IMG/VR virus record: IMGVR_UViG_3300035208_002115
Length of the DNA stretch: 64,000 nucleotides
Source: a virus
Lineage: Duplodnaviria > Caudoviricetes
Direction: 5' to 3' (one strand)
Part shown: piece after piece, positions 1-64,000 of the stretch
Layout: each line of letters begins with the position of its first letter
Position numbering within the stretch: the stretch's first letter is position 1
Notes under the pieces: model-generated
What the model was told of the DNA's origin: nothing
Databases searched by the model: none
What the model saw: only the letters and a program-made list of their open reading frames with translations
Position numbers and translations under genes: made by a program

Positions 1-1718
1 CAGATAGTTTACCACCTATGACATCGTATACCAGTATTTCTGGTTCATGTTCATCCAGTAGTATTTATGCTTCTGGGTATGAAACTTGGAAAGCGTTTGA
101 TAATAATCCAAGTACAAGTTGGAGAGCGTTTACGTCAACTGGGTGGATAAAATTTAGTTACAATACACCTGTTATTATATGGAAATATAGTATTGAATGT
201 AATGAACAATCAAACAGAAGTCCTAAAAACTGGACATTCCAAGCATCTAATAATAATATTGATTGGATTAATTTGGATGAACAAATATCTCAAATTGGTT
301 GGTCAGCAATTACTTATAGAGAATTTATCATAAATAACACTGTACCATATCTTTATTATAGAGTTAATGTAACCACAAATAATGGTGGAACATTTCTTTC
401 TATTAGTGAGATACAATTATTTGATATGATATTTATTATAGGTTCTATATCATATGAACCATTTGTAATTGGTACATTTAATAATATTTTAATACCAGAT
501 GCGTATTCTAAAAAATATGATACTATTATAGATAATAGTGCATTTCCGACAGTTCCTGTTGAAATTGAAGATTATATACGAATTGAGATTAAAAATGATG
601 AAAGACCATATCTTTCATTTGATACTTTTATAACAAACATAACATCATCTGGTTTAACAATATCTGATTTAATACCAGAATGGGTGATAAATATTATAGA
701 TAATCAATCCAATTTAACATGGATTATTCGAAATATACAATATTCTGATTTAAATGTTGGTAGTTTAATAGTTTCTTTACAAAATTCTTTTTTAAGTAAG
801 TTCTTTAATGTAAACGATATTTCAAATTCTGGTGGAACTCTATTAAATTTTCAAACAGTTGAGTATGAGTATAATAAGGAGTTTGATTACGATGGATTAA
901 GATTTACATATAGTGGTTCTACTGGGATGTTTTGGACTCAAAATACTTATATTCGTTATAAATTATATGAATTTTTATCGGGTGTAACCAGTATAGTTTT
1001 TAAACCAGATATGGTTTTTTATAATGATGATGAAATAACTGCATTTTCTCAATTCTATTTAGATTCAAATATAATTCAATTGAATGTAAATGATATTAAT
1101 GATTTGAAGAATTTTAAACCATATACATATGTTGAAGTATCGGGTACGACTACTTATACAAAGACTCTTATACTTAAAATAGAAAATAATATAGTTTGGT
1201 TAGAAAAACCAAATGGTTTTACTGGTGTATTCCCATCTGGTGAGATGGTTATAAAAATAAAAAATATAAAAGAATTATATCCTATATCTGAAATATTATA
1301 TGATGTTTATAAGAACGAAGCTTATGATTATTATATTCCTAAAAATGACTTTATAAGAAAAAATATATACCTATATTATGGGGAGATAATGAATGAAAAT
1401 GAATATATAAAATTCTACACACTTGGACTACTATCTGAAAGTTTACCAAACACAAAGAATTTTATATTACGTTTTTATAAAATAGAAGATGATGTGAATC
1501 TTTTTTATCGTCCGATTGAAATTTTAGATGTTGGTGTTGATAAAAAAACAATGATACCTAAACAATTATTATACCCAGAATATTTCAATCAGACCGAAAG
1601 GATTGATGATTTTTATATTGGTGATTATAATGTATTAGATGGTAGTGAATTTTTGGTATGGTTGGTAGCAGACCCTAATGAGGAATCAGACTATGTTATT
1701 GATTCAAATGCAACATAA
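1..1718 (+). CDS. Virion structural protein, 5'-truncated; discoidin/F5-8-type C-like domain followed by a baseplate-associated region
   Basis: Frame is open from the window start (D-S-L-P-P precedes the ATG at 18). WKAFDNNPSTSW...WIKF...PKNWTFQASNN..DW..LD...YYR...ISEIQLF fits a discoidin-like carbohydrate-binding fold. Lies in the tail gene cluster. Confidence 0.6.
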   Translation, partial: DSLPPMTSYTSISGSCSSSSIYASGYETWKAFDNNPSTSWRAFTSTGWIKFSYNTPVIIWKYSIECNEQSNRSPKNWTFQASNNNIDWINLDEQISQIGWSAITYREFIINNTVPYLYYRVNVTTNNGGTFLSISEIQLFDMIFIIGSISYEPFVIGTFNNILIPDAYSKKYDTIIDNSAFPTVPVEIEDYIRIEIKNDERPYLSFDTFITNITSSGLTISDLIPEWVINIIDNQSNLTWIIRNIQYSDLNVGSLIVSLQNSFLSKFFNVNDISNSGGTLLNFQTVEYEYNKEFDYDGLRFTYSGSTGMFWTQNTYIRYKLYEFLSGVTSIVFKPDMVFYNDDEITAFSQFYLDSNIIQLNVNDINDLKNFKPYTYVEVSGTTTYTKTLILKIENNIVWLEKPNGFTGVFPSGEMVIKIKNIKELYPISEILYDVYKNEAYDYYIPKNDFIRKNIYLYYGEIMNENEYIKFYTLGLLSESLPNTKNFILRFYKIEDDVNLFYRPIEILDVGVDKKTMIPKQLLYPEYFNQTERIDDFYIGDYNVLDGSEFLVWLVADPNEESDYVIDSNAT

Positions 1719-1741
1719 ATTTAAAAAAGAAAACATATAAA

Positions 1742-2863
1742 ATGACAAAATTAGTAAAAGGTGCAAGAATTTTAATAAAAAGAAGCGATACCACTGGTAT
1801 ACAACCGACTGTACCTGCTATTGAAGACCACACTTTAGGTTGGTTGGATACAGACATATATAAGGGGGAATTCTTTCTTAATATGGAAGATTATAGATTA
1901 TGGACAAGAACTAATACTGGGATAACCGAAATTCCAGTAATAGACCCCATCAGTGGAAAAATTAAAGTTTCCAATTTACCAAGTTCAATACTTGGTGCTG
2001 TAATATATCAAGGCACATGGAATGCAAGTACAAGTAATCCACCAACAACAGTACCAGCGAATGGGTGGTATTATATTGTTAATGTGTCTGGTACTACTAA
2101 TTTAAATGGGATAAATGAATGGCAAATAGGTGACTGGGCTATTTTCGCTGGTGAACCATCCAGTGGTGGTACTTGGGGTAAGGTAGATAATAGTAATAAT
2201 TTAACTGCTACTGAAATTACTTATAATAATCCATCATACCCAGCTTATACTACTGTAAATGCAGCATTAGACGGTTTATTGTATGTATTACCTGTTGTTA
2301 CAGCGACCATAAATACACCATCTGGTGGCGCAGTTGAAATAGGTTCAACGGTTACATCAATTGTTGTTGGTTGGTCAACTAATAAAATCATGTCGTCTGT
2401 AACTATTACTGGTACGGGTGCGCCAGTAACAAATTATGCGCCAGCAACATCAGGTACAATACCAATAAATAGTCTTAGTTTAACTACTAATACTACATAT
2501 ACTATGCACTGTACTGATTTGGAATTAGCTACGTCAATAGCAAATGCGATTGTTTATTTTAGATATTCAAGATATTGGGGAGTTGGTACATTGACTTCTA
2601 TGAACGATGCTCAAATAAATGCACTATCTTATGAATTATCAACTACGAAAGTCAAAACTATAACTTATGTGTGTAGTAATCAATATTTTTATTATATATA
2701 TCCAGTAGCATGGGGTACAGCTACATTTACCATTGGTGGTATTGAAAATGTACCTATTGTTTCGACTATAACACATATAAATGGTAGTGGTAATAGTGCT
2801 TCATATTATTTTTATAGAAGTGCCAACTTACTTAATGGTAGTATTACAGTTGTGATAACTTAA
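1742..2863 (+). CDS. Tail fibre / tail-associated structural protein
   Basis: Thr/Ser/Gly-rich. Has a YQGTWNAS...GWYYIV...W.IGDWAIF module typical of phage fibre proteins and a C-terminal beta-rich domain. Confidence 0.6.
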   Translation: MTKLVKGARILIKRSDTTGIQPTVPAIEDHTLGWLDTDIYKGEFFLNMEDYRLWTRTNTGITEIPVIDPISGKIKVSNLPSSILGAVIYQGTWNASTSNPPTTVPANGWYYIVNVSGTTNLNGINEWQIGDWAIFAGEPSSGGTWGKVDNSNNLTATEITYNNPSYPAYTTVNAALDGLLYVLPVVTATINTPSGGAVEIGSTVTSIVVGWSTNKIMSSVTITGTGAPVTNYAPATSGTIPINSLSLTTNTTYTMHCTDLELATSIANAIVYFRYSRYWGVGTLTSMNDAQINALSYELSTTKVKTITYVCSNQYFYYIYPVAWGTATFTIGGIENVPIVSTITHINGSGNSASYYFYRSANLLNGSITVVIT

Positions 2864-2881
2864 AAAAAGAAAATTATATAA

Positions 2882-4924
2882 ATGGCAAAAAATACAGGAA
2901 CATTAGTTGTTGATACTATTAAGACATATGACGATACAGATAAATATGCTGTTGTCAATTCGAGTGATATCAAAGGTGGACATCATGTTGTAGATTATGA
3001 TACTGATAGAAATAATTTAGTATCAACTTACCCATTACGTACCGAGACTGGTATGTTGGTTACTGTTAGGTCATCGTCTGATAATGGTAATCGAATGACA
3101 ACGTATCAACTTAGTGGTACGACATGGGTTAATTATGCCGATTACTTGACCGATGTAGCCAATATTTGGAAATCAGGGGCAACTGGTAATATATGGTATG
3201 CCCCACCATCGGGTAATGTGGGTATTGGAATAACTGGGGCTTATATAACTGGTAAATTGACTGTTTTTGGTCAAAGCCATTTTTATGGTATAAGTGATTA
3301 TAGATTTACCATCGACCCAACAAATGCTGCTATTTATAATTATGATACATCATTACTAATAATTGGGGCAATGCGAATTGGTAATAATACATCCAATACA
3401 GGTTTGATTATGAGACCAGATTTAGGTGATAAGATTGGTATAAATATAGATATTCCCACAACGACTCTTGATATTAATGGTAAAACTACTATTAGAGAAC
3501 AACTTATTATAGATTATAGTGCGACTGGGGGTGTAGATACTTGGAATAAATCAGGTTTACTAATTAAAAATAATAATGTTACCCCAAGTGAAGTTAGTGT
3601 TGCTTTTCAAAACATATCCACAGGTTCAAACTATTGGTTCACAGGATTAAATGAAAGTTCAATTTATCAAATAATATATGGTACGTCTTATGCTGGTACT
3701 TCATTTTTTGAAATTAATACATCTGGACTGGTTACTATTAATAATTCTTTAACTGTTAATAGTTCTATAAATTTAAATACTAATACCACTTTATCGGATG
3801 GTACAATTAATGTTGGTACAACATCAAGAGCAGGTAACTCAGTTATAAGAGCAAGAACTAATGATAGTTATATATCTGGGTTTGAAGCATATGGAAATGG
3901 AGCTGGTACAGGATATTTATATGTTGGTGAAAGTTCAACTTATGGTGGCGGTGTACTTTTTAATGGTGATGATGTACCGGGAGCGATTGACCCAGTAAAT
4001 TGTGTTCTATATTATAGAAGAAGTGCTGGTGTAGATTCAACTGTTTTTTATTATACTCAAAACGCCAACCATGTATATTTTAACGGTCATATTTACTTTA
4101 ATGCTTCAAATACATCAAATATTTATCATAATATCCCAACATACGGTATAAATATGAGAGGTGGTCTTGGTCTTAATGGGAGTTCTGGGCAACAAGGGTT
4201 TGGTTCTGGTTCTATAATTTTATACACTGGGCAAGGTGGTACTGGTGGTGAGGATTTGTCTACTCCAACATATGGACTTGATGGTGGTGATAGTGGTGCT
4301 GTTTCTTTGTACACTGGACAAGGTGGTACTGCTGGTGGAACTGCGATTGGATATAGTGGTGATGGTGGTGATAGTGGAGATTTAAATATTTATACTGGTA
4401 ACGGTGGAACTTCTGTTGGACATTATGGTGGTAGTAGTGGAAATATTAACATGTATACTGGTATTGCTGGTTCTGGATATTATACAGGGTCTTATGGTGA
4501 TATAATACTTCAATATTCATCAATTGCCAGAGGAAACGTTTTAATAGCTACTAATTCAAACCCAAGTAATAGACGTTTAAAAGTAAACGGTATTGGTGAA
4601 GCTACTGACTGGATTGCAATATCAGATATAAGAGAAAAAGAAAACATTATTTCTTTTGATAATGCACTTGATAAAGTGATGAAATTAAATCCAGTATATT
4701 TTAATTTTATAAATGGTGATGATAAATCCAAAAAAATTGGATTAATTGCACAAGAAGTTGAGGTTATTATACCTGAATTAATTCCACCAACAATAGGTGA
4801 TTCTACAAAAGGTGTTAGTTATAATAACCTAAGTGCGGTCTTAGTTAAAGCTATACAGGAACAAAATCTCATTATAGATAATTTAAAAGAAGAAATAGAA
4901 AAATTAAAAACAAAAATTAATTAA
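2882..4924 (+). CDS. Tail fibre with C-terminal intramolecular chaperone (peptidase S74)
   Basis: GNVGIG / KIGIN..P...LDING fibre repeats, Gly-rich segment, then SDIREKENI...LNPVYF...IGLIAQEVE...VSY..L..VLVKAIQE and a terminal coiled coil. Confidence 0.85.
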   Translation: MAKNTGTLVVDTIKTYDDTDKYAVVNSSDIKGGHHVVDYDTDRNNLVSTYPLRTETGMLVTVRSSSDNGNRMTTYQLSGTTWVNYADYLTDVANIWKSGATGNIWYAPPSGNVGIGITGAYITGKLTVFGQSHFYGISDYRFTIDPTNAAIYNYDTSLLIIGAMRIGNNTSNTGLIMRPDLGDKIGINIDIPTTTLDINGKTTIREQLIIDYSATGGVDTWNKSGLLIKNNNVTPSEVSVAFQNISTGSNYWFTGLNESSIYQIIYGTSYAGTSFFEINTSGLVTINNSLTVNSSINLNTNTTLSDGTINVGTTSRAGNSVIRARTNDSYISGFEAYGNGAGTGYLYVGESSTYGGGVLFNGDDVPGAIDPVNCVLYYRRSAGVDSTVFYYTQNANHVYFNGHIYFNASNTSNIYHNIPTYGINMRGGLGLNGSSGQQGFGSGSIILYTGQGGTGGEDLSTPTYGLDGGDSGAVSLYTGQGGTAGGTAIGYSGDGGDSGDLNIYTGNGGTSVGHYGGSSGNINMYTGIAGSGYYTGSYGDIILQYSSIARGNVLIATNSNPSNRRLKVNGIGEATDWIAISDIREKENIISFDNALDKVMKLNPVYFNFINGDDKSKKIGLIAQEVEVIIPELIPPTIGDSTKGVSYNNLSAVLVKAIQEQNLIIDNLKEEIEKLKTKIN

Positions 4925-4929
4925 TAATA

Positions 4930-6639
4930 ATGGCAGTTAATATAGCATTAGCTTTAGAACATGTAGATTTTAATAAGATTAACATAACTCTTGTTGATGG
5001 AATGTCCATTGACAAATTAAAAATAAGATATAATTGGATTTTCAATGCTTCCATTGAAGATGCTATAATTGGTGAAGATAACTACGGATTAGTATGGTAT
5101 TCTGGGAACTGGATATGCGGTGATTGGTATGACGGTACTTGGTATTCGGGAAATTTTGAAACGGGAACTTGGAGAAATGGAAGGTTTTATAGTTATAAAC
5201 TGAATAAATATGATGTTTTAAATGGTAATTTTAATATAATAGATAGGGGTAATCAATATTCTGTCATGGGAATTGGTGAAGGTTATGTTGAATGGGAATC
5301 TGGTGATTTTTATGGCGGTACATTTGGAACAAAGGTAATAGATTGGTCACTTTACACTCCATATGACCCAAATAATCCACAAGGAAATAATGATATTACT
5401 AATAATAGTGGTCAAACATGTGTGTGGAGAAATGGTAATTTTTATAATGGTGTGATTTTTAATTCTATATGGTGGGATGGTAACTGGTATAATGGTTATA
5501 TGGAAAACATTCAATGGATAAGTGGAAAATTTTATAATGGTGAATTTAATGGTTACATTTGGTATAATGGTACATTCTTAGGTGGGGATTTCATCAATGG
5601 TGAATGGATGAATGGTGTATTTACTACATTTAATGAAAATGTGAAATCGAGATTTGGTGTTGTTAAAAATCCTGAATCATTTATAGAAACTATATCAGTC
5701 AATGAGAATACTACTTTTGTTAAACCATTAACATATACAGTATTTGGTGGTGGTAATTTAACATGGTTAAATGGCACATACACTGGTTTAGTTCAAGTAA
5801 TTAATCAACAAATACATCAAAGTCGAAGTGTAAACTCATATATAACGAATTCGGCTGCGAATAGTGGATATACACAAACACTTTCTATAAATGGGTGGAG
5901 TTTTAATATACCCGAAACAGCAACAATAAATGGTATAGAAGTTTATATTTCTTTGTATGCATCTTATAAAGATTCAAGAACTTATAAAGTTTCAAAGGTA
6001 ACGTTATCAAAAACTATAACTAATAATCCATTACTTCAATCGAACAATTTAGCTGGTAATGAATTAGTGGATGTATATCCGAGTGGTTCACCTTGGCCTC
6101 CACTGTATTATAATTATTTTTATGGTAGTCCAACTAATACATGGGGTATGAGTTTTACACCTGAAGACGTAAATTCACCATTATTTTCAGTGAATTTTAA
6201 ACTTCTTAAAGATGTTACATTTTATAATATTTGTTATTTCGCTGGTTTGGTTGTTAATGTTTATTACACCACTGACGTGTCAACATATAATTATGAAAAG
6301 TGTACATGGAACAATGGTAATTTCAATAATGGTGAATTTCATTCTGGGTTAATTACAAATGCGGATGGAAGTATCACTGAATCTGGAAATCATAAAATTT
6401 CTATTTGGAATAATGGTAATTTTAATAATGGTAAATGGTATGGTGGGTCATTCAGAAATGGTACATTTAACAACGGTGAATTTTTAGCTGGATATTTTGG
6501 GACTGATTCATTTGCACCTACTTGGAATAATGGTCAATTTATTAACGGTTTCTGGCAGAATGGAGTATTTAATAATGGTGAATTCCATAATGGCATTTGT
6601 AAAAATATCGATATAAAAAATGGTAAACTGGGAGATTAA
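4930..6639 (+). CDS. Structural protein with (W/F)xNGx pentapeptide repeats flanking an inserted domain
   Basis: Tandem 5-aa repeats (e.g. WYNGT FLGGD FINGE WMNGV) in both the N- and C-terminal thirds. Confidence 0.6.
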   Translation: MAVNIALALEHVDFNKINITLVDGMSIDKLKIRYNWIFNASIEDAIIGEDNYGLVWYSGNWICGDWYDGTWYSGNFETGTWRNGRFYSYKLNKYDVLNGNFNIIDRGNQYSVMGIGEGYVEWESGDFYGGTFGTKVIDWSLYTPYDPNNPQGNNDITNNSGQTCVWRNGNFYNGVIFNSIWWDGNWYNGYMENIQWISGKFYNGEFNGYIWYNGTFLGGDFINGEWMNGVFTTFNENVKSRFGVVKNPESFIETISVNENTTFVKPLTYTVFGGGNLTWLNGTYTGLVQVINQQIHQSRSVNSYITNSAANSGYTQTLSINGWSFNIPETATINGIEVYISLYASYKDSRTYKVSKVTLSKTITNNPLLQSNNLAGNELVDVYPSGSPWPPLYYNYFYGSPTNTWGMSFTPEDVNSPLFSVNFKLLKDVTFYNICYFAGLVVNVYYTTDVSTYNYEKCTWNNGNFNNGEFHSGLITNADGSITESGNHKISIWNNGNFNNGKWYGGSFRNGTFNNGEFLAGYFGTDSFAPTWNNGQFINGFWQNGVFNNGEFHNGICKNIDIKNGKLGD

Positions 6640-6645
6640 TATATA
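6637..6645 (+). promoter_or_regulatory. Putative late promoter TAATATATA
   Basis: Same 9-mer recurs upstream of structural and CTS-tagged genes (see findings). Confidence 0.5.
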
Positions 6646-6692
6646 AAGATAAATATTCAGACAATATATTTGAAAAATCAATAAAAATAAAT

Positions 6693-7097
6693 ATGAAAAC
6701 TTTTTCTCAATACTATAATTTAAATGAAAATCTTGATGACCAATTAAAAGATAAATTATCTGAAAAATATTTATCATTAAAAAGAGGTGTATTATTATTA
6801 ATAGATGGTTCTTTGGATGAAAATCAGAAAAAAGAATTGGTTAACGTTCAAAATTATTTATCTGATATCGAAAAAAATGGCCTTGATAATGTAAAAATAA
6901 CTGGTTTGATTGAAGATGCAGATGTCCAGAATTTTTATTTAAAATATAAAAATGATATAGATACACTTTTAAAAGATAAAGGGTATTTTACAGATAAGAT
7001 AGCACCCAATGTTTATAGCTTATACGATATGATGTTAAACGGAACAAAAAAGGCTGTACAGTATGTTGTAGAAATATTAAATAATGAATTATTCTAA
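6693..7097 (+). CDS. Hypothetical protein with CTS-like N-terminus (putative internal virion protein)
   Basis: Starts MKTFSQYYNLNE; follows TAATATATA. Confidence 0.55.
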   Translation: MKTFSQYYNLNENLDDQLKDKLSEKYLSLKRGVLLLIDGSLDENQKKELVNVQNYLSDIEKNGLDNVKITGLIEDADVQNFYLKYKNDIDTLLKDKGYFTDKIAPNVYSLYDMMLNGTKKAVQYVVEILNNELF

Positions 7098-7678
7098 TGA
7101 AATATTTGAAACATTTTAAATTATTTGAAAATCATTTATATATGTTAAAATCTGGTTTAATTCGAGTTAAAAGATATTGTAAACCAGACACTATAAATAC
7201 AAATGAACTGAGAGGTGGTACGTGGTATTCATATATTAATGATGAACGTGCCGATAGATATAACCAGACTGATTCTAAAATAGGTGGTACAACACTTATC
7301 ACTGGTGAAATTGAATATCAGAAACCATTCGTTTTAACAAACACAAATTCTAATAACGTTTTATTTGATTTTCAATTATTTACTTTTATTGATATATTCA
7401 CAGAAGAAGATAAAGAATTTTTACTGAATATATCTTTTGAAAAAAATAAAATTAAGTTCATAAAAGAGAGTCTGAAATATGGGGTTATAGATAAAAAACA
7501 GTCTGAAATTATAAAAAAATTATCAGATTTTAATTCTTTAAATGTAATTGTTGATAACCTATTAGCTAAACGATTAAAAGAAAATAATAGAGATGTTTTT
7601 ATTCGTTTAGACCAAGATAACTATATATTCGAAGTATTTGATATAAATAATTTATTCCAACAGAAAACTATTTCTTAA
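7097..7678 (+). CDS. Hypothetical protein with CTS-like N-terminus, possibly a degenerate ART fold
   Basis: Starts MKYLKHFKLFE; coupled to the upstream gene by TAATG; weak VKRY...GGTWYS...KPFVL pattern. Confidence 0.45.
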   Translation: MKYLKHFKLFENHLYMLKSGLIRVKRYCKPDTINTNELRGGTWYSYINDERADRYNQTDSKIGGTTLITGEIEYQKPFVLTNTNSNNVLFDFQLFTFIDIFTEEDKEFLLNISFEKNKIKFIKESLKYGVIDKKQSEIIKKLSDFNSLNVIVDNLLAKRLKENNRDVFIRLDQDNYIFEVFDINNLFQQKTIS

Positions 7679-7730
7679 ATTGTTCATATAAGATATAATT
7701 CATATTTTTGTTTATATTTTATAACCTCTT

Positions 7731-8504
7731 ATGTTTAATAAAGAAAAGATTAAAGAAGAATTAGATAATTATTTGGAATTCGATTCTTCTTTACTGTTCA
7801 AGGATACTGATTATTTGGTTATATTCGGTGGTAGTTTGAGAGATATTATATCAAAAAACACAATTAATGATATAGATATAATGTGTTTATCTCATTCTAT
7901 GCAAACTGCTATTGAGGTAATAACCGAACATGGATATTTTTTTATTGATTTATATACCAAGGATATTTTAAATATGTATGATGACTTACATGTTATATTC
8001 GAACCCAAAACATATATTAATTCTAAAGGTAAAAAAATACAATTCATCAGGCCAGCAAAAAATGATATTATATCGAGAAATATAATAGCTAATGATTTTG
8101 AATATATGGTTTTTTCTTTTATTAGTTTATTACAAAATGTGGATTTAAGCTGCTGTGGTATATTTTGGGATGGTGAAGAATTATATGAATCATACGTTGG
8201 TAGTGTTAGACAATGTGAAGAAAGAAAATTTATTGAACTTCCACATAATTCTATGTATAATCGTCATAGAATAGAAGATAGGAAAAGAAAAATGTTATAT
8301 GATAAAACATTCGATGAAATAGTAGAACGTGATTTATCTGATATTAAACGAGTAAGACTTTTAAAATTAAATGAAATACTTACTGAAGAAAAAAATATAG
8401 AGGAATATAAGATAAAAATTTCATACAATCAGAAAACTGAAAATGAAATTTTAGGTTATTTTGATAATAATTCTAAAATTGATATGGATGATTTACCTTT
8501 TTAG
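7731..8504 (+). CDS. Pol-beta superfamily nucleotidyltransferase (CCA/poly(A)-polymerase head-like)
   Basis: IFGGSLRD...NDIDI and ...NVDLSCC motifs; ends in DDLPF. Confidence 0.7.
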   Translation: MFNKEKIKEELDNYLEFDSSLLFKDTDYLVIFGGSLRDIISKNTINDIDIMCLSHSMQTAIEVITEHGYFFIDLYTKDILNMYDDLHVIFEPKTYINSKGKKIQFIRPAKNDIISRNIIANDFEYMVFSFISLLQNVDLSCCGIFWDGEELYESYVGSVRQCEERKFIELPHNSMYNRHRIEDRKRKMLYDKTFDEIVERDLSDIKRVRLLKLNEILTEEKNIEEYKIKISYNQKTENEILGYFDNNSKIDMDDLPF

Positions 8505-10237
8505 ACTAAATTCATCCACGAAGAATCCGATTTACTAACAATAGCAAACTGGTCATTCTTTCTAATTGAGTTATAATTCCAAGGTTGATATTCCCAGTGC
8601 CATGTTTCAGATTTTACGGTTCGGATAAACCCATATTTTATTGCGTTTTTAACTAACCATTTATACGATTTATTTTTACCAACATTTGTTTGAAAATCGA
8701 AAGCAGTTCCATAGTGGTGCAGAGATTGTCCCGGACGACCAGTGTATGGTGTATAGTTTGTTGAACTATTTGTTTCTAATTCTTTGGTTGTGAAGTCTTT
8801 CTTTTTATTTTGAACTCTTAAATCAAATTGTTCACCCCAGAAACGGAAAGCATCAACAAGAACCAAATTAATTCCATCCTTTTTAGCTGCATCGAACATC
8901 CTTTTCAATGGTTCAAAATATTTTTTAATAACCTTTTGATTTTGAAATTGAACATATTCTTCTTTAGCTACAATTTTCCCTTTTAAATAAACATCAACTT
9001 TTTCATAAATGGGTTTACCGCTTTTGTCTTTTAAAACGTTACCATTTTTATCTTTCATTGGTACACCTGCTGGAACATTAACTTTCTTTGTTGAAATACT
9101 TTCATTAGTAACAGTATTTGATGTTATATAAGTTCCATAGTTTTCATCAACAACAACAACATCTTCGTTGTATGTATTTGTGGTTGAATCCGTAGTATTT
9201 TTAGAATATATTTCGTCTTCGTCTTCTGACCCAACATAATCATATTTTTCTTCATTCTGTAAATCGCCATATGAGGATGATACCAATTCACCATCTTCGT
9301 CTATTATGTAAACAATATTGGTTGGCGCATCAGAATTATTTTCATGAAAATCAACCTCATCTACTTTAGCTACTTTGGACGGTTTAGCATTGTCTAAATC
9401 ACTTTGGTCTGATTCAGTTTTTTCTTTTATGTTTTCTTTAATATCCTCACTTAATAATTCAGAATTAACTGTGGTTTTTTGTGCTGGTACAAAGGGGTCT
9501 TGGTCATTTGATTTCAAATCTTTATCATTTTCATCTGCATTAGTTTCGATATCTCTTTGAACTTTTTCGATTTTATTATTATCAGGTAATTTAACATGCT
9601 TTGAAAGAAATGTATTCTTTATTGTTTGATATTCTGTCATTAAAGCATCTAAATCTGGTCTTAAAATCGGTGCGCCCAAGTTCCCAGTTAAAGTTGTCGG
9701 AATAATAAGTTTATTTACGAGTTTATCAAACCATTTAAAGAAATTAGTACCAAGAACTGCATCTTGATTAGCATCACTCGAACCCAAATTTAAAACTTGT
9801 GAATTATCTTTTAATCTAAATGAAATGTTTTCTTCATCAATGTGAATCTGATTGTATAAATAATCAATTCGTAACCCATTATTATCAATAAACATTTGAG
9901 TTTTATGGTCAAATAATATAGCAATAAAATTACCATAGTCTTCTTCACTTAAATTTTCTAATTTTTTTTGTAAATTGATATTATAGTGTTCAGTATAAAT
10001 GTAGGTGGGTGAATAAATATAACCGTTTTCAAATATAACATTAACAAGTTTACCCAGTTGTGGCACATGAAAATTTTTACCTCCAAGACCTCTGTATGGT
10101 GTTGCCCAAGGTATATGTGTAGTATCTATTTCTTCAAAAATAGATGCGACTTTAATTCTGATACGACCCAATCTACGAGGGTCTTTAATATCAACTACTA
10201 TACCCGAATATACCTTACCTGAATAAAAACTATCCAT
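8501..10237 (-). CDS. gp5-like baseplate hub/spike protein with C-terminal M15 (VanY-type) Zn peptidase
   Basis: N-terminal gp5 OB-fold signature GIVVDIKDPRRLGRIRIKV...PWA.P...VP..G..V.V.F. C-terminal FR...Q...PGQSLHHYGTAFD...WL..NA..YGF...ETWHWEY. Confidence 0.8.
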   Translation of the reverse strand: MDSFYSGKVYSGIVVDIKDPRRLGRIRIKVASIFEEIDTTHIPWATPYRGLGGKNFHVPQLGKLVNVIFENGYIYSPTYIYTEHYNINLQKKLENLSEEDYGNFIAILFDHKTQMFIDNNGLRIDYLYNQIHIDEENISFRLKDNSQVLNLGSSDANQDAVLGTNFFKWFDKLVNKLIIPTTLTGNLGAPILRPDLDALMTEYQTIKNTFLSKHVKLPDNNKIEKVQRDIETNADENDKDLKSNDQDPFVPAQKTTVNSELLSEDIKENIKEKTESDQSDLDNAKPSKVAKVDEVDFHENNSDAPTNIVYIIDEDGELVSSSYGDLQNEEKYDYVGSEDEDEIYSKNTTDSTTNTYNEDVVVVDENYGTYITSNTVTNESISTKKVNVPAGVPMKDKNGNVLKDKSGKPIYEKVDVYLKGKIVAKEEYVQFQNQKVIKKYFEPLKRMFDAAKKDGINLVLVDAFRFWGEQFDLRVQNKKKDFTTKELETNSSTNYTPYTGRPGQSLHHYGTAFDFQTNVGKNKSYKWLVKNAIKYGFIRTVKSETWHWEYQPWNYNSIRKNDQFAIVSKSDSSWMNLV

Positions 10238-10242
10238 TAAAA

Positions 10243-11832
10243 TTAGAATCCTATTTTTTTGTCAAATCCAAAAACAGCATCATTTAAACTCAACTTACCA
10301 TCGTTTATAACACCTCTTGAATAATTATTTAAATCGTTTGTTATATCATTTCTAAGACTTGCACCTAAAGCATTGGCATTAAAGCTAACTTTACCATCTT
10401 TAAAAGATATTACCTGTTCTTCTGCCAAACGTCTTGCTTTAACATCATCTTCATTATAAACATTTCCACCATCGGGAACTTTTTTTATAAGAGTTTTTTG
10501 TTCAATTTGAGTTAAAAATCTGTTAATTAAATCATTACGTATTTCTTTAACTTTTCTAATAACTGTATTTGTAACGGTATTAACTAAAAGATTTAAACTT
10601 TTTTCTATGTAATTAGGTTTATTTAATAAGGATGCAGCAGCATATTTCTTCTCAACTTCTGGTGGATTATATTTGAATAAATTCTGCATATTGTAATCTG
10701 CTAAATCCTGACCACTTTTCTGATTTTGAAAATATTGACTATTATTTTTATTATCTTTTTCATACAAAACCCTATCTTTATTATGCATTGATAGTGTATT
10801 TGGTCTTAATTTTGGTTCTATACGTTTAGAAACAGATTTAAAAATAATATCAAAACTTAATGAGGATAAAACTGGCATAGTGGCATTGAACCCAGCAACT
10901 GTTATATCATTGGGTACATTTTTACTATTAAAAAAATTTAAATTACAATCATGTAAAACATAAACCATAACTGATTGATTATCTTGGAGAATATATGGGT
11001 TGTTAGATTTACTTATACCTTCTCCTTTATTATAATTAGGATTTAGCGTTTTAAATTTTCGGATATCATTAATTTTAATATGCATATCGAATCGAAGTAA
11101 ATGTTCAGGAATCATATATCTATTATTTCTATAACAATAAATCAAATTATTATATAATTCACTTAAATATTGAACACGCATCGAAACATCTTCTGATAAT
11201 GTGATAACTATTTTATCTTCTGGATACTTTATTATTTTTTTAACAAGATTGTCCATACCACTAATAGATGAAATATAAAAATTTTTTCTACTATATGGGG
11301 TCTTTTGTTCGACTGATAGTGGATTGAATAATTTAAAAAATTCACTTCTGAATTCATTGAATAAATCAATCCTTTTAGCAATATCTGATATGTCTTGGTA
11401 TAGAGTTAAAAATCTCATAACTTTATTTTCATTACCATAATAAAAAGGTGAGGATGCATCAGTATCATCAAAATATAATTCAAAACCGAGTAGGGTTGGG
11501 TCTTCATGTTCATATTCAGATTTTTCCAATCCATATTTAAAACTATCCATATCATAATCGGATTGTTGTTGATTTCTTATATAATCATAAGTCTCACCTA
11601 TTTCTCTAATTGGGATTTCTAAACCTACTGATGTACGTTTTTCTTCGAGTATATTTAATTCTTCATAACCTGCTATATAACCAGTATTAAGTTCACGTTT
11701 CGGGCCATGTCTATTATCCGAAACCTTACTATCAGCAGAGTTTAATAAGTTCCCCGTAGTAGATTTTAAAAGTGATTCCGCATTCTTTGTAGCAGAATTC
11801 TTTTTTAGACCAGAAACACTAATTAATGTCAT
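10243..11832 (-). CDS. Putative tail/baseplate structural protein
   Basis: Long ORF in the baseplate operon; no motif recognised with certainty. Confidence 0.45.
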   Translation of the reverse strand: MTLISVSGLKKNSATKNAESLLKSTTGNLLNSADSKVSDNRHGPKRELNTGYIAGYEELNILEEKRTSVGLEIPIREIGETYDYIRNQQQSDYDMDSFKYGLEKSEYEHEDPTLLGFELYFDDTDASSPFYYGNENKVMRFLTLYQDISDIAKRIDLFNEFRSEFFKLFNPLSVEQKTPYSRKNFYISSISGMDNLVKKIIKYPEDKIVITLSEDVSMRVQYLSELYNNLIYCYRNNRYMIPEHLLRFDMHIKINDIRKFKTLNPNYNKGEGISKSNNPYILQDNQSVMVYVLHDCNLNFFNSKNVPNDITVAGFNATMPVLSSLSFDIIFKSVSKRIEPKLRPNTLSMHNKDRVLYEKDNKNNSQYFQNQKSGQDLADYNMQNLFKYNPPEVEKKYAAASLLNKPNYIEKSLNLLVNTVTNTVIRKVKEIRNDLINRFLTQIEQKTLIKKVPDGGNVYNEDDVKARRLAEEQVISFKDGKVSFNANALGASLRNDITNDLNNYSRGVINDGKLSLNDAVFGFDKKIGF

Positions 11833-11836
11833 CTTA

Positions 11837-13228
11837 TTATTTTAATTTTAATTTACTATCACCAAGTTCTCTACGAACTAAGTTTATTTCTTGTTGCCAT
11901 CCACCATCAATACTAAATGTATAATTGATACCCGAAATCATCCAATTACCAGATAATCTTTTATTTAATTTATCTTCATATATATTTTTATTTGCCAGCG
12001 CACTTCTGTTCTCAGGTGGTGTGGTTCTTGTTTTACTATCCAATTCTTGCATTTTATATAATTTCACTTTAATCATTTGAAATCTATATAAATTAAAATT
12101 AGGCGTAGTAAGTATCACTTTCATTTTAATCTTTTGAAAATATTTCATATTTCTTTCATTCTGAATTAAAGAATAGTAGAAATTTTTATGCATGTTATCA
12201 ATATCAACTTTCCCAAGAAAATCACCATTCCAGTTAGTATTATATAAAGAATCTGAATTATTTCCTTTTTCATTATTTGCTTTTAAAACAATATCACCAT
12301 TATCACCACTACTCGAAATAGTATCTAATAATAATCCAGATAAATTTTTTTCTATTGTATTATAATATTTTATAAAATAATTGTAACCGATTTCTAAATT
12401 TGTTTTTGTAGATGAATTTACAATATTATATTTTGATATAAATAAAGATGAACCGTATGAATCTGGGTGATTTGTCAGAAATAACGGTGTTGTATTTTCA
12501 GCATTGTCTAAAAGATATTTATTTGAATTTACACCTTCTAATCCTTCGGTTGTGTCATTGAATTGTGTTTCTATGTCTACGTATGTTAGATTATAATAAA
12601 AATCAACATATGACCAAAGAAAAGATTCATCATCTTTATAAGATGACATTGTTACCATTTTTATAAAATCTAAATTTATATCGGCTGGGTTTATCCAAAT
12701 CATCTTATCATCAGTGCTTTGTATATTTGTTGCAAAACCTAAACCTGTCATATTAGCCAACTCTTTTAATACATTAAAAGATGTATCTTGTTTACTCCAA
12801 TATGGTGAATTGTATAATCCATTTACATTCAATATTCCTTCTAATGAATAAATAGTTTCTTCATTGTTTACATCATTTTTTACTGGATTAAATTCAGTCA
12901 CTTTAAAATCCATTCTGACAGGCATTAAATTTTCCGATGGTGATTTTATAAAAATTGAAATTGTTGTGTCATCCAAGGGAAATAATTCATCTATCATTTT
13001 ATTACTTAAATCCTTAAATTTCATCTCCAATTTTGGTAGAAACTGGTCATTCTTTAGAACAAAATTTACAAAATAACGATATTCCAATATTAAACCATTT
13101 ATAATAACAAATGGATACAATCCAATTCTTGAAACAAAATCGTTTGCGTTTCCGTCTTGAACATCATCATTATATTTGATGTCTATTTTTTGTAATTCAA
13201 TTGATGGTCTTATTAATCTTGTTATCAT
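11837..13228 (-). CDS. Putative baseplate hub protein (gp27/late-control-D-like)
   Basis: C-terminal LSGNWMISGINYTFS...QEINLVRRE typical of hub proteins; sits between gp53-like and gp5-like genes. Confidence 0.6.
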   Translation of the reverse strand: MITRLIRPSIELQKIDIKYNDDVQDGNANDFVSRIGLYPFVIINGLILEYRYFVNFVLKNDQFLPKLEMKFKDLSNKMIDELFPLDDTTISIFIKSPSENLMPVRMDFKVTEFNPVKNDVNNEETIYSLEGILNVNGLYNSPYWSKQDTSFNVLKELANMTGLGFATNIQSTDDKMIWINPADINLDFIKMVTMSSYKDDESFLWSYVDFYYNLTYVDIETQFNDTTEGLEGVNSNKYLLDNAENTTPLFLTNHPDSYGSSLFISKYNIVNSSTKTNLEIGYNYFIKYYNTIEKNLSGLLLDTISSSGDNGDIVLKANNEKGNNSDSLYNTNWNGDFLGKVDIDNMHKNFYYSLIQNERNMKYFQKIKMKVILTTPNFNLYRFQMIKVKLYKMQELDSKTRTTPPENRSALANKNIYEDKLNKRLSGNWMISGINYTFSIDGGWQQEINLVRRELGDSKLKLK

Positions 13229-13229
13229 A

Positions 13230-13706
13230 TTATGGTATTATGTTCATTATTGAAATTGTTTTGTTGTCTTTATTCCATTCTACTTGTTTAGCATTTTTAT
13301 CTTTAACAACAACTGGTACAGTTGCATTTTTCCTATTAGAATCTTTTCTTGTGTTTTTAGGGTTATTGATATTTATTGATGCTTCAGTTTCATTTTCAAT
13401 TGGTAAATGTGTTACTTCTATATCACCAAGTTCAGGATATAAAATTTCATCCTTTTCATTTATCGAATATGGATTTATAATATTATTAATTTTCATTAAT
13501 TCATCGACATATTCATTCGAACCATATAAATCAAATGATACTCTATCTAATCTGCCAACATTTTCTGGTGGAACTAAATACATATATAATTTCATATTAT
13601 TGATATCTTTATCCGTTACAGTGCTTCTAAATAAATCAAAAGGCGCACCTTTTACATTATTTTCTCTTTTTAATTTACAATTTTCGGTGAATGAATATAT
13701 TTTCAT
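13230..13706 (-). CDS. gp53-like baseplate wedge protein (LysM-like)
   Basis: GRLDRVSFDLYGS...DELMKINNIINP...ILYP motif. Confidence 0.7.
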   Translation of the reverse strand: MKIYSFTENCKLKRENNVKGAPFDLFRSTVTDKDINNMKLYMYLVPPENVGRLDRVSFDLYGSNEYVDELMKINNIINPYSINEKDEILYPELGDIEVTHLPIENETEASININNPKNTRKDSNRKNATVPVVVKDKNAKQVEWNKDNKTISIMNIIP

Positions 13707-13721
13707 TTTATAATTTTATTT

Positions 13722-15404
13722 TTATAAAGTTGGTGGTGTTGTTTGGTCTTTTGGTTTTGTTTTATCGTCTGAACTCGCATCACTACGGGGTTTATTATAA
13801 ATTCTTCTATAACCATTGTTAAAAATCCTTTCAATTTCTTGCGCTCCCAAATTTCTCCCAAATCGCAGACTAATGTTAGCGTTAATGAAAATAGGCATAT
13901 CATTGAAACCGAGTTCACCTTTAGCTGATAAATCGATTTTTTCAACTATCATATTACCTGCTGATATAATAGGTGACCAAGGATTACCGATAGTTATATG
14001 CCAAGGTGCTGTTGGTTGTCCAGTCATTGCACCAATAGAACCTCTAATCGGCCATCTATGTTTAGCAAAAGTAGAAGCCAAAATAGATTTTAATAATTTA
14101 CCAGCAGTGCCATTTTCGTCTAATAAACCTGATAATACGCCTGTGTTCGCCTCTACTGCACCAGCAAAACCAACGGTTTCATTTTTTTCAGATTCACTTT
14201 TTTTTGCATCTTCTATTCCTTGTTTTTCTTGAATAGATGATTCTAATGATTTTTTTTCTTCTTTTAATCTTTTGTATTCTGCTTTATCATCACCAAATAA
14301 ACCTTTACTACCCTTTGTTTCTATGGCTTTCATTCTACCGTTAACTATTTTTAAACGTGATTCTTCTGCCATTTCCTCTTTTGGTTGTTCTTGAAATTGT
14401 TTATTAACATCTTCTGGAGTTGAACCAAACATATCGGAAAACGTTTCTACGGTTGCATCTATAAAGGCTTGAACAATTTCTCTTACAACTTCAGTCCAAG
14501 CATCAACACTATTACCTTTGTCATTAACAGCAACTGTTAATTTTTGAAGAATAGGTGAATTAGCACTGAAAATATATCTTGTGTTTGATGTACCCATACT
14601 TAAAAGATTTCTTATTGTATCTAACATAGCTGTGGCTGGGTCAAATTCACCTATTAATTTTTGTTCATAAACAGTTTCGAATGAAAGTTTTGTTGATGAT
14701 TTTAAACCTTGTTTAGTGTAATCCCTATATGCACCTTCTCTTAAAAGATTTGGGTCTCCAAATGGAATGTCATAAGCATTTGAGTCATCAGTTAAACCCA
14801 TTTTCTTTAAAAAACCAAATAATAAACCCTGAGTCCAACCAGCCGATGGTATTACTTTTTCTGCTCCACCAACTTTAAATTCATTTTTTAAAATATCAGC
14901 AATTATTTCATGTAAATATTTTTCCTGAGTGTCCCATTCTTCATTGAATGATAAATTAAATAAATCAGAATCCTCTGTTATCCAACCTATAACAACTGAT
15001 AGGGGTGCTGTTGCTATCTGATTTAAATCATCTGTAACAATAGCACCTTCTGGAAATCTTCTAAGAATTATTAATCTATTTAAAGGATAAACACCCATAT
15101 CTCTAAGATAAGAAAAATCACTTGGTCTTAAAGTTTTTGAACCTTTTTGAAATTCAGGGTCTTTCAATAATTGTATATAGGGGTTTGTATCAGTAGAATC
15201 GTTATCATATATTTTTTCTTTAATATAATTTCTGATAGCACCATTTTGTCCTTTAAAAAAATTTTTATCTTTATAAACAACATATTGTTTTTCAGGAACA
15301 ATTCTTTCTTTTAATGTTTGGATATTCGACAAAGGAATACCATTAGTTCTTTGGGTATCAACTTTCAAATCCTTACTGAATAAAAAACTCATTTCATTAT
15401 ACAT
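13722..15404 (-). CDS. Putative baseplate/tail-tube associated protein
   Basis: First gene of the minus-strand baseplate operon; C-terminal WHITIGNP..PI...GNMIV...GELGFNDMP; preceded by TAATATATA. Confidence 0.5.
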   Translation of the reverse strand: MYNEMSFLFSKDLKVDTQRTNGIPLSNIQTLKERIVPEKQYVVYKDKNFFKGQNGAIRNYIKEKIYDNDSTDTNPYIQLLKDPEFQKGSKTLRPSDFSYLRDMGVYPLNRLIILRRFPEGAIVTDDLNQIATAPLSVVIGWITEDSDLFNLSFNEEWDTQEKYLHEIIADILKNEFKVGGAEKVIPSAGWTQGLLFGFLKKMGLTDDSNAYDIPFGDPNLLREGAYRDYTKQGLKSSTKLSFETVYEQKLIGEFDPATAMLDTIRNLLSMGTSNTRYIFSANSPILQKLTVAVNDKGNSVDAWTEVVREIVQAFIDATVETFSDMFGSTPEDVNKQFQEQPKEEMAEESRLKIVNGRMKAIETKGSKGLFGDDKAEYKRLKEEKKSLESSIQEKQGIEDAKKSESEKNETVGFAGAVEANTGVLSGLLDENGTAGKLLKSILASTFAKHRWPIRGSIGAMTGQPTAPWHITIGNPWSPIISAGNMIVEKIDLSAKGELGFNDMPIFINANISLRFGRNLGAQEIERIFNNGYRRIYNKPRSDASSDDKTKPKDQTTPPTL

Positions 15405-15437
15405 GTAGTAAATAATAATTTTTATTAGAATAATCGT

Positions 15438-15445
15438 TATATTTG
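15438..15445 (+). promoter_or_regulatory. Bacteroidota-type -7 promoter box TATATTTG
   Basis: Matches TAnnTTTG; about 35 nt upstream of ORF 15480. Confidence 0.45.
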
Positions 15446-15454
15446 TATATATTA
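15446..15454 (-). promoter_or_regulatory. Putative late promoter TAATATATA for the baseplate operon
   Basis: About 40 nt upstream of the ATG at 15404. Confidence 0.5.
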
Positions 15455-15479
15455 AAAAATAAAGTATAAAAGAATAAAA

Positions 15480-15815
15480 ATGTTGAATATGTCAGATAAT
15501 TTACTACTTGGAGAGTTATTAGAACGAGGTAAAAATTTTGAAGTATACAAATATTGTAAAGAACACGATATTGAATGCTCGTGGGATTTTTCTAAAGCTG
15601 ACAATACATCGTGGACTGATATTTATATTGATAATAAACTTGTGATGCAATTTCAAAATACAACCACAGTTAATCAATTTATTGAAGTTGTTAAACGAAT
15701 GAAAAAAGATTACAATGATAAATGTATTGATATTGAAGGTGAAGATTTCTGGTTCGTAGTCGAAAGGAAAAAGTATTTTGATAAGTTTTTAGAAGAACAT
15801 AATCATCTTTTTTAA
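15480..15815 (+). CDS. Hypothetical protein
   Basis: 111-aa ORF filling the gap, A-rich leader. Confidence 0.55.
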   Translation: MLNMSDNLLLGELLERGKNFEVYKYCKEHDIECSWDFSKADNTSWTDIYIDNKLVMQFQNTTTVNQFIEVVKRMKKDYNDKCIDIEGEDFWFVVERKKYFDKFLEEHNHLF

Positions 15816-16210
15816 TAATCTTTTATAATCTGGGATGTATTAAATTTATCAATATTTTCTATTATTGAATTATTTATATGATTATCATTTTTGAATTCAT
15901 CATGAAAAAATAAAACATTATATTTTATTTCTGAATTTCTTATCGTATTTGATACCTTGAATATTTCTTTAATATCTATGTTTTCTTTTTCAAAATTGGG
16001 AATATAATATACATCTTTCCCTTTTTTGAAAGCATGTATTATTTTTGTGTAAATAATCACATCAAAATATTCTTTAAAATCCTCATATTCAATATCTTCT
16101 TGTTCTAATTGGTCTTTTATATCAATGATGACTTTATTTCTTATTCTATTTACTTTTATATACTTATCGAACTTTTTTCGGGTTTTACAAAATACTATAT
16201 AAAAATTCAT
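15812..16210 (-). CDS. Hypothetical protein
   Basis: 132-aa ORF; TTATATATA upstream. Confidence 0.55.
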   Translation of the reverse strand: MNFYIVFCKTRKKFDKYIKVNRIRNKVIIDIKDQLEQEDIEYEDFKEYFDVIIYTKIIHAFKKGKDVYYIPNFEKENIDIKEIFKVSNTIRNSEIKYNVLFFHDEFKNDNHINNSIIENIDKFNTSQIIKDY

Positions 16211-16469
16211 ATTTTAAACTATTCTAATTTTAAAGTATATATAACTTATAATTGGGTCTATGAAATAAATTTTCGAATTATTTTGTAACTCCTTGATATT
16301 TTATAAAAAATAATTTTCCGATTTATATATAATAACCGCACTTCAAAATTTTAAATAATTTAATTTTTTGAAAACTTTTTAGTTTTTTAATCCTACAAGA
16401 TTAAAAAGCATTAAACGGCAATTATTCGCTTTAATAGCTTTTATAGCATAAAAAACAATTTAAATTAAA

Positions 16470-17702
16470 ATGGCAAAGAAAAATTCAACAAATGCATTCA
16501 GTGACATTTCAGGTCTACTTGAATCTGCCTCAGACAAGACAGATGTTATCTTAGAAAATTCCAACATCAAAAGCACGTTTATTAGCACAGACATCCATAT
16601 TTTGGATGCTTTATTATCTACTCATGTAATTGATGGTGGTATCGCAGATGATAGAATTACAGTGTTTGCTGGTGACCCACAAACAGGTAAATCTTATATC
16701 TGTTATAATATAGCCAGAAATGCTCAGAAACAGGGATATTATGTTGTTTACATTGATACTGAACACGCCTGTAACTTATCTACATTTGAAACTTTTGGAA
16801 TTGATGTTAAAAAAGAAAATTTCCAATTGATAAAAATCAAGGACATTGAAACTATTAAGACTGTTATGGCTAAGTTTCTTAATAGTATGAGAATTAAAAA
16901 AGAAGAAGGATTTGATGTTCGTAAAACAATTATATTTTTTGATTCTATTGGTGGTGTTGCATCAAGAAAAGAAATTGATGATGCAATAGAAGGTAAAAAC
17001 AAACAAGATATGACAAGGGCTAAATCACTTAAATCGTTATTTAGAATTATATCAGTTGAAATGGGATATTTGCGTATGCCTCTTGTAGCAACTAATCATA
17101 TTTATTTGTCTCAGGATTTATTTCCACAGGCTATTATGAATGGTGGTAAAGGTCTTGAATACTCAGCATCTGTTATTGTTTATCTTTCATCAGCTAAATT
17201 AAAAAGTGATAGGGAAGATGATATGTCAATAGGACAGACTGGTATTATAGTTAGTGCAAAAGCTAAGAAAAATCGTTTAGCAAAACTGAAAAAAATAAAG
17301 TTTGATATCGATGGTGATGGTGGCACTAATAAGTTTGGTGGTTTAGATTTCTTTTTAACAGCAGAAAATTATGAAAAATTCGGAATTGCAAGAGGTAAAT
17401 TGGTAAAGGGTACTGATGGTAATATGGTTTTTGAAGCTGGTGGACAACGTTCGAAATGGTATGTTCGTCATTTAGACCAAACCTTTTATGATAAGGAGCT
17501 TTATACTTCCAAAATATTTACAAAAGAGATTTTGTCTAATTTAGAACCTGTTGTAAAAGATTATTTCAGATATGCATCTTATGAAGAAGCTCAACAATAT
17601 CAAGAACAATCATTAGATGCTCATCATAAAGCAGAAGAAACTGCTATTGATGAAACATTTGATATTGATGTTGACGGAGCAGATACTAAACTTTTTGATT
17701 AA
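16470..17702 (+). CDS. uvsX: UvsX/RecA-family recombinase
   Basis: Walker A GDPQTGKS, YIDTE, FFDSIG, DMTRAK, NHIY, GGKG..YSAS; lies upstream of the gp41 helicase as in T4. Confidence 0.92.
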   Translation: MAKKNSTNAFSDISGLLESASDKTDVILENSNIKSTFISTDIHILDALLSTHVIDGGIADDRITVFAGDPQTGKSYICYNIARNAQKQGYYVVYIDTEHACNLSTFETFGIDVKKENFQLIKIKDIETIKTVMAKFLNSMRIKKEEGFDVRKTIIFFDSIGGVASRKEIDDAIEGKNKQDMTRAKSLKSLFRIISVEMGYLRMPLVATNHIYLSQDLFPQAIMNGGKGLEYSASVIVYLSSAKLKSDREDDMSIGQTGIIVSAKAKKNRLAKLKKIKFDIDGDGGTNKFGGLDFFLTAENYEKFGIARGKLVKGTDGNMVFEAGGQRSKWYVRHLDQTFYDKELYTSKIFTKEILSNLEPVVKDYFRYASYEEAQQYQEQSLDAHHKAEETAIDETFDIDVDGADTKLFD

Positions 17703-17720
17703 TTAGTAATATAATAAAAA

Positions 17721-17752
17721 AAAGACATGTGAGAATTCTCACATGTTTTTTT
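17721..17752 (+). terminator. Hairpin/terminator after uvsX
   Basis: Perfect 22-bp palindrome ACATGTGAGAATTCTCACATGT (17725-17746) flanked by A and T runs. Confidence 0.7.
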
Positions 17753-17774
17753 ATCTAAAAATATTTTAAGTGAA

Positions 17775-18512
17775 ATGGCAGGGGAAAAGGTTGCACCACA
17801 AACGGAATTATCGTTCTTTACTTACATATTGGCGAACCCATTACAATTTCAATTTGTTGAACCATCATTTTTTAAACAGGATGAAATACAATTTGTTTAT
17901 AAATTAATACATGATTATTATTTATCAGCAAAAGTAAAAAGAGTTCCATCCAATGACCAGATAGTTGGTATGGTTAAAATAAATGACCCCGAAAATAAAA
18001 TATCGGATAATGCATTACGGGTCATACTAAAGAACCAAAATGATAACATTGAAAAAGATTGGATTGAAAATAGATTTAGAGCTTGGAAAATATCAAGTGC
18101 TGTTAAAGAAAGAGTTTTCAAAAGTGTTGAGTTAATAAGAAGTTTGGATGATATTAATATAACCAATGTTCTTGGTATAACGTCCGAACTTGAAAACCTA
18201 TATAAAAATCTTTTAATTATTGATAATACTGATGAAGATTTGGGTTCAGATTTTTATGACCCAGAATCTCATAAACAAAATGTAAATGTAAACAAAGTTA
18301 AAACTGGGTGGTCATCACTTGATAATATTCTTACAGGTGGTTGGGACATTGGAACTCTTAACGTTATTATGGGGGAGACAAACATAGGTAAATGCACTCA
18401 TTATCAATCAGTTATGAGAGTTAAAAATAAAAAAACGGGTGAAATAAAAGAAATAAAAATTGGTGATTTTTTTAATTTAATTAAAAATAAAAATATTAAT
18501 GATGGTTTGTAA
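17775..18512 (+). CDS. gp41/DnaB replicative helicase N-terminal half fused to a split-intein N-fragment (39 aa, from Cys at 18393)
   Basis: TGWSSLDNILTGG...LNVIMGETNIGK breaks inside Walker A and continues as CTHYQSVMRVKNKKTGEIKEIKIGDFF (intein block A). Confidence 0.9.
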   Translation: MAGEKVAPQTELSFFTYILANPLQFQFVEPSFFKQDEIQFVYKLIHDYYLSAKVKRVPSNDQIVGMVKINDPENKISDNALRVILKNQNDNIEKDWIENRFRAWKISSAVKERVFKSVELIRSLDDINITNVLGITSELENLYKNLLIIDNTDEDLGSDFYDPESHKQNVNVNKVKTGWSSLDNILTGGWDIGTLNVIMGETNIGKCTHYQSVMRVKNKKTGEIKEIKIGDFFNLIKNKNINDGL

Positions 18513-19620
18513 AATATGCAATAAAAAATTCCAAACCAGAAAGGGGTTGATAATACATTTAAGTAAATTTCATTCAAATGAAAATCTTAAAGAGTATTAT
18601 GATAAATACTTAAAAAATGATAATGAGGGTAAATGTTATATATGTGGTGATGATGCCAAATTTTTAAGTATTAGTAAAGGTTACCACACATTATGTTATT
18701 CGAATGATTGTTTAAGTAAATCAAGAGCAACTGGTACTTATCAATTTCTGATGTCTAAATATAAAATATCTAAAGAAGAAGCAATAAAATTAATGAATGA
18801 AAGAGCTTTAGAAAGAGGTAAAGAAATAAAAAGTGGATTAGATATTAAATTAAATGAAAATGAAAATTTTCATAAAGAAAAATCACACCAAACTAAGGAA
18901 TATTGGATTAAAAGAGGTTATGGTGAAAAAGAATCTATTCAAAAATCGTCTGAAATTATGAATATGATTCATAATAAATCAACAATTAAAAGAAAAAATA
19001 ACCCAGATAAATATAAAGATATATTAACAACCCAAATTGGTTATTGGCTTAAAAAAGGTTATCCTGAAAAAGAAGCTAAAGAAAAATTAATTGAAAGACA
19101 AAAAACGTTTTCTTTGGATAAATGTATAGAAAAATATGGTGATAAAATTGGTGAAGATGTCTTTAATAAAAGACAGTGGTCTTGGTCTAAATTAATGGAA
19201 GATAAATATAAAAATGGTGATTATCTTAAATTTAGAAAAGAACTATATTCTAAAGATGAACTCAAACTTTTCGAAAATATAATTGAAAAATTAAATATAC
19301 ATGATAATGTTTATTATGGTAAAAAACAATATTATAGAACATTTAAAAGTATAGGAAAAACTTTTTCATATGATTTTGTTTACAATAAAAAAGTGATAGA
19401 ATTTAATGGTGATTATTGGCATTGCAATCCTTTATTATATAAAGCTGATTATTTTCATCAGTATAAACAGATGTATGCAAAAGATGTGTGGAAATTTGAT
19501 AATATAAAAACAACTTGTATAACAGATTGTGGTTATGAAATTTTAATAATTTGGGAAAATGAATATAAACAAAATAAGGAAAAAACTATACAAAAATGTA
19601 TAGATTTTATTAATAAATAA
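18499..19620 (+). mobile_element. Free-standing homing endonuclease (Zn fingers plus Vsr-like PD-(D/E)xK domain) between the split-intein halves
   Basis: CKIC...HLSKFH and CYIC Zn motifs; C-terminal SYDF...IEFNGDYWHCNP...GYEILIIWE. Confidence 0.8.
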
Positions 19621-19630
19621 AAATTATTAT

Positions 19631-20716
19631 ATGTTAAGTGATAATACTTATAAAAAATTTATAGAGGTTTTTGATGTTGATGATTGGCAAATAGAAACTG
19701 ATAACGGTTGGTCTGATATCGACCAAATTGGAAAAACTATTGAATATGATGAATGGGAATTAAAAACAATCGATGGATTTGAATTGATATGTGCAGATAA
19801 ACATATATTATTTGATGAAAATTTTAATGAAATATATGTAGAAAATTTAATTAAGGGAAGTAAGATAATTAATACAAATGGTATAAGTGAAATATTATAT
19901 GTTAATAAAACAAAAAATATTTCTAATATGTTTGATATTTCTATAAAAGATGATAAACATAGGTATTATACAAGTGGTATATTATCTCATAATTCTATGT
20001 GGCTTCACAATATTGCTTCAAATACTATTAAAGCTGGTAAGAATGCTTTAGTTTTAACATTGGAGATGGCTGAATATAAATGTACCAAAAGAATGGGTTC
20101 TATGCTTCTGGGTATTCCACCAAGTCTCTATGAAGAAAAAAGTAATGATACACAATATATGTTAAATAAATTGAAGTCATTTAAAAATACTGCAATCACA
20201 AGTAATTTATTCAATAGTAAAGCAGGTGAGCTTTTTGTTAAAAAGTTTAACACAAGTGATTGTACTGTTACTGACATTGATAATTACATAATGAAATTAC
20301 AAGATAATAAACAATTTAAAGTTGATATGGTACTTGTTGATTATCTCAATATAATGAGTCTTGAAAAAGGATTAGATATTAAAGGTAATTTATATCAAAA
20401 AGGAAAACATATAGCAGAAGGTTTGAGGTATCTGGCTGGAAAACACAACACCACATTTATCACTGCAACACAAACAGATAGAGCAGTGTGGGGTGCATCA
20501 GATATTAAAATGGATGCAGTACCAGAATCAAAAGCTATTGTTGAAACTGCTGATACGGTCTGGGCTATTATTAGAACGACTGAAATGAAAAGACAAAATC
20601 TTTATCGTTTGAAAAATTTAAAGCTTAGAGATGGTGAATGTAAGGAACAACAGGTGAAGTTTACTTTTAAGCCTGAAACCTTAACAATGGAAAACGACCT
20701 TTTGGTCGTAGAATAA
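19631..20716 (+). CDS. Split-intein C-fragment (121 aa, ends HN at 19993) fused to the C-terminal half of the gp41/DnaB helicase
   Basis: LICADKH (block B), MFDISI...RYYTSGILSHN|S, then SMWLHNIA...TLEMAE...LVDYLN...TATQTDR...ETAD...KLRDG helicase motifs. Confidence 0.9.
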   Translation: MLSDNTYKKFIEVFDVDDWQIETDNGWSDIDQIGKTIEYDEWELKTIDGFELICADKHILFDENFNEIYVENLIKGSKIINTNGISEILYVNKTKNISNMFDISIKDDKHRYYTSGILSHNSMWLHNIASNTIKAGKNALVLTLEMAEYKCTKRMGSMLLGIPPSLYEEKSNDTQYMLNKLKSFKNTAITSNLFNSKAGELFVKKFNTSDCTVTDIDNYIMKLQDNKQFKVDMVLVDYLNIMSLEKGLDIKGNLYQKGKHIAEGLRYLAGKHNTTFITATQTDRAVWGASDIKMDAVPESKAIVETADTVWAIIRTTEMKRQNLYRLKNLKLRDGECKEQQVKFTFKPETLTMENDLLVVE

Positions 20717-20735
20717 AAAAAAAATTTTTTATTTT

Positions 20736-21485
20736 ATGAATGAAAAAAATAAAAATATAAAAACCGAAGATAACAATTCAGTGTTTTTAGAAAATGAAGA
20801 TGGTGTCGATGAATACAATGAAATAAATTTAGGAAAAGATGTATTCGTTGATGAATCTTTTAATGAGGATGACGATGATGATGAACCATATATTGAAGCG
20901 GTAGAAGATGATGAAGATGGTGATGAAGATGAATCTGAAAAATCTGAAAATAAAAATAATTCTTCTGACAAACATGGTGATTTAAATGCTATATATCGTT
21001 TTAATAATAATAAACATAAGCGTGAAGGTCGTCACTCTCTGAAAAGAGATACCATATTTAAAGGTAAAGAGAATAAAGTAGAAATAGGTGAAGAAGATTC
21101 ATCTGACCATCCGATTAATAAAAATTATAAAATTGAATCTGGTAGTTTATTCGAACAAGAATCCAGAAATAATGAAGATTATGTGAATCAAAAAAATCTT
21201 TCTAATGATGTTTTTGAAATTTTAGAAAAATTTACTGATTTAGATTTTAAAAACAACCGAAGAAAACCAAATAAACAATCTTTTAATGATTATTATAGAT
21301 TGTTATTAGAACATCTTAGTATTAAGTATACCCATTCTGAATTGTTTGTAGAACTTGCTTATTATTTTTCGGATAATATTTTTAATATATTCAAACTTTT
21401 AGATAAAAAATATGCTACAATCGTAATCAGAGAACTAAAATCCAAAGGTTATTTAAAGAATTTAGATAACATAAATTTCGTTTAA
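20736..21485 (+). CDS. Hypothetical protein with highly acidic N-terminal half
   Basis: D/E-rich tract (EDDDDDEP...EDDEDGDEDESE) followed by a helical C-terminal domain; in the replication cluster. Confidence 0.6.
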   Translation: MNEKNKNIKTEDNNSVFLENEDGVDEYNEINLGKDVFVDESFNEDDDDDEPYIEAVEDDEDGDEDESEKSENKNNSSDKHGDLNAIYRFNNNKHKREGRHSLKRDTIFKGKENKVEIGEEDSSDHPINKNYKIESGSLFEQESRNNEDYVNQKNLSNDVFEILEKFTDLDFKNNRRKPNKQSFNDYYRLLLEHLSIKYTHSELFVELAYYFSDNIFNIFKLLDKKYATIVIRELKSKGYLKNLDNINFV

Positions 21486-21515
21486 TCGAAATATAAAAAA
21501 TTATGAAAATGAGAA

Positions 21516-24146
21516 ATGTCAAAATTGAAAATATACTCACGAGAAGAAGTATTAACGGAATCATTAAAATATTTCAAAGGTGATGAATTAGCAGCCGAAG
21601 TGTGGATAAATAAATATAGTTTAAAAGATTCATATGGGAATATATTTGAAAAATCGCCAGATGATATGCATCGAAGGATTTCCAGTGAACTTGCAAGAAT
21701 TGAAAAAAAATATAAAAATCCAATATCAGAAGAAGAAATTTATGATACTATAAAAGACTTCAAATTCATTATACCGCAAGGTGGCCCGATGAGTGGGATT
21801 GGAAATAATTTACAGATAGTAAGTTTAAGTAATTGTTTTGTAATTGGTGAAAATCCACATGATTCCTATGGTTCTATCTGCATGGTAGACCAACAACAAA
21901 TACAATTAATGAAAAGACGTGGTGGTGTTGGTCACGATTTATCTCATATCCGACCAAAAGGAACACCAGTTAAAAATAGTGCATTGACTTCAACAGGTGT
22001 TGTCCCATTCATGGAACGTTATTCGAATACAACTAAAGAAGTCGCCCAAGATGGAAGACGTGGTGCATTAATGATTAGTATATCAATAAACCATCCCGAT
22101 GCCGAGAGTTTTATTGATGCTAAAATGACAGCAGGTAGAGTAACTAACGCTAACGTATCAGTTAAAATTGATAATGGATTTATGAAATCTGTGATAAATA
22201 ATGAAGATTATTATCAAACATTTCCTATAAATTATGACATCTCTACATATACTAATCGTTCAGAGATGAAATACGATATTTTAGAAGAACATGGGTTTTA
22301 TAACGAAGATGGTAGTATGAAAACTGTGTATATTAAAAAAGTAGATGCTAAAAAAATATGGAATAAAATTATATTTAATGCATGGAAATCAGCCGAACCC
22401 GGCATTCTGTTCTGGGATAATATAATCAGTGAATCTATACCAGATTGTTATCAAGACCTTGGTTATAAGACTGTTAGTACGAATCCATGTGGTGAAATTC
22501 CATTGAATTCCTACGATTCGTGCAGGTTACTTGCATTGAATTTATATTCTTATGTTGAAAACCCATTCACAAAGGAAGCATATTTTAACTGGGATTTATT
22601 CAGAAAACATGTTCAGATGGGTCAGAGATATATGGATGATATCGTAGACCTTGAAATAGAAAAAATAGACCAAATATTAGAAAAAATCGAAAATGATTCT
22701 GAATCTGATAGAATAAAACTGGTTGAAAAGGATTTATGGGAAAATATTCGAAAAATGGCTATTAATGGTAGACGAACTGGTCATGGTATAACAGCAGAAG
22801 GTGATATGTTAGCAGCTTTAGGTTATATTTATGGTACAAAAGATGCTACCAATTTCTCGGAAACTATTCACAAAGAGTTCATGTTAGAATCATATCGTTC
22901 ATCCGTGATTATGGCAAAAGAACGTGGTGCATTTCCTATATATGATTGGAATAGAGAAAAAGAAAATCCCTTTATAAACAGAATTTATAATTTAGATTCC
23001 GAGCTGTATAAAGAAATGGTTGAATATGGTCGTAGAAACATTGCCCTACTCACAATTGCTCCAACTGGGACTGTATCATTAATGACCCAAACAACATCTG
23101 GTATTGAACCATGTTTCCTACCAGTTTATATGAGAAGACGAAAAATTAATTCACAAGAAAAAAATGTGCGTGTTGATTTCACAGACGATGAGGGTGTAGC
23201 TTGGCAAGAATATCCAGTATTTCATCATAAATTTGAAACGTGGCTTGGCGTAAATGGTTTTGATATTGAAGCAGTAAAAGATATGAAGAAAGAACAATTA
23301 GATGAGATTGTTAAACAATCACCATATTATAAAGCCACTGCAAATGATGTTGACTGGGTTGAAAAAGTTGAAATGCAGGGTCGTATACAAAAATATGTTG
23401 ACCATTCCATATCGGTTACAGTTAATCTTCCAAGTAATGCAACTGAAGAAATTGTAGCCAAGGTATATGAAAGAGGCTGGTCAAGTGGATGTAAAGGTAT
23501 AACAGTTTATCGTGATGGTTCTCGTTCTGGTGTTTTAATTTCTAAAAAGGAACAAAAAGAAAAAGAAAAACTTGATGCTTTTAAAGACCACAATGCACCT
23601 AAAAGACCAAAACGGTTAAAAGCCGATATTATTCGTTTTCAAAATGATTCTGAAAAATGGATTGCTGTTGTTGGTTTATTAGATGGTAGACCATATGAAC
23701 TATTCACTGGCCGTCTTGTAAACGGAATGTCTTCCCTATCACCAACTATTAAAGAATGTGAGGTTATTAAGAGTAAAATAGATGGTGAAGATGGTAAGAA
23801 GATTTCTCGTTATGATATGGAATATACTGATGTAGATGGTGAAAAGAAAACATTTTTTGAATTAAATCATTCTTTTAACCCCGAATTTTGGAATTATGCA
23901 AAATTGGTGAGTGGTTTATTACGTCATGCAATGCCTTTGATATATGTTTATGAATTAATAAATTCTTTAAACCTAAATGATGCCCATTTAAATACTTGGA
24001 AAGCTGGGGTCACAAGAGTTATTAAGAAATATATTAAAGACGGTGAAAAAGTAAAAGGTGTTTGTCAAGAATGTGGTAGTGAACATGTTGAATTTAAAGA
24101 GGGGTGTATGACTTGCATGAGTTGTGGTTCGAGTCGTTGTTCCTAA
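21516..24146 (+). CDS. nrdJ: Class II (adenosylcobalamin-dependent) ribonucleotide reductase
   Basis: SNCFV, RRGALM, EPGILF, TNPCGE, TIAPTGT, KGITVYRDGSR and a C-terminal CxxC...CxxCxxC; no small subunit adjacent. Confidence 0.92.
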   Translation: MSKLKIYSREEVLTESLKYFKGDELAAEVWINKYSLKDSYGNIFEKSPDDMHRRISSELARIEKKYKNPISEEEIYDTIKDFKFIIPQGGPMSGIGNNLQIVSLSNCFVIGENPHDSYGSICMVDQQQIQLMKRRGGVGHDLSHIRPKGTPVKNSALTSTGVVPFMERYSNTTKEVAQDGRRGALMISISINHPDAESFIDAKMTAGRVTNANVSVKIDNGFMKSVINNEDYYQTFPINYDISTYTNRSEMKYDILEEHGFYNEDGSMKTVYIKKVDAKKIWNKIIFNAWKSAEPGILFWDNIISESIPDCYQDLGYKTVSTNPCGEIPLNSYDSCRLLALNLYSYVENPFTKEAYFNWDLFRKHVQMGQRYMDDIVDLEIEKIDQILEKIENDSESDRIKLVEKDLWENIRKMAINGRRTGHGITAEGDMLAALGYIYGTKDATNFSETIHKEFMLESYRSSVIMAKERGAFPIYDWNREKENPFINRIYNLDSELYKEMVEYGRRNIALLTIAPTGTVSLMTQTTSGIEPCFLPVYMRRRKINSQEKNVRVDFTDDEGVAWQEYPVFHHKFETWLGVNGFDIEAVKDMKKEQLDEIVKQSPYYKATANDVDWVEKVEMQGRIQKYVDHSISVTVNLPSNATEEIVAKVYERGWSSGCKGITVYRDGSRSGVLISKKEQKEKEKLDAFKDHNAPKRPKRLKADIIRFQNDSEKWIAVVGLLDGRPYELFTGRLVNGMSSLSPTIKECEVIKSKIDGEDGKKISRYDMEYTDVDGEKKTFFELNHSFNPEFWNYAKLVSGLLRHAMPLIYVYELINSLNLNDAHLNTWKAGVTRVIKKYIKDGEKVKGVCQECGSEHVEFKEGCMTCMSCGSSRCS

Positions 24147-24163
24147 TAACCAAGTAGTTAGAT

Positions 24164-24196
24164 AAAAACCCTTCCGAATAAGAAGGTTTTTATTTT
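24164..24196. terminator. Bidirectional terminator
   Basis: AAAACC(C)TTC-loop-GAAGGTTTT between convergent genes. Confidence 0.6.
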
Positions 24197-24577
24197 TTAT
24201 TTTTTATTTAACTTATCTTTAAGATATTCAAGCATTGGTATAGCCTCAGATTTTCTGAATTTTTGTCCAACTTGAATTTTCATACCTCTTTTATCATAGT
24301 ATAATAATACTGGGTCATCTTTCCACATAAAAGACCATAAAGCGTTACGATGTGTATAAGTTGGATGAAATATTGGTTTAAATCCCAAAAGTTCTGTTAT
24401 TTTATTCCATTTTTTATATATGGAAGAATTAGCATCAATATCATTACGGGTATGATACCATGATATAACAGCCATGTAAGAATCGAAAATATTCCCAAAT
24501 AACATTCTGTTATTTATTGGAGTTGATTCCAATTCTAATTTTCTAACTATTTCTTTATCAGTTAGTGGTATTAACAT
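24197..24577 (-). CDS. Hypothetical protein
   Basis: Probable start MLIPLTD at 24577, abutting the upstream stop. Confidence 0.55.
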   Translation of the reverse strand: MLIPLTDKEIVRKLELESTPINNRMLFGNIFDSYMAVISWYHTRNDIDANSSIYKKWNKITELLGFKPIFHPTYTHRNALWSFMWKDDPVLLYYDKRGMKIQVGQKFRKSEAIPMLEYLKDKLNKK

Positions 24578-24578
24578 A

Positions 24579-24842
24579 TCATTCTTTATTATGTTTCTGA
24601 CACACACCATCCAGATGATTGGTCATTTGAATACATTCTGGACAATATTCGAGATTAAACTCTTTAAATATTGACCAATCACTTTCAAAATAATCAAATT
24701 TATGGAATCGTTCCTCATATTCATAACCATCTTCAGTAATCAATTTACCATCTTTAAATTCAAGATATTCATAATCTAAAAAATATCTATGGGTAATTTT
24801 TTTACCACTTATGGCTGCTTCAAGTGCTTCGGTTCGGTTCAT
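24579..24842 (-). CDS. Hypothetical protein with C-terminal Cys/His motif
   Basis: GKKITHRYF...CPEC...H...C. Confidence 0.55.
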   Translation of the reverse strand: MNRTEALEAAISGKKITHRYFLDYEYLEFKDGKLITEDGYEYEERFHKFDYFESDWSIFKEFNLEYCPECIQMTNHLDGVCQKHNKE

Positions 24843-24917
24843 ACTTTTCTAAATAAGTGATATTTTATTGTTAAAATGTTCAACAATCAAAGAAGTTACA
24901 ATAACAGTCATGATATA

Positions 24918-25121
24918 TTATAATAATTCGGTTTCTTTTAAATAATGTAATTTACCACATTTTTTACATTTATCGACAGTATATGAGGTTTCATCCCAAT
25001 GAGACCAACCATCTCCACCATAATGCATTGCAGCGTGTTCACTATATGATGAACGTTTTTCTGTTTTTCTGGTGGCTGTATTTGAAACAGTTTTATCACC
25101 ACATTTATGTTTTATGGTCAT
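24918..25121 (-). CDS. Small Zn-ribbon protein
   Basis: HKCG...CKKCG. Confidence 0.5.
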   Translation of the reverse strand: MTIKHKCGDKTVSNTATRKTEKRSSYSEHAAMHYGGDGWSHWDETSYTVDKCKKCGKLHYLKETELL

Positions 25122-25130
25122 AATAATGGT

Positions 25131-25352
25131 TTAAAGTTCCATAGTATTTTTTAGCTTATAATATTCATACCACCCTTTTATCGCATCTTCATTTTGTTTT
25201 CCCAAAAATGGTGCTTTAATCAAAGAACAAATATCTGCTTTTTGTTCAAGAGTTAGTTCTTCCCAGTTTGTATCCCAGAAATCGATATCGGATTCTTCAA
25301 TTTGTAGAATCTCATCACCTGTTATCTGATTAATTTTTCCTGTTTTTATCAT
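25131..25352 (-). CDS. Hypothetical protein
   Basis: Tightly packed minus-strand ORF. Confidence 0.5.
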   Translation of the reverse strand: MIKTGKINQITGDEILQIEESDIDFWDTNWEELTLEQKADICSLIKAPFLGKQNEDAIKGWYEYYKLKNTMEL

Positions 25353-25381
25353 AATATTTTTATATTTTTATATTTTTATTA

Positions 25382-25621
25382 TTAATATCCTCTGGCTACC
25401 CAGAATTGTTTCCAAGTTAAGAAATTTCTTTCGGGTTTTTTACTGGAGTCAAATTCATATGTTGTAGTAGTACCATAAACCAATCTACTCGAATCATATG
25501 AATTTGTACAGGCCATACCTTTTGATTTAGCCACGATATATCTATCTCTTTCATTTAATGTCAGGAAGAAATAAAAAATCCAAAGTATAAAATATGGTAT
25601 GGTTAATAATATTTTTTTCAT
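25382..25621 (-). CDS. Small membrane-anchored protein
   Basis: N-terminal hydrophobic helix. Confidence 0.5.
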   Translation of the reverse strand: MKKILLTIPYFILWIFYFFLTLNERDRYIVAKSKGMACTNSYDSSRLVYGTTTTYEFDSSKKPERNFLTWKQFWVARGY

Positions 25622-25626
25622 GATGT

Positions 25627-26109
25627 TTAATCGAAATTAAATTCTGCAACCCATAACTGTTCTATTATATGATGAGGTAGTTCTTTCGGTCTATTTATTT
25701 TTTTACTCAGCTCAGTTTGTTTTTCATCACTCAAATTGTTCCACCATTTCATAGCTTTTGCTCTTTGTATTGATGGGTTTTTTATTTTTTTAATTCGTGT
25801 TTCAATTTCCTTTTCAAATTCATCTTGTTCTTTAGTATATTTGGAAAAAATAACTCGAATTATTTTTAAGAATCTACTATCCGACTTTAAAATTTGGTCT
25901 AAATTCTTTTTATATGTCAATTTTTTTACTGTTTCATTCTTATGAATAAGTGGGTATTCATCCAATAAAATAAGAAATAATGTTGTTAATTCTTCATCTG
26001 AATATAATGTAATATCATTAAGTACATCTGACAACATTTTTGTAGACATTTTCGTAGACAGTTTTTGTCTTAAATTCTCTGAGAAGTTTTCTACTGATAT
26101 TTTTTTCAT
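25627..26109 (-). CDS. Hypothetical protein
   Basis: 160-aa ORF in the operon. Confidence 0.55.
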   Translation of the reverse strand: MKKISVENFSENLRQKLSTKMSTKMLSDVLNDITLYSDEELTTLFLILLDEYPLIHKNETVKKLTYKKNLDQILKSDSRFLKIIRVIFSKYTKEQDEFEKEIETRIKKIKNPSIQRAKAMKWWNNLSDEKQTELSKKINRPKELPHHIIEQLWVAEFNFD

Positions 26110-26123
26110 GATAATTGTTTTTG

Positions 26124-26423
26124 TTATAATTTAGATACACCACCATACCCAACTACAAAAAATAATTTACCATCTACTTCATAAAGAAAAGTTGATGGTT
26201 CATCTCGAACAGTTCTTTTTTCGATTAATTTTATCCTTGGTTCGTTCTTTGTTATGTCAATATTTGGATTTTGTATCACAGGGAACGAATCAAAATCTGA
26301 TTGATGTACTGGTATATCAATTAATTCAGAAGATTTATTTTCTTCTTTACAAGAAAATATTATTATTAGTATTAATAATGATACTAATGCCAAGATGAAA
26401 TTTTTGTGATTAATTGGTTTCAT
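26124..26423 (-). CDS. Putative lipoprotein
   Basis: Hydrophobic signal ending LIIIFS-C. Confidence 0.55.
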   Translation of the reverse strand: MKPINHKNFILALVSLLILIIIFSCKEENKSSELIDIPVHQSDFDSFPVIQNPNIDITKNEPRIKLIEKRTVRDEPSTFLYEVDGKLFFVVGYGGVSKL

Positions 26424-26433
26424 ATTATAAATT

Positions 26434-27036
26434 TTAGTTTTTATTTTTTTTTATCTCACAACAACCTGCTCTACAAGCAGTGTCATTATGTGTCGTTATA
26501 GCTGATAAACATCTCCAGTAACCACCACCATCTTCAAGCGTGTTCATTTTATTCATAGCACCATGCTTCTTACAATGTGGTGTACCATTTTTAATTTCAA
26601 CTAAATCGAAATCAGCATAATTTATTGGAATGATATTTATTTCAATCTGGTGAGTTAAATCTTTAAATGGTAATTCACTATCACTTAAAAACATGTAAAG
26701 ATTTTGTAAATGACTTACCGAATGAGCAAAACAAAGAAGTTCTCCTTTTGGATAATAAACTGGAAAATCGTTACCTTCACATGCTTCCACTACTAAATTT
26801 CCAATATCATAAAAACGCCTGAAACCAACTTTGTGTGATGGTTCAAATCCAAGATTGAACATTAATATGGATGCTGTTAATGGTATATCGGTGTACTTAT
26901 TTAAATAATTACCAGTCAAGATATAATAGTGGATATGTCGGTCAACTATAACAACAATTTTGTTATATTTTCCAGTATTGAGGTCGAGTTCTTCAGACCA
27001 CACTGCATTTCCTATATTTATCCGTTTAATATCCAT
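26434..27036 (-). CDS. Hypothetical protein (YopX-like N-terminus, Cys-rich C-terminus)
   Basis: IPLT..IL...GF...VSHLQNLY pattern; C..HG...WRC...C.AGC. Confidence 0.45.
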   Translation of the reverse strand: MDIKRINIGNAVWSEELDLNTGKYNKIVVIVDRHIHYYILTGNYLNKYTDIPLTASILMFNLGFEPSHKVGFRRFYDIGNLVVEACEGNDFPVYYPKGELLCFAHSVSHLQNLYMFLSDSELPFKDLTHQIEINIIPINYADFDLVEIKNGTPHCKKHGAMNKMNTLEDGGGYWRCLSAITTHNDTACRAGCCEIKKNKN

Positions 27037-27046
27037 TAATTATCCA

Positions 27047-27238
27047 TTAATTTAAAATGAAACGACAACTTCCAAAACTTGTTAAATGCCCATCATCATC
27101 ATTCAACCAAAAATTTGAACCTTCAACATCTACAATAGTGTACTTATTACCAACAGTAACGTTTGGTTTATAGAATCTCAACTGTGGTAATTCTTTAAGT
27201 TCTAATTTCTGCCCGATATATGATTTTAATTCATTCAT
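27047..27238 (-). CDS. Small hypothetical protein
   Basis: Packed ORF, SH3-like beta pattern. Confidence 0.45.
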   Translation of the reverse strand: MNELKSYIGQKLELKELPQLRFYKPNVTVGNKYTIVDVEGSNFWLNDDDGHLTSFGSCRFILN

Positions 27239-27240
27239 GT

Positions 27241-27519
27241 TTATTTATCAAAATCACTTACACTTCCGTTTTCTTCTTTTTTGATATCCTCATAAGGACT
27301 TGCGACAGTTCGGTAAAATTCCATTTTGGCACAATCGATAGCACCCATGATATTATTCATGTTCTGGTATTTTTTCCCTCTTTTTTGAAGAATTTTGTGC
27401 ATCAACAATGAAATACAATAATTTAAATCACCATCTGTTTCTATGTTGTCTGCAAGTTTCTGTACTGGTTCTTCAAATTTTATTCTATCTTCTTTGGTTG
27501 TTTCGTGTATTACAGCCAT
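27241..27519 (-). CDS. Conserved phage protein (DUF6899-like)
   Basis: GDLNY.I...Y...N..MGA..CAK.EFYR....PYED.K..ENG.V. Confidence 0.6.
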   Translation of the reverse strand: MAVIHETTKEDRIKFEEPVQKLADNIETDGDLNYCISLLMHKILQKRGKKYQNMNNIMGAIDCAKMEFYRTVASPYEDIKKEENGSVSDFDK

Positions 27520-27583
27520 AATGTTTTACATTTTTAATGGAACAAATATAATAGAAATAAAAATATAAAAAAATAATAATAAG

Positions 27584-28069
27584 TTAAATAATTTCTATAT
27601 TTAGTGGTACACCTTTATATGTAGCATCACCCCAACCACTGACGAACACTTTTTTCCCTTTCCACTCTGAGAAATCAATATTACAGAATCTTTTTATTTC
27701 TGGTTCAATATTATCCAGATTAAGTCCCCGACAATGACCTTTAGCAATAGTCATTATAATGTACCTTCTTGCCCGTTCTTGGTATGTTTCTATATCGTCA
27801 AATCCTAATAACTCAGCTTGCTGTATTGCAAATTTTTCACATGCATATTCTCGTTGATACAATTTACCAAAATAGCCATCGATAACATGTTTGATTTCAT
27901 GTATACCAACACAGAACCTATCCAAATCCGTAGGATGGGGTATTTTTACTTGTTTATCATTCCAATACGCCCTTCCACAAGATGTGCGAGACCATTTGAC
28001 CACTTCTATTTTATATTGCTTTAAAAGCCTTTTAAGATGCTTCTCGGCTATGTCTTTATCGAACTTCAT
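27584..28069 (-). CDS. HEXXH zinc metallopeptidase-like protein
   Basis: GRAY...IHEIKH...REYACEKFA. Confidence 0.6.
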   Translation of the reverse strand: MKFDKDIAEKHLKRLLKQYKIEVVKWSRTSCGRAYWNDKQVKIPHPTDLDRFCVGIHEIKHVIDGYFGKLYQREYACEKFAIQQAELLGFDDIETYQERARRYIIMTIAKGHCRGLNLDNIEPEIKRFCNIDFSEWKGKKVFVSGWGDATYKGVPLNIEII

Positions 28070-28070
28070 A

Positions 28071-28349
28071 TTACTCTATTATTGTGATTATTTTATACCA
28101 CAATTCAGTTCTTGTGTTTCCACAGGAAATACAATCTCTGAATATTAAAGTATCACCATTATCCATAGTTGAACCAACAGTGCCGTGCTTCCAATAACTA
28201 TTCACTGGTCTGTCAACAAACCTGACAACTGCATCACCTTTTTCAAAGGTGGTAGATAATACACATTTTTTACCGTCAACTTCAGCTATAAAAGCTGATG
28301 TGAAAATATCGGTATTATATTTATAACCTGTTAACTTTTCCATTTCCAT
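28071..28349 (-). CDS. Hypothetical protein
   Basis: Packed ORF. Confidence 0.5.
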   Translation of the reverse strand: MEMEKLTGYKYNTDIFTSAFIAEVDGKKCVLSTTFEKGDAVVRFVDRPVNSYWKHGTVGSTMDNGDTLIFRDCISCGNTRTELWYKIITIIE

Positions 28350-28351
28350 AA

Positions 28352-28534
28352 TTATCTTAATTCATATCCTGAAACTAATCCAGCTTTTTCCCATGCTTTA
28401 ACTTCTTTTCGAGCTTCTTCTTCAGTTTTCAAAAAGTTCTTTCTAATCGTAGTCCGTTTCTTACTACCAATAGGACATCCTTTCGGTAATATAGTTGTAA
28501 CGACATAAGGGTATTCTTTTTTAGTTCGTATCAT
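28352..28534 (-). CDS. Small basic hypothetical protein
   Basis: Packed ORF. Confidence 0.5.
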   Translation of the reverse strand: MIRTKKEYPYVVTTILPKGCPIGSKKRTTIRKNFLKTEEEARKEVKAWEKAGLVSGYELR

Positions 28535-28546
28535 AATATAAATTTT

Positions 28547-28843
28547 TTAATAAGGACAAAATTCTTCGTATGTCATTATTTGATTTACATTATTCCATTT
28601 ACTGGTATCAATTTTATCTATTGAACCTGTTTTAGAATCGAAAATTTTTACTCCCCTACATATTTTTTTACCTTCTACTGATTTGTATGGTAATTTATCC
28701 AGTTTTGGTGAATATAAATTAATAGATTCCTGACTTGTATTCTTAACAAGTATATGAGTGTTTTTTTGTGTCTCATAAATAGAAAACCATTCTAATTTTA
28801 AAATAGATTCCATTTTTAAATATCCAATATTTTTTACTATCAT
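28547..28843 (-). CDS. Hypothetical protein
   Basis: Probable start MIVKN at 28843, which avoids overlap with the upstream gene. Confidence 0.5.
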   Translation of the reverse strand: MIVKNIGYLKMESILKLEWFSIYETQKNTHILVKNTSQESINLYSPKLDKLPYKSVEGKKICRGVKIFDSKTGSIDKIDTSKWNNVNQIMTYEEFCPY

Positions 28844-28853
28844 AATTAAAATA

Positions 28854-29708
28854 TTATTCAGGTAAATACATCCATTTAATAACATCTAAGCTATATGACA
28901 ATTCTGAATCATCATCAACTGTTCTCCAACTATGGTCATCCCAATTACCATATTTTATGATGGCTGGAACTTGTTTTCCACTTGACCATTGTAATATAGC
29001 CACTACTGGTTTTTCTGGTTCAGGGGCATTGGTATATTTCCCTTCTTTTAATTCCAAAATAGTCCAAGGAGATTCTGTTTTTTTATTATTTTGTATAATT
29101 TTATCTGCCCTATCTCTCGCAATTACAAGACCGACAGTTTTGCCACGAGAAAAGGACTTTGTTTGCATCGGGTCTGTTTTCATATCCAATAGCCCAGTAT
29201 CACCTTTTAATATCCCATTGTTTATTTTTATTACCTCATCAGATAATGATTTAGATAAATCACAAATAGCATCATACAAATCATTATATGAAAATGCTTG
29301 GGTTTCAGTGACTTTGTTAATTTCGGATTCAGGTATTGGTTCGGACGTTATTTCAGGTTCAGATTTAGGTTCAACTTCTTCTTTCACTGATTTTGATACT
29401 TCAACACCATCTTTATATATGGGTAATTCTTCAAGACCCATACCATCTATTGACACTGGTTTTGTTTTTATAGTTTTACCCTTTGGAGTTAATATATAGG
29501 AGAAATGGTCTCTTGCACCAGCCTGAAAAATTAACCCCATTTCAACCAATCGGAAAAATAACCCATTATTGATACGAAATTGATATTTCGAACTACACAC
29601 CAATGCACCAGACATTTCCATGTCTGTAATTAATTCCCAACCATTCTGGAGTAGATACATTACAGAATTCTGTTTTGGTGTTAATTTTTTATTTTCTGAG
29701 TTGTCCAT
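28854..29708 (-). CDS. Multi-domain hypothetical protein (wHTH-like N-terminus, DUF551-like C-terminus)
   Basis: FRLVEMGLI...YILTPKG; W...PE...V...VIKWMYLPE. Confidence 0.5.
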   Translation of the reverse strand: MDNSENKKLTPKQNSVMYLLQNGWELITDMEMSGALVCSSKYQFRINNGLFFRLVEMGLIFQAGARDHFSYILTPKGKTIKTKPVSIDGMGLEELPIYKDGVEVSKSVKEEVEPKSEPEITSEPIPESEINKVTETQAFSYNDLYDAICDLSKSLSDEVIKINNGILKGDTGLLDMKTDPMQTKSFSRGKTVGLVIARDRADKIIQNNKKTESPWTILELKEGKYTNAPEPEKPVVAILQWSSGKQVPAIIKYGNWDDHSWRTVDDDSELSYSLDVIKWMYLPE

Positions 29709-29709
29709 A

Positions 29710-30045
29710 TTATTTTAATTCGTTTAATGCTTCTAATCTAAAATTCTTAAATTCCTGTTCAGTTGCAACAGTAACATAATCTCTTAGAATATAAGTAATA
29801 TTCTCATCTATTACATTATTTGATACATGAATTATATCACTTATGATTGAGGTATTTAAACTAAATCCTTTAACTACTTTAATCACGAGTATATAACTAA
29901 TTAATTTTTTGTCGTGTGTGTGATATACTGGAAACATTTTAACAATAGAATCTTTTTTATGATTCCACCATCCATAGTAAGGGAAACTAACATCTAATGT
30001 TAATGTTTCATTTACCACTTTCGTATTGTTGACTTGTATATTCAT
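29710..30045 (-). CDS. Hypothetical protein
   Basis: First gene of the minus-strand operon; TATTTTTG box upstream. Confidence 0.5.
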   Translation of the reverse strand: MNIQVNNTKVVNETLTLDVSFPYYGWWNHKKDSIVKMFPVYHTHDKKLISYILVIKVVKGFSLNTSIISDIIHVSNNVIDENITYILRDYVTVATEQEFKNFRLEALNELK

Positions 30046-30156
30046 TTGTAATCAATTTAAAAATATCTCAAAAATAATATATTTAATATTATAAAAAAAA
30101 TCGTGTTAATCTATTATCAAAAAATAATATATAAAACAAAATAAAATAGGTGTTTC

Positions 30157-30978
30157 ATGCTTAATTATAAATTATTTGAATTCTTAAATAAAGCCAAAAT
30201 AATACTTAAACAGAATGATATTCCAGAGACTAATCCAGATTTTTTAAAATTAAAAGATTTATTAAAAAATAATATGGGTTATATCGGTAAATTTACTGAA
30301 TGGTTAGTAAGAGACCACGAATTATTTGATAAATTAAAAGAAGTATTTAATGAATTACAAAACACACCTAATTTAGATATTAAATGGGATTCTTTTGATA
30401 AGTTGGAAAAACTGTATGATTATCTTCAAAAATTTAATGCAAATAAAAAAATAAATCAGGTTTTAAAAGCTTTACCATCCAGAACCAGAGAATTAGTTAA
30501 TGATGAATTAAGAAATTTAATATTATTAAACACAGAATATTCTAAACCTTTAATTACTTTTTATTCAAAAAAAGGTGGTCGTTATAAAGATATTGAATCT
30601 CTAATAATTGATACTGAAGATTTCATTGATAATTTAAAAGGTGAATTTAACCTTATTGCATATCTCGAAAAAATAAAAGGATATAATGTCGATATTATAG
30701 AAGCCAGAGAAGATGTTTTGATGATTAAAGTAAACGATTATGAAGCTTCTTGCGCTTTGGGTTCTAAACTTTGGTGTATTAGCACATCTAAAGAACATTT
30801 TGATAATTACGCCAATGCATTTAAAGTTCAGTTTTTTATTTATGATTTCACCAAAAAACGTTCAGATATACACCATATGATTGGTGCTACGATAAATCCA
30901 CAGGGAGATATAGTAAACGCTCATTGGGCAAATGATGACTCAGTTGAAGATTATTCTATATTTGATGAGATGGGTTAA
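30157..30978 (+). CDS. Putative internal virion protein (CTS-like start; PcfJ-like C-terminal domain)
   Basis: Starts MLNYKLFE; YEASCALGSKLWCIS...F..Y...FFIYDF; TAATATATA at 30125-30133. Confidence 0.5.
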   Translation: MLNYKLFEFLNKAKIILKQNDIPETNPDFLKLKDLLKNNMGYIGKFTEWLVRDHELFDKLKEVFNELQNTPNLDIKWDSFDKLEKLYDYLQKFNANKKINQVLKALPSRTRELVNDELRNLILLNTEYSKPLITFYSKKGGRYKDIESLIIDTEDFIDNLKGEFNLIAYLEKIKGYNVDIIEAREDVLMIKVNDYEASCALGSKLWCISTSKEHFDNYANAFKVQFFIYDFTKKRSDIHHMIGATINPQGDIVNAHWANDDSVEDYSIFDEMG

Positions 30979-31193
30979 TTATAATGTTCTATATAATAAT
31001 CAAATAATTCACTTTCTGATAGATATTTATAATGACCTTTAATATCATACATCAATATATTACCTCGTATAGTTGTGGTTTGTCGGTCTTTCCAGTCTAA
31101 AAAGAAAATGATAGTATTTATTGTAATGGTGGTTTCTAAAATCATAATTAAATTACAATTAAAATCTATTAATAGATTGGGTTGATAATCCAT
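30975..31193 (-). CDS. Small hypothetical protein
   Basis: ORF present; start uncertain. Confidence 0.35.
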   Translation of the reverse strand: MDYQPNLLIDFNCNLIMILETTITINTIIFFLDWKDRQTTTIRGNILMYDIKGHYKYLSESELFDYYIEHYN

Positions 31194-31402
31194 TTATCAC
31201 ACTTATCATCGAACATATCAATCATGGCCTTTGGATTTTTACACACACAATTACATTCAGCTATTTTACAAAACCCAGCTTCGGCCATAAAATGTATAAA
31301 ATTCAAACAACTACCACAACAAAGAAGGAACATTTCCTTTTCTTTTTGGAGTGCTTCTTCTTCATTAAAATTGGTTTTATCAGGTTGTGATAAATTTTCC
31401 AT
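31169..31402 (-). CDS. Small Cys-rich protein
   Basis: CCGSC...GFC...C.C.C...CDKW. Confidence 0.5.
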   Translation of the reverse strand: MENLSQPDKTNFNEEEALQKEKEMFLLCCGSCLNFIHFMAEAGFCKIAECNCVCKNPKAMIDMFDDKCDKWIINPIY

Positions 31403-31447
31403 ATTATTTTTTTAAATATATACGAATGTAGTAAATAAAAATATAAT

Positions 31448-31948
31448 ATGATAAAGAATTTTTCGTGTTTTTTAAATGAGGGAATCAGAGATGATGTTAG
31501 AATGGCAAAAGAATACGCTATGGATGTTTATAATGGTGAGGATTATGCTGGGATGGACTATGATGAAATCGAAGAAAGATTGATAGATTTTGCAAGAAAC
31601 GAATTTCCATATGGATTACAAAAAATACCAAAAAAATTAATACTTTATAGAATAATTAATGTTAAATCAGAAAAAGATATAAATAAAATTAATTTGGGTA
31701 AACATTATGTGGGTGATAAAGATATGATATTAGACAGTGAATTTTTATTTTCTGCTTCATTATTGAGTGGTGACCCTATTCATAGATGGTTTATTATAAC
31801 AATTAAAACCACACCTGATAATTTAGATTATAGAGATATGTTAGGAAACAGAGCAGAATACCCATTGGAATATGAATATTCACTATTAAATGATAAAGAC
31901 TTGGAAATCTTAAACATTGAAGAAATTGACCCAAATGAATATAATTAA
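31448..31948 (+). CDS. CTS-tagged, ART-like protein
   Basis: Starts MIKNFSCFLNE; LILYRII...LGKHY...EYEY; AAATATATA at 31414-31422. Confidence 0.5.
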   Translation: MIKNFSCFLNEGIRDDVRMAKEYAMDVYNGEDYAGMDYDEIEERLIDFARNEFPYGLQKIPKKLILYRIINVKSEKDINKINLGKHYVGDKDMILDSEFLFSASLLSGDPIHRWFIITIKTTPDNLDYRDMLGNRAEYPLEYEYSLLNDKDLEILNIEEIDPNEYN

Positions 31949-31963
31949 TGCTTATATTTATTT

Positions 31964-32548
31964 TTATAATATTTTAACCTCAGACATCATACTGGATAGT
32001 TTGGTTCGGATAATAGGTTCACCTATTAGTTTTATCCGTATAAACATTAAATCATAATCTTCCTTTGTTGTGCCTTTTTCGATTGCATCTTTAATATTTT
32101 TTATTAGGAGATTAACTTTATTCACACCTTCATTTTTTTCTTTTTCGGATAACTGATGTGCTTTATTCTCCAATAATTCATAACGAATGGTGTGGATATT
32201 TGCCATGAATGTTTTTGTTGGAGATGGAACAATGTCACCTCCTTCGGTTAAAACCCGAACACAATCATCAGCCATGTCCATTATGATGTTTTGATTAGCT
32301 GTAATTATTCGGATTTCCTCATCAATTTTTCTCGTTTTAACGATTGCCATTATAAATCCAGTTATCTGACTTAATGATATTTCTCTTTCTGGAAAAAGAT
32401 ATGTTGTTGGAGAATATGTGAGCATTTCACCCAATTTATCATAACTGTGATAGGGGGCAACTAAGCACTTTATTATTTTTCCCTCATACAACATTTTAGA
32501 TGTTGCTTCCTGTTCAGGAGTTAAGTCGAATAAATTTTTTTGTATCAT
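31964..32548 (-). CDS. Hypothetical protein
   Basis: 194-aa ORF. Confidence 0.55.
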   Translation of the reverse strand: MIQKNLFDLTPEQEATSKMLYEGKIIKCLVAPYHSYDKLGEMLTYSPTTYLFPEREISLSQITGFIMAIVKTRKIDEEIRIITANQNIIMDMADDCVRVLTEGGDIVPSPTKTFMANIHTIRYELLENKAHQLSEKEKNEGVNKVNLLIKNIKDAIEKGTTKEDYDLMFIRIKLIGEPIIRTKLSSMMSEVKIL

Positions 32549-32557
32549 GATGTATTT

Positions 32558-33016
32558 TTAAAATATTTTTTTGATAAAATATATAATAACAGTCATTAAA
32601 ATAATTATTATAAACATGGAGACTATTAGAATTATAAATGATATCAATCTATTTACAAAATTATTTATCAAAGTTTTAAACTCATTATCCTTCCCTTTTT
32701 TGAATAAATTGATATTAAATAAATTTCCAACAAAAAGTCTTGATAAAAAAGTTGGTTCAGGTATTTCTATTGGTTTATTTTCAATTACACACTTTTGCCT
32801 ATCCACAGATGATAAAACCATTTTATACCATAATATTACTATTGATAATTGAATAATAATATAAAGGGTTAAGAATTCAATTTGAAAAAAAATGAAAAAT
32901 AATATCCAGAGAAGAATTGAGAACCCTAAATTAAAATATAAAAGGCTCTTACGGAATTTTTTTTCCATTTCAATTAATTGTTCTGGAGTCTTAGGATTTT
33001 TTGATTTCATTTCCAA
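32558..33016 (-). CDS. Membrane protein (about 3 TM helices)
   Basis: Three long hydrophobic stretches. Confidence 0.55.
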   Translation of the reverse strand: MEMKSKNPKTPEQLIEMEKKFRKSLLYFNLGFSILLWILFFIFFQIEFLTLYIIIQLSIVILWYKMVLSSVDRQKCVIENKPIEIPEPTFLSRLFVGNLFNINLFKKGKDNEFKTLINNFVNRLISFIILIVSMFIIIILMTVIIYFIKKIF

Positions 33017-33043
33017 TTTTTTTCAAAGTTAATGAAATAAAAA

Positions 33044-33406
33044 TTATTTATGTCTTTTTCTATGACAATTTGAACATAATAATATACATTTATCTAATTC
33101 TGGTTTTAATACTTCAAATGATTTTCCACCACGTTGACCAAATGCCATTTCTTTTTTTATTGGGTCAGTATGATGAAAATCATATACGCAAATATCATCG
33201 ATTAAACCACAATCAACACACTTTCCACCTAAATATTCAACTGCTTTCGCTTTTATTTCTTTTGAACGATTTGTTGAATATTCAATTCTACAATTTTTAC
33301 AATAACTATCTAAATAATACCAAACCTGACCATTTAATCCTCGTTGTGTACCTCTATAAAATTCAGTATCTTCTTTTTCTTGTATACATTTTTTACATAT
33401 TTTCAT
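33044..33406 (-). CDS. HNH endonuclease
   Basis: CKKC...YCKNC...GGKCVDCG...YDFHH.DP...ELDKCILLCSNCHRKRH. Confidence 0.8.
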   Translation of the reverse strand: MKICKKCIQEKEDTEFYRGTQRGLNGQVWYYLDSYCKNCRIEYSTNRSKEIKAKAVEYLGGKCVDCGLIDDICVYDFHHTDPIKKEMAFGQRGGKSFEVLKPELDKCILLCSNCHRKRHK

Positions 33407-33482
33407 GTAAAAGTATACGATAATTTAATATAAAAATTACTTAATTTACAGGACTATTCAAAAATTTAAATAGTATCATAAA

Positions 33483-33740
33483 TCATAAATTAAAATGTTC
33501 CCGAATTATTTTATTTGTCGAAATCATTTCCAGAAGAAATTTTTCCAGATTAACTGGTTTTTCTTCCCATTATTCGTCTTCATCATCATACCCCCAAGGT
33601 GTTATTGTGTGTTCTTTTAATGGTTCGTATTTTAGTAATTCTTCATAATGAGATTTACACATTAAATGTTGCCTATAATGACCAACAGACACACCATCTT
33701 TTTCGATACGATATTCAATGACATTAGCTGATGTACTCAT
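33483..33740 (-). pseudogene. Hypothetical gene with an internal in-frame TAA (33570-33572)
   Basis: MSTSAN...PWGYDDEDE*WEEKPVNLEKFLLEMISTNKIIREHFNL*; the frame stays open and protein-like after the stop. Confidence 0.45.
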
Positions 33741-33741
33741 T

Positions 33742-33993
33742 TTAATATCCTTTTTCTTTATAATATTGTTCTCTTGATATACCTCTCTTTTCAATTTTAT
33801 CGAGGTCATTCAAACCCAACGGTGGACGACCACTATTATTTTTTGTGACACAATCTAAACAAATTTCATCTGATGTCCACTTCATTTCCATGCGACCATT
33901 TTTTTCTTCGGCATCATACCAGAGCCATATAAACTCACGACCACATTTAGGACAAAACTCCCCACTTCCAGATTTATGATGAATTTTTTTCAT
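33742..33993 (-). CDS. Small Zn-ribbon protein
   Basis: CPKCG...CLDC. Confidence 0.5.
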   Translation of the reverse strand: MKKIHHKSGSGEFCPKCGREFIWLWYDAEEKNGRMEMKWTSDEICLDCVTKNNSGRPPLGLNDLDKIEKRGISREQYYKEKGY

Positions 33994-33995
33994 TT

Positions 33996-34193
33996 TTAAT
34001 TATTTTTAATCATATGAGAACAAATTTCATATATCCACCCCCTTTTTGTCGATTTACTATAAGCAGCTCTACTATTAATTTCAAATTCCCTTCTGGATAT
34101 ATATTTTAATGATTCTTGATGACATCTTTCTTTTGTCCAATAATTGTTTGGTTTTCTATGTTTACTTATTTTTATATTTGATGTGTGATTCAT
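33996..34193 (-). CDS. Isolated DNA-binding repeat typical of phage homing endonucleases
   Basis: KPNNYWTKERC..E..KY..R.EF....AY...GW..EIC.HM. Confidence 0.5.
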   Translation of the reverse strand: MNHTSNIKISKHRKPNNYWTKERCHQESLKYISRREFEINSRAAYSKSTKRGWIYEICSHMIKNN

Positions 34194-34242
34194 CCTTTAA
34201 TGTTTTTAACAACGCCTTGGTCAGAAATGGTGTATGTGGTGT

Positions 34243-34470
34243 TTAATATATGCTCAGTGTATTCCATTTAATATAACCATTGGTAAAATAATTAATACCT
34301 TCTTCGGTATCTGTATAATCACAGAGTTTACCACATTTGGTACAGTATTTTCCAACTATTGGAACATAATGGATAATACCTTGAACAAATCGTCCATGAA
34401 TGTCTGGTCGTTGGGTCATGTTATATTCACCAACTTTTGTTTCGGCTTGGCAACAGGTAGATTATATCAT
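34243..34470 (-). pseudogene. Zn-ribbon gene with TAA at codon 3 (not in the ORF track)
   Basis: MI*STCCQAETKVGEYNM...YCTKCGKLCDY...TLSIY*; ATG lies 5 nt after the upstream stop. Confidence 0.45.
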
Positions 34471-34474
34471 ATAT

Positions 34475-34969
34475 TTATTTTTTAAAGATTGCCCACCATC
34501 TGGTGGAATTTATATTATAACTAAATGATAATCCATATTCTTGTATTATTTTTTTGAAATCTTTTTCATCAACTTTCCATTGATTTCTCACAAATTTCTT
34601 TAATAAGTAATGTTGATTTTCACCAGTGAATGGGTCAGCTAAACGAATATGATTTCCGTTATGCCCAAGATAAACTGAAAAATGTGGTACATCCAAACTA
34701 TAAACAATAATCGGAAGCCACCCATCTGCTATGTATTCATTAAGTTTATCAAAATCACCGTTTTCACCAAACTGACATTGTAAACCTAAAATCTTAGCAC
34801 CATCTATTAAAGAATCATACGATGTACCTTCTTCTTGTTTAGAATCTAATATACAAACCATTTCTTCTTCACTTGGAACAGGCATGTTAAAATAATCCAA
34901 TACCATTTGAAGTGTGGCACAACCACAGGTGTAATTAGTTTTTTGTTTGTATATTTTTATGTTCAGCAT
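34475..34969 (-). CDS. Peptidase C39-like cysteine protease
   Basis: Q....TCG.A.L.M...GTS...PHFSV...LADP. Confidence 0.8.
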   Translation of the reverse strand: MLNIKIYKQKTNYTCGCATLQMVLDYFNMPVPSEEEMVCILDSKQEEGTSYDSLIDGAKILGLQCQFGENGDFDKLNEYIADGWLPIIVYSLDVPHFSVYLGHNGNHIRLADPFTGENQHYLLKKFVRNQWKVDEKDFKKIIQEYGLSFSYNINSTRWWAIFKK

Positions 34970-34988
34970 AATTGAAATTTTTATATCT

Positions 34989-35252
34989 TCAATAACTATT
35001 TAAACGATTCCATTCTTCATTTGTTAACAATTGTTCTATTTTCTTTTTGAGAAATTCACGGGGTGTTGGCGCAGGTAACATATTAATGTTTATTTGCGGT
35101 GAGTTTTTCCATTTTTCTGGAACTATGATTTCACCAGTTTCAGCTTTATAAAAACTTTCCAGAATATATTCCAATAACTTTGAACGTTTTTGTAATATTT
35201 CAATTTCTGAAAAAAGGTTTGTTACTGTTTCTAATTCAGTTAAATTTATCAT
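34989..35252 (-). CDS. Hypothetical protein
   Basis: 87-aa ORF. Confidence 0.5.
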   Translation of the reverse strand: MINLTELETVTNLFSEIEILQKRSKLLEYILESFYKAETGEIIVPEKWKNSPQININMLPAPTPREFLKKKIEQLLTNEEWNRLNSY

Positions 35253-35323
35253 AATTACACATTTTTAGTTGTGTAAAAATATCATAAAAATACTGAATAA
35301 AAAAATCGCAGCTATACAAAATA

Positions 35324-35364
35324 AAAAATGCACGATTGCGTTGTTTTTGCAATCGTGCATTTTT
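35324..35364 (-). terminator. Intrinsic terminator
   Basis: AAAAATGCACGATTGC-9 nt-GCAATCGTGCATTTTT downstream of the CTS-gene operon. Confidence 0.7.
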
Positions 35365-35381
35365 AATGCAATTATAATTTT

Positions 35382-36065
35382 TTAATGACCCCAAGATGAA
35401 TAAACACCAGCATCACCACTTGTATATGGATAAAGTGGATATCGACCACCAATATGTGGTTTTTCAGAATAAGTTGTAACAACCAAAGGTTTATATATTT
35501 CTTCACCTGCGAATTTATCTTTTAATGGTCTTACATTAACACTATCATGACCACTCGTGTTAGGAACAGATTCACCTGCAATCGGTTTAACCCAAACAGA
35601 TTTGTCACCAACTTTAGTTACTTGATAAAAATCAACGTTAGTTTGGTCGTAACCCCAACTACTGTAAAGTAAATCACCAACTTTATATGGATTTACCATA
35701 TCTTTACGTTTCTGTTGTTTAAGAGATTTTTCATCTTCTTTTCTTTTAATCCAAGAGTGTTCATTTGTTATGAAATCAGTTAGAACTTGTAACATTCTTT
35801 CTGGTTTAGAATACCTATAATTTTGTTTAATTTTATAACCTGAGTATTTACCTTTTGGTGTCAATTTTAGAATACCCATAGTAAGTTTTTCCATATTAAT
35901 AGCAATAAGATAATCCATAAACCTAAAATCGTAAGTCCCTTCATCTATTAATTTTTTGGCTTCTTCTACATCATTTACAACAGGTATTTCATCTTTATTT
36001 TTATAAATATCCATTATACTTTCTGTAAGTAATATGTGGTCTGTAAATGTTTGTATATGTTTCAT
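35382..36065 (-). CDS. CTS-tagged putative internal virion protein
   Basis: Starts MKHIQTFTDHILLTE; C-terminal VGDLLYSSWGYDQTNVDFYQV phage domain. Confidence 0.55.
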   Translation of the reverse strand: MKHIQTFTDHILLTESIMDIYKNKDEIPVVNDVEEAKKLIDEGTYDFRFMDYLIAINMEKLTMGILKLTPKGKYSGYKIKQNYRYSKPERMLQVLTDFITNEHSWIKRKEDEKSLKQQKRKDMVNPYKVGDLLYSSWGYDQTNVDFYQVTKVGDKSVWVKPIAGESVPNTSGHDSVNVRPLKDKFAGEEIYKPLVVTTYSEKPHIGGRYPLYPYTSGDAGVYSSWGH

Positions 36066-36073
36066 GATATAAA

Positions 36074-36664
36074 TTATTTTAATTTAGTTAATAAATCATC
36101 TAATTCAGCATCGGATAATTTATATAAATTTTTATGAAGTATTGCTAATTTCTCACGTTTTTTAGTTTTATCATTTGTGGGGGTTTGTGTTTCTATCGAT
36201 GGTTCATCTTCTAAAACTGAAGCAGCTTTAAAACCTCTCGATGTTCTTGGGTCTTTTAATAAAGTTCCAAGTGTTATTTTTTCATCTGAAAAAGTCGGTT
36301 TCCAGTCATTTCTACTAAATGGTTGACTCATCCTTCCTCTACCACTACTGAATTTTTTTAGAGTTTCTTGGATGTTTTTGGTATCTGGTTTATTAATAGT
36401 TCCAACATTATCTTCGAAAAGAAGTGTATCTCTTGTACCTGCTCCTATTCCAGTTTTAACATGAACATCAATAACTTTTAAAAGTAAATTACCAGTATTA
36501 TTCATATAAAGAAATGCATATTTATAAACATTATCATATTCCCAATGCCAATTAGATTCATTAGTCGCTATTAAATTATAACCTTCTGGTTTATATTTCT
36601 GAGCATACTCAGATTCGAATGTAGTTGCTTCAGTTATTAATATAAATGGTTTTATATGTTTCAT
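36074..36664 (-). CDS. CTS-tagged putative internal virion protein
   Basis: Starts MKHIKPFILITE; TAATATATA at 36686-36694. Confidence 0.55.
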   Translation of the reverse strand: MKHIKPFILITEATTFESEYAQKYKPEGYNLIATNESNWHWEYDNVYKYAFLYMNNTGNLLLKVIDVHVKTGIGAGTRDTLLFEDNVGTINKPDTKNIQETLKKFSSGRGRMSQPFSRNDWKPTFSDEKITLGTLLKDPRTSRGFKAASVLEDEPSIETQTPTNDKTKKREKLAILHKNLYKLSDAELDDLLTKLK

Positions 36665-36706
36665 ATTGTCGATAATATTTTTTTGTATATATTAAAAATA
36701 AAATTA

Positions 36707-37141
36707 TTATTTTTTATCATAAGTATTTAATATTTCTACATCATCGAAGTTAGGAACATATATCTCATATTCATATGGATTCATAACTCTTGTTCTAATA
36801 GTTTGTTCAATATCTATCACATTTTCATTTGGTATTAATCCCTCACATATATTATTACCGAAACCTTCAGCTACTCTAATATCAGTTGTCCATGATGTAC
36901 CTTCATAATTATCATCTGGGTTTATTGTATCAATACCCCTGTAAACTTTTAACGGGTATTTAATATTTTTTACATAATCAATAACTTTTTGAATTTTTTG
37001 CAATGCTTGTTCTTCATCATAGAAATCCATACCATCCATAGCATAAAAATCATCAATATAATAATCAGGTTGATATATTAATTCGTTTGTATCATTTAAC
37101 CATTCATTTAGAGTGGTTTTTATGTATGTTTTATTTTTCAT
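36707..37141 (-). CDS. ADP-ribosyltransferase-like protein (R-S-E type)
   Basis: LKVYRG...GTSWTT...VAEGFG...EYEIYV; CTS-like IKTTLNE. Confidence 0.6.
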   Translation of the reverse strand: MKNKTYIKTTLNEWLNDTNELIYQPDYYIDDFYAMDGMDFYDEEQALQKIQKVIDYVKNIKYPLKVYRGIDTINPDDNYEGTSWTTDIRVAEGFGNNICEGLIPNENVIDIEQTIRTRVMNPYEYEIYVPNFDDVEILNTYDKK

Positions 37142-37622
37142 TTAAAAAATAAAAGTAGTTTTGTAACTGGTCTTCATATTGAAAATATAATATATCTTTT
37201 GGTGTATAATTCACCATTTCACGACCTTTGATGATTACGCCATCATATCCGAGTTTCATCATTTCAGCCTCAATGGATGTTTTAGCCTCAAAATCTCTTT
37301 TATCAGGGAAATCTTTTCCTTGTTCTTTGGAAAATTTAAAAACTAATGTATTATAAAACCAAATTTCCCAGTCATTTAAGGTATTGAACATTTTAGGTTT
37401 TTTAGGAGTTGCATTAACAACAAATTGTACAGCACCATATTGTTTTGCAAGAGCTTTATTTGCCAGTGAAGCTGTGTATAAACCTCTACCCAAAATAGCT
37501 GAACCACCATTTTCTTCTTTTCCAACTTCTCTTATTCCTCTTATGGTTACATTTTTTCTTTTCCACTTCAGATAATCAGCATGGGAAACATCTTCATTTA
37601 TAAAATCAATATATTTCAACAT
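37131..37622 (-). CDS. CTS-tagged ART-fold-like protein
   Basis: Starts MLKYIDFINE; TIRG...GRGLYTA...AKQYG...GYDGVII; TAATATATA at 37646-37654. Confidence 0.5.
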   Translation of the reverse strand: MLKYIDFINEDVSHADYLKWKRKNVTIRGIREVGKEENGGSAILGRGLYTASLANKALAKQYGAVQFVVNATPKKPKMFNTLNDWEIWFYNTLVFKFSKEQGKDFPDKRDFEAKTSIEAEMMKLGYDGVIIKGREMVNYTPKDILYFQYEDQLQNYFYFLNEK

Positions 37623-37697
37623 TATTTTTATTAATATTTTTTAGGTATATATTAAAAATAATAAAGATACTTATCATGTGTATATTATTTTTTATTA

Positions 37698-37705
37698 TAC
37701 ATTTG
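37698..37705 (+). promoter_or_regulatory. Bacteroidota-type -7 box TACATTTG
   Basis: TAnnTTTG upstream of ORF 37771. Confidence 0.45.
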
Positions 37706-37770
37706 TATATTAATAATTCCAGTTATGAAATTGTAGTAGTACTGGACAGTAATAATTTAATAAATAAAAA

Positions 37771-39927
37771 GTGATGATTGAGTTTAACAAACTAATTCAA
37801 GCCCAATTCAACAAGATGTGTGAAACGGGTAAGTTATTTCGTAGTTCGTTGACTGGTCAAGAAGTGTGGGATTTGTATATTAAAAGTTTTCCAAAAGAAC
37901 ACAATCCCATATTCAGAAGTCCAGACAGTTCTTCTCATAACTGTAATCACTGTAATAACTTTATTCGTAGATATGGTAATATCGTTACCATTGATGAAAA
38001 TCTCAATGTTGTTACGATGTTTGATGTTGATGCAGATGAAGAATACAGTGCAGTAGCTAAAGTGGTAGATTCTAAACTAAAATCGGCTACGGTTTCGGGT
38101 GTTTTCTTTGAAACTTTCAGCGAGCTAAATTCTTTACCTTATGAGAAATGTTCTAAAACAAATGAAATTTTCAGATTGGGTATTGACAAAAACGTAAAGC
38201 AATACACAAAAGAGGAAGCTGAATTGTATAAAAATTCAGATAATTCTTTCATAGTTAAACCTGAAGAAATTAGAACATTTAATCATTTACATCTTAATCT
38301 ACCAAGGGTATTTGTAGATATGGGTGATGATTCAGTTGAAAAAATAATGGCTAATTATCGAGATGCCAAAAATGTTTTTCAAAAGGCTATGCAAGTGATA
38401 CCGCTTGATACACTCAATCTGGTGAAAGACCTTATTAACCAAGGTTCACTGCTGGATGGACAAACTCATTTGTATAAATTACACCAAATCATACCATTAA
38501 AAGAACAATATGATAAATTATCCGATGATAAAAAGGATAATTGGTGTTGGATTAACAGTTATAAACTTCCATTTGCTAAGTTCAAAAATGAATTAATTGG
38601 TACTTTATGCACCGAGTTGGCAGAGGGGGAAGAATTAAACAAAGCATGTCAGTCTTGGAATAAAAGAGTTGACCCAGTTAATTATATGAAAACTGTTGCT
38701 CCGATTACCAAGAAACAAATTGAAGAAGCTAAAAAATTCGTTGAAGAAAATGGTTATGAAGAATCTTTTAATAGAAGATTTGCCACAATTGATGATATTA
38801 AAGCTTCGGAAATTAAACACATCAATGTTGGAGACGGTAAATTAAAAACAGTTTCTATATTCGATAATGTTAAATCGACTTCTACTCGTCACAAAAGAAG
38901 TGAATTTGATAATGTGGAAGAAGTAACTATTGAAAAGTTTATGTCGGAGGTTCTTCCTTCGTGTACTTCAGTTGAAGCGTATTTGTCTAACAAATATGAA
39001 GGTAATCTTGTTTCTTTAACAACAGCTAACAATAAAGAAAGCAAACCTATATTCAAATGGAATAACAATTACAGTTGGACATTCAATGGTAACTTGGCTG
39101 GTAAATCGATGATTAAAGATGCTGTTGAAGCTAAAGGTGGTAAGGTTGATGGTGTATTGCGTTTCTCTATTATGTGGGCAGAAAATGACCCAACAGATAA
39201 TTCCGATTTAGATGCTCATGCACAAGAACCAAATGGTACTCATATTTATTATTCGTCTGATTACAGAAAAGACAGAGGAAATCATAGAACTTCTATGTCT
39301 GGACAGTTGGATATTGATATAACTCAACCTAATAATTTTAGTAATAAAAATATTGTTGAGAATATCGCTTGGACTGATATCAAAAGAATGAAAGATGGTG
39401 TTTACAAATTGTGGATTAACCAATATGCCAGTAGGGGTTCTAAAGGATTCAAAGCTGAAATTGAATTCGGGGGCGAAATTTATTCTTATGAATATAATAA
39501 ACCCGTATCAGGCAATGTACAAGTAGCTGAAGTTACTTTTAATAATGGGGAATTTACCATTAAGCATTTACTACCTGAAATTGCATCATCTAAAGAACTT
39601 TATGGTTTACAAACAAATGAATTTCATAAAGTGAATTTAGTGTGTCTAAGTCCTAATCATTGGGGAGATAATAATGTAGGAAATAAACATTATTTATTCA
39701 TGCTTGATGATTGTAAATGTCCAGTAAATATTCGTAGTTTTCATAATGAAAACTTGATACCAGAATTAGCACAACATCGCAAAGTTCTCGAAGTACTGGG
39801 TAACACTACTATGATTGAACCTGCTAATAAACAATTATCTGGTTTTGGGTTCAATGCTACTGTTCGAGATGAACTTATTGTTAAATTACAAGGGTCATTC
39901 AAACGAGTAATTAAAATAAAATTTTAA
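37771..39927 (+). CDS. Large conserved phage protein with YfaP/TerD-like C-terminal domain
   Basis: HNCNHC..FI..YG; SDLDAH..EP...HIYY...LDID...VENI.W. Confidence 0.55.
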   Translation: MMIEFNKLIQAQFNKMCETGKLFRSSLTGQEVWDLYIKSFPKEHNPIFRSPDSSSHNCNHCNNFIRRYGNIVTIDENLNVVTMFDVDADEEYSAVAKVVDSKLKSATVSGVFFETFSELNSLPYEKCSKTNEIFRLGIDKNVKQYTKEEAELYKNSDNSFIVKPEEIRTFNHLHLNLPRVFVDMGDDSVEKIMANYRDAKNVFQKAMQVIPLDTLNLVKDLINQGSLLDGQTHLYKLHQIIPLKEQYDKLSDDKKDNWCWINSYKLPFAKFKNELIGTLCTELAEGEELNKACQSWNKRVDPVNYMKTVAPITKKQIEEAKKFVEENGYEESFNRRFATIDDIKASEIKHINVGDGKLKTVSIFDNVKSTSTRHKRSEFDNVEEVTIEKFMSEVLPSCTSVEAYLSNKYEGNLVSLTTANNKESKPIFKWNNNYSWTFNGNLAGKSMIKDAVEAKGGKVDGVLRFSIMWAENDPTDNSDLDAHAQEPNGTHIYYSSDYRKDRGNHRTSMSGQLDIDITQPNNFSNKNIVENIAWTDIKRMKDGVYKLWINQYASRGSKGFKAEIEFGGEIYSYEYNKPVSGNVQVAEVTFNNGEFTIKHLLPEIASSKELYGLQTNEFHKVNLVCLSPNHWGDNNVGNKHYLFMLDDCKCPVNIRSFHNENLIPELAQHRKVLEVLGNTTMIEPANKQLSGFGFNATVRDELIVKLQGSFKRVIKIKF

Positions 39928-39954
39928 AATAATAACAAATTAAAAATTTCAATT

Positions 39955-40326
39955 ATGTATAAACAAGCAAGTCAATTACAGTTAAGAATTCCTACCAATG
40001 TAGGTTCATTATCTGTTGAACAACTTTGGGGATTAACTCAAACACAGTTGTCAAATGCGATTAAAGCAATCAAAAAAGTGTTAAAAAAGAGCGATGATGA
40101 TGAATTGTCGTTCCTTGAAGATACCAAGGTTGTTGATGTTGAAAATCAGCTTCGTTTCGATATTCTGAAAGATGTATATCTTACGAAGAAGAAAGAGGCC
40201 GAAGAACTTAGAAATGCTGCTGAAGATAAAGCACATAATCAAAAGATTCTTACTTTAATTGCAGAAAAAAGAGAAGGTAAACTTAGAGATATGTCTGAGG
40301 AAGAATTACAAGCACTTCTTCGATAA
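39955..40326 (+). CDS. Coiled-coil partner protein of the upstream gene
   Basis: LRIPT..G.LSVEQLW.L...F...LRFDILKDV; co-transcribed. Confidence 0.6.
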   Translation: MYKQASQLQLRIPTNVGSLSVEQLWGLTQTQLSNAIKAIKKVLKKSDDDELSFLEDTKVVDVENQLRFDILKDVYLTKKKEAEELRNAAEDKAHNQKILTLIAEKREGKLRDMSEEELQALLR

Positions 40327-40349
40327 TTAATAAGTGATATTGTATAATA

Positions 40350-40378
40350 AAAAAAGTGGGGTTATTCCCCACTTTTTT
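40350..40378. terminator. Bidirectional terminator
   Basis: AAAAAAGTGGGG-TTATT-CCCCACTTTTTT at a convergence point. Confidence 0.75.
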
Positions 40379-40655
40379 CGTTTATATCGTGAACTTTATT
40401 TAAATCTCTTTCGACTGATTTGACAGTTACTTTGAAATCGTTTAATTCTTTTAAACTTCTCATTTCATAAAGTTTCTCACTATTTTCTAATACCTTATAA
40501 AAATTTGTTGTTAATTCTTTTAAAACTTTTGTGAACTCTTTTTTGTTATAATTTTGGATTGAACTTGTTTTTTCTTTTGGAGTTTCTTTATTTTTTCTTT
40601 TCTGAAACTCATCTGTCATCTCTGTGTAATTTGCGTTTCCTGAAATATTATCCAT
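40362..40655 (-). CDS. Hypothetical protein
   Basis: 97-aa ORF. Confidence 0.5.
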   Translation of the reverse strand: MDNISGNANYTEMTDEFQKRKNKETPKEKTSSIQNYNKKEFTKVLKELTTNFYKVLENSEKLYEMRSLKELNDFKVTVKSVERDLNKVHDINEKSGE

Positions 40656-40674
40656 AGATATAAAATGTTTTAAT

Positions 40675-41007
40675 TTATATCTTATATGCTATTTTTTTCA
40701 AATAGTTTTGTGAAGTTTCAGAATTTATTTTATCTTTTATGTGTGGTAATAAATTATTATCAACCCAGAATCCACATACATTACCTTTTCGTTGACCGTT
40801 CATCCGACAACGAAGTTCCATAGATTTATATCTTTTCTCTATTTGGTCTGGGTTATTTTTATCAATTTCTGTTATACCTTCTACGCCTTCATCATCCAAT
40901 ATGCCCATATGGAGCGTATGAGTTCTTTCGAATTCTATACGTTCGTCTGATTTGTTTATTTCGTGAAGCTTCACGAATCTTTCGAGTTTCTTATCCATAA
41001 CGTTCAC
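40675..41007 (-). CDS. Hypothetical protein
   Basis: 110-aa ORF; start may be the second Met. Confidence 0.5.
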   Translation of the reverse strand: MNVMDKKLERFVKLHEINKSDERIEFERTHTLHMGILDDEGVEGITEIDKNNPDQIEKRYKSMELRCRMNGQRKGNVCGFWVDNNLLPHIKDKINSETSQNYLKKIAYKI

Positions 41008-41332
41008 CTTCTGGTTTAGCCCACCAATCTTTATAATATTGAACTTGTTCTTCTAAATTAATAGGTTTATCATTAAATTTACGGTGAAAAGATTTTAATA
41101 TAATACCAGACATATCGTCTGCATGTGCTATACCTAATGAATTAAACCATTTGGCTACTTCACTTTTATACCACAATTTTAAATCGTTACGCAATCTCTG
41201 ACCAAGGGTGCGATGTAATCCAATCACATCATCTTCAGATAAAGTTTTAACCCATTCAAAATCTTCATCTGATAAATATGTTTTTATTTGTGCAAAACAC
41301 AAACTCAACATTTTTTCGTTATTATATTTCAT
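40991..41332 (-). CDS. DUF6794-like protein
   Basis: LH..LG..LRN..KLW...F..LGI.HADDMS..IL..FHR. Confidence 0.55.
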   Translation of the reverse strand: MKYNNEKMLSLCFAQIKTYLSDEDFEWVKTLSEDDVIGLHRTLGQRLRNDLKLWYKSEVAKWFNSLGIAHADDMSGIILKSFHRKFNDKPINLEEQVQYYKDWWAKPEGERYG

Positions 41333-41350
41333 TTTTTTAGATGTTTTTAA

Positions 41351-41648
41351 TCTACAATAATCCTCATTTTTATATGTTCACTCACCTAAGACTGTCAACG
41401 GCAGCATGAATATTCGATATGCCTACCTTCAATTTAGCGTGTTCACTCACCCTTTGCTATCAAAATGCAATGTATACCCATGATGTGTCTACCTTCAATT
41501 TAGCGTGTTCACTCACCAGTCTAAAGTTTTATACGAATAAAGGTCTCGATGTGTCTACCTTCAATTTAGCGTGTTCACTCACCAAAAGGATAAGTCGATC
41601 AGCATCCCTACCGATGTGTCTACCTTCAATTTAGCGTGTTCACTCACC
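41351..41648 (-). CRISPR. CRISPR-like mini-array: four 36-bp repeats plus one degenerate terminal repeat, four spacers of 29-30 bp; no cas genes in the window
   Basis: GATGTGTCTACCTTCAATTTAGCGTGTTCACTCACC at 41482, 41548 and 41613 (identical) and at 41416 (2 mismatches); degenerate copy at 41351-41386. Unique spacers 41387-41415, 41452-41481, 41518-41547, 41584-41612. Confidence 0.85.
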
Positions 41649-41914
41649 ATACTACTAACTAATTTATTAATATTCAAATCATTAAGATGATATTTTTCTT
41701 CTAAAATTTGATGTATTTTAGAGAAAGAATAATATAAAATGTATTTTTTTAAATCATAATTAAAATAAACAATATTATTTTTCTTACCAATTAAATAATC
41801 AGAATCATTTTCAGAAACATACCATTCTGTATCCTTAATGATATTCCAAAGGAAGTATTTTGGACTTCTGGCTTCCTGAATCTTTTGTATTATATCTAAA
41901 GTATCTTCTTCCAT
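41579..41914 (-). CDS. 111-aa protein whose C-terminus is encoded by the first repeat and spacer of the array
   Basis: Codons 89-101 (M-VSEHAKLKVDT-S) span the repeat at 41648-41613; the spacer gives VGMLIDLSF-W; the stop TGA lies in the next repeat. Confidence 0.75.
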   Translation of the reverse strand: MEEDTLDIIQKIQEARSPKYFLWNIIKDTEWYVSENDSDYLIGKKNNIVYFNYDLKKYILYYSFSKIHQILEEKYHLNDLNINKLVSSMVSEHAKLKVDTSVGMLIDLSFW

Positions 41915-41917
41915 TCT

Positions 41918-42493
41918 TTATGAGAGATATGCCATACATTTGTTTTTAGCCTCGGTTAGCTCAATGAATTTATCTCTGTTACCACCTTTGTCTGGGTGGT
42001 GAACCATTGATAATTTGCGGTATGCCCCTTTAACATCTTCTAATGTAGCATCAGTTTCTAACCCAAGAACTTGAAAACTGGATGATGGTTTTTGTTTTGA
42101 AAACAATGAATGTAAAAAGAATCCAAATATCCAAGAATCTTCTTCTTTTTCCATGCGTTCCCAATCTTCTTTTCTTTTTTTCCAATCTTCTTTTTCCTGT
42201 CGTTGTCGCTCCATTACTTCAGGAAACAATTCTTCCCGTAATTTAGCTATCACAGAAGCGAAAAAATATTTCCAGAGTTTTTCAGGTAATTGACCAGCCG
42301 TTTTTTTATCTATGCCATCCCATTTCATTCGAATAGCATTGACAGCGTTATTATAACCTTTAATATTACCTCGTGCATTACCCACTTCTAAAAGTGTAAT
42401 AAAATCCATTGTCAAGTCTGAAATGAATTCATTATGACTGAAGTTTACACCTTTATCAAGGTTATATTTTTTAATGTAATCGAGTGGTTTCAT
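41918..42493 (-). CDS. Protein with C-terminal DnaJ (J) domain
   Basis: FQVLGL...VKGAYRKLSMVHHPDKGG...F..L.EA. Confidence 0.85.
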   Translation of the reverse strand: MKPLDYIKKYNLDKGVNFSHNEFISDLTMDFITLLEVGNARGNIKGYNNAVNAIRMKWDGIDKKTAGQLPEKLWKYFFASVIAKLREELFPEVMERQRQEKEDWKKRKEDWERMEKEEDSWIFGFFLHSLFSKQKPSSSFQVLGLETDATLEDVKGAYRKLSMVHHPDKGGNRDKFIELTEAKNKCMAYLS

Positions 42494-42494
42494 A

Positions 42495-42770
42495 TTATTC
42501 GTCAGGTAATGTGTTATGTTTAATCATATTAAATATTGGAAAAACAAAAAATGTAAATATTCCACAGAAAACAGTAACTGCATATACTAATACTTCACCG
42601 AGTTTCTGAAAATCTGTTAATTTACCTATTTTATATGTTACAGGATGGGTTGTATCAAGCGATTCAATTTTATTTTTCTTGACATATATCCGAATCTTTA
42701 TTGACCATATTAATAAACAAATATAGATAGGAATCCAATAAATCATTAATATTATAATAGGCAAGTTCAT
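42495..42770 (-). CDS. Small 2-TM membrane protein
   Basis: Two hydrophobic helices. Confidence 0.55.
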   Translation of the reverse strand: MNLPIIILMIYWIPIYICLLIWSIKIRIYVKKNKIESLDTTHPVTYKIGKLTDFQKLGEVLVYAVTVFCGIFTFFVFPIFNMIKHNTLPDE

Positions 42771-42771
42771 A

Positions 42772-43083
42772 TTATTCTTCGATTAAATCAAATTGCCCGA
42801 TGAAAACAACATATGTGTTTTGAAATAATATTTCAGGTTCACCTTCTCCCATAGAAACATCGACACCTTTATTAGATACTCTATTAAGATATTCTGTCAC
42901 TTCTTCATCAACAGGTATACCCCAAGCTCTTTCACCAATTTCATAATCTTCCCAAACTTTTATAATTTGGAATTGTACTGGTTTTTCGTATTTTTCATCA
43001 TGTTCCCAGTTGCTCATCCCAGTCCCACCGAACTTATTATGAAAGGAAAAGCTTTTAAAGTTATAAATTTGTCCTACTATCAT
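42772..43083 (-). CDS. Hypothetical protein
   Basis: Packed ORF. Confidence 0.5.
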   Translation of the reverse strand: MIVGQIYNFKSFSFHNKFGGTGMSNWEHDEKYEKPVQFQIIKVWEDYEIGERAWGIPVDEEVTEYLNRVSNKGVDVSMGEGEPEILFQNTYVVFIGQFDLIEE

Positions 43084-43097
43084 ATATTTGGTTTTTA

Positions 43098-43346
43098 TTA
43101 ATCAAAAATACATTCGTGCATCACAAAAGTGATAACATCATTAAGAGTTTCCTTAGACCACCAAAATATTCTTGCACCGTTGGTTGGAAAATGTTCCTTT
43201 TGATAATTCAATTTCGCTTCTGCATCTTTTTTAGAAGATGCAAGCTGTATACCAGTTACTTTCATTTCGGTTGGCATATCCCAAAACGCTTGCTGTAATT
43301 CTTCTAAAGAATCATACTCATTTAAGTCTATATGTAATTTCTTCAT
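43098..43346 (-). CDS. Hypothetical protein
   Basis: Packed ORF. Confidence 0.5.
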   Translation of the reverse strand: MKKLHIDLNEYDSLEELQQAFWDMPTEMKVTGIQLASSKKDAEAKLNYQKEHFPTNGARIFWWSKETLNDVITFVMHECIFD

Positions 43347-43354
43347 AATTCGTT

Positions 43355-43609
43355 TTAAAAAATTTCATCAAGTTTAGCTTTGCGTTCTTCTCGCTTTAAT
43401 TCTTCTCTTGTTTTTTTATTATTATCAAAAGAATTCATACTATTAGTAATATCAAACATGATATTATAATCAATAGGATGAAATTTTTTACCACAATTAT
43501 CACAAAATAAATCTTCTGGAATATCAACTTGAAATAATCCATCATGTATTCTGACATTACAATTATTAAATATTTTTTCTTTCATAAAAAAATATAATTT
43601 AATTGACAA
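43355..43609 (-). CDS. Small Zn-ribbon protein with C-terminal RKAKLDEIF tag
   Basis: CDNCG; start may be MKEKIF. Confidence 0.5.
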   Translation of the reverse strand: MSIKLYFFMKEKIFNNCNVRIHDGLFQVDIPEDLFCDNCGKKFHPIDYNIMFDITNSMNSFDNNKKTREELKREERKAKLDEIF

Positions 43610-43696
43610 AAATAATCATTAAATCTAATAAAAAAAATTACAAAGTATAAACTAAACCCGAAATATATAATATATAAACAAAAAAATTAAACAAAA

Positions 43697-43990
43697 ATGT
43701 TAAAGACCTGTTTAAATTTGATATTAGAACATAAAAAGCTTACTGAATATCATTCCAAAATTCATACACTTGTATATCAGTTTGGTGACGAACAGCTCGC
43801 TTATATGTTGCAAAGGGGAGCAGTAATAGACCAGAATTCTTCTATTATGTTGAATTTTATACCAAATGTTGGATTTAGGTGTACAAATCTAAATAATTCA
43901 AGAATTGGTAAACTTCCAATATGTGGACAACTGGAAGAATTATTAAACACTAAATATCTGGAACTTGTAATTCCAAAAAAAGATGAATAA
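43697..43990 (+). CDS. Hypothetical protein
   Basis: 97-aa ORF, A-rich leader. Confidence 0.5.
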   Translation: MLKTCLNLILEHKKLTEYHSKIHTLVYQFGDEQLAYMLQRGAVIDQNSSIMLNFIPNVGFRCTNLNNSRIGKLPICGQLEELLNTKYLELVIPKKDE

Positions 43991-44019
43991 TATTCATCTT
44001 TCAAAAATAAAATTATTTA

Positions 44020-44568
44020 ATGATTCTACCAATATACACCTATGGCGAACCAATACTTATACAACAACCAAGAACAATCGATTTAATAAATGAAAAAAAT
44101 TATATACAAGACTTAATAAGAAATATGTTTGAAACCCTTAATGCAGCCAAGGGTGTAGGACTGGCTGCTCATCAGGTTGGTGTTCCTATAAAATTATTTA
44201 TTGTTGATACTACTGATGGACTTGGTGAAGATATGTTTTTTGGGTTCAAAGAAGTATTTATAAATCCAATTATAATAGAAAGAAGTGATAGTAAAACCAC
44301 TGCAACTGAAGGTTGTTTAAGTTTCCCAAATTTGATGGATGATGTGTTTCGACCTGATAAAATATGTATTGATTATTTAAATGCTAACTTTGAACATAAA
44401 ATTGTCGATTATGAGGGAATTATAGCCAGAATTATACAACATGAATATGACCATATATTTGGAACATTGTTTATAAAACGTTTTGATGTCAAATCTTTAA
44501 AGAAAATAAATAAAACTTTAACTGACATTGAGAATAAAAGAATAAAGACAAATTATAAAATTATTTAA
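44020..44568 (+). CDS. def: Peptide deformylase
   Basis: GVGLAAHQVG, EGCLSFP, QHEYDH. Confidence 0.95.
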   Translation: MILPIYTYGEPILIQQPRTIDLINEKNYIQDLIRNMFETLNAAKGVGLAAHQVGVPIKLFIVDTTDGLGEDMFFGFKEVFINPIIIERSDSKTTATEGCLSFPNLMDDVFRPDKICIDYLNANFEHKIVDYEGIIARIIQHEYDHIFGTLFIKRFDVKSLKKINKTLTDIENKRIKTNYKII

Positions 44569-44578
44569 ATATCTTTTC

Positions 44579-44950
44579 ATGATTGTTAAAAAATATGCTA
44601 TTTATAAAATAGAACAATCTTCATTTGATTCGAATTCTCATATTAATGTGAATAGTTATAATTCTAATGAATTTAACATAAAATTAAATACTTTTCCAAC
44701 ACCTTTTAGTAAAATGGTATTAATAAGAAAATATGACTTATCAATAAAAAACCCAGAAGATAATGTTAAATCAGCATATTTTGACACTGAAATAGATGCT
44801 ATGGAAGCTGTTCGGTTGAATATGCATATGAATCCTATAAATATAAATACATTCGATTCCCATATAACAATTTTACCAGTTTTAGAGGAAGTCACTGAAT
44901 TACAGGAAATACGGAGATTAAAAATAAAAGGTATATTACAAGATGATTAA
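44579..44950 (+). CDS. Hypothetical protein with C-terminal RRLKIKGIL tag
   Basis: Shared C-terminal motif. Confidence 0.5.
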   Translation: MIVKKYAIYKIEQSSFDSNSHINVNSYNSNEFNIKLNTFPTPFSKMVLIRKYDLSIKNPEDNVKSAYFDTEIDAMEAVRLNMHMNPININTFDSHITILPVLEEVTELQEIRRLKIKGILQDD

Positions 44951-45146
44951 AAAGGATGATGTTTTCAGTGTGTGGTGGGATGAAAATAAAGAAAAAATAT
45001 ATGAATCCCATACGGATTTAGAAGCTGTTTCACATATTTCTTTTGTAGCTGGAGCTAAAGCTATGGAGATGTTTATGGAAAAACATTTTGACAATTCAAA
45101 TAATAAGAAGAACTTTGTGAAGAAACATTTTTGGGATTTATTATAA
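44943..45146 (+). CDS. Hypothetical protein
   Basis: Overlaps the upstream stop. Confidence 0.45.
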   Translation: MIKKDDVFSVWWDENKEKIYESHTDLEAVSHISFVAGAKAMEMFMEKHFDNSNNKKNFVKKHFWDLL

Positions 45147-45175
45147 AAATAAAAATATTTTAACGGTAGAATAAG

Positions 45176-45442
45176 ATGGTTAAAAAAGAAGATAACTTAA
45201 CCGAAGTCAAGAAAGTCGAATCAGATATATCTGATGTTAGACTATCGGATGGTGAAATTTCAAAACAAAAAGTTGAAAATGTTGGTGAGGAATTTATGAA
45301 ATGGGCTGAACAATATTGGGCATTAGAAAAGATAATTACAAATGGATTTGGAGATGGAAAAAATGGTGCTGAAAGTTGTCCATATTCATACATTAGAGAA
45401 ATATTTGTTAATAAGATAAATGAACTTTCTTGTGAAAGATAA
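45176..45442 (+). CDS. Hypothetical protein
   Basis: 88-aa ORF. Confidence 0.45.
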   Translation: MVKKEDNLTEVKKVESDISDVRLSDGEISKQKVENVGEEFMKWAEQYWALEKIITNGFGDGKNGAESCPYSYIREIFVNKINELSCER

Positions 45443-45468
45443 ATTATAAAAAAAATAAAAAAAAATAT

Positions 45469-45948
45469 ATGAAAACAACAGAAACACACATATTCTTTTT
45501 AAAAGAATGGCTCAGTAATTTTAAATATTGTACCATCATGTCTGGTGGAAATAAATTTAGTAATACTGAACAACTATTCATGTATCATAAAGCTATATTT
45601 TTTGAAGATGAAGATATAGCCGAAAAGATATTAGTAACTCCTGTTCCATATGAAGCTAAAGCATTAGGAAGATTAGTAAAAGGTTATAATGATGAAGATT
45701 GGAATAAAGTTCGTTATGATGTCATGTATCAGTCCAATCTTCTTAAATATATACAAAACGAGGATTTAAAAGAAAAATTATTAGCTACTGGTAATAAGAT
45801 TTTGGTGGAAGTTAATCCACGAGATGCTATATGGGGTATATCTATGGATGAAAACGACCCAGATATATTGGATGAATCAAAATGGAAAGGTCAGAATCTA
45901 CTTGGTAAAGTTTTGATGGATGTCAGAGAAACATTAAAGAAAAAATAA
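45469..45948 (+). CDS. NADAR (YbiA-like) family protein
   Basis: LSNF...EQ.FM..KA..F.D...K.LGR...W...LL.TG...LVE..P.D.IWG...GQNLLG..LM.VRE. Confidence 0.9.
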   Translation: MKTTETHIFFLKEWLSNFKYCTIMSGGNKFSNTEQLFMYHKAIFFEDEDIAEKILVTPVPYEAKALGRLVKGYNDEDWNKVRYDVMYQSNLLKYIQNEDLKEKLLATGNKILVEVNPRDAIWGISMDENDPDILDESKWKGQNLLGKVLMDVRETLKKK

Positions 45949-45962
45949 AAATATAATTCGGA

Positions 45963-46184
45963 TTATATTTTTTTGAAAACTGTCCAATCTTGTTCAGTAA
46001 AAATATCATCTAATACCGACCATATTCCTAATATATATTTTTTTTCGGCTTGTGATATTTTTATATAATTGATAATAGCATTTTTCATTTTTTCATGTGC
46101 CTCTATTTCTTCATTAGATGCTATTGGTATACCAATATTATTTTCATTTAATTCAAAATTATCATATTTCTTTAAGTGATTCAT
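45963..46184 (-). CDS. Small CTS-tagged protein
   Basis: Starts MNHLKKYDNFELNE; TAATATATA at 46204-46212. Confidence 0.5.
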   Translation of the reverse strand: MNHLKKYDNFELNENNIGIPIASNEEIEAHEKMKNAIINYIKISQAEKKYILGIWSVLDDIFTEQDWTVFKKI

Positions 46185-46216
46185 GTGGCATCGTTATTTT
46201 TATTATATATTAAATA

Positions 46217-46588
46217 TTAAAGTGTTTTTCTTAAAACTTTCTCTTTTATTTCTGGAATAGATAAGATAAAATTTATAATATTTGTGTTATCTTCGTTGAT
46301 GTTATCTCTAATAACAGAAATAAGTTTATCAGTTATTCCTTTATCTATAATTTTTTTGATACCTACTAAATCGTTTTTTATAAACAAGGACATAAATATT
46401 GATTCCATTAGATATGTTAATATCTTTTTATTCTCAATGAAATAATAAAGTATTTCCACATTTCTAACCCGATATATTATATTATTTAGAATATGAAATT
46501 GGTTATCCGTTAATCCCTTCTCCACATATAATTTTATATTATTTAAATCTTCAAGATACATTACATTTCTAAATAATTCATCTTTCAT
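46217..46588 (-). CDS. Hypothetical protein, weak ankyrin-like pattern
   Basis: NNIKLYVEKG / VEILYYFIE / GIKKIIDKG. Confidence 0.4.
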   Translation of the reverse strand: MKDELFRNVMYLEDLNNIKLYVEKGLTDNQFHILNNIIYRVRNVEILYYFIENKKILTYLMESIFMSLFIKNDLVGIKKIIDKGITDKLISVIRDNINEDNTNIINFILSIPEIKEKVLRKTL

Positions 46589-46603
46589 CTTTATATTTTT
46601 ATT

Positions 46604-49600
46604 TTAATAGGTAGTTCCACTATTATTTATATCGCTACTATATTCCTCAACAATCCATAGACTACCATCATCATCTATAATATAATATCCTTGGTTAGTT
46701 CCGATTCTTGGGTAATATTTATAACGGAAATTATTATTAATTAAATAATAATTTTTTGGTTCATCAAAGTTGAACAACTCTGTGTTTCTATATCCAACAC
46801 CATAATCGCCATAATATGCAGTTTCAATATAAATATACGGGTCTATATTTTTATCAATATTAAAATTAAAAGGTTCAAGGTCGGTTTTAAATACTTTAAA
46901 ATACTGAACTGGTACTAATTTACCATTACTATCTTTAGAAAATGTTTTAACTATTAATTCAAAATGGTCTGGAACAAATCCAGTGGTTGTATAAAAATGT
47001 ATTGAAAATAAATAGTTCGTGCTAAAGTTCAATGTTGTTATGTAATTGAAATTAATAACAATTCCAGTTTTTTCAGTCCTAAATTTTGTCACTTGATTAG
47101 AAGTATCATGGACTAAATAATTTGTAGCTGGTATTTTAGCAGAACCAGTAATATCTACAATATTAGTTGAAAGAGGTATGATGTTTTCCCTTAACCACAA
47201 TTTTAATTTTTGAAGTTTTATTTGAACTTCTTTCAATGAATATACATTTATATTGTAACCATCTTCATCAGTAATTTTATATGTTAAATTAAAAAGATTT
47301 GTTTTAACATAATTATTTCTATTTCCTTTATTACTTATAAAATCTACCTCATTCCATCCATCTATTGTAGTATCAAAAATATCGGGTATATGTATTCTCA
47401 TATATTTCTTATAAAATGGTGAACTTGAATTTACATTTTTATAATATTCATATACAGATAAATCATTATATCCAAAGAAATTAATAGCACCCATAAGAGA
47501 TTTGTATGCACCAATATAATTATAAATCTTAGGATACATAAGTAACATTTCTTTTCTCTTTTGATTTAATAAAGTATAATCTATTCCATCTTCTTCTATA
47601 TCCGATTCTTTGAATATCATTTCTTCTTCTTTATTAATTCGGATACCCAAATTTTTTAAATTTATATCGAATCTTTCATCTTCTACCTCAGTCTCACCAT
47701 ATATAGAAAACCGTGCTATCTCTTTTGGTTGAACCGAAATAGAAAAATTAAAAGTTTTGCCAGACGAATTGAAATAAACAAAATCACTTTCAGTATTTGT
47801 GATATCAACAATTAACTTATTTTTCAGAACACTCACAAGTGTGTATGTTTCATAATTTTCAAAAATTGATTGGTCATATGGATTTGTATCAGAAATTTTA
47901 ACTTGAATAGGTTGACCTACTTCAAACCCCTTATTAATAAACCCATCAAATAAATTAGATTTATATTCAATAGTACCATCCGTGTTAAAAACAAAATAAT
48001 TATCTGATATACCAGTTGTACCACTAAATATGATGGTTTCAATTAACTCAATCTTCATTATATTATAATTGACTCCTTCATTTGGAGTATTATATCCAAT
48101 AAATATTTCAAACGGCCTTGGTAAATAATTAAAATCGTCATCTGAATCTAACTGTGGTAATAGAAAATTTAGTTCAGAAAATATAGTTTGTTGATATTTT
48201 GGATTTGTTATATGTTCCAATTTTGTGTTAGGTTCTTTATTTAATCTAATAACATTTTGTTGTCTATAATCCCAAAGCGGTATTTGACCATCATATCGTA
48301 ATTTTTCAATATAATTTCCAGATGAATCTTTTGGTGGTTGTAATTGATTTCCTGAAATATCGTAGAAAAATATAGAATCATCAATTGGATGTTCATCAGT
48401 TGGTATCCAAGATAATTTAAAATAAATATCTTTATCATAAGACAACCTCGGTTTACGTATATATTCTCTTGAATCTATATCCAGAATAATATTATTTTCT
48501 TCAAAAAACACACCCTGATATGATAATTGTATGACTGTCGGTGACAACCCAATAATATTATATTCTTTATCATTTTCATTATATGAACTTCCTGAAACAC
48601 TTATCACCATACCAGTTGATAAACCAACTGTATATAAATCAGTAGTACCTGCCATATCCAATTGGTTACCAGTTAAAATTATTCCTTCGCTTCGAAATTC
48701 ATTTTCTGCTTGGTATAATATATCATAAGATGAATTTAAATTTACTTTCACCTTTAAATTTAGTATGGCAACATCAGGGTATAATGTCTCAATATATAAC
48801 TTATTATCAATAGTAGTACCAGTATGAATATCAACCCCTTTATTATATAATGCGGTGTAATATTTATTTACAAAATCTTTAATAGTTTCCTGTGTTTTGT
48901 TAGTAGTACCAGAATTATCTTGGAAATTGATAAAATATTCAACATCATTTAAAGTTAGACAGAAACCATAATCCAGTACATCATCATACAAGTCAAAAAG
49001 AATTTCTTCATTATATTTTTTTGATAATTTATTAGTTTCATATAAATATATTTTTTCATTGTATAATTTTTCTTCTGTAAAAATATAATGGATATCAGAA
49101 ATATCTAAAACTGAATAAGAATTCTGGTTGGATATTGTGCTTACAGTTGTTCCACTTTCTTCTAAATATAATTTTGTTGTAAAATACGGTGAATAAGAAA
49201 AATCATATAATCCTTCTATAAACAATTTATCATCCAATAAATATGAATTGATACCCAATTTATTTAAATCGTTGTTATAATTTTCGACAAATGCGTTTAT
49301 AGTTTCATGATATATTGTAAAACCCGATGCTGCTGGTAAAATGTTTTGTTTATAATTTAAAATATTTGTTGTTAAATAACAATTTCCATCAATGGTTTGG
49401 GTCTGAGCTATACCAGTGGCATCAAATGTATTATATTCATAAAATCTTAAACGTTTAACAATAGCCATATTCGTGATGTTTTCTTCGTGTACAAATTGTT
49501 CCAATTGTATATAAGTGTACCCATCTTCTATATAAGAATTTAAAACTTTAAAGTCTTTTCTTGTGTTTAAAGAACCTGCCCCAGCAAAATAAATAATATC

Positions 49601-50608
49601 ATTTGCAACTAATGGTACATTAAGTGTTGATGTTGACCTAACATAATATTCAGATTCATCTGATAAATTCTCATCATAATATTCATAAAATTCTAAGGCC
49701 ATTGCAGTTTTTACCGACACACGGTCATTTATACTACTAACTGTATATTGATAACCGTTCAATAATTGTCCACCGTTATAATCTTCAAATATGATGTTTT
49801 GTCCTATTTTAAAAGAATTACCGAATGGCTCACTAAATACAAATTTATTTCCAGTTACAGTGACAGAACCACTGTGTAATAATATTCTATCGGTTAATAA
49901 TGTTACTTCAAGATTTAAGGTACAATTTGTATTACCAGATAATTGATAATCATAAATATTTCTTTTTAAAATTTCACGGTCAGCAACTTCTACTACACCA
50001 GAATTTTTTTCTGAATTTACAATCGATAATTGTTTACCTACATATATTTTTGAAGCGAGATATGCACTATATCCTTGATTGTAATCTGGGTATTTTATTA
50101 CATCACAACTATAAATTTTTCCTGATATATAAGTAAATGATAAAAAAGTGTCGTTTGTTGTCGTTGTTTGAATTAAAATTTCATTTTTTCTCGTTTCCAA
50201 TACATTAAAATATAATGCATCATCGAAATCTGTGTAGTTTGCACCGCTTAATACAAAACGAACAATTGTTCCCTCTGGAAATAATTGATGAAAGCCTCTA
50301 CCCTTTATCCATTTAGTTCTAAAGACTGGAGAATTGTTTGATTTTTTAATACCTTCTATATCCAGTCCCTGTTTTGTTGAACCTTTTAATATAATTCCAC
50401 TATCATTATACAATTCGAATTTATTAAAATTAAAATATTCAGCAAATGATATGGGTTCTACATGTTCAAACAAATAGATACCAATGGTTTTATATAAATC
50501 GCTACTATTTGGGTCGAATAATATTTTACCTTCCCATTTATCATTTTCTTCGTTATATTGAAAGTTATATGGATAACCCTCTTTGTTGTAAAATCTGAGA
50601 TTCTTCAC
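46604..50608 (-). CDS. Large virion structural protein, probably a baseplate wedge component
   Basis: 1334 aa, beta-rich; C-terminal RKEMLL...YIGAYKSL..AINFFGY..L..YEY resembles wedge proteins; TAATATATA at 50644-50652. Confidence 0.55.
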   Translation of the reverse strand: MKNLRFYNKEGYPYNFQYNEENDKWEGKILFDPNSSDLYKTIGIYLFEHVEPISFAEYFNFNKFELYNDSGIILKGSTKQGLDIEGIKKSNNSPVFRTKWIKGRGFHQLFPEGTIVRFVLSGANYTDFDDALYFNVLETRKNEILIQTTTTNDTFLSFTYISGKIYSCDVIKYPDYNQGYSAYLASKIYVGKQLSIVNSEKNSGVVEVADREILKRNIYDYQLSGNTNCTLNLEVTLLTDRILLHSGSVTVTGNKFVFSEPFGNSFKIGQNIIFEDYNGGQLLNGYQYTVSSINDRVSVKTAMALEFYEYYDENLSDESEYYVRSTSTLNVPLVANDIIYFAGAGSLNTRKDFKVLNSYIEDGYTYIQLEQFVHEENITNMAIVKRLRFYEYNTFDATGIAQTQTIDGNCYLTTNILNYKQNILPAASGFTIYHETINAFVENYNNDLNKLGINSYLLDDKLFIEGLYDFSYSPYFTTKLYLEESGTTVSTISNQNSYSVLDISDIHYIFTEEKLYNEKIYLYETNKLSKKYNEEILFDLYDDVLDYGFCLTLNDVEYFINFQDNSGTTNKTQETIKDFVNKYYTALYNKGVDIHTGTTIDNKLYIETLYPDVAILNLKVKVNLNSSYDILYQAENEFRSEGIILTGNQLDMAGTTDLYTVGLSTGMVISVSGSSYNENDKEYNIIGLSPTVIQLSYQGVFFEENNIILDIDSREYIRKPRLSYDKDIYFKLSWIPTDEHPIDDSIFFYDISGNQLQPPKDSSGNYIEKLRYDGQIPLWDYRQQNVIRLNKEPNTKLEHITNPKYQQTIFSELNFLLPQLDSDDDFNYLPRPFEIFIGYNTPNEGVNYNIMKIELIETIIFSGTTGISDNYFVFNTDGTIEYKSNLFDGFINKGFEVGQPIQVKISDTNPYDQSIFENYETYTLVSVLKNKLIVDITNTESDFVYFNSSGKTFNFSISVQPKEIARFSIYGETEVEDERFDINLKNLGIRINKEEEMIFKESDIEEDGIDYTLLNQKRKEMLLMYPKIYNYIGAYKSLMGAINFFGYNDLSVYEYYKNVNSSSPFYKKYMRIHIPDIFDTTIDGWNEVDFISNKGNRNNYVKTNLFNLTYKITDEDGYNINVYSLKEVQIKLQKLKLWLRENIIPLSTNIVDITGSAKIPATNYLVHDTSNQVTKFRTEKTGIVINFNYITTLNFSTNYLFSIHFYTTTGFVPDHFELIVKTFSKDSNGKLVPVQYFKVFKTDLEPFNFNIDKNIDPYIYIETAYYGDYGVGYRNTELFNFDEPKNYYLINNNFRYKYYPRIGTNQGYYIIDDDGSLWIVEEYSSDINNSGTTY

Positions 50609-50691
50609 TAAGTATGAAAGTATTATTTTTTTAGAATTTCTATTATATATTAAAAAATATACTTCTAAAAATAAATTATTACATTTGGGGT

Positions 50692-51015
50692 ATGAAAAAA
50701 AGCAATTTTATATTATTATATACAAATGATATATTTTTAGGTTATATTGGGGTAAAAGAAAATGAACTTTTTGTAACAGACAATATTGAACTGGCCTATA
50801 CTAAAAGTAATACTTTTTATTTACATGATATTATTAAATCTGATATAAATTTTGTATTAGCTTCTCATGACAAATCAATTAAAGATATAAAAGGTTATAA
50901 GACATTTTACAGTTGTGTGAAAAGATATGGAGTAGAAACATTAGATGTTAAATTACTTAATTATAAAGAACTTAGAAAGTTGAAACTGCAAAAAATATTT
51001 GAGGATGAATTCTGA
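50692..51015 (+). CDS. Paralog array member 1
   Basis: FILLYTNDIFLGYI ... ELRKLKLQKIF. Confidence 0.6.
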   Translation: MKKSNFILLYTNDIFLGYIGVKENELFVTDNIELAYTKSNTFYLHDIIKSDINFVLASHDKSIKDIKGYKTFYSCVKRYGVETLDVKLLNYKELRKLKLQKIFEDEF

Positions 51016-51400
51016 AAGACAAAAAGAATATTATTTAGGAGTTTTTTATAAAGATATTTTTATAGCTTTTGTATCTCAACATAAGTACTATATAGATTTC
51101 GAAAAAGCTAAAGGTAATAGGGTATATAGATGGACAAATCGTTTAGATTACGCTCAAATTTATTGGTATTATGAAAGAGATGTTAATGATGATAATCAAT
51201 TTAATATAAGACAGTTAAAAGAATTCTATAATAAATCAATGGATGGTTATGCAGAATTATTAAGTCAGGATTATGATAGAAACAATGGCAGGTTGGTAGC
51301 ATTTTTAAGACCAAATTTTCATAATATTTGCCAAGACCAACTACATTTCAAGTATTTATCTAAACATGGTGTTAGACTTTTAAAACTTAAAGATTTTTAG
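50999..51400 (+). CDS. Paralog array member 2
   Basis: YLGVFYKDIFIAFV ... VRLLKLKDF. Confidence 0.6.
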   Translation: MRMNSERQKEYYLGVFYKDIFIAFVSQHKYYIDFEKAKGNRVYRWTNRLDYAQIYWYYERDVNDDNQFNIRQLKEFYNKSMDGYAELLSQDYDRNNGRLVAFLRPNFHNICQDQLHFKYLSKHGVRLLKLKDF

Positions 51401-51703
51401 TTGATGTATTATTTAACTATATATTATAAGGACGATTTTTTCGGTTTTGTTAATAGTAGAGATTTAGATGATATAAAAATATCTCAATGTCTGTCTGATG
51501 CACCAAAGTATGATATTGCCGAAGCCGAATTCGTTAAAGATTATATATGTACTGAATTTAAATATAACAGACCGATAGGAGAAGAATTGCAAGAAATTTG
51601 TGAAGATATATTTGAAGAATTCAACACAGAAGATTTTAATTTTAAAATAGAAAATCTACATGACGAAAGAAAAAATAAAATTTTAAGTATTTTAGAAGAA
51701 TAA
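51401..51703 (+). CDS. Paralog array member 3
   Basis: YLTIYYKDDFFGFV ... ERKNKILSIL. Confidence 0.6.
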   Translation: MMYYLTIYYKDDFFGFVNSRDLDDIKISQCLSDAPKYDIAEAEFVKDYICTEFKYNRPIGEELQEICEDIFEEFNTEDFNFKIENLHDERKNKILSILEE

Positions 51704-51705
51704 AT

Positions 51706-52008
51706 ATGTATCACTTAACATTTTTTGATTATAGTAATAAGTTTATTTGTTATCTAAAAGATATAGATGGGGATTTTATAACATTTACTTATGATTTTAA
51801 AGAAGCTGGACATTCTATTCATAAAGAGAATTTTAACTATATCGTGTCTTTAATAGGAGTTCAATGTTTACATAGCACATTAGAATATAGTAAAAGTTTT
51901 ATTACTAAAAAAGATTTCAAAACAATTGAGTCTGGGAGTTTTAAAACGAAAATATTGACAATTGGTGAAATACGAAAACTAAAAATAAAAAAAATATTTG
52001 AGAACTAA
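51706..52008 (+). CDS. Paralog array member 4
   Basis: HLTFFDYSNKFICYL ... IRKLKIKKIF. Confidence 0.6.
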   Translation: MYHLTFFDYSNKFICYLKDIDGDFITFTYDFKEAGHSIHKENFNYIVSLIGVQCLHSTLEYSKSFITKKDFKTIESGSFKTKILTIGEIRKLKIKKIFEN

Positions 52009-52403
52009 TGGGATATAAATGTGCTTTATATAGTTCTGATAGATTTGTTTGTTTTATAGCAAGCAATTGTGATTTAGTAAATAATAAAATTTATTTAACT
52101 CATGATTCGTTAGATGCATATTTTCTTTCAATTAATATATGGGAAAATGTCAATGATGACCATGATAAAATTATTAAAGAAAAAAATAAAGAATACTCAG
52201 CATATTTATTTGCTTTAAATTTTGTTCTTAAAAAAAATAATTATAAAATAAAAGAAGAATGTATCCGCAATTTAAATCCAGATTTTCGAGTAATTAAAGA
52301 TAAATTATATTACAAAAGTAAAAAATTAAGAAAATTAGAAATAAAATTATTGGATATTATTGATATTCGAATGCTTAAACTTCAGAGTATAATAGATGAC
52401 TGA
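52008..52403 (+). CDS. Paralog array member 5
   Basis: KCALYSSDRFVCFI ... IRMLKLQSII. Confidence 0.6.
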   Translation: MGYKCALYSSDRFVCFIASNCDLVNNKIYLTHDSLDAYFLSINIWENVNDDHDKIIKEKNKEYSAYLFALNFVLKKNNYKIKEECIRNLNPDFRVIKDKLYYKSKKLRKLEIKLLDIIDIRMLKLQSIIDD

Positions 52404-52794
52404 AAAGAAACTATATTATATAATTATTACCTATGAAGGTAAATTTGTATGTTTTGTTGCTAAACATAGTACATCAAATGGTAATATAAATTTCACTTAT
52501 AATATTGATGAAGCCAGAGTAAAAAATACTGAGTGGGGTAGATGGTTTTATAGACAATTTATAAAAAAAATTATAAACACTCTCAGGGATTTCGATGAAA
52601 TAATCGAACACCCAAACACTATTATAATGAAAGGTAAAACATTTGAGGATGTTCAATATATAAAAGATAAAAACACATTAACAAATATTAAAGAATTTTT
52701 TAATAATTATAATATAAAAAAACTTAGAGTGGAGTATGATATTACAAAGTATGATTTACGTAAATGGAAAATAATGGAAATTTTAGATGAATAA
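52396..52794 (+). CDS. Paralog array member 6
   Basis: YIIITYEGKFVCFV ... LRKWKIMEIL. Confidence 0.6.
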   Translation: MTEKKLYYIIITYEGKFVCFVAKHSTSNGNINFTYNIDEARVKNTEWGRWFYRQFIKKIINTLRDFDEIIEHPNTIIMKGKTFEDVQYIKDKNTLTNIKEFFNNYNIKKLRVEYDITKYDLRKWKIMEILDE

Positions 52795-53158
52795 TAAGTT
52801 TGTCGTATCATATCGAAATAAAGAAACTAACAAATTATTAGGTTTCATGTCTGTGAAAGCTGTTGTTTATCCAACCTATTATGGTGAAAAGATATCTGTA
52901 TGTCATGTTACAAAAAATGAAAATTTTATAGATGTTTATGTAGATGAAAAAACAGCATATAATGAGGGTCATAGAAATATTGAATGTCTTTTTAAATATG
53001 TGAATGTCTTTTTAATAAGAAAATATATTCCAAATAATATAGAAAGATTGTGGGAATTAGACTACTATTCTTTATCAAAATTTTCTATTGAAGTTCATAT
53101 AGTACCTTATAAACAGGCCATTCGATTGTTAAAGATAGAAGAATTAGAAATAATTTGA
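52787..53158 (+). CDS. Paralog array member 7
   Basis: FVVSYRNKETNKLLGFM ... IRLLKIEEL. Confidence 0.6.
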   Translation: MNNKFVVSYRNKETNKLLGFMSVKAVVYPTYYGEKISVCHVTKNENFIDVYVDEKTAYNEGHRNIECLFKYVNVFLIRKYIPNNIERLWELDYYSLSKFSIEVHIVPYKQAIRLLKIEELEII

Positions 53159-53160
53159 TA

Positions 53161-54684
53161 TTATAATTTTGATAATCTACCTAATACGGTTTGTTTTTGG
53201 TCATTATAAGTATCTTGTTTTTTTATCTCAGCAGTGAAACTAACAACACTACCAACAACGACTTCTTCTCCATTAACTAAGAATTTATCTGGTATATCAC
53301 CAAATCTGGTAAATTGGTTGCCGTTCTCATCTTCTAATTTGAAAATAGATACCCAACCCCATTGACCATCATAACCAGAAACGTGTACAATTTTAAGATT
53401 ATCAAGTTTTATTTTTTCACCAATATTACCGACCCAATTAGATTCTTTTTTTGCTTCTTTAGTACGATTTTTAAATTCTTCATAGGATAATTTACCTTGT
53501 AACATAGAACACGCACCTATAATATAACTTATATATTTGAAACTAACGACACCATTTTTTATGAAATTTTGAATATTGAAAAGAAAATTGTTGGTTTTAT
53601 ATTCGGTCTCAACAAAATCAACTAATTTATTATAAAAATCATTATTTTCTTTTGAAACTACATCATTTACCATAGCTACTTCTTCAGCCCATGATTCATA
53701 TCCGTTTTTAGTTCTTGGTGGCTGTGAATTCACATATGATAATGTGCTTGATACTATACTACCAGTTGATGTAACCATGTTTTGTTCTGACCCAGCTTCC
53801 GATTTTTCTGCTCTATCTGCATTTATTTTCTCAGCTCCACTCTTAGATATATAACCATGTTTTTTAACATATCCTGAGAAATATTTGACACAATCTATAA
53901 TATCAACTTCGGTTTCAATATGTCTACCTCGACCACCATCATAACCACCTTCATATTCATCGAACATATCACTTGACATGCTGTTGAAATCATCCATGAA
54001 TATTTTTAAGTCTGATAAATAATTTAAAATATGTTCATATTTATATCCAAGATAATATTTGATACAAGAACCGCCAACTCGAATAGTCTTATCATCTTCT
54101 AAATTCTTAATATAAACAGTTTTGTTCCTTGTTCTTTCAGTGTTACAATGGTCACATGTACAGGAAGTATGTAGATTAGACGGTATCAACTCAAAAGGTA
54201 TTTGTTGATTAGGTGCAGCTTTTATTATACCATCAATATGGTCTATAACTCCCAAAATAACCCATTTGTCTTGTGGTTTTATCTCTGATACCAATTCAAT
54301 GGTTTTGGGAAAAACTTCTGTGGAAACCACTTGATAATTACTTTTCGGTGATTTCACCGTGTATTCGGTTTTAAAATCTGATGCTTTTTTATCATCATCA
54401 GTTAGTGTTTCTTTATAAAATTGAGTTTTATTATCTAAATTGTCGTCTAAATAAACCTTAGATAAAATATAATATTTTTTTGGTGGTAAATCTTTTACTA
54501 TTGGCATCGGCAAACCAATTTGTTTGGAATACCTTTTTATATTTTTTATTAATTTTTCAAAAGTGGATAATTTGTTTTGTGAAAGTTCGATATCAAACTT
54601 ATTTATATCATAAGAAAGTTTAACATCCGTCTTATTATCGGCTGGTTCTAAATTTTCTGTGACAAATGATTTATAATCTTTCAT
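53161..54684 (-). CDS. CTS-tagged protein with Zn motif and C-terminal OB-fold-like domain
   Basis: Starts MKDYKSFVTE; CDHC...R.R..T...VG..C; WVG.IGEK...G.WG...FKL.D..GN...FTAEIK...Y...KQT.L.R; TAATATATA at 54749-54757. Confidence 0.55.
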   Translation of the reverse strand: MKDYKSFVTENLEPADNKTDVKLSYDINKFDIELSQNKLSTFEKLIKNIKRYSKQIGLPMPIVKDLPPKKYYILSKVYLDDNLDNKTQFYKETLTDDDKKASDFKTEYTVKSPKSNYQVVSTEVFPKTIELVSEIKPQDKWVILGVIDHIDGIIKAAPNQQIPFELIPSNLHTSCTCDHCNTERTRNKTVYIKNLEDDKTIRVGGSCIKYYLGYKYEHILNYLSDLKIFMDDFNSMSSDMFDEYEGGYDGGRGRHIETEVDIIDCVKYFSGYVKKHGYISKSGAEKINADRAEKSEAGSEQNMVTSTGSIVSSTLSYVNSQPPRTKNGYESWAEEVAMVNDVVSKENNDFYNKLVDFVETEYKTNNFLFNIQNFIKNGVVSFKYISYIIGACSMLQGKLSYEEFKNRTKEAKKESNWVGNIGEKIKLDNLKIVHVSGYDGQWGWVSIFKLEDENGNQFTRFGDIPDKFLVNGEEVVVGSVVSFTAEIKKQDTYNDQKQTVLGRLSKL

Positions 54685-54856
54685 ATTGTATAATTTATAC
54701 TACAAAATAACCAATATTTTATTAGATAAAAAAATCCTGATTATACATTATATATTATTTTTTAATAAAAAAGTATCATGGTTTTGGAAATATGCTATTT
54801 TTTTTGTAATTTTATTCAAAAATTTTCGTATTTGAATATAAACGAAAATTTTTGTT

Positions 54857-55138
54857 ATGGATATTGAACTTCAAAATAATCTTGTTTATAAACCCATTAA
54901 AACAAAGAAGGAATTACGAGAATATATTTTAAATTTAATTTTCGACAGTCAACTTGATAAAGTCGTTTATAAGGGAATTCCACAGGAGATTAATTATAAA
55001 ATGCTGAAAAAGATTCTTGTATCTAAAGAAGAAATTAAAACAACGAAAAGATATATTAATCCTGATATAGTAAGGAATGAATATTATGATATAATAAAAC
55101 GATGCGACATGCCGTATTGTGTTATAATGAAAAAATAA
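54857..55138 (+). CDS. Hypothetical protein
   Basis: 93-aa ORF before the resolvase. Confidence 0.5.
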   Translation: MDIELQNNLVYKPIKTKKELREYILNLIFDSQLDKVVYKGIPQEINYKMLKKILVSKEEIKTTKRYINPDIVRNEYYDIIKRCDMPYCVIMKK

Positions 55139-55148
55139 TTCACTATGA

Positions 55149-55847
55149 ATGAACAAAATTGGATTAGATATATCGTTATCATCAACTGCAATTTGTATAA
55201 AAAATGGTAATACTGTTAAATTATTTAATTATACTACTACCAAATCGAATAATATATGGGTAAAAACGATTGAAAAAGAAGTTTGTTTTAGATTTTTAAA
55301 TAAAAAAGAAGACGTTGAAAAATATTCCGAAAGAGAAATAAATAAATTAAAAGATTTCGAAGAATATTCGGATTTAATTTTAGATGATATATTGAATAAC
55401 ATTGACCCTCATCAAGACACCATTGTAAATATTGAAGGGTATTCTTTTAATAATAAAAATACAAATTCTTTGATAGATATAGTTGGTTTTTCAACTTTAA
55501 TAAGACAAAAAATTTTAATTAGAATACCCAAGGTACATATCGAAATAATATCTCCCAACACCGTCAAATTACAAACTTGTATTAATACTTATGGTTATAT
55601 ACCAGCACCAATAGGTAAGAAGGGTCAAACACTAAAAGACCCTATGATATCAATGAGTCCAAATGGTGTTAAAGGTGGGGATTTTGAAAAATCAGATATG
55701 TTAATTGCTATGCTTGATGCAAACATTCAAAGTCCCATATTATATTATGTAACTTTAAATAAGAGTATATTACTTGGTTCGAAGAAAATACCTAAACCGT
55801 TTGATGATTTAATAGATTCAATACATATTATGACTTTAGTTGTCTAA
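55149..55847 (+). CDS. RuvC-like Holliday junction resolvase (RNase H fold)
   Basis: IGLDISLSSTAIC, IEGYSF, SP.TVK, K.DM, DDLIDS acidic set. Confidence 0.75.
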   Translation: MNKIGLDISLSSTAICIKNGNTVKLFNYTTTKSNNIWVKTIEKEVCFRFLNKKEDVEKYSEREINKLKDFEEYSDLILDDILNNIDPHQDTIVNIEGYSFNNKNTNSLIDIVGFSTLIRQKILIRIPKVHIEIISPNTVKLQTCINTYGYIPAPIGKKGQTLKDPMISMSPNGVKGGDFEKSDMLIAMLDANIQSPILYYVTLNKSILLGSKKIPKPFDDLIDSIHIMTLVV

Positions 55848-56059
55848 AACATATATGGTTTATATCCGAGTGTTTCTTCTATAAAAACTTTTGCATCAAC
55901 AAAATTAACTTCTTTGTAACCAAATTCTTTTACACAAGAACTACATTCTTGTGATATCATGTCTACTTTAGTTTTATGGTGACCGTACTTCCTACCACAA
56001 CTTGGACAAGCGATTTCTTTAATAGGAACACCATAAATTTTATCAATATTATCATACAT
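55844..56059 (-). CDS. Small Zn-finger protein
   Basis: CPSCG...CSSC; TATATTTG box upstream (56105-56112, minus strand). Confidence 0.5.
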   Translation of the reverse strand: MYDNIDKIYGVPIKEIACPSCGRKYGHHKTKVDMISQECSSCVKEFGYKEVNFVDAKVFIEETLGYKPYMF

Positions 56060-56128
56060 AATTATGATTTTTATCAGTGATTAATATCATCGGTTAATGT
56101 ATTGCAAATATATTAAAATGTTTTATTT

Positions 56129-56344
56129 TTGAAACGGATAAATAATTTTATCGATATGAATTCGTTGAGATGTATTTTATTTAATGACCATAAAATTATT
56201 GAAAGAAAAATTATAGGGGATGATGGAAACACCAATTTTCTCTATTGTTGTTCAAGATGTGGTAAAGAAGAAAAGGATATTATATCAAATTATAATAATC
56301 TTCCAATAGAAGAAATATTAAAATTAATAAAAAAAACAATCTAA
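56129..56344 (+). CDS. Small Zn-binding protein (DUF1660-like)
   Basis: LRCILFNDHK...CSRCGK. Confidence 0.4.
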   Translation: MKRINNFIDMNSLRCILFNDHKIIERKIIGDDGNTNFLYCCSRCGKEEKDIISNYNNLPIEEILKLIKKTI

Positions 56345-56379
56345 AATTTAATTACTTTAATTATTATTTCATTATTTTT

Positions 56380-56766
56380 GTGGTAATAAAAACGAAGATG
56401 ATGAAAAAAAATTCACTTCCCACTTTATTATTGTTTATTATATTAACATTAATATTGAGTTGCCGTTCTACACGGATTTCAAATCATAGAGAAATAGAAG
56501 TTGTTATTTTACCAGACACAACACCAAAAATAATTTGTGATACATTGGATGCTGGTCGTGTAAAATTGACTTCAATCTTTGGTGGATACTGGAATGATAC
56601 TATAACAACAACTTTTATAATGACTGAAAATTATACCTTATCTATTCGGGGTAGTTATAATGTACCTGATAGTGTACAATCTTATATTTTTATTTTTGAT
56701 AACGACAGAAGAACTGCATGTTTTACATGGGATGGGAATACAACATTACATAAAATATTAAAATAA
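56380..56766 (+). CDS. Putative lipoprotein
   Basis: Hydrophobic signal ending LILS-C; start probably MMKKN. Confidence 0.5.
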   Translation: MVIKTKMMKKNSLPTLLLFIILTLILSCRSTRISNHREIEVVILPDTTPKIICDTLDAGRVKLTSIFGGYWNDTITTTFIMTENYTLSIRGSYNVPDSVQSYIFIFDNDRRTACFTWDGNTTLHKILK

Positions 56767-56774
56767 ATAATCAT

Positions 56775-58697
56775 ATGACAAGAGAAGAACAAAAACAGTG
56801 GATTATAGACAGAGATAGAGAATATCGTAGTGGTAATACAACAGTGTCCGACCCAGAATACGATGAAGTGTATTACGATTTTGTCAAAAAATATCCAGAT
56901 GATGAGGATATAACACTTGATGGTGTTATAGAGCAACCATTAGAAGATGCCGAATTACTTCCGATTAAAATGTATTCTTTGGAAAAGGAACATAGTATAG
57001 ATGAAATTAAAACGTGGTGTAGAAATAAAGGTATACCAGAAGATACTATATTCACTGCCACTGGAAAGTATGATGGTTTATCTCTTTGTACAAGAGAACT
57101 TATTATAAAATGCTGGACAAGGGGTAAAGGAATCTACGGGGAAATTAAAGATGAACATTTTTTAATAATTAAAACAGGTAAAACCGCTGCCGAATTCATA
57201 ACGGATAATGATGTCACATACGGTGAATGTATAATTACTAAAAAGGATTGGAAAGAGAATTTTGAAGGAAAACTAAATCCGAGAGATGGTAAGCCATTTA
57301 AAGCAGCCAGAAATACAATTGCTGGTCAAATAAACACAAAGAAATCAATAAACCAAGAACTTCTTAAATATGGAACTTATGTTCGTTATGGAATAGAGAG
57401 TATCGAAGGTTCTCATATGAACAAATCTGACCAATTGGATTTAGTAAACCAGATGAATGAAATACCAGTTCATTATGAATTGATGAATATGGATGACTTC
57501 ACGCTTGAAAATTTCAATAATCTGTACAATAAAATAAGCGAGACATTTGAAATAGATGGGTTGGTTATTGAAATCGATGATTATAATCTACGGGAAGAAC
57601 TGGGTAGAGAAAGAAATAATAACCCTGCATATGCTCGTGCATTGAAACTACCAGAATGGTCTACGAAAGTTAAAGTGCCATGTTTATCATTAAGACTTGG
57701 TGTTTCTAAACAAGGTAAAATTAAACCAGTTGCCCAGATTGAACCCACAATAATAACTAATGTTGAGGTTTCAAATTTCACTTGTTACAATATGAACTAT
57801 GTGTTTGAAAATAATATTGCTGCTGGTTCATTTGTCGAAATAACCCGTTCGGGTGATGTAATACCTAAACATCTGAAAACGTTCACTCATAACCAAAGTG
57901 AGATTGATAAATTAAGAGAACAACTTAAAAAGTGTCCATGTTGTGGTTCAGATACTTACTGGGACGACACCCACACTGAACTTATGTGTAATAATTTAAA
58001 ATGTCCAGAACGTTTGCTTAATAAACAAATTTCTTTTTTCACCAATATAAAGATTGATAATTTCGGAGAAAAAGAAATTGAAAAGTTATTCAATGCTGGA
58101 TATGATACTCCGAAAAAATTACTGGAAATCACATATGATGAGTTGTATAAATTCGATGGTTGGGCTGATAAATCTATAACAAAATTATTAAGTCAATTTG
58201 ATAAATTACACCGTGAGGGTTTACCTTTAGCGAAAATAATTCATGCACTCGATTTATTTGAAGGTAAACTTGGTGAGAAAGATTCCCAGAGAATATTTGA
58301 TAATTTTAAAGGTGATTTTGATGACCCAAATATTATTGAACAATTATGTGAAATAGAAGGTATTGGCGAAATAAAAGCTAAAGCTTTTTATGTTGGTCTC
58401 AAAGAATATAATCTTTATCATCAGGACTTACCCATTAAAGTATCTTACGCTGAATCACCTAAAATGGAATTGAAAAGTAATAAATATGAAGGTTTCAATA
58501 TCTGTATGACGGGGTTCAGAGATGCAGAACTCGCTAAAATGATTAAAGAAAATGGTGGTGTGTATACTGATGGTGTATCCAAAAAAACCACACATCTTTT
58601 AGTTAAAGATAAAAATAGTGGGTCAGGAAAATTGGAAAAGGCTACAAACATGGGTATTCCAATTTTATACAAAGAAGAATTTTTAGAAAATTATTAA
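56775..58697 (+). CDS. ligA: NAD+-dependent DNA ligase
   Basis: Y..G...SDPEYD, MYSLEK, KYDG, TRG.G..GE, RN..AG, IDGLV, RSGDVIP, CPCCG Zn finger, HhH and BRCT (TG...GG...VSKKT..L). Confidence 0.95.
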   Translation: MTREEQKQWIIDRDREYRSGNTTVSDPEYDEVYYDFVKKYPDDEDITLDGVIEQPLEDAELLPIKMYSLEKEHSIDEIKTWCRNKGIPEDTIFTATGKYDGLSLCTRELIIKCWTRGKGIYGEIKDEHFLIIKTGKTAAEFITDNDVTYGECIITKKDWKENFEGKLNPRDGKPFKAARNTIAGQINTKKSINQELLKYGTYVRYGIESIEGSHMNKSDQLDLVNQMNEIPVHYELMNMDDFTLENFNNLYNKISETFEIDGLVIEIDDYNLREELGRERNNNPAYARALKLPEWSTKVKVPCLSLRLGVSKQGKIKPVAQIEPTIITNVEVSNFTCYNMNYVFENNIAAGSFVEITRSGDVIPKHLKTFTHNQSEIDKLREQLKKCPCCGSDTYWDDTHTELMCNNLKCPERLLNKQISFFTNIKIDNFGEKEIEKLFNAGYDTPKKLLEITYDELYKFDGWADKSITKLLSQFDKLHREGLPLAKIIHALDLFEGKLGEKDSQRIFDNFKGDFDDPNIIEQLCEIEGIGEIKAKAFYVGLKEYNLYHQDLPIKVSYAESPKMELKSNKYEGFNICMTGFRDAELAKMIKENGGVYTDGVSKKTTHLLVKDKNSGSGKLEKATNMGIPILYKEEFLENY

Positions 58698-58707
58698 CAT
58701 AATCAAA

Positions 58708-59025
58708 ATGAAAATAATTATATCACAACAATCAACCGAATTAGCTACACAATATCTTAAAGAAGAAATAGGAAAAATAGTAAGTGTTAATAAAGAAAAA
58801 ATATCTTGTGTTGAATCAAGCGCACTACTTTGTTCATTTTTACTTGATGAATTAGTAAGTTTTAAAAAACCTTCTAATGGTAATACTTATAAAACTGGAG
58901 TTATATACAATTTGGGTGTATATGTCAATTTGTTACAAAGATGGGATGATTATTTTATTTATCTTAAAAATGGTGACGACTTAATTGAAACGGTTGAAGT
59001 GATAAACGCTGAAATATTAATTTAA
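58708..59025 (+). CDS. Hypothetical protein
   Basis: 105-aa ORF. Confidence 0.5.
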   Translation: MKIIISQQSTELATQYLKEEIGKIVSVNKEKISCVESSALLCSFLLDELVSFKKPSNGNTYKTGVIYNLGVYVNLLQRWDDYFIYLKNGDDLIETVEVINAEILI

Positions 59026-59047
59026 TCTCAAAATAAAAACAATTGTT

Positions 59048-59320
59048 ATGAAAAATTCGAATTACAAAATCGTGGAATTATCCGAAAACAAAAAGAAAAA
59101 ACCTTTTAAATTTTACATCCCATTATACAATGGTGAATTCCAGACTGAGAAGTTTGATGATGCTACACCTTTTAAAGATGAATTACCAGAAGGTTTTAAA
59201 CCAATTTTAACAAAAAAAGAATGTTTTTCTAAGAAGAAAGCAAAAAAAGCAATCAGACTACACAATAAATTATTGAAAAGAGAATCTTGTGATACAGTAA
59301 CAAAGGTTATTAGTTATTAA
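59048..59320 (+). CDS. Hypothetical basic protein
   Basis: 90-aa ORF. Confidence 0.5.
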   Translation: MKNSNYKIVELSENKKKKPFKFYIPLYNGEFQTEKFDDATPFKDELPEGFKPILTKKECFSKKKAKKAIRLHNKLLKRESCDTVTKVISY

Positions 59321-59340
59321 TAAATTTTTAGTATATAATT

Positions 59341-59371
59341 ATGTTTGGGACACTAAAAGTTACCCAAACAT
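59341..59371. terminator. Hairpin (possible terminator)
   Basis: ATGTTTGGG-13 nt-CCCAAACAT in intergenic DNA. Confidence 0.4.
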
Positions 59372-59408
59372 AATTTATTATACTTTAGATTAACATAAAA
59401 AATATTTA

Positions 59409-59714
59409 ATGTGTTATTCTGGTAAGTGTATATGGGAAACTTATGAGGGAGATTGTGGGTATCCACTATCTAATTACAGATTTTTAAAAATATTTCCCAA
59501 GACACTTTGTTATACTGGTGAAGATGGTGAAGGTTCATATTATGTTAATAAAGTTAAGATAGCAGTTGATTGTTGGAAACAAATTTGTCGTCTTAAAATA
59601 ACCCAGATAACAGAACAAGAAATTATAATCAAACAAGCTGAAAGAAAATTAAAACTACTAAATATATTCTCAGATGAGCAAAATGACAATCGAACTTCAA
59701 GAAGAAATAAATAA
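59409..59714 (+). CDS. Cys-containing hypothetical protein with RKLKLLNIF tag
   Basis: MCYSGKC.WE...GDC; shared C-terminal motif. Confidence 0.5.
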   Translation: MCYSGKCIWETYEGDCGYPLSNYRFLKIFPKTLCYTGEDGEGSYYVNKVKIAVDCWKQICRLKITQITEQEIIIKQAERKLKLLNIFSDEQNDNRTSRRNK

Positions 59715-60582
59715 AATATTTAAAAAAAATTTCGGTTACACTCCACTTAATGAAAGACTCAAAGACATTCAGAGAGAATTTTTTGAGTTAATGAAATGGA
59801 CTGATGTTAAAAATTTAAAAGAAGAAGCTGGGGATTTGATATGTTCCTTAATAGAATTACATACTGAGAATGGATGGGATTTACAAGAGAATATAGAAAG
59901 TACTCTTTTGAAGATTGAGTCCCGAATGTTACAATACAAAACCCTTGGTCGTAAAACTAAGGTTGCTATATATGGTGGTGCTTTTGACCCAATAACAATA
60001 GGTCACATTCAGGTGGCACAATTTCTTTTAAATACTTCTGGTGAATTCGATGAGGTTTGGATAATGCCAGCATACAAACATATGTATGGTAAAAGGATGG
60101 AAGATGCCGAAGATAGATTAGAAATGTGCCGATTGGCAGCCAAGGTTGATAATAGAATAAGAATTTTTGATTATGAAATAAAAAATCAACTGGCTGGTGA
60201 AACATATTATTTTGTTAAAAAATTAAAAGAGGAAAAAGAACTAACAGAACAATTTCATTTTAGTATAGTGATTGGTTTGGATAATTCTAATACCTTCGAG
60301 AATTGGGTCAATTATGAATTGTTGGAAAGATTAATTCGTTTTGTTGTTGTACCAAGACGTGGTTATGTTAGCAGTAGTCCGAAAGCTTGGTATTTTAAAG
60401 AACCTCACATATATTTAAGCGGTGAGAACCCAGTTATGGAAGTTTCTTCTTCTGAAGTAAGAGAGCTATTGGTTAAATATTACAAAGATATTCATCCAGA
60501 TGATGAGAAAAAACTATTAACAAAAATATCACTCGATGTATTTAGATATATTGTAAAAAAACAATTATATACAGAATTATAA
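59674..60582 (+). CDS. nadD: MazG-like NTP pyrophosphatase domain fused to NadD/NMNAT-type adenylyltransferase
   Basis: N-terminal E..EL...LKEEAGDL; then YGGAFDPITIGH, WIMP, RLEM, IG.D...F..W, VSSSEVR. Confidence 0.8.
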   Translation: MSKMTIELQEEINKIFKKNFGYTPLNERLKDIQREFFELMKWTDVKNLKEEAGDLICSLIELHTENGWDLQENIESTLLKIESRMLQYKTLGRKTKVAIYGGAFDPITIGHIQVAQFLLNTSGEFDEVWIMPAYKHMYGKRMEDAEDRLEMCRLAAKVDNRIRIFDYEIKNQLAGETYYFVKKLKEEKELTEQFHFSIVIGLDNSNTFENWVNYELLERLIRFVVVPRRGYVSSSPKAWYFKEPHIYLSGENPVMEVSSSEVRELLVKYYKDIHPDDEKKLLTKISLDVFRYIVKKQLYTEL

Positions 60583-60656
60583 GTATAAATTTTTTCAAAC
60601 ATTTAAACGGATTTTAACTATAATAATTTTATTCTAAAAATTAAAAACGGAAACAA

Positions 60657-61013
60657 ATGGAAGATTTAAAAGAACAAACGGAACAATTGACTGGAGCGTT
60701 TTTTGCTTCATTAAAACGCAATAACAAACAAATACGGGATGACCGGGCGCTTGCTATTGTGGAAGATACTCAAATGATTTACAAGCGTAAAATTGAGGAT
60801 TTGGAAACGGAGTTGAAAAGGATGAGAAGGGAACTCGAAAACATGCTTGACCTTTCTCCAACAAATGCACAATCACTTATTATAGCAAGTGATTTTAAGA
60901 GTATCGAATTTGTTGATAAAGACCTTGAATTGGGTTTAAAGATTCGCAATACCGAAATTATGTTGGAAATTTCAAAAAAAAGGTATGAATTTTTATTTGG
61001 AGGGAATGAATAA
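60657..61013 (+). CDS. Coiled-coil hypothetical protein
   Basis: SLKRNNKQIR.DRA...LDLSP; coupled to the vWA gene by TAATG. Confidence 0.6.
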   Translation: MEDLKEQTEQLTGAFFASLKRNNKQIRDDRALAIVEDTQMIYKRKIEDLETELKRMRRELENMLDLSPTNAQSLIIASDFKSIEFVDKDLELGLKIRNTEIMLEISKKRYEFLFGGNE

Positions 61014-61912
61014 TGGGTGGTGGTAATTATTCCTTACATTCTCGTTCAGTAAGGGCTGCTGATTTAGGCTATAAGACTAAATCAACTCATGAGATTTTCA
61101 AACAGCGTTCCATTAATAATGCAATGAATCCATTTGGAGTCGCTATTAGAGAATCGAGAGATTCTAACGAACACCCAAATTCAGTATCAATTATACTGGG
61201 TTTAGATGTTACAGGTTCTATGGGGTCTGTCCCACATTTTCTTGTAAAAGAAGGATTACCCAATATAATGGAAAAAATTATCGCTGGTGGTATAGCTGAC
61301 CCACAGGTACTTTTTCTTGCCATTGGAGACCACGAAGAAGATAATTCACCCTTACAGGTGGCTCAATTTGAATCAAGTGATGAATTACTTGATAAATGGT
61401 TAACTGATGTATATCTTGAAGGTGGTGGTGGTGGTAACGAAGGTGAAAGTTATTTACTTGCATGGTATTTTGCTGCATATCATACTTCAATTGATTGTTT
61501 TGAAAAGAGAAACAACAAAGGATTTATATTCACTATCGGTGACGAACCAACTTTAAAGAATTTACCCAAAAATGCTGTTAAAGACATGATGGGTGAAGGA
61601 CAATATAGTGATTACACATCTGATTCTCTTTTAGAAAAAGCTTGTGAAAAATATCATGTTTATCACTTACATATAAAACAAACAAATGCAGGTGGCCGAC
61701 AAGAGACTATTAATGGTTGGAAACAACTTATGGGTGATAAACTCATTATTGTTGAAAATAAGAATGATGTAGCAAATATTATTGCTGAAACTATTTTGAA
61801 AGTTCAAAAAAGTGAAAAACCTAAAGTTAAAGAACAGGATTATACACCAAGTTCATCTGATTCAATCATTGTTTCTGACACAACTGAGTTTAGTCCAAGT
61901 GATATGTTATAA
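61013..61912 (+). CDS. vWA (MIDAS) domain protein
   Basis: LGLDVTGSMG, LEGGGGGN.GESY, FTIGDEP. Confidence 0.8.
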   Translation: MGGGNYSLHSRSVRAADLGYKTKSTHEIFKQRSINNAMNPFGVAIRESRDSNEHPNSVSIILGLDVTGSMGSVPHFLVKEGLPNIMEKIIAGGIADPQVLFLAIGDHEEDNSPLQVAQFESSDELLDKWLTDVYLEGGGGGNEGESYLLAWYFAAYHTSIDCFEKRNNKGFIFTIGDEPTLKNLPKNAVKDMMGEGQYSDYTSDSLLEKACEKYHVYHLHIKQTNAGGRQETINGWKQLMGDKLIIVENKNDVANIIAETILKVQKSEKPKVKEQDYTPSSSDSIIVSDTTEFSPSDML

Positions 61913-61924
61913 AACAATTATTTA

Positions 61925-64000
61925 ATGAATAAAGCTGTTTTGGGCATTGGGTATGGGGATGAAGGTAAGGGTATAACAACCGATTACCTCTGTCCCCTTT
62001 CTTTTAATCCAATGGTAGTGAGATTTTCAGGTGGTCAGCAAGCTGGTCATTGTCAAGTAGGTGATACACTTATTACCACAATTAATGGTTTATTTTATAT
62101 TAAAGATTTAGTAGGTGAAAAAACAAATGTTAATTCGTCTTTTGATGTCATTAATATGAATTTAGAATCTGAAAAAACATCCTTATTGTATAAAGAAAAA
62201 AATAAAAAGGTTAATAAAATACTTCTTTCCAATGGTGTCGAATTTGGGTGTACTTCTTCACATAAATATTTCGTATGGAATTCTATTAATATGTCATGTG
62301 AGTGGGTTGAAAGTGTGTATTTGAATAAAAATATACATCAATTTATTTTCCCAAAAAAATATGATAATTATATAGGTAATGATTTATTTGATTTATCTAA
62401 TATTGATAATACAACAGATTTTATTCATAATAAAGTTAAAATTAACATTAAAAAAATAGATATATATGATATATCGGAGTTAATGGGTCTTGTTAATGGT
62501 GATGGTATGTTTACTAAAAAGGGTTTACAAATTATTTTTAATAAAAAACAAAAAGATGTATTAGAAACAGTTGTTAATTCCTTAAAAAACATGGGGATAA
62601 ATTATACAATTAAACCACATAAATGCAAATCTTGTTTAATATTATATATATGGTCTACTGATTTTTTGAATATTCTTTTAAAATTGGGTTGCTTTTTTAA
62701 AAAAGGTGTAGAAAAAAGAACACCCACTTTTGTGTTAAATGGTACAAAAAAAATAATTAAATCATATTTAAGAGGTCTTTTTGATACCGATGGGTGTGTT
62801 AGTTTTCACAAAAAAAAACAAAATATATATGGAAGAATAAAATTTAGTAACACATCTGAAATTTTAATTCGAGAAATGCAACAAATGTTATATTTAATTG
62901 GAATACATTCCCATGTATCAATATATAAAAATAAAAAAAAGAAACGATTAACTGTATTTAATATAGAAATATCTTCTATTGAAGATATTATAAAATTTTC
63001 AGAAAGAATAGGATTTATTTCTAAATATAATAATAATAAATTAGATAAATTAATAGAATTAAAACAAAATAAAAACCCAAACCTTAATGGTGTTGTATTA
63101 AAAGTAAATTCAAATTTCAAAAAAAACTTCCTTAAAATATTAAATAAAAAGGGAAGAAATAATAACAATATTAGAACAAATTTCATTCTAAATAATAAAT
63201 CAAAAATACAAGAAGAATATAATTATCTGATAGAACTTTTAGAAACATATAATTTAATAAATATTAAAGAAATAGTATTAAATGACAGAATTGAAAATGT
63301 CTACGATATAACAATGCCAAACACACATAGTTATATTTCAAATGGTACTATATCCCACAACACCGTTATTTTAAATGATATCAGACACGTATTTTCAAAT
63401 TTTGGTTCTGGTACATTACGTGAAATCCCAAGTTATTGGGCGAAATACTGCACCGTTGACCCAGTTGGTCTAATAAATGAATTAGATATTTTAATTGAAA
63501 AAGGTGTTCAGCCTTTATTATACATTGATGAAAGGTGTCCTATAACAACACCATTTGATATATTTTATAATCATGAATCCGAAAAAACCAATAATCATGG
63601 TAGCGTTGGGGTTGGTGTTGGTGCTACAATAAATAGAGAAGAAAAATTTTATTCTTTACAATTTGGTGATTTATTTTATGAACCAGTGATGAGAATAAAA
63701 TTAAATGAAATAAAAAAATTCTATAATTTAAATTTTGAAATTAATTTAGATAGATTTTTTCAAAGTATAGAAAGAATCATATCTTCTAAAAATATAAAAC
63801 CTGTGTATGATTTTCCATTTAGTGAAAATTATATTTTTGAAGGTTCTCAGGGATTATTATTAGACCCAAATATTGGGTTTTTCCCTCATGTCACAAGAAG
63901 TTATGTTAGTACTAAAAATATAATAGATGCTGGATTTAAACCTGAATTATATTTAGTTACAAGAGCTTATCAAACCAGACATGGTAATGGGGCTATGATT
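61925..64000 (+). CDS. purA: Adenylosuccinate synthetase-like protein with intein, 3'-truncated by the window (absent from the ORF track)
   Basis: MNKAVLGIGYGDEGKG...RFSGGQQAGH|intein|TV...HGSVGVGVG...FEGSQGLLLD...FPHVTRS...VTRAYQTRHGNG. Confidence 0.85.
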   Translation, partial: MNKAVLGIGYGDEGKGITTDYLCPLSFNPMVVRFSGGQQAGHCQVGDTLITTINGLFYIKDLVGEKTNVNSSFDVINMNLESEKTSLLYKEKNKKVNKILLSNGVEFGCTSSHKYFVWNSINMSCEWVESVYLNKNIHQFIFPKKYDNYIGNDLFDLSNIDNTTDFIHNKVKINIKKIDIYDISELMGLVNGDGMFTKKGLQIIFNKKQKDVLETVVNSLKNMGINYTIKPHKCKSCLILYIWSTDFLNILLKLGCFFKKGVEKRTPTFVLNGTKKIIKSYLRGLFDTDGCVSFHKKKQNIYGRIKFSNTSEILIREMQQMLYLIGIHSHVSIYKNKKKKRLTVFNIEISSIEDIIKFSERIGFISKYNNNKLDKLIELKQNKNPNLNGVVLKVNSNFKKNFLKILNKKGRNNNNIRTNFILNNKSKIQEEYNYLIELLETYNLINIKEIVLNDRIENVYDITMPNTHSYISNGTISHNTVILNDIRHVFSNFGSGTLREIPSYWAKYCTVDPVGLINELDILIEKGVQPLLYIDERCPITTPFDIFYNHESEKTNNHGSVGVGVGATINREEKFYSLQFGDLFYEPVMRIKLNEIKKFYNLNFEINLDRFFQSIERIISSKNIKPVYDFPFSENYIFEGSQGLLLDPNIGFFPHVTRSYVSTKNIIDAGFKPELYLVTRAYQTRHGNGAMI
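62051..63361 (+). mobile_element. 437-aa intein with LAGLIDADG homing endonuclease
   Basis: Starts CQVGDTLI; block B CTSSH; LMGLVNGDG and YLRGLFDTDG motifs; ends VYDITMPNTHSYISNGTISHN, followed by Thr. Confidence 0.9.

Follow-up and report, generated by a model that had tools for sequence, protein, structure and literature searches.

A CRISPR-type array with a coding leader and first repeat at the end of a small megaphage gene, possibly a decoy for host adaptation

Megaphages carry a small protein gene whose 3′ end doubles as the leader and first repeat of a CRISPR array. An array with a coding leader that is loaded by the host is the core common to the readings weighed below, and we regard it as very probable. 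As to the purpose for which this arrangement was selected, we tentatively favor that of a decoy for host CRISPR adaptation with a non-cutting array, to which we assign a probability of roughly 0.4.

The locus lies in a 64,000-nt stretch (the window) of a 675,678-bp single virus record, G000 [Table 1]. Repeat 1 spans the third base of Met89 to the second base of codon 101, the TGA stop codon of the 111-residue gene corresponds to bases 3–5 of repeat 2, and the repeats at 41648, 41583, 41517, 41451 and 41386 harbor 0, 0, 0, 2 and 15 mismatches, respectively. Coordinates and mismatch counts thus confirmed in its details the layout proposed in an earlier, sequence-only reading of the locus, in which the open reading frame (ORF) was seen to run into a repeat-spacer array, with its stop in the second repeat and repeats decaying away from the gene. 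The array displays the regular direct repeats and unique spacers of near-constant length by which CRISPR arrays are recognized, and its 36-nt repeat has no further occurrence elsewhere in the 675,678 bp of G000. Neighboring genes in the window encode a DnaJ-domain protein (41918–42493), a peptide deformylase (44020–44568) and a NADAR-family protein (45469–45948). Coding Gly-rich and Asn-Gly repeats are found at 4183–4470 and 5425–6607 of the window, in large ORFs that probably encode structural proteins.

Table 1 Features of the gene-fused array (positions in the window).
Feature	Position	Strand	Remarks
111-aa protein gene	41579..41914	-	~101-aa folded domain (two helices, four-stranded sheet, two helices) + spacer-encoded tail
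Leader-equivalent, overprinted on codons ~63–89	41649..41728	-	in-register match to non-coding leaders of the phages' IscB-/TnpB-linked arrays
Repeat 1, coding (codons 89–101: last-helix end + terminal strand)	41613..41648	-	
Spacer 1, 29 nt, newest; codes for C-terminal tail; target not found	41584..41612	-	
Repeat 2, identical; contains stop codon of gene	41548..41583	-	
Spacer 2, 30 nt; target not found	41518..41547	-	
Repeat 3, identical	41482..41517	-	
Spacer 3, 30 nt; target not found	41452..41481	-	
Repeat 4, 2 mismatches	41416..41451	-	
Spacer 4, 29 nt, oldest; target not found	41387..41415	-	
Terminal half-repeat; mismatches: 4 in first 18 nt, 11 in last 18	41351..41386	-	

The relatives of G000 used for comparison were G002 (640 kb, complete), G001 (422 kb), G003 (98 kb) and G004 (20 kb), of which G001, G002 and G003 share ~80–82% identity with G000 across roughly half their length. 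G001 and G003 originate from the same sample and cover complementary parts of G000; they are thus probably one genome. By its size and its relatives, G000 is consistent with the megaphages from landfill described by George et al. 2025 (PMC12607003), who place the largest of them among Mahaphages with Bacteroidetes as predicted hosts and list the 421,673-bp phage G001 with six arrays. G000–G004 contain 20 arrays of this repeat family with at least two repeats. In all of them the array begins at one and the same codon position of its gene, although one of these genes is frameshifted, and three further arrays from another sample conform to this rule. Accidental loss of a stop codon was therefore rejected as the origin of the fusion, 23 arrays beginning at the same codon and close homologues of the protein carrying arrays rather than lacking them. 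Fused arrays are dispersed over the genomes of G002 (11 arrays) and G001 (six arrays), and G000 has one cassette only.

Sixteen homologues at 47–72% identity have the repeat-encoded motif in common and diverge in sequence after it. A profile search yielded 306 relatives of the 111-residue protein, and the fusion is kept down to 25–35% protein identity. Repetition of the C-terminal codons downstream of the gene, which the sequence-only reading had proposed to look for in homologues, was found in the form of a C-terminal motif recurring at a lag of 21–22 residues in 37 of the 164 family proteins examined; the five such relatives inspected at the DNA level consist of 36+30-nt units. The repeat of each array tracks its own gene. 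The window site is flanked by the DnaJ-domain gene and a DUF6794 gene. G000, G001 and G002 all carry a cassette there, and the spacers of these three phages differ completely at this orthologous position, contrary to the invariance that would have spoken against the sequence-only reading. Elsewhere, the relatives have copies of the cassette, cleanly inserted, at positions that are empty in G000, and a 5′ half-repeat is kept after the last spacer in 12 of 20 family arrays. Variant forms of the locus were also observed. Divergent array-less paralogues occur in G000:C1 at 237106 (minus strand) and 511768 (plus strand), the first of these sites being occupied by an array-bearing copy in a related phage (L201). 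In P0019 (L050:4001-6283), five domains follow one another in tandem and each of them has a mini-array whose units are in frame within a long ORF, and L115:1501-2260 has one domain followed by at least seven 22-residue units, likewise in frame within a long ORF. A solitary full repeat without the gene is found at G004:C1:1653-1688, and an internally deleted cassette at G001:C1:190603-190755, immediately upstream of a TnpB-like gene.

A profile built from the 80 coding bases preceding repeat 1 was compared, at 21 shifts, with the non-coding leaders of the IscB-linked and TnpB-linked arrays of these phages and had its highest score at shift 0 (P at most 1.3e-4). The leader of the Cas9 array reached P 0.003 at shift 0, with its optimum at −10, and no score was obtained on the Cas12a-type array or on the long-spacer array; the two IscB leaders being related, the comparison amounts to about three independent leaders. 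Thus, the sequence-only reading was right in assigning the roles of leader and first repeat to the gene and wrong in describing the array as devoid of a leader, the latter being present inside the coding sequence, at codons ~63–89. Its proposal that new units are added at the gene end held as well. In 17 of 19 arrays, repeats become more degenerate with distance from the gene and, in the G003 array, the derived variant of the gene is present in repeats 1–4 and the ancestral form in repeat 5, indicating that new repeats are copied from the gene end. Independent support for this polarity came from an excess of self-matching spacers at the gene-proximal (newest) position, which accounts for five of the eight self-matches described below (5/19 vs 3/46, P 0.04).

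The repeat is further marked by fixed rare codons, GTG being used in 16 of 18 cases (11% genome-wide), AGG at 12 of 12 (11%) and GAC at 15 of 16 (16%), and by a GC3 of 43% vs 17% upstream. This synonymous bias points to selection on the repeat at the DNA level, although part of it may be due to the close relatedness of the sequences and to their conversion with the array. Rfam returned no match at the locus and a promoter scan was at chance level. Fused repeats have a predicted hairpin of 0 to −5.7 kcal/mol, compared to −11 to −14 kcal/mol for Cas13b-linked repeats, and the folding z scores of the window repeat were 0.1 and −1.2.

Twelve of 65 unique family spacers matched phage DNA with at most two mismatches, whereas 195 shuffled spacers never did better than five mismatches. 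Six spacers matched their own record with at most one mismatch and two more did so across G001 and G003, yielding six to eight self-matches out of 65, two of which depend on the probable identity of these two records as one genome; four of the 12 traced spacers matched another record only. That spacers are mostly self applies to the traced ones only, as 53 of the 65, including all four window spacers, had no source. Other arrays of these phages, mostly nuclease-linked, displayed 0 of 34 self-matches, a borderline difference (Fisher P 0.048–0.09). Relative to the direction of the gene, eight targets are sense and four antisense. Perfect self-matches occur on both strands, and some of these lie within core genes, such as a prohead-protease-like ORF and ORFs of DNA metabolism or of structural size. 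A 3′ NAAA motif, on the leader-distal side, accompanies six of the 12 protospacers (P about 0.001 by permutation vs strand-matched coding DNA, in a small sample); no 5′ motif was detected in the 12. The four window spacers had no target in G000, 41 related phage records and 4.5 Mb of loci (best, 7–9 mismatches), nor in INPHARED or 401 genomes of one Bacteroidales-centred order sample, and exact 20-mers of spacers 1 and 4 found none in IMG/VR; George et al. (PMC12607003) likewise reported no viral targets of megaphage arrays. The window itself harbors, at 39150–39180, an exact 31-nt protospacer of a G001 fused-array spacer that also matches G001; it lies within ORF 37771–39927, a conserved 718-residue gene (phrog_1735). 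Spacer 2 of L006/L016 (G004:C1:721-750) resembles part of the repeat of the G000 IscB array, as though another CRISPR locus or a tracrRNA had been its source.

The 111-residue gene is real and under purifying selection, with a dN/dS of 0.12 over codons 2–27 and 0.40 over codons 2–89, rough values inflated by codon bias. AlphaFold2 (pLDDT 95) predicts the fold given in Table 1, of which the repeat-encoded part comprises the terminal strand and the end of the last helix. Searches of Pfam, PHROGs, NCBIfam, PADLOC and PDB sequences returned no match for the protein, Foldseek found none for the modelled fold in the PDB, and fold searches of BFVD and Atlas matched uncharacterised phage proteins only; the absence of a solved relative does not prove a new fold. 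The suggestion that the protein binds or processes its own repeat RNA found no support. Nothing matched among RAMP, Nop, HEPN, RuvC and other nucleic-acid-binding families, comparison with guide-binding folds gave VIA as its best result (Z 4.3, rmsd 4.4, 70 aligned), no residue is invariant among 103 family sequences, and family proteins have a net charge of −5 to +5, with no basic character.

No Cas1 or Cas2 was found in G000–G004, from which we infer that loading is probably performed in trans by the host; the earlier description of the locus as a self-contained module is at odds with this absence. A precedent for such loading between class 2 types exists among Bacteroidota: in Flavobacterium, VI-B arrays have been shown to be loaded in trans by the Cas1-Cas2 of a II-C system (Hoikkala 2021, PMC8092290). 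Genes for Cas9, Cas1 and Cas2 are absent from the vicinity of the fused array, no Cas13b ORF lies beside it, no large ORF with two HEPN-like motifs is present in G000, and the RuvC effector nearest to the window array is 27 kb away with its own array. An ungapped scan for tracrRNA anti-repeats found none in the phages; the same scan also missed the known tracrRNA of the G002 Cas9. Among 185,579 genomes, no host array with this repeat pattern was found, only arrays with similar ends, and the true host may be absent from the collection. Bacterial arrays with the same repeat ends lie beside Cas13b (two), beside a TnpB-like gene (one) or with no effector in view (one).

In its workings, the fused array resembles an orphan class 2 array loaded in trans; it falls outside types II-C, VI-B and V-U on effector, hairpin or strand grounds. 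As in the orphan arrays of huge phages described in PMC7162821 and PMC12607003, a short, compact array is carried by a megaphage without Cas1 or Cas2 and host machinery is presumed; unlike in those, the leader and first repeat are protein-coding, the cassette is multi-copy and the traced spacers are mostly self. Gene fusion is not mentioned in the available text of either paper, and no published description of a coding leader-repeat emerged from a literature search that had most subscription journals outside its reach. With type VI-B arrays (PMC8092290), the fused arrays share the 36+30 geometry and the lack of an integrase of their own, and 22–26 of 36 repeat positions are identical to those of arrays beside Cas13b in Hoylesella and in a Bacteroidales genome. 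They differ by the lack of Cas13b, a far weaker hairpin, the absence of antisense bias and a conserved repeat arm that points away from the leader side, apparently reversed. The CRISPR-linked TnpB/Cas12f-like (V-U) and IscB loci of the phages have the in-register leader, the junction and the unit length in common with the fused arrays, as well as the polarity in the case of TnpB, but their arrays lack self-matches, and the gene adjacent to the fused array encodes a 101-residue domain without a nuclease fold. The leader-distal position of the weak 3′ NAAA motif departs from the II-C rule. Phage-borne repeat elements also include the viral mini-arrays and solitary repeat units for which a role in subverting host CRISPR has been proposed (Shmakov 2023, PMC10120712); those, however, copy the host repeat with at most one spacer, whereas the fused arrays are coding and still acquiring.

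According to the decoy explanation, the 3′ third of the small gene carries, superimposed on its codons, the leader and first repeat of a class 2-type CRISPR array. In the infected cell, the Cas1-Cas2 integrase of the host, acting in trans, would insert ~30-nt pieces at repeat 1, an event that would duplicate the repeat and, as a side effect, rewrite the last ~10 residues of the protein. The pieces would stem from phage DNA present in the cell, mostly the phage's own genome or that of close kin, and from both strands, and the resulting guides would not be wired to a nuclease cutting those targets. Through its multi-copy leader-repeat sites, the phage genome would in this manner attract both the adaptation complexes of the host and the prespacers derived from phage DNA, and dud repeat RNA may possibly occupy host effectors. 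Observed elements of this scheme are the conserved fusion, the polar growth, the leader match, the constraint on the DNA and the phage-derived, partly self-matching spacers in phages in which no Cas1 or Cas2 was found; the host integrase, the absence of cutting and the role as decoy are inferences. Against this explanation, a lytic phage individually gains little from blocking adaptation, G000 makes do with its single cassette, and the continued fusion of the leader to a protein under purifying selection is left unexplained; nor does a decoy account for the protein's own function. The borderline contrast with nuclease-linked arrays, the large share of spacers that could not be traced and the leader-distal side of the NAAA motif also weigh against it.

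Alternatively, the helix-encoding gene end may merely happen to resemble a leader and repeat, at which host Cas1-Cas2 inserts mistakenly, any tail being tolerated and the array remaining idle: a neutral hot-spot, or natural 'neo-array'. Off-array Cas1-Cas2 integration giving rise to neo-CRISPR arrays has been reported (Nivala 2018, as cited in PMC11788318), and these too originate where no array existed before. The occurrence of self-matches on either strand, the shortness of the arrays, an unselected tail, units lying mid-ORF and in frame in multi-domain relatives, and a repeat that drifts along with the protein across the family would all suit such a hot-spot. Unlike in reported neo-arrays, however, the fused site is conserved across a whole protein family, in spite of the low identity of its distant members, and carries the DNA-level constraint visible in its fixed rare codons and GC3. 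Moreover, an array-less copy nested among array-bearing copies in a mostly unresolved tree sits on a longer branch (0.92 vs a median of 0.41), as if loss of the array had released constraint. We hold a neutral hot-spot to be rather unlikely.

A single mRNA might instead give rise to the protein as well as to a pre-guide RNA. By itself or in oligomeric form, the protein would then bind repeat-spacer RNA and act as a non-cutting RNA-guided binder or regulator to which self-targets would be harmless or even useful. The joint movement of gene and array as a clean cassette into empty sites, the tracking of each gene by its repeat, the confidently predicted fold lacking a solved relative together with the low dN/dS of codons 2–27, the half-repeat kept after the last spacer and the existence of tandem-domain relatives are compatible with this possibility. 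Running counter to it are the lack of any nucleic-acid-binding family match, invariant residue or marked charge, the existence of array-less paralogues, and the full turnover of spacers at the orthologous site with matches to unrelated genes, unlike what is seen for regulatory guides. Such a module we consider unlikely, and the same grade is given to its wider form, in which the ~100-residue domain and its fused array would make up a new minimal RNA-guided system, loaded by host Cas1-Cas2 and binding DNA or RNA through spacer-repeat RNAs without cutting.

Less probable still is a guide library serving in trans a cutting class 2 effector (the TnpB/Cas12f-like protein or IscB of the phages, or a host Cas9 or Cas13b) against competing megaphages, a use proposed for huge-phage orphan and compact arrays by Al-Shayeb 2020 (PMC7162821). 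Leader, geometry and polarity are those of the G000 TnpB-linked array 27 kb away, with 12 of 18 identities at the 3′ end of the repeat; a bacterial TnpB-linked array shows 24/36 identity and the same polarity; and some spacers match relatives only. The perfect self-matches on both strands, some in core genes, nevertheless count against cutting by a TnpB-like effector in trans, as does the lack of the 5′ motif needed by type V. In G002, Cas9 comes with a tracrRNA and a distinct repeat of its own, the loss of the hairpin and the presence of self-guides on both strands argue against the use of Cas13b, and the repeat pattern was encountered in none of the host arrays searched. Finally, that the arrays serve to rewrite or multiply a C-terminal 22-residue unit is highly improbable: 66 nt do equal 22 codons and the runs in P0019 and L115 are fully in frame, but spacers of the close family measure 28–32 nt and stops are as frequent in first (5/20) as in later spacers (13/48), the tail being unselected in the close family and tail selection accordingly rejected for this clade.

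The overlap of a CRISPR leader and repeat with the codons of a folded protein, maintained across a large family of phage proteins, implies that arrays can arise and persist within coding sequence, and the coding leader-repeat offers a natural, testable route to the origin of new arrays. A decoy, if confirmed, would represent an anti-adaptation strategy at the DNA level; should the protein use the guides, it might be a very small RNA-guided effector. Megaphage orphan arrays cannot be presumed to be weapons against competitors, and their self-matching spacers can mislead the assignment of hosts and targets.

Other arrays, most of them nuclease-linked, were also observed. In G000, a 529-residue IscB (NCBIfam guided_IscB, over cut-off) is followed directly by an 8-repeat array (G000:C1:128709-130880; L031:8710-10885), a CRISPR-linked IscB in a phage, and a related 2-repeat array is located in G002 at 395616. 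G000:C1:513169-514958 (L032:8169-10037) holds a TnpB/Cas12f-like gene (420–446 residues, RuvC-like acidic motifs) with a leader and a 5-repeat array, and a related gene and array lie near 192 kb in G001. G002 encodes a 1157-residue Cas9 that is associated with an array of 11 repeats and with a tracrRNA-like anti-repeat, without Cas1 or Cas2 (G002:C1:284821-288937; L139), along with a Cas12a-type array (177773) and one with ~43-nt spacers (184951). In L140 (G005:C1:386-6706), a 1239-residue Cas9-like ORF accompanies a long array with units of unequal length, the differences amounting to a few bases at the end of the repeat, and the Cas13b array of Hoylesella (L056:2749-3114) switches half-way between two repeat variants.

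Follow-up and report, generated by a model that had tools for sequence, protein, structure and literature searches.

The mini-CRISPR arrays of Sulfolobales viruses, which Medvedeva et al. are said to have described in 2019, reportedly have repeats that match those of host arrays and sit behind an ordinary leader. Huge phages carry compact arrays with a median of six repeats and without Cas1, Cas2, or Cas4, some of them without a recognisable effector, according to the survey by Al-Shayeb et al. 2020 (PMC7162821). Loading in trans is documented in Flavobacterium columnare, where the type II-C Cas1/Cas2/Cas9 system loads a type VI-B array; the II-C and VI-B repeats are 36 bp long and share just a leader-distal GTTGT motif, and self-targeting spacers are tolerated in the array that cuts no DNA (Hoikkala et al. 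2021, PMC8092290). New arrays can also be spawned by off-target integration, as with the neo-CRISPR arrays of E. coli reported by Nivala, Shipman and Church 2018 (as cited in 10.1101/148544).

The array described here lies in a 64,000-nt stretch of DNA (the window) that corresponds to bases 445,370-509,369 of the 675,678-bp IMG/VR virus record IMGVR_UViG_3300035208_002115 (Caudoviricetes; 27% GC, standard genetic code). An alternative genetic code for the phage was tried and rejected. The leader and first repeat of the array coincide with the 3′ end of a conserved gene for a small protein, and the array, whose spacers turn over actively, is of a CRISPR kind confined, in the collections searched, to this megaphage clade. 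No cas gene accompanies it locally, but the phage itself is not cas-less. The statement of an initial annotation, made from the sequence without database searches, that the 64 kb contain no cas gene holds as far as tested: whole-genome six-frame searches place no RRXRR domain, Cas12f TNB domain, Cas1, or Cas2 in the window, and its large ORFs have no PADLOC or NCBIfam cas match. The adjacent cas genes that define a CRISPR-Cas locus are absent from the gene-fused array.

The phage host is probably a member of the Bacteroidota, as hinted by a C-terminal T9SS type B sorting domain in a 974-aa phage ORF (genome 20528-23452). At the far end of the window, an adenylosuccinate synthetase gene (window 61925-64000, on to genome 509702) is split by an intein with a LAGLIDADG endonuclease domain.

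Architecture and composition of the array

Repeat and spacer mapping confirms the 36-bp repeats and 29-30-bp spacers that the initial annotation had placed at 41351-41648. The array is genuine and consists of five repeats, four of them full-length (36 nt) and one decayed, and of four unique spacers of 29-30 nt, with start-to-start repeat spacings of 65, 66, 66, and 65 nt:

41351..41386, plus strand: decayed repeat, the oldest, at the trailer end; its right-hand 23 nt alone are recognisable (18/23 identical)
41387..41415, plus strand: spacer 1, 29 nt, GC 0.41
41416..41451, plus strand: repeat 2, two mismatches relative to the newer copies
41452..41481, plus strand: spacer 2, 30 nt, GC 0.33
41482..41517, plus strand: repeat 3, identical to repeats 4 and 5
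41518..41547, plus strand: spacer 3, 30 nt, GC 0.30
41548..41583, plus strand: repeat 4, identical to repeats 3 and 5
41584..41612, plus strand: spacer 4, the newest and gene-proximal, 29 nt, GC 0.45
41613..41648, plus strand: repeat 5, the newest, which on the minus strand codes for small-gene residues 90-101, with the motif VSEHxKxxVDTx

The locus has the general hallmarks of a CRISPR array, i.e., direct repeats of fixed length and unique spacers of near-fixed length, each of the latter occurring once in the phage genome. It also has polarity, with a conserved gene-proximal repeat and a decayed terminal one. Five copies of the 11-mer that closes the repeat on the right exist in the 676 kb, every one of them in the array, against an expectation of 0.03. 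Spacer GC (0.30-0.45) lies above that of the genome (0.27), in agreement with the earlier impression that the spacers look foreign.

The small gene and its surroundings

The genes and signals around the array are as follows:

41918..42493, minus strand: DnaJ-domain gene, directly upstream of the small gene; the neighbourhood recurs in three orthologous loci
41579..41914, minus strand: small conserved gene, with 89 aa followed by 12 repeat-coded aa and a tail from spacer 4
40991..41332, minus strand: DUF6794 gene, starting 18 nt past the array
40350..40378, no strand assigned: terminator-like strong hairpin with A and T tracts, the first such site downstream of the minus-strand operon

The small ORF runs from 41914 to 41579 on the minus strand and passes in frame through the newest repeat. 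The same arrangement holds for 17 of the 18 modules in three genomes (this phage and two sister megaphages described below), where an ORF of at least 89 aa enters the repeat in the same frame; the upstream frame of the 18th is broken. The 12-residue segment encoded by the repeat is conserved, while the residues downstream are dictated by the first spacer; the protein alignment is invariant up to M89 and H93 and divergent after. Copies of the gene are under purifying selection relative to one another (dN/dS 0.21-0.43), and an AF2/AlphaFold model from a 16-sequence alignment has a mean pLDDT of 86, with a last helix that reaches the repeat-coded residues.

The protein belongs to no Pfam, PHROG, or PADLOC family and has no Foldseek match at E ≤ 0.001, the best VIA-align Z of 4.2 being uninformative. 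Its family comprises 17 clusters among 5.8 billion proteins, all metagenomic. The copy beside the array differs from its G001 counterpart (180598-180899) with a dN of 0.24 and a dS of 0.78, while the adjacent 718-aa protein is 96% identical, which suggests fast evolution of the small gene or its replacement by another paralog.

An array-less paralog of 126 aa (genome 237106-236729) aligns over the repeat-coded segment and extends for ~30 further residues; a tail of this kind was found in neither sister genome. Because the alignment crosses the repeat-coded segment, the repeat looks more like exapted coding sequence than like a repeat captured from a host. The in-frame conserved coding segment and the array-less paralog both place the origin of the repeat in non-CRISPR sequence, as in a neo-CRISPR array.

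The small gene acts as the leader of the array and probably as its promoter side as well. The DUF6794 gene begins on the same strand shortly after the array, which places the array inside a minus-strand operon. Since no terminator-like site precedes the hairpin at 40350-40378, the array is likely to be co-transcribed with the small gene. A sigma-70 scan returned fewer sites than shuffled sequences, no Bacteroidota-type -7 box flanks the array, and an Rfam search of the array region gave nothing relevant.

Modules in sister megaphages

Relatives were found through the neighbouring 718-aa gene, and two sister genomes were analysed whole: G001 (421 kb, 59% complete) and G002 (640 kb, complete). 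G001 has six arrays and one solitary repeat, which amount to seven gene-plus-repeat modules. G002 has eight arrays and two solitary repeats, plus one more diverged array, for at least 10 modules, the most of the three genomes. Additional module copies occur on metagenome contigs. The small gene alone is common to all modules; there is no nuclease or other recurrent neighbour. Three gene copies end in a single repeat with no spacer.

The sister arrays make the polarity explicit. Their newest five to eight repeats are identical to the gene-proximal repeat, and the oldest are of another variant or decayed; in one G001 array, eight identical new repeats are succeeded by a copy with a deletion and finally by a copy of another subtype. 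This gradient indicates that new units join on the gene side, where the last 36 nt of the gene are copied, in a manner resembling CRISPR adaptation. A leader at the decayed end was also considered and was rejected, as it is contradicted by the gradient of repeat variants. Four syntenic orthologous arrays, each in the order DnaJ gene, small gene, array, and DUF6794 gene, have zero spacers in common. Spacers have thus turned over despite the 96% identity of the neighbouring gene in the closest relative.

Several other features of the sister genomes were noted. A broken copy of the small gene lies at G001 190600-190950, directly upstream of the Cas12f-like gene, and consists of 43 codons, a stop, and a remnant of the repeat-coded motif in another frame. 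At G002 4381-4476, the same 30-nt spacer occurs twice in tandem, a unit duplication with no new acquisition. G002 has two further arrays (genome 177773-177993 and 288242-288937); the repeat of one looks Cas12a-like, while the other has an unrelated repeat type and spans ~700 bp.

Origin of the spacers and the flanking motif

Across the family, 7 of 55 spacers (~1 in 8) match the three megaphage genomes, and four of these seven are perfect matches to the spacer-bearing genome itself. The other 48 have no match in available sequences. Megaphage matches are enriched among the newest, gene-proximal spacers (5/14 vs 2/32 among older ones; Fisher p = 0.02), and three of the eight newest spacers of G002 come from its own genome or a sibling. 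One protospacer lies in the window itself:

39150..39180, minus strand: protospacer in the 718-aa gene, a 31/31 match to a spacer of the orthologous G001 array, preceded by TTTTC

The same spacer also matches G001 itself.

With the repeat oriented to start GTTGTG, TTT occupies positions -4 to -2 in five of seven protospacers and lies within 6 nt in all eight of eight (p about 1e-5). The spacer end that bears this motif points away from the gene and leader, whereas the Flavobacterium II-C and VI-B arrays have the opposite orientation, with the motif end toward the leader (PMC8092290). The mean GC of family spacers (0.35 vs 0.26-0.27 for the phages) suggests that many spacers derive from DNA other than these phages.

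The initial annotation had proposed a protospacer search for the four spacers of the window array, and none was found in any collection searched. The four spacers gave only chance matches in INPHARED (blastn), and none in their own genome beyond the array, the two sister genomes, or five additional records of related phages. In IMG/VR, the 23-nt cores of spacers 1 and 4 have no exact match, nor does the core of spacer 4 in metagenome contigs. Across 401 Bacteroidota genomes, the sole match was a chance 21/22 match to the repeat, outside any array, and nine sister-array spacers gave chance-level matches only in the same genomes.

One spacer of a family array (L104:3383-3412, also L105 and L038) has 15 nt identical to the repeat of another array of this phage, array A, which is linked to an IscB gene (see below). 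An array of that IscB-linked type may be its source or its target.

A possible neo-CRISPR record or sink

The reading preferred here, tentatively and at a probability somewhat short of even, is that the array is a neo-CRISPR record or sink rather than a weapon, loaded in trans by a host CRISPR integrase at a gene-borne site that resembles a leader and repeat. During infection, the CRISPR integrase of the host, which is probably a member of the Bacteroidota, would take the end of the gene for a leader-repeat junction and would insert 29-32-nt pieces of any TTTN-flanked DNA in the cell. Each insertion would duplicate the last 36 nt of the gene, and the array would be transcribed as the 3′ tail of the small-gene mRNA. 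Its product would be a naturally formed neo-CRISPR record, which may act as a sink by drawing the spacer integration of the host towards phage DNA, and any use of the array for guides would be secondary.

Searches of five related phage records, two of which are incomplete, uncovered no Cas1, and no Cas2 was found in this phage, yet spacers turn over, which makes loading by host Cas1-Cas2 the most plausible route, as the initial annotation had supposed. The spacer-inserting enzymes of the host therefore probably write into phage DNA. The loading in trans seen in F. columnare and the neo-CRISPR arrays of E. coli serve as precedents. The phages tolerate perfect self-targets flanked by the motif, and the modules come with neither an effector nor a matching anti-repeat, which argues for a record or sink over a weapon. 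The self-matches would also be harmless if the phage DNA were shielded or if the relevant PAM were on the other side. The benefit of the array as a sink is purely conjectural.

Several observations speak against a record or sink: the motif end faces away from the leader, opposite to the orientation in F. columnare (PMC8092290); the repeat shares its leader-distal 22 nt with a Cas12f-linked array and has moderate complementarity to the corresponding tracr region; 48 of the 55 family spacers lack a match; and the arrays are longer and cleaner where the phage has the Cas12f-like nuclease.

A related reading, considered unlikely, assigns the array to a gene family with a built-in mimic of the leader and repeat that captures host integration, at 8-12 copies per genome, and that serves both as an anti-adaptation decoy and as a birthplace of arrays. 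Such mimic copies on every replicating genome would starve the host array of new anti-phage spacers, and the modules would give birth to arrays from coding sequence, thereby seeding the arrays of the phage IscB and Cas12f-like nucleases.

Phage-encoded RNA-guided nucleases

The main competitor of the record or sink is a satellite guide store, which is a doubtful but serious possibility. The array would be loaded in trans and would serve a tracr-dependent mini-nuclease of the phage, most likely the Cas12f/V-U3-like protein and less likely IscB, against sibling phages, other mobile elements, or host DNA. The fact that some spacers fit sibling phages better than self is in line with such targets. 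The reading gains from a search for cas genes elsewhere in the genome, which the initial annotation had recommended and which showed that the phage owns RNA-guided nucleases of both types outside the window, each with its own array and without adaptation genes. A whole-genome k-mer scan detected two further arrays on the same strand, with 36-nt repeats and ~30-nt spacers:

Genome 130,402-130,873: array A, after a 529-aa RRXRR+HNH (IscB-type) gene and followed by an anti-repeat and a full-length HEARO/omegaRNA match (67 bits)
Genome 513,180-513,478: array C, 3.8 kb past the end of the window, adjoining a 446-aa nuclease-like protein

The locus of IscB, array A, and omegaRNA lies 355 kb from the gene-fused array and is the single HEARO locus in the phage genome. 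The Cas12f/V-U3-like nuclease and array C are 26 kb away; the 446-aa protein matches PADLOC Cas12u3 (6e-64) and Cas12f (2e-60). The repeats of arrays A and C share their first 22 nt, the leader-distal 22 nt, with the gene-fused repeat, and this segment, common to all three repeats, also favours a guide store. No repeat-like sequence flanks a second TnpB-like gene (genome 25-26 kb), and Cas13, Cas9, and Cas12a have no match among ten phage ORFs of at least 974 aa, with ORFs of 600-900 aa partly covered.

The sister genomes vary at the IscB loci. At G002 395330-396029, a CRISPR-linked IscB is cut to its first 104 residues, which abut a two-repeat array and a HEARO-like RNA that is intact. Both sister phages have, besides, a canonical IscB that lacks an array and is preceded by a HEARO RNA (89-103 bits).

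The initial annotation had noted that the repeat ends pair imperfectly, and indeed they can form four pairs, one of them G-U, in a fold no better than that of shuffled sequences. The repeat is unstructured in both orientations (MFE -3.6 and -5.5 kcal/mol in the Cas13b-type orientation, z +0.1 and -0.9), so a tracr-like partner would be needed, which again suits a tracr-dependent mini-nuclease.

The anti-repeat of the IscB locus is not this partner. Its pairing with the repeat of array A is almost unbroken (-18.3 kcal/mol), that with the repeat of array C keeps the same register (-15.0), and the gene-fused repeat does not pair with it, a misfit that weighs against the IscB form of the guide store. 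Service of the gene-fused array by the IscB omegaRNA was accordingly rejected, since the anti-repeat pairs with the repeats of arrays A and C alone. The anti-repeat search suggested by the initial annotation thus turned up one that fits other arrays, and none that matches this one; moreover, no reverse-complement copy of the conserved end of the repeat exists anywhere in the genome.

Between the Cas12f-like nuclease gene and array C lies a 217-nt region (gene and region together: genome 513479-515036), part of which is complementary to the array C repeat; when this phage is compared with its closest relative, that part and the repeat have changed together. The gene-fused repeat pairs moderately with this anti-repeat region (-12.7 kcal/mol, z -1.3, here; -17.3, z -2.7, in G001), compared with -15.9 (here) and -19.9 (G001) for the cognate repeats, and has an 8-bp match to a conserved tracr segment of the Cas12f-like nuclease, both of which count in favour of a guide store. 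So does the size of the arrays: the two phages with the Cas12f-like nuclease have longer and cleaner ones, of up to 10 repeats, than G002 does, a difference that fits effector-dependent use.

The remaining evidence is less accommodating to a guide store. Four perfect self-matches with TTTN are tolerated, and the motif sits at the wrong spacer end for a Cas12 guide read from the gene side; TTTN falls on the repeat-proximal side of the spacer, as expected of a Cas12f-type 5′ PAM, only if the array is read toward the gene. G002 has no Cas12f-like ortholog and keeps acquiring spacers, and not one module has a nuclease neighbour.

Host effectors and other readings

The initial annotation had favoured a host system of type VI-B or II. 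Loaded with transcripts of the array, host Cas13b or Cas9 would either be turned against competitors or host RNA or be titrated, in the manner of an RNA anti-CRISPR. This hijack or decoy is quite improbable. It draws on the 36/30 geometry and the leader-distal GTTGT-type motif, as in the II-C and VI-B arrays of Bacteroidota (PMC8092290), on the solitary gene-fused repeats of the sister phages, which recall viral solitary repeat units (PMC10651486), and on a host that is probably a member of the Bacteroidota, given the T9SS sorting domain. The initial annotation had let the idea depend on protospacer matches and on similarity of the repeat to a host CRISPR family, and no protospacer, bacterial repeat, or hairpin was found; on these terms the host hijack of type VI-B or II fails. 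The likeness to Cas13b repeats that the initial annotation had suggested would lie in the common leader-distal GTTGT motif (PMC8092290).

Specifically, the exact repeat is absent from IMG/VR. A tandem 11-mer scan of 185,579 species genomes returned five chance matches, one of them a leucine-rich-repeat gene, and no genome with the repeat. A profile of 16 repeat variants gave single partial matches only, none in an array, in 151 Bacteroidota genomes. The scan of 241 million metagenome records yielded 89 loci, 10 of which have this repeat type, all of them phage-clade-like. No bacterial genome in the collections searched, and no metagenome contig beyond the phage clade, carries the repeat.

Repeats of Cas13b and Cas12a fold into hairpins, with paired ends in those of Cas13b. 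The gene-fused repeat has no hairpin and no match to the Rfam CRISPR-DR families, and the protospacers have no clear strand bias relative to genes (five antisense, two sense), all of which is at odds with a host effector of this kind.

It is very improbable that the insertions serve to rewrite the C-terminal tail of the small protein rather than to provide RNA guides: every insertion does alter 4-30 residues after the repeat-coded segment, but the tails, terminated by chance stops, vary at random in both length and content, units of 65-67 nt do not preserve the frame, and three gene copies are functional with just one repeat and without any spacer.

Comparison with known systems

The array shares features with each of the systems to which it can be compared. 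Like the mini-CRISPR arrays of Sulfolobales viruses, it is short, cas-less, and viral, with a presumed dependence on host machinery, and its family has spacers against close relatives. Unlike them, it has a repeat that is specific to the phage clade and forms the coding end of a gene, it is part of a multi-copy module, and its family has perfect self-matches.

The array also resembles those of huge phages in PMC7162821 in being compact, carried by a huge phage, and devoid of adaptation genes. Compact, cas-less arrays in huge phages were already known from that survey. The gene-fused leader and repeat, the multi-copy modules, and the self-derived spacers are features of the present family that its consulted passages do not describe. 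In the literature searched, no description was found of a repeat formed by the coding end of a gene, of a multi-copy module of gene and array, or of frequent self-derived spacers.

Viral solitary repeat units, or Racrs (Camara-Wilpert et al. 2023, PMC10651486), are likewise cas-less phage repeats, and three sister modules are single-repeat. Racrs mimic a host repeat, whereas the repeat described here has no bacterial counterpart in the collections searched and most modules have spacers. Of the CRISPR-associated IscB (DelIscB, PMC12660989) and Cas12f/V-U3 loci (PADLOC Cas12u3/Cas12f), the same phage has one each, and the repeats of these two have their leader-distal half in common with the gene-fused array. 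Unlike these loci, the gene-fused array has no adjoining nuclease, anti-repeat, or scaffold RNA.

The VI-B array of F. columnare is similar in having no adaptation genes of its own, a 36-bp repeat, a leader-distal GTTGT, and tolerated self-targeting spacers. The F. columnare case involves one bacterial genome, a Cas13b effector, and the motif NNNNNTAAA facing the leader, whereas the recipient here is a phage gene and the motif is a directly adjacent TTTN that faces away from the leader. With its fixed insertion point inside a gene, polarity, acquisition motif, and self-derived spacers, the family constitutes a natural record of what is probably in-trans loading.

Finally, the array is like the neo-CRISPR arrays of E. 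coli in that a site outside any CRISPR gives rise to repeat-spacer units as its target sequence is duplicated. Those arrays are reported to have formed under over-expression of Cas1-Cas2, while the process here would be natural, recurrent, seated in a phage gene family, and inherited across lineages. If the integrase is that of the host, the modules would form the first series of neo-CRISPR arrays to have originated naturally from coding sequence. The family may also represent a new form of counter-defence, namely a sink for host adaptation, and it makes the de novo origin of CRISPR arrays, as well as the manner in which miniature nucleases such as IscB and Cas12f acquire arrays, amenable to testing.
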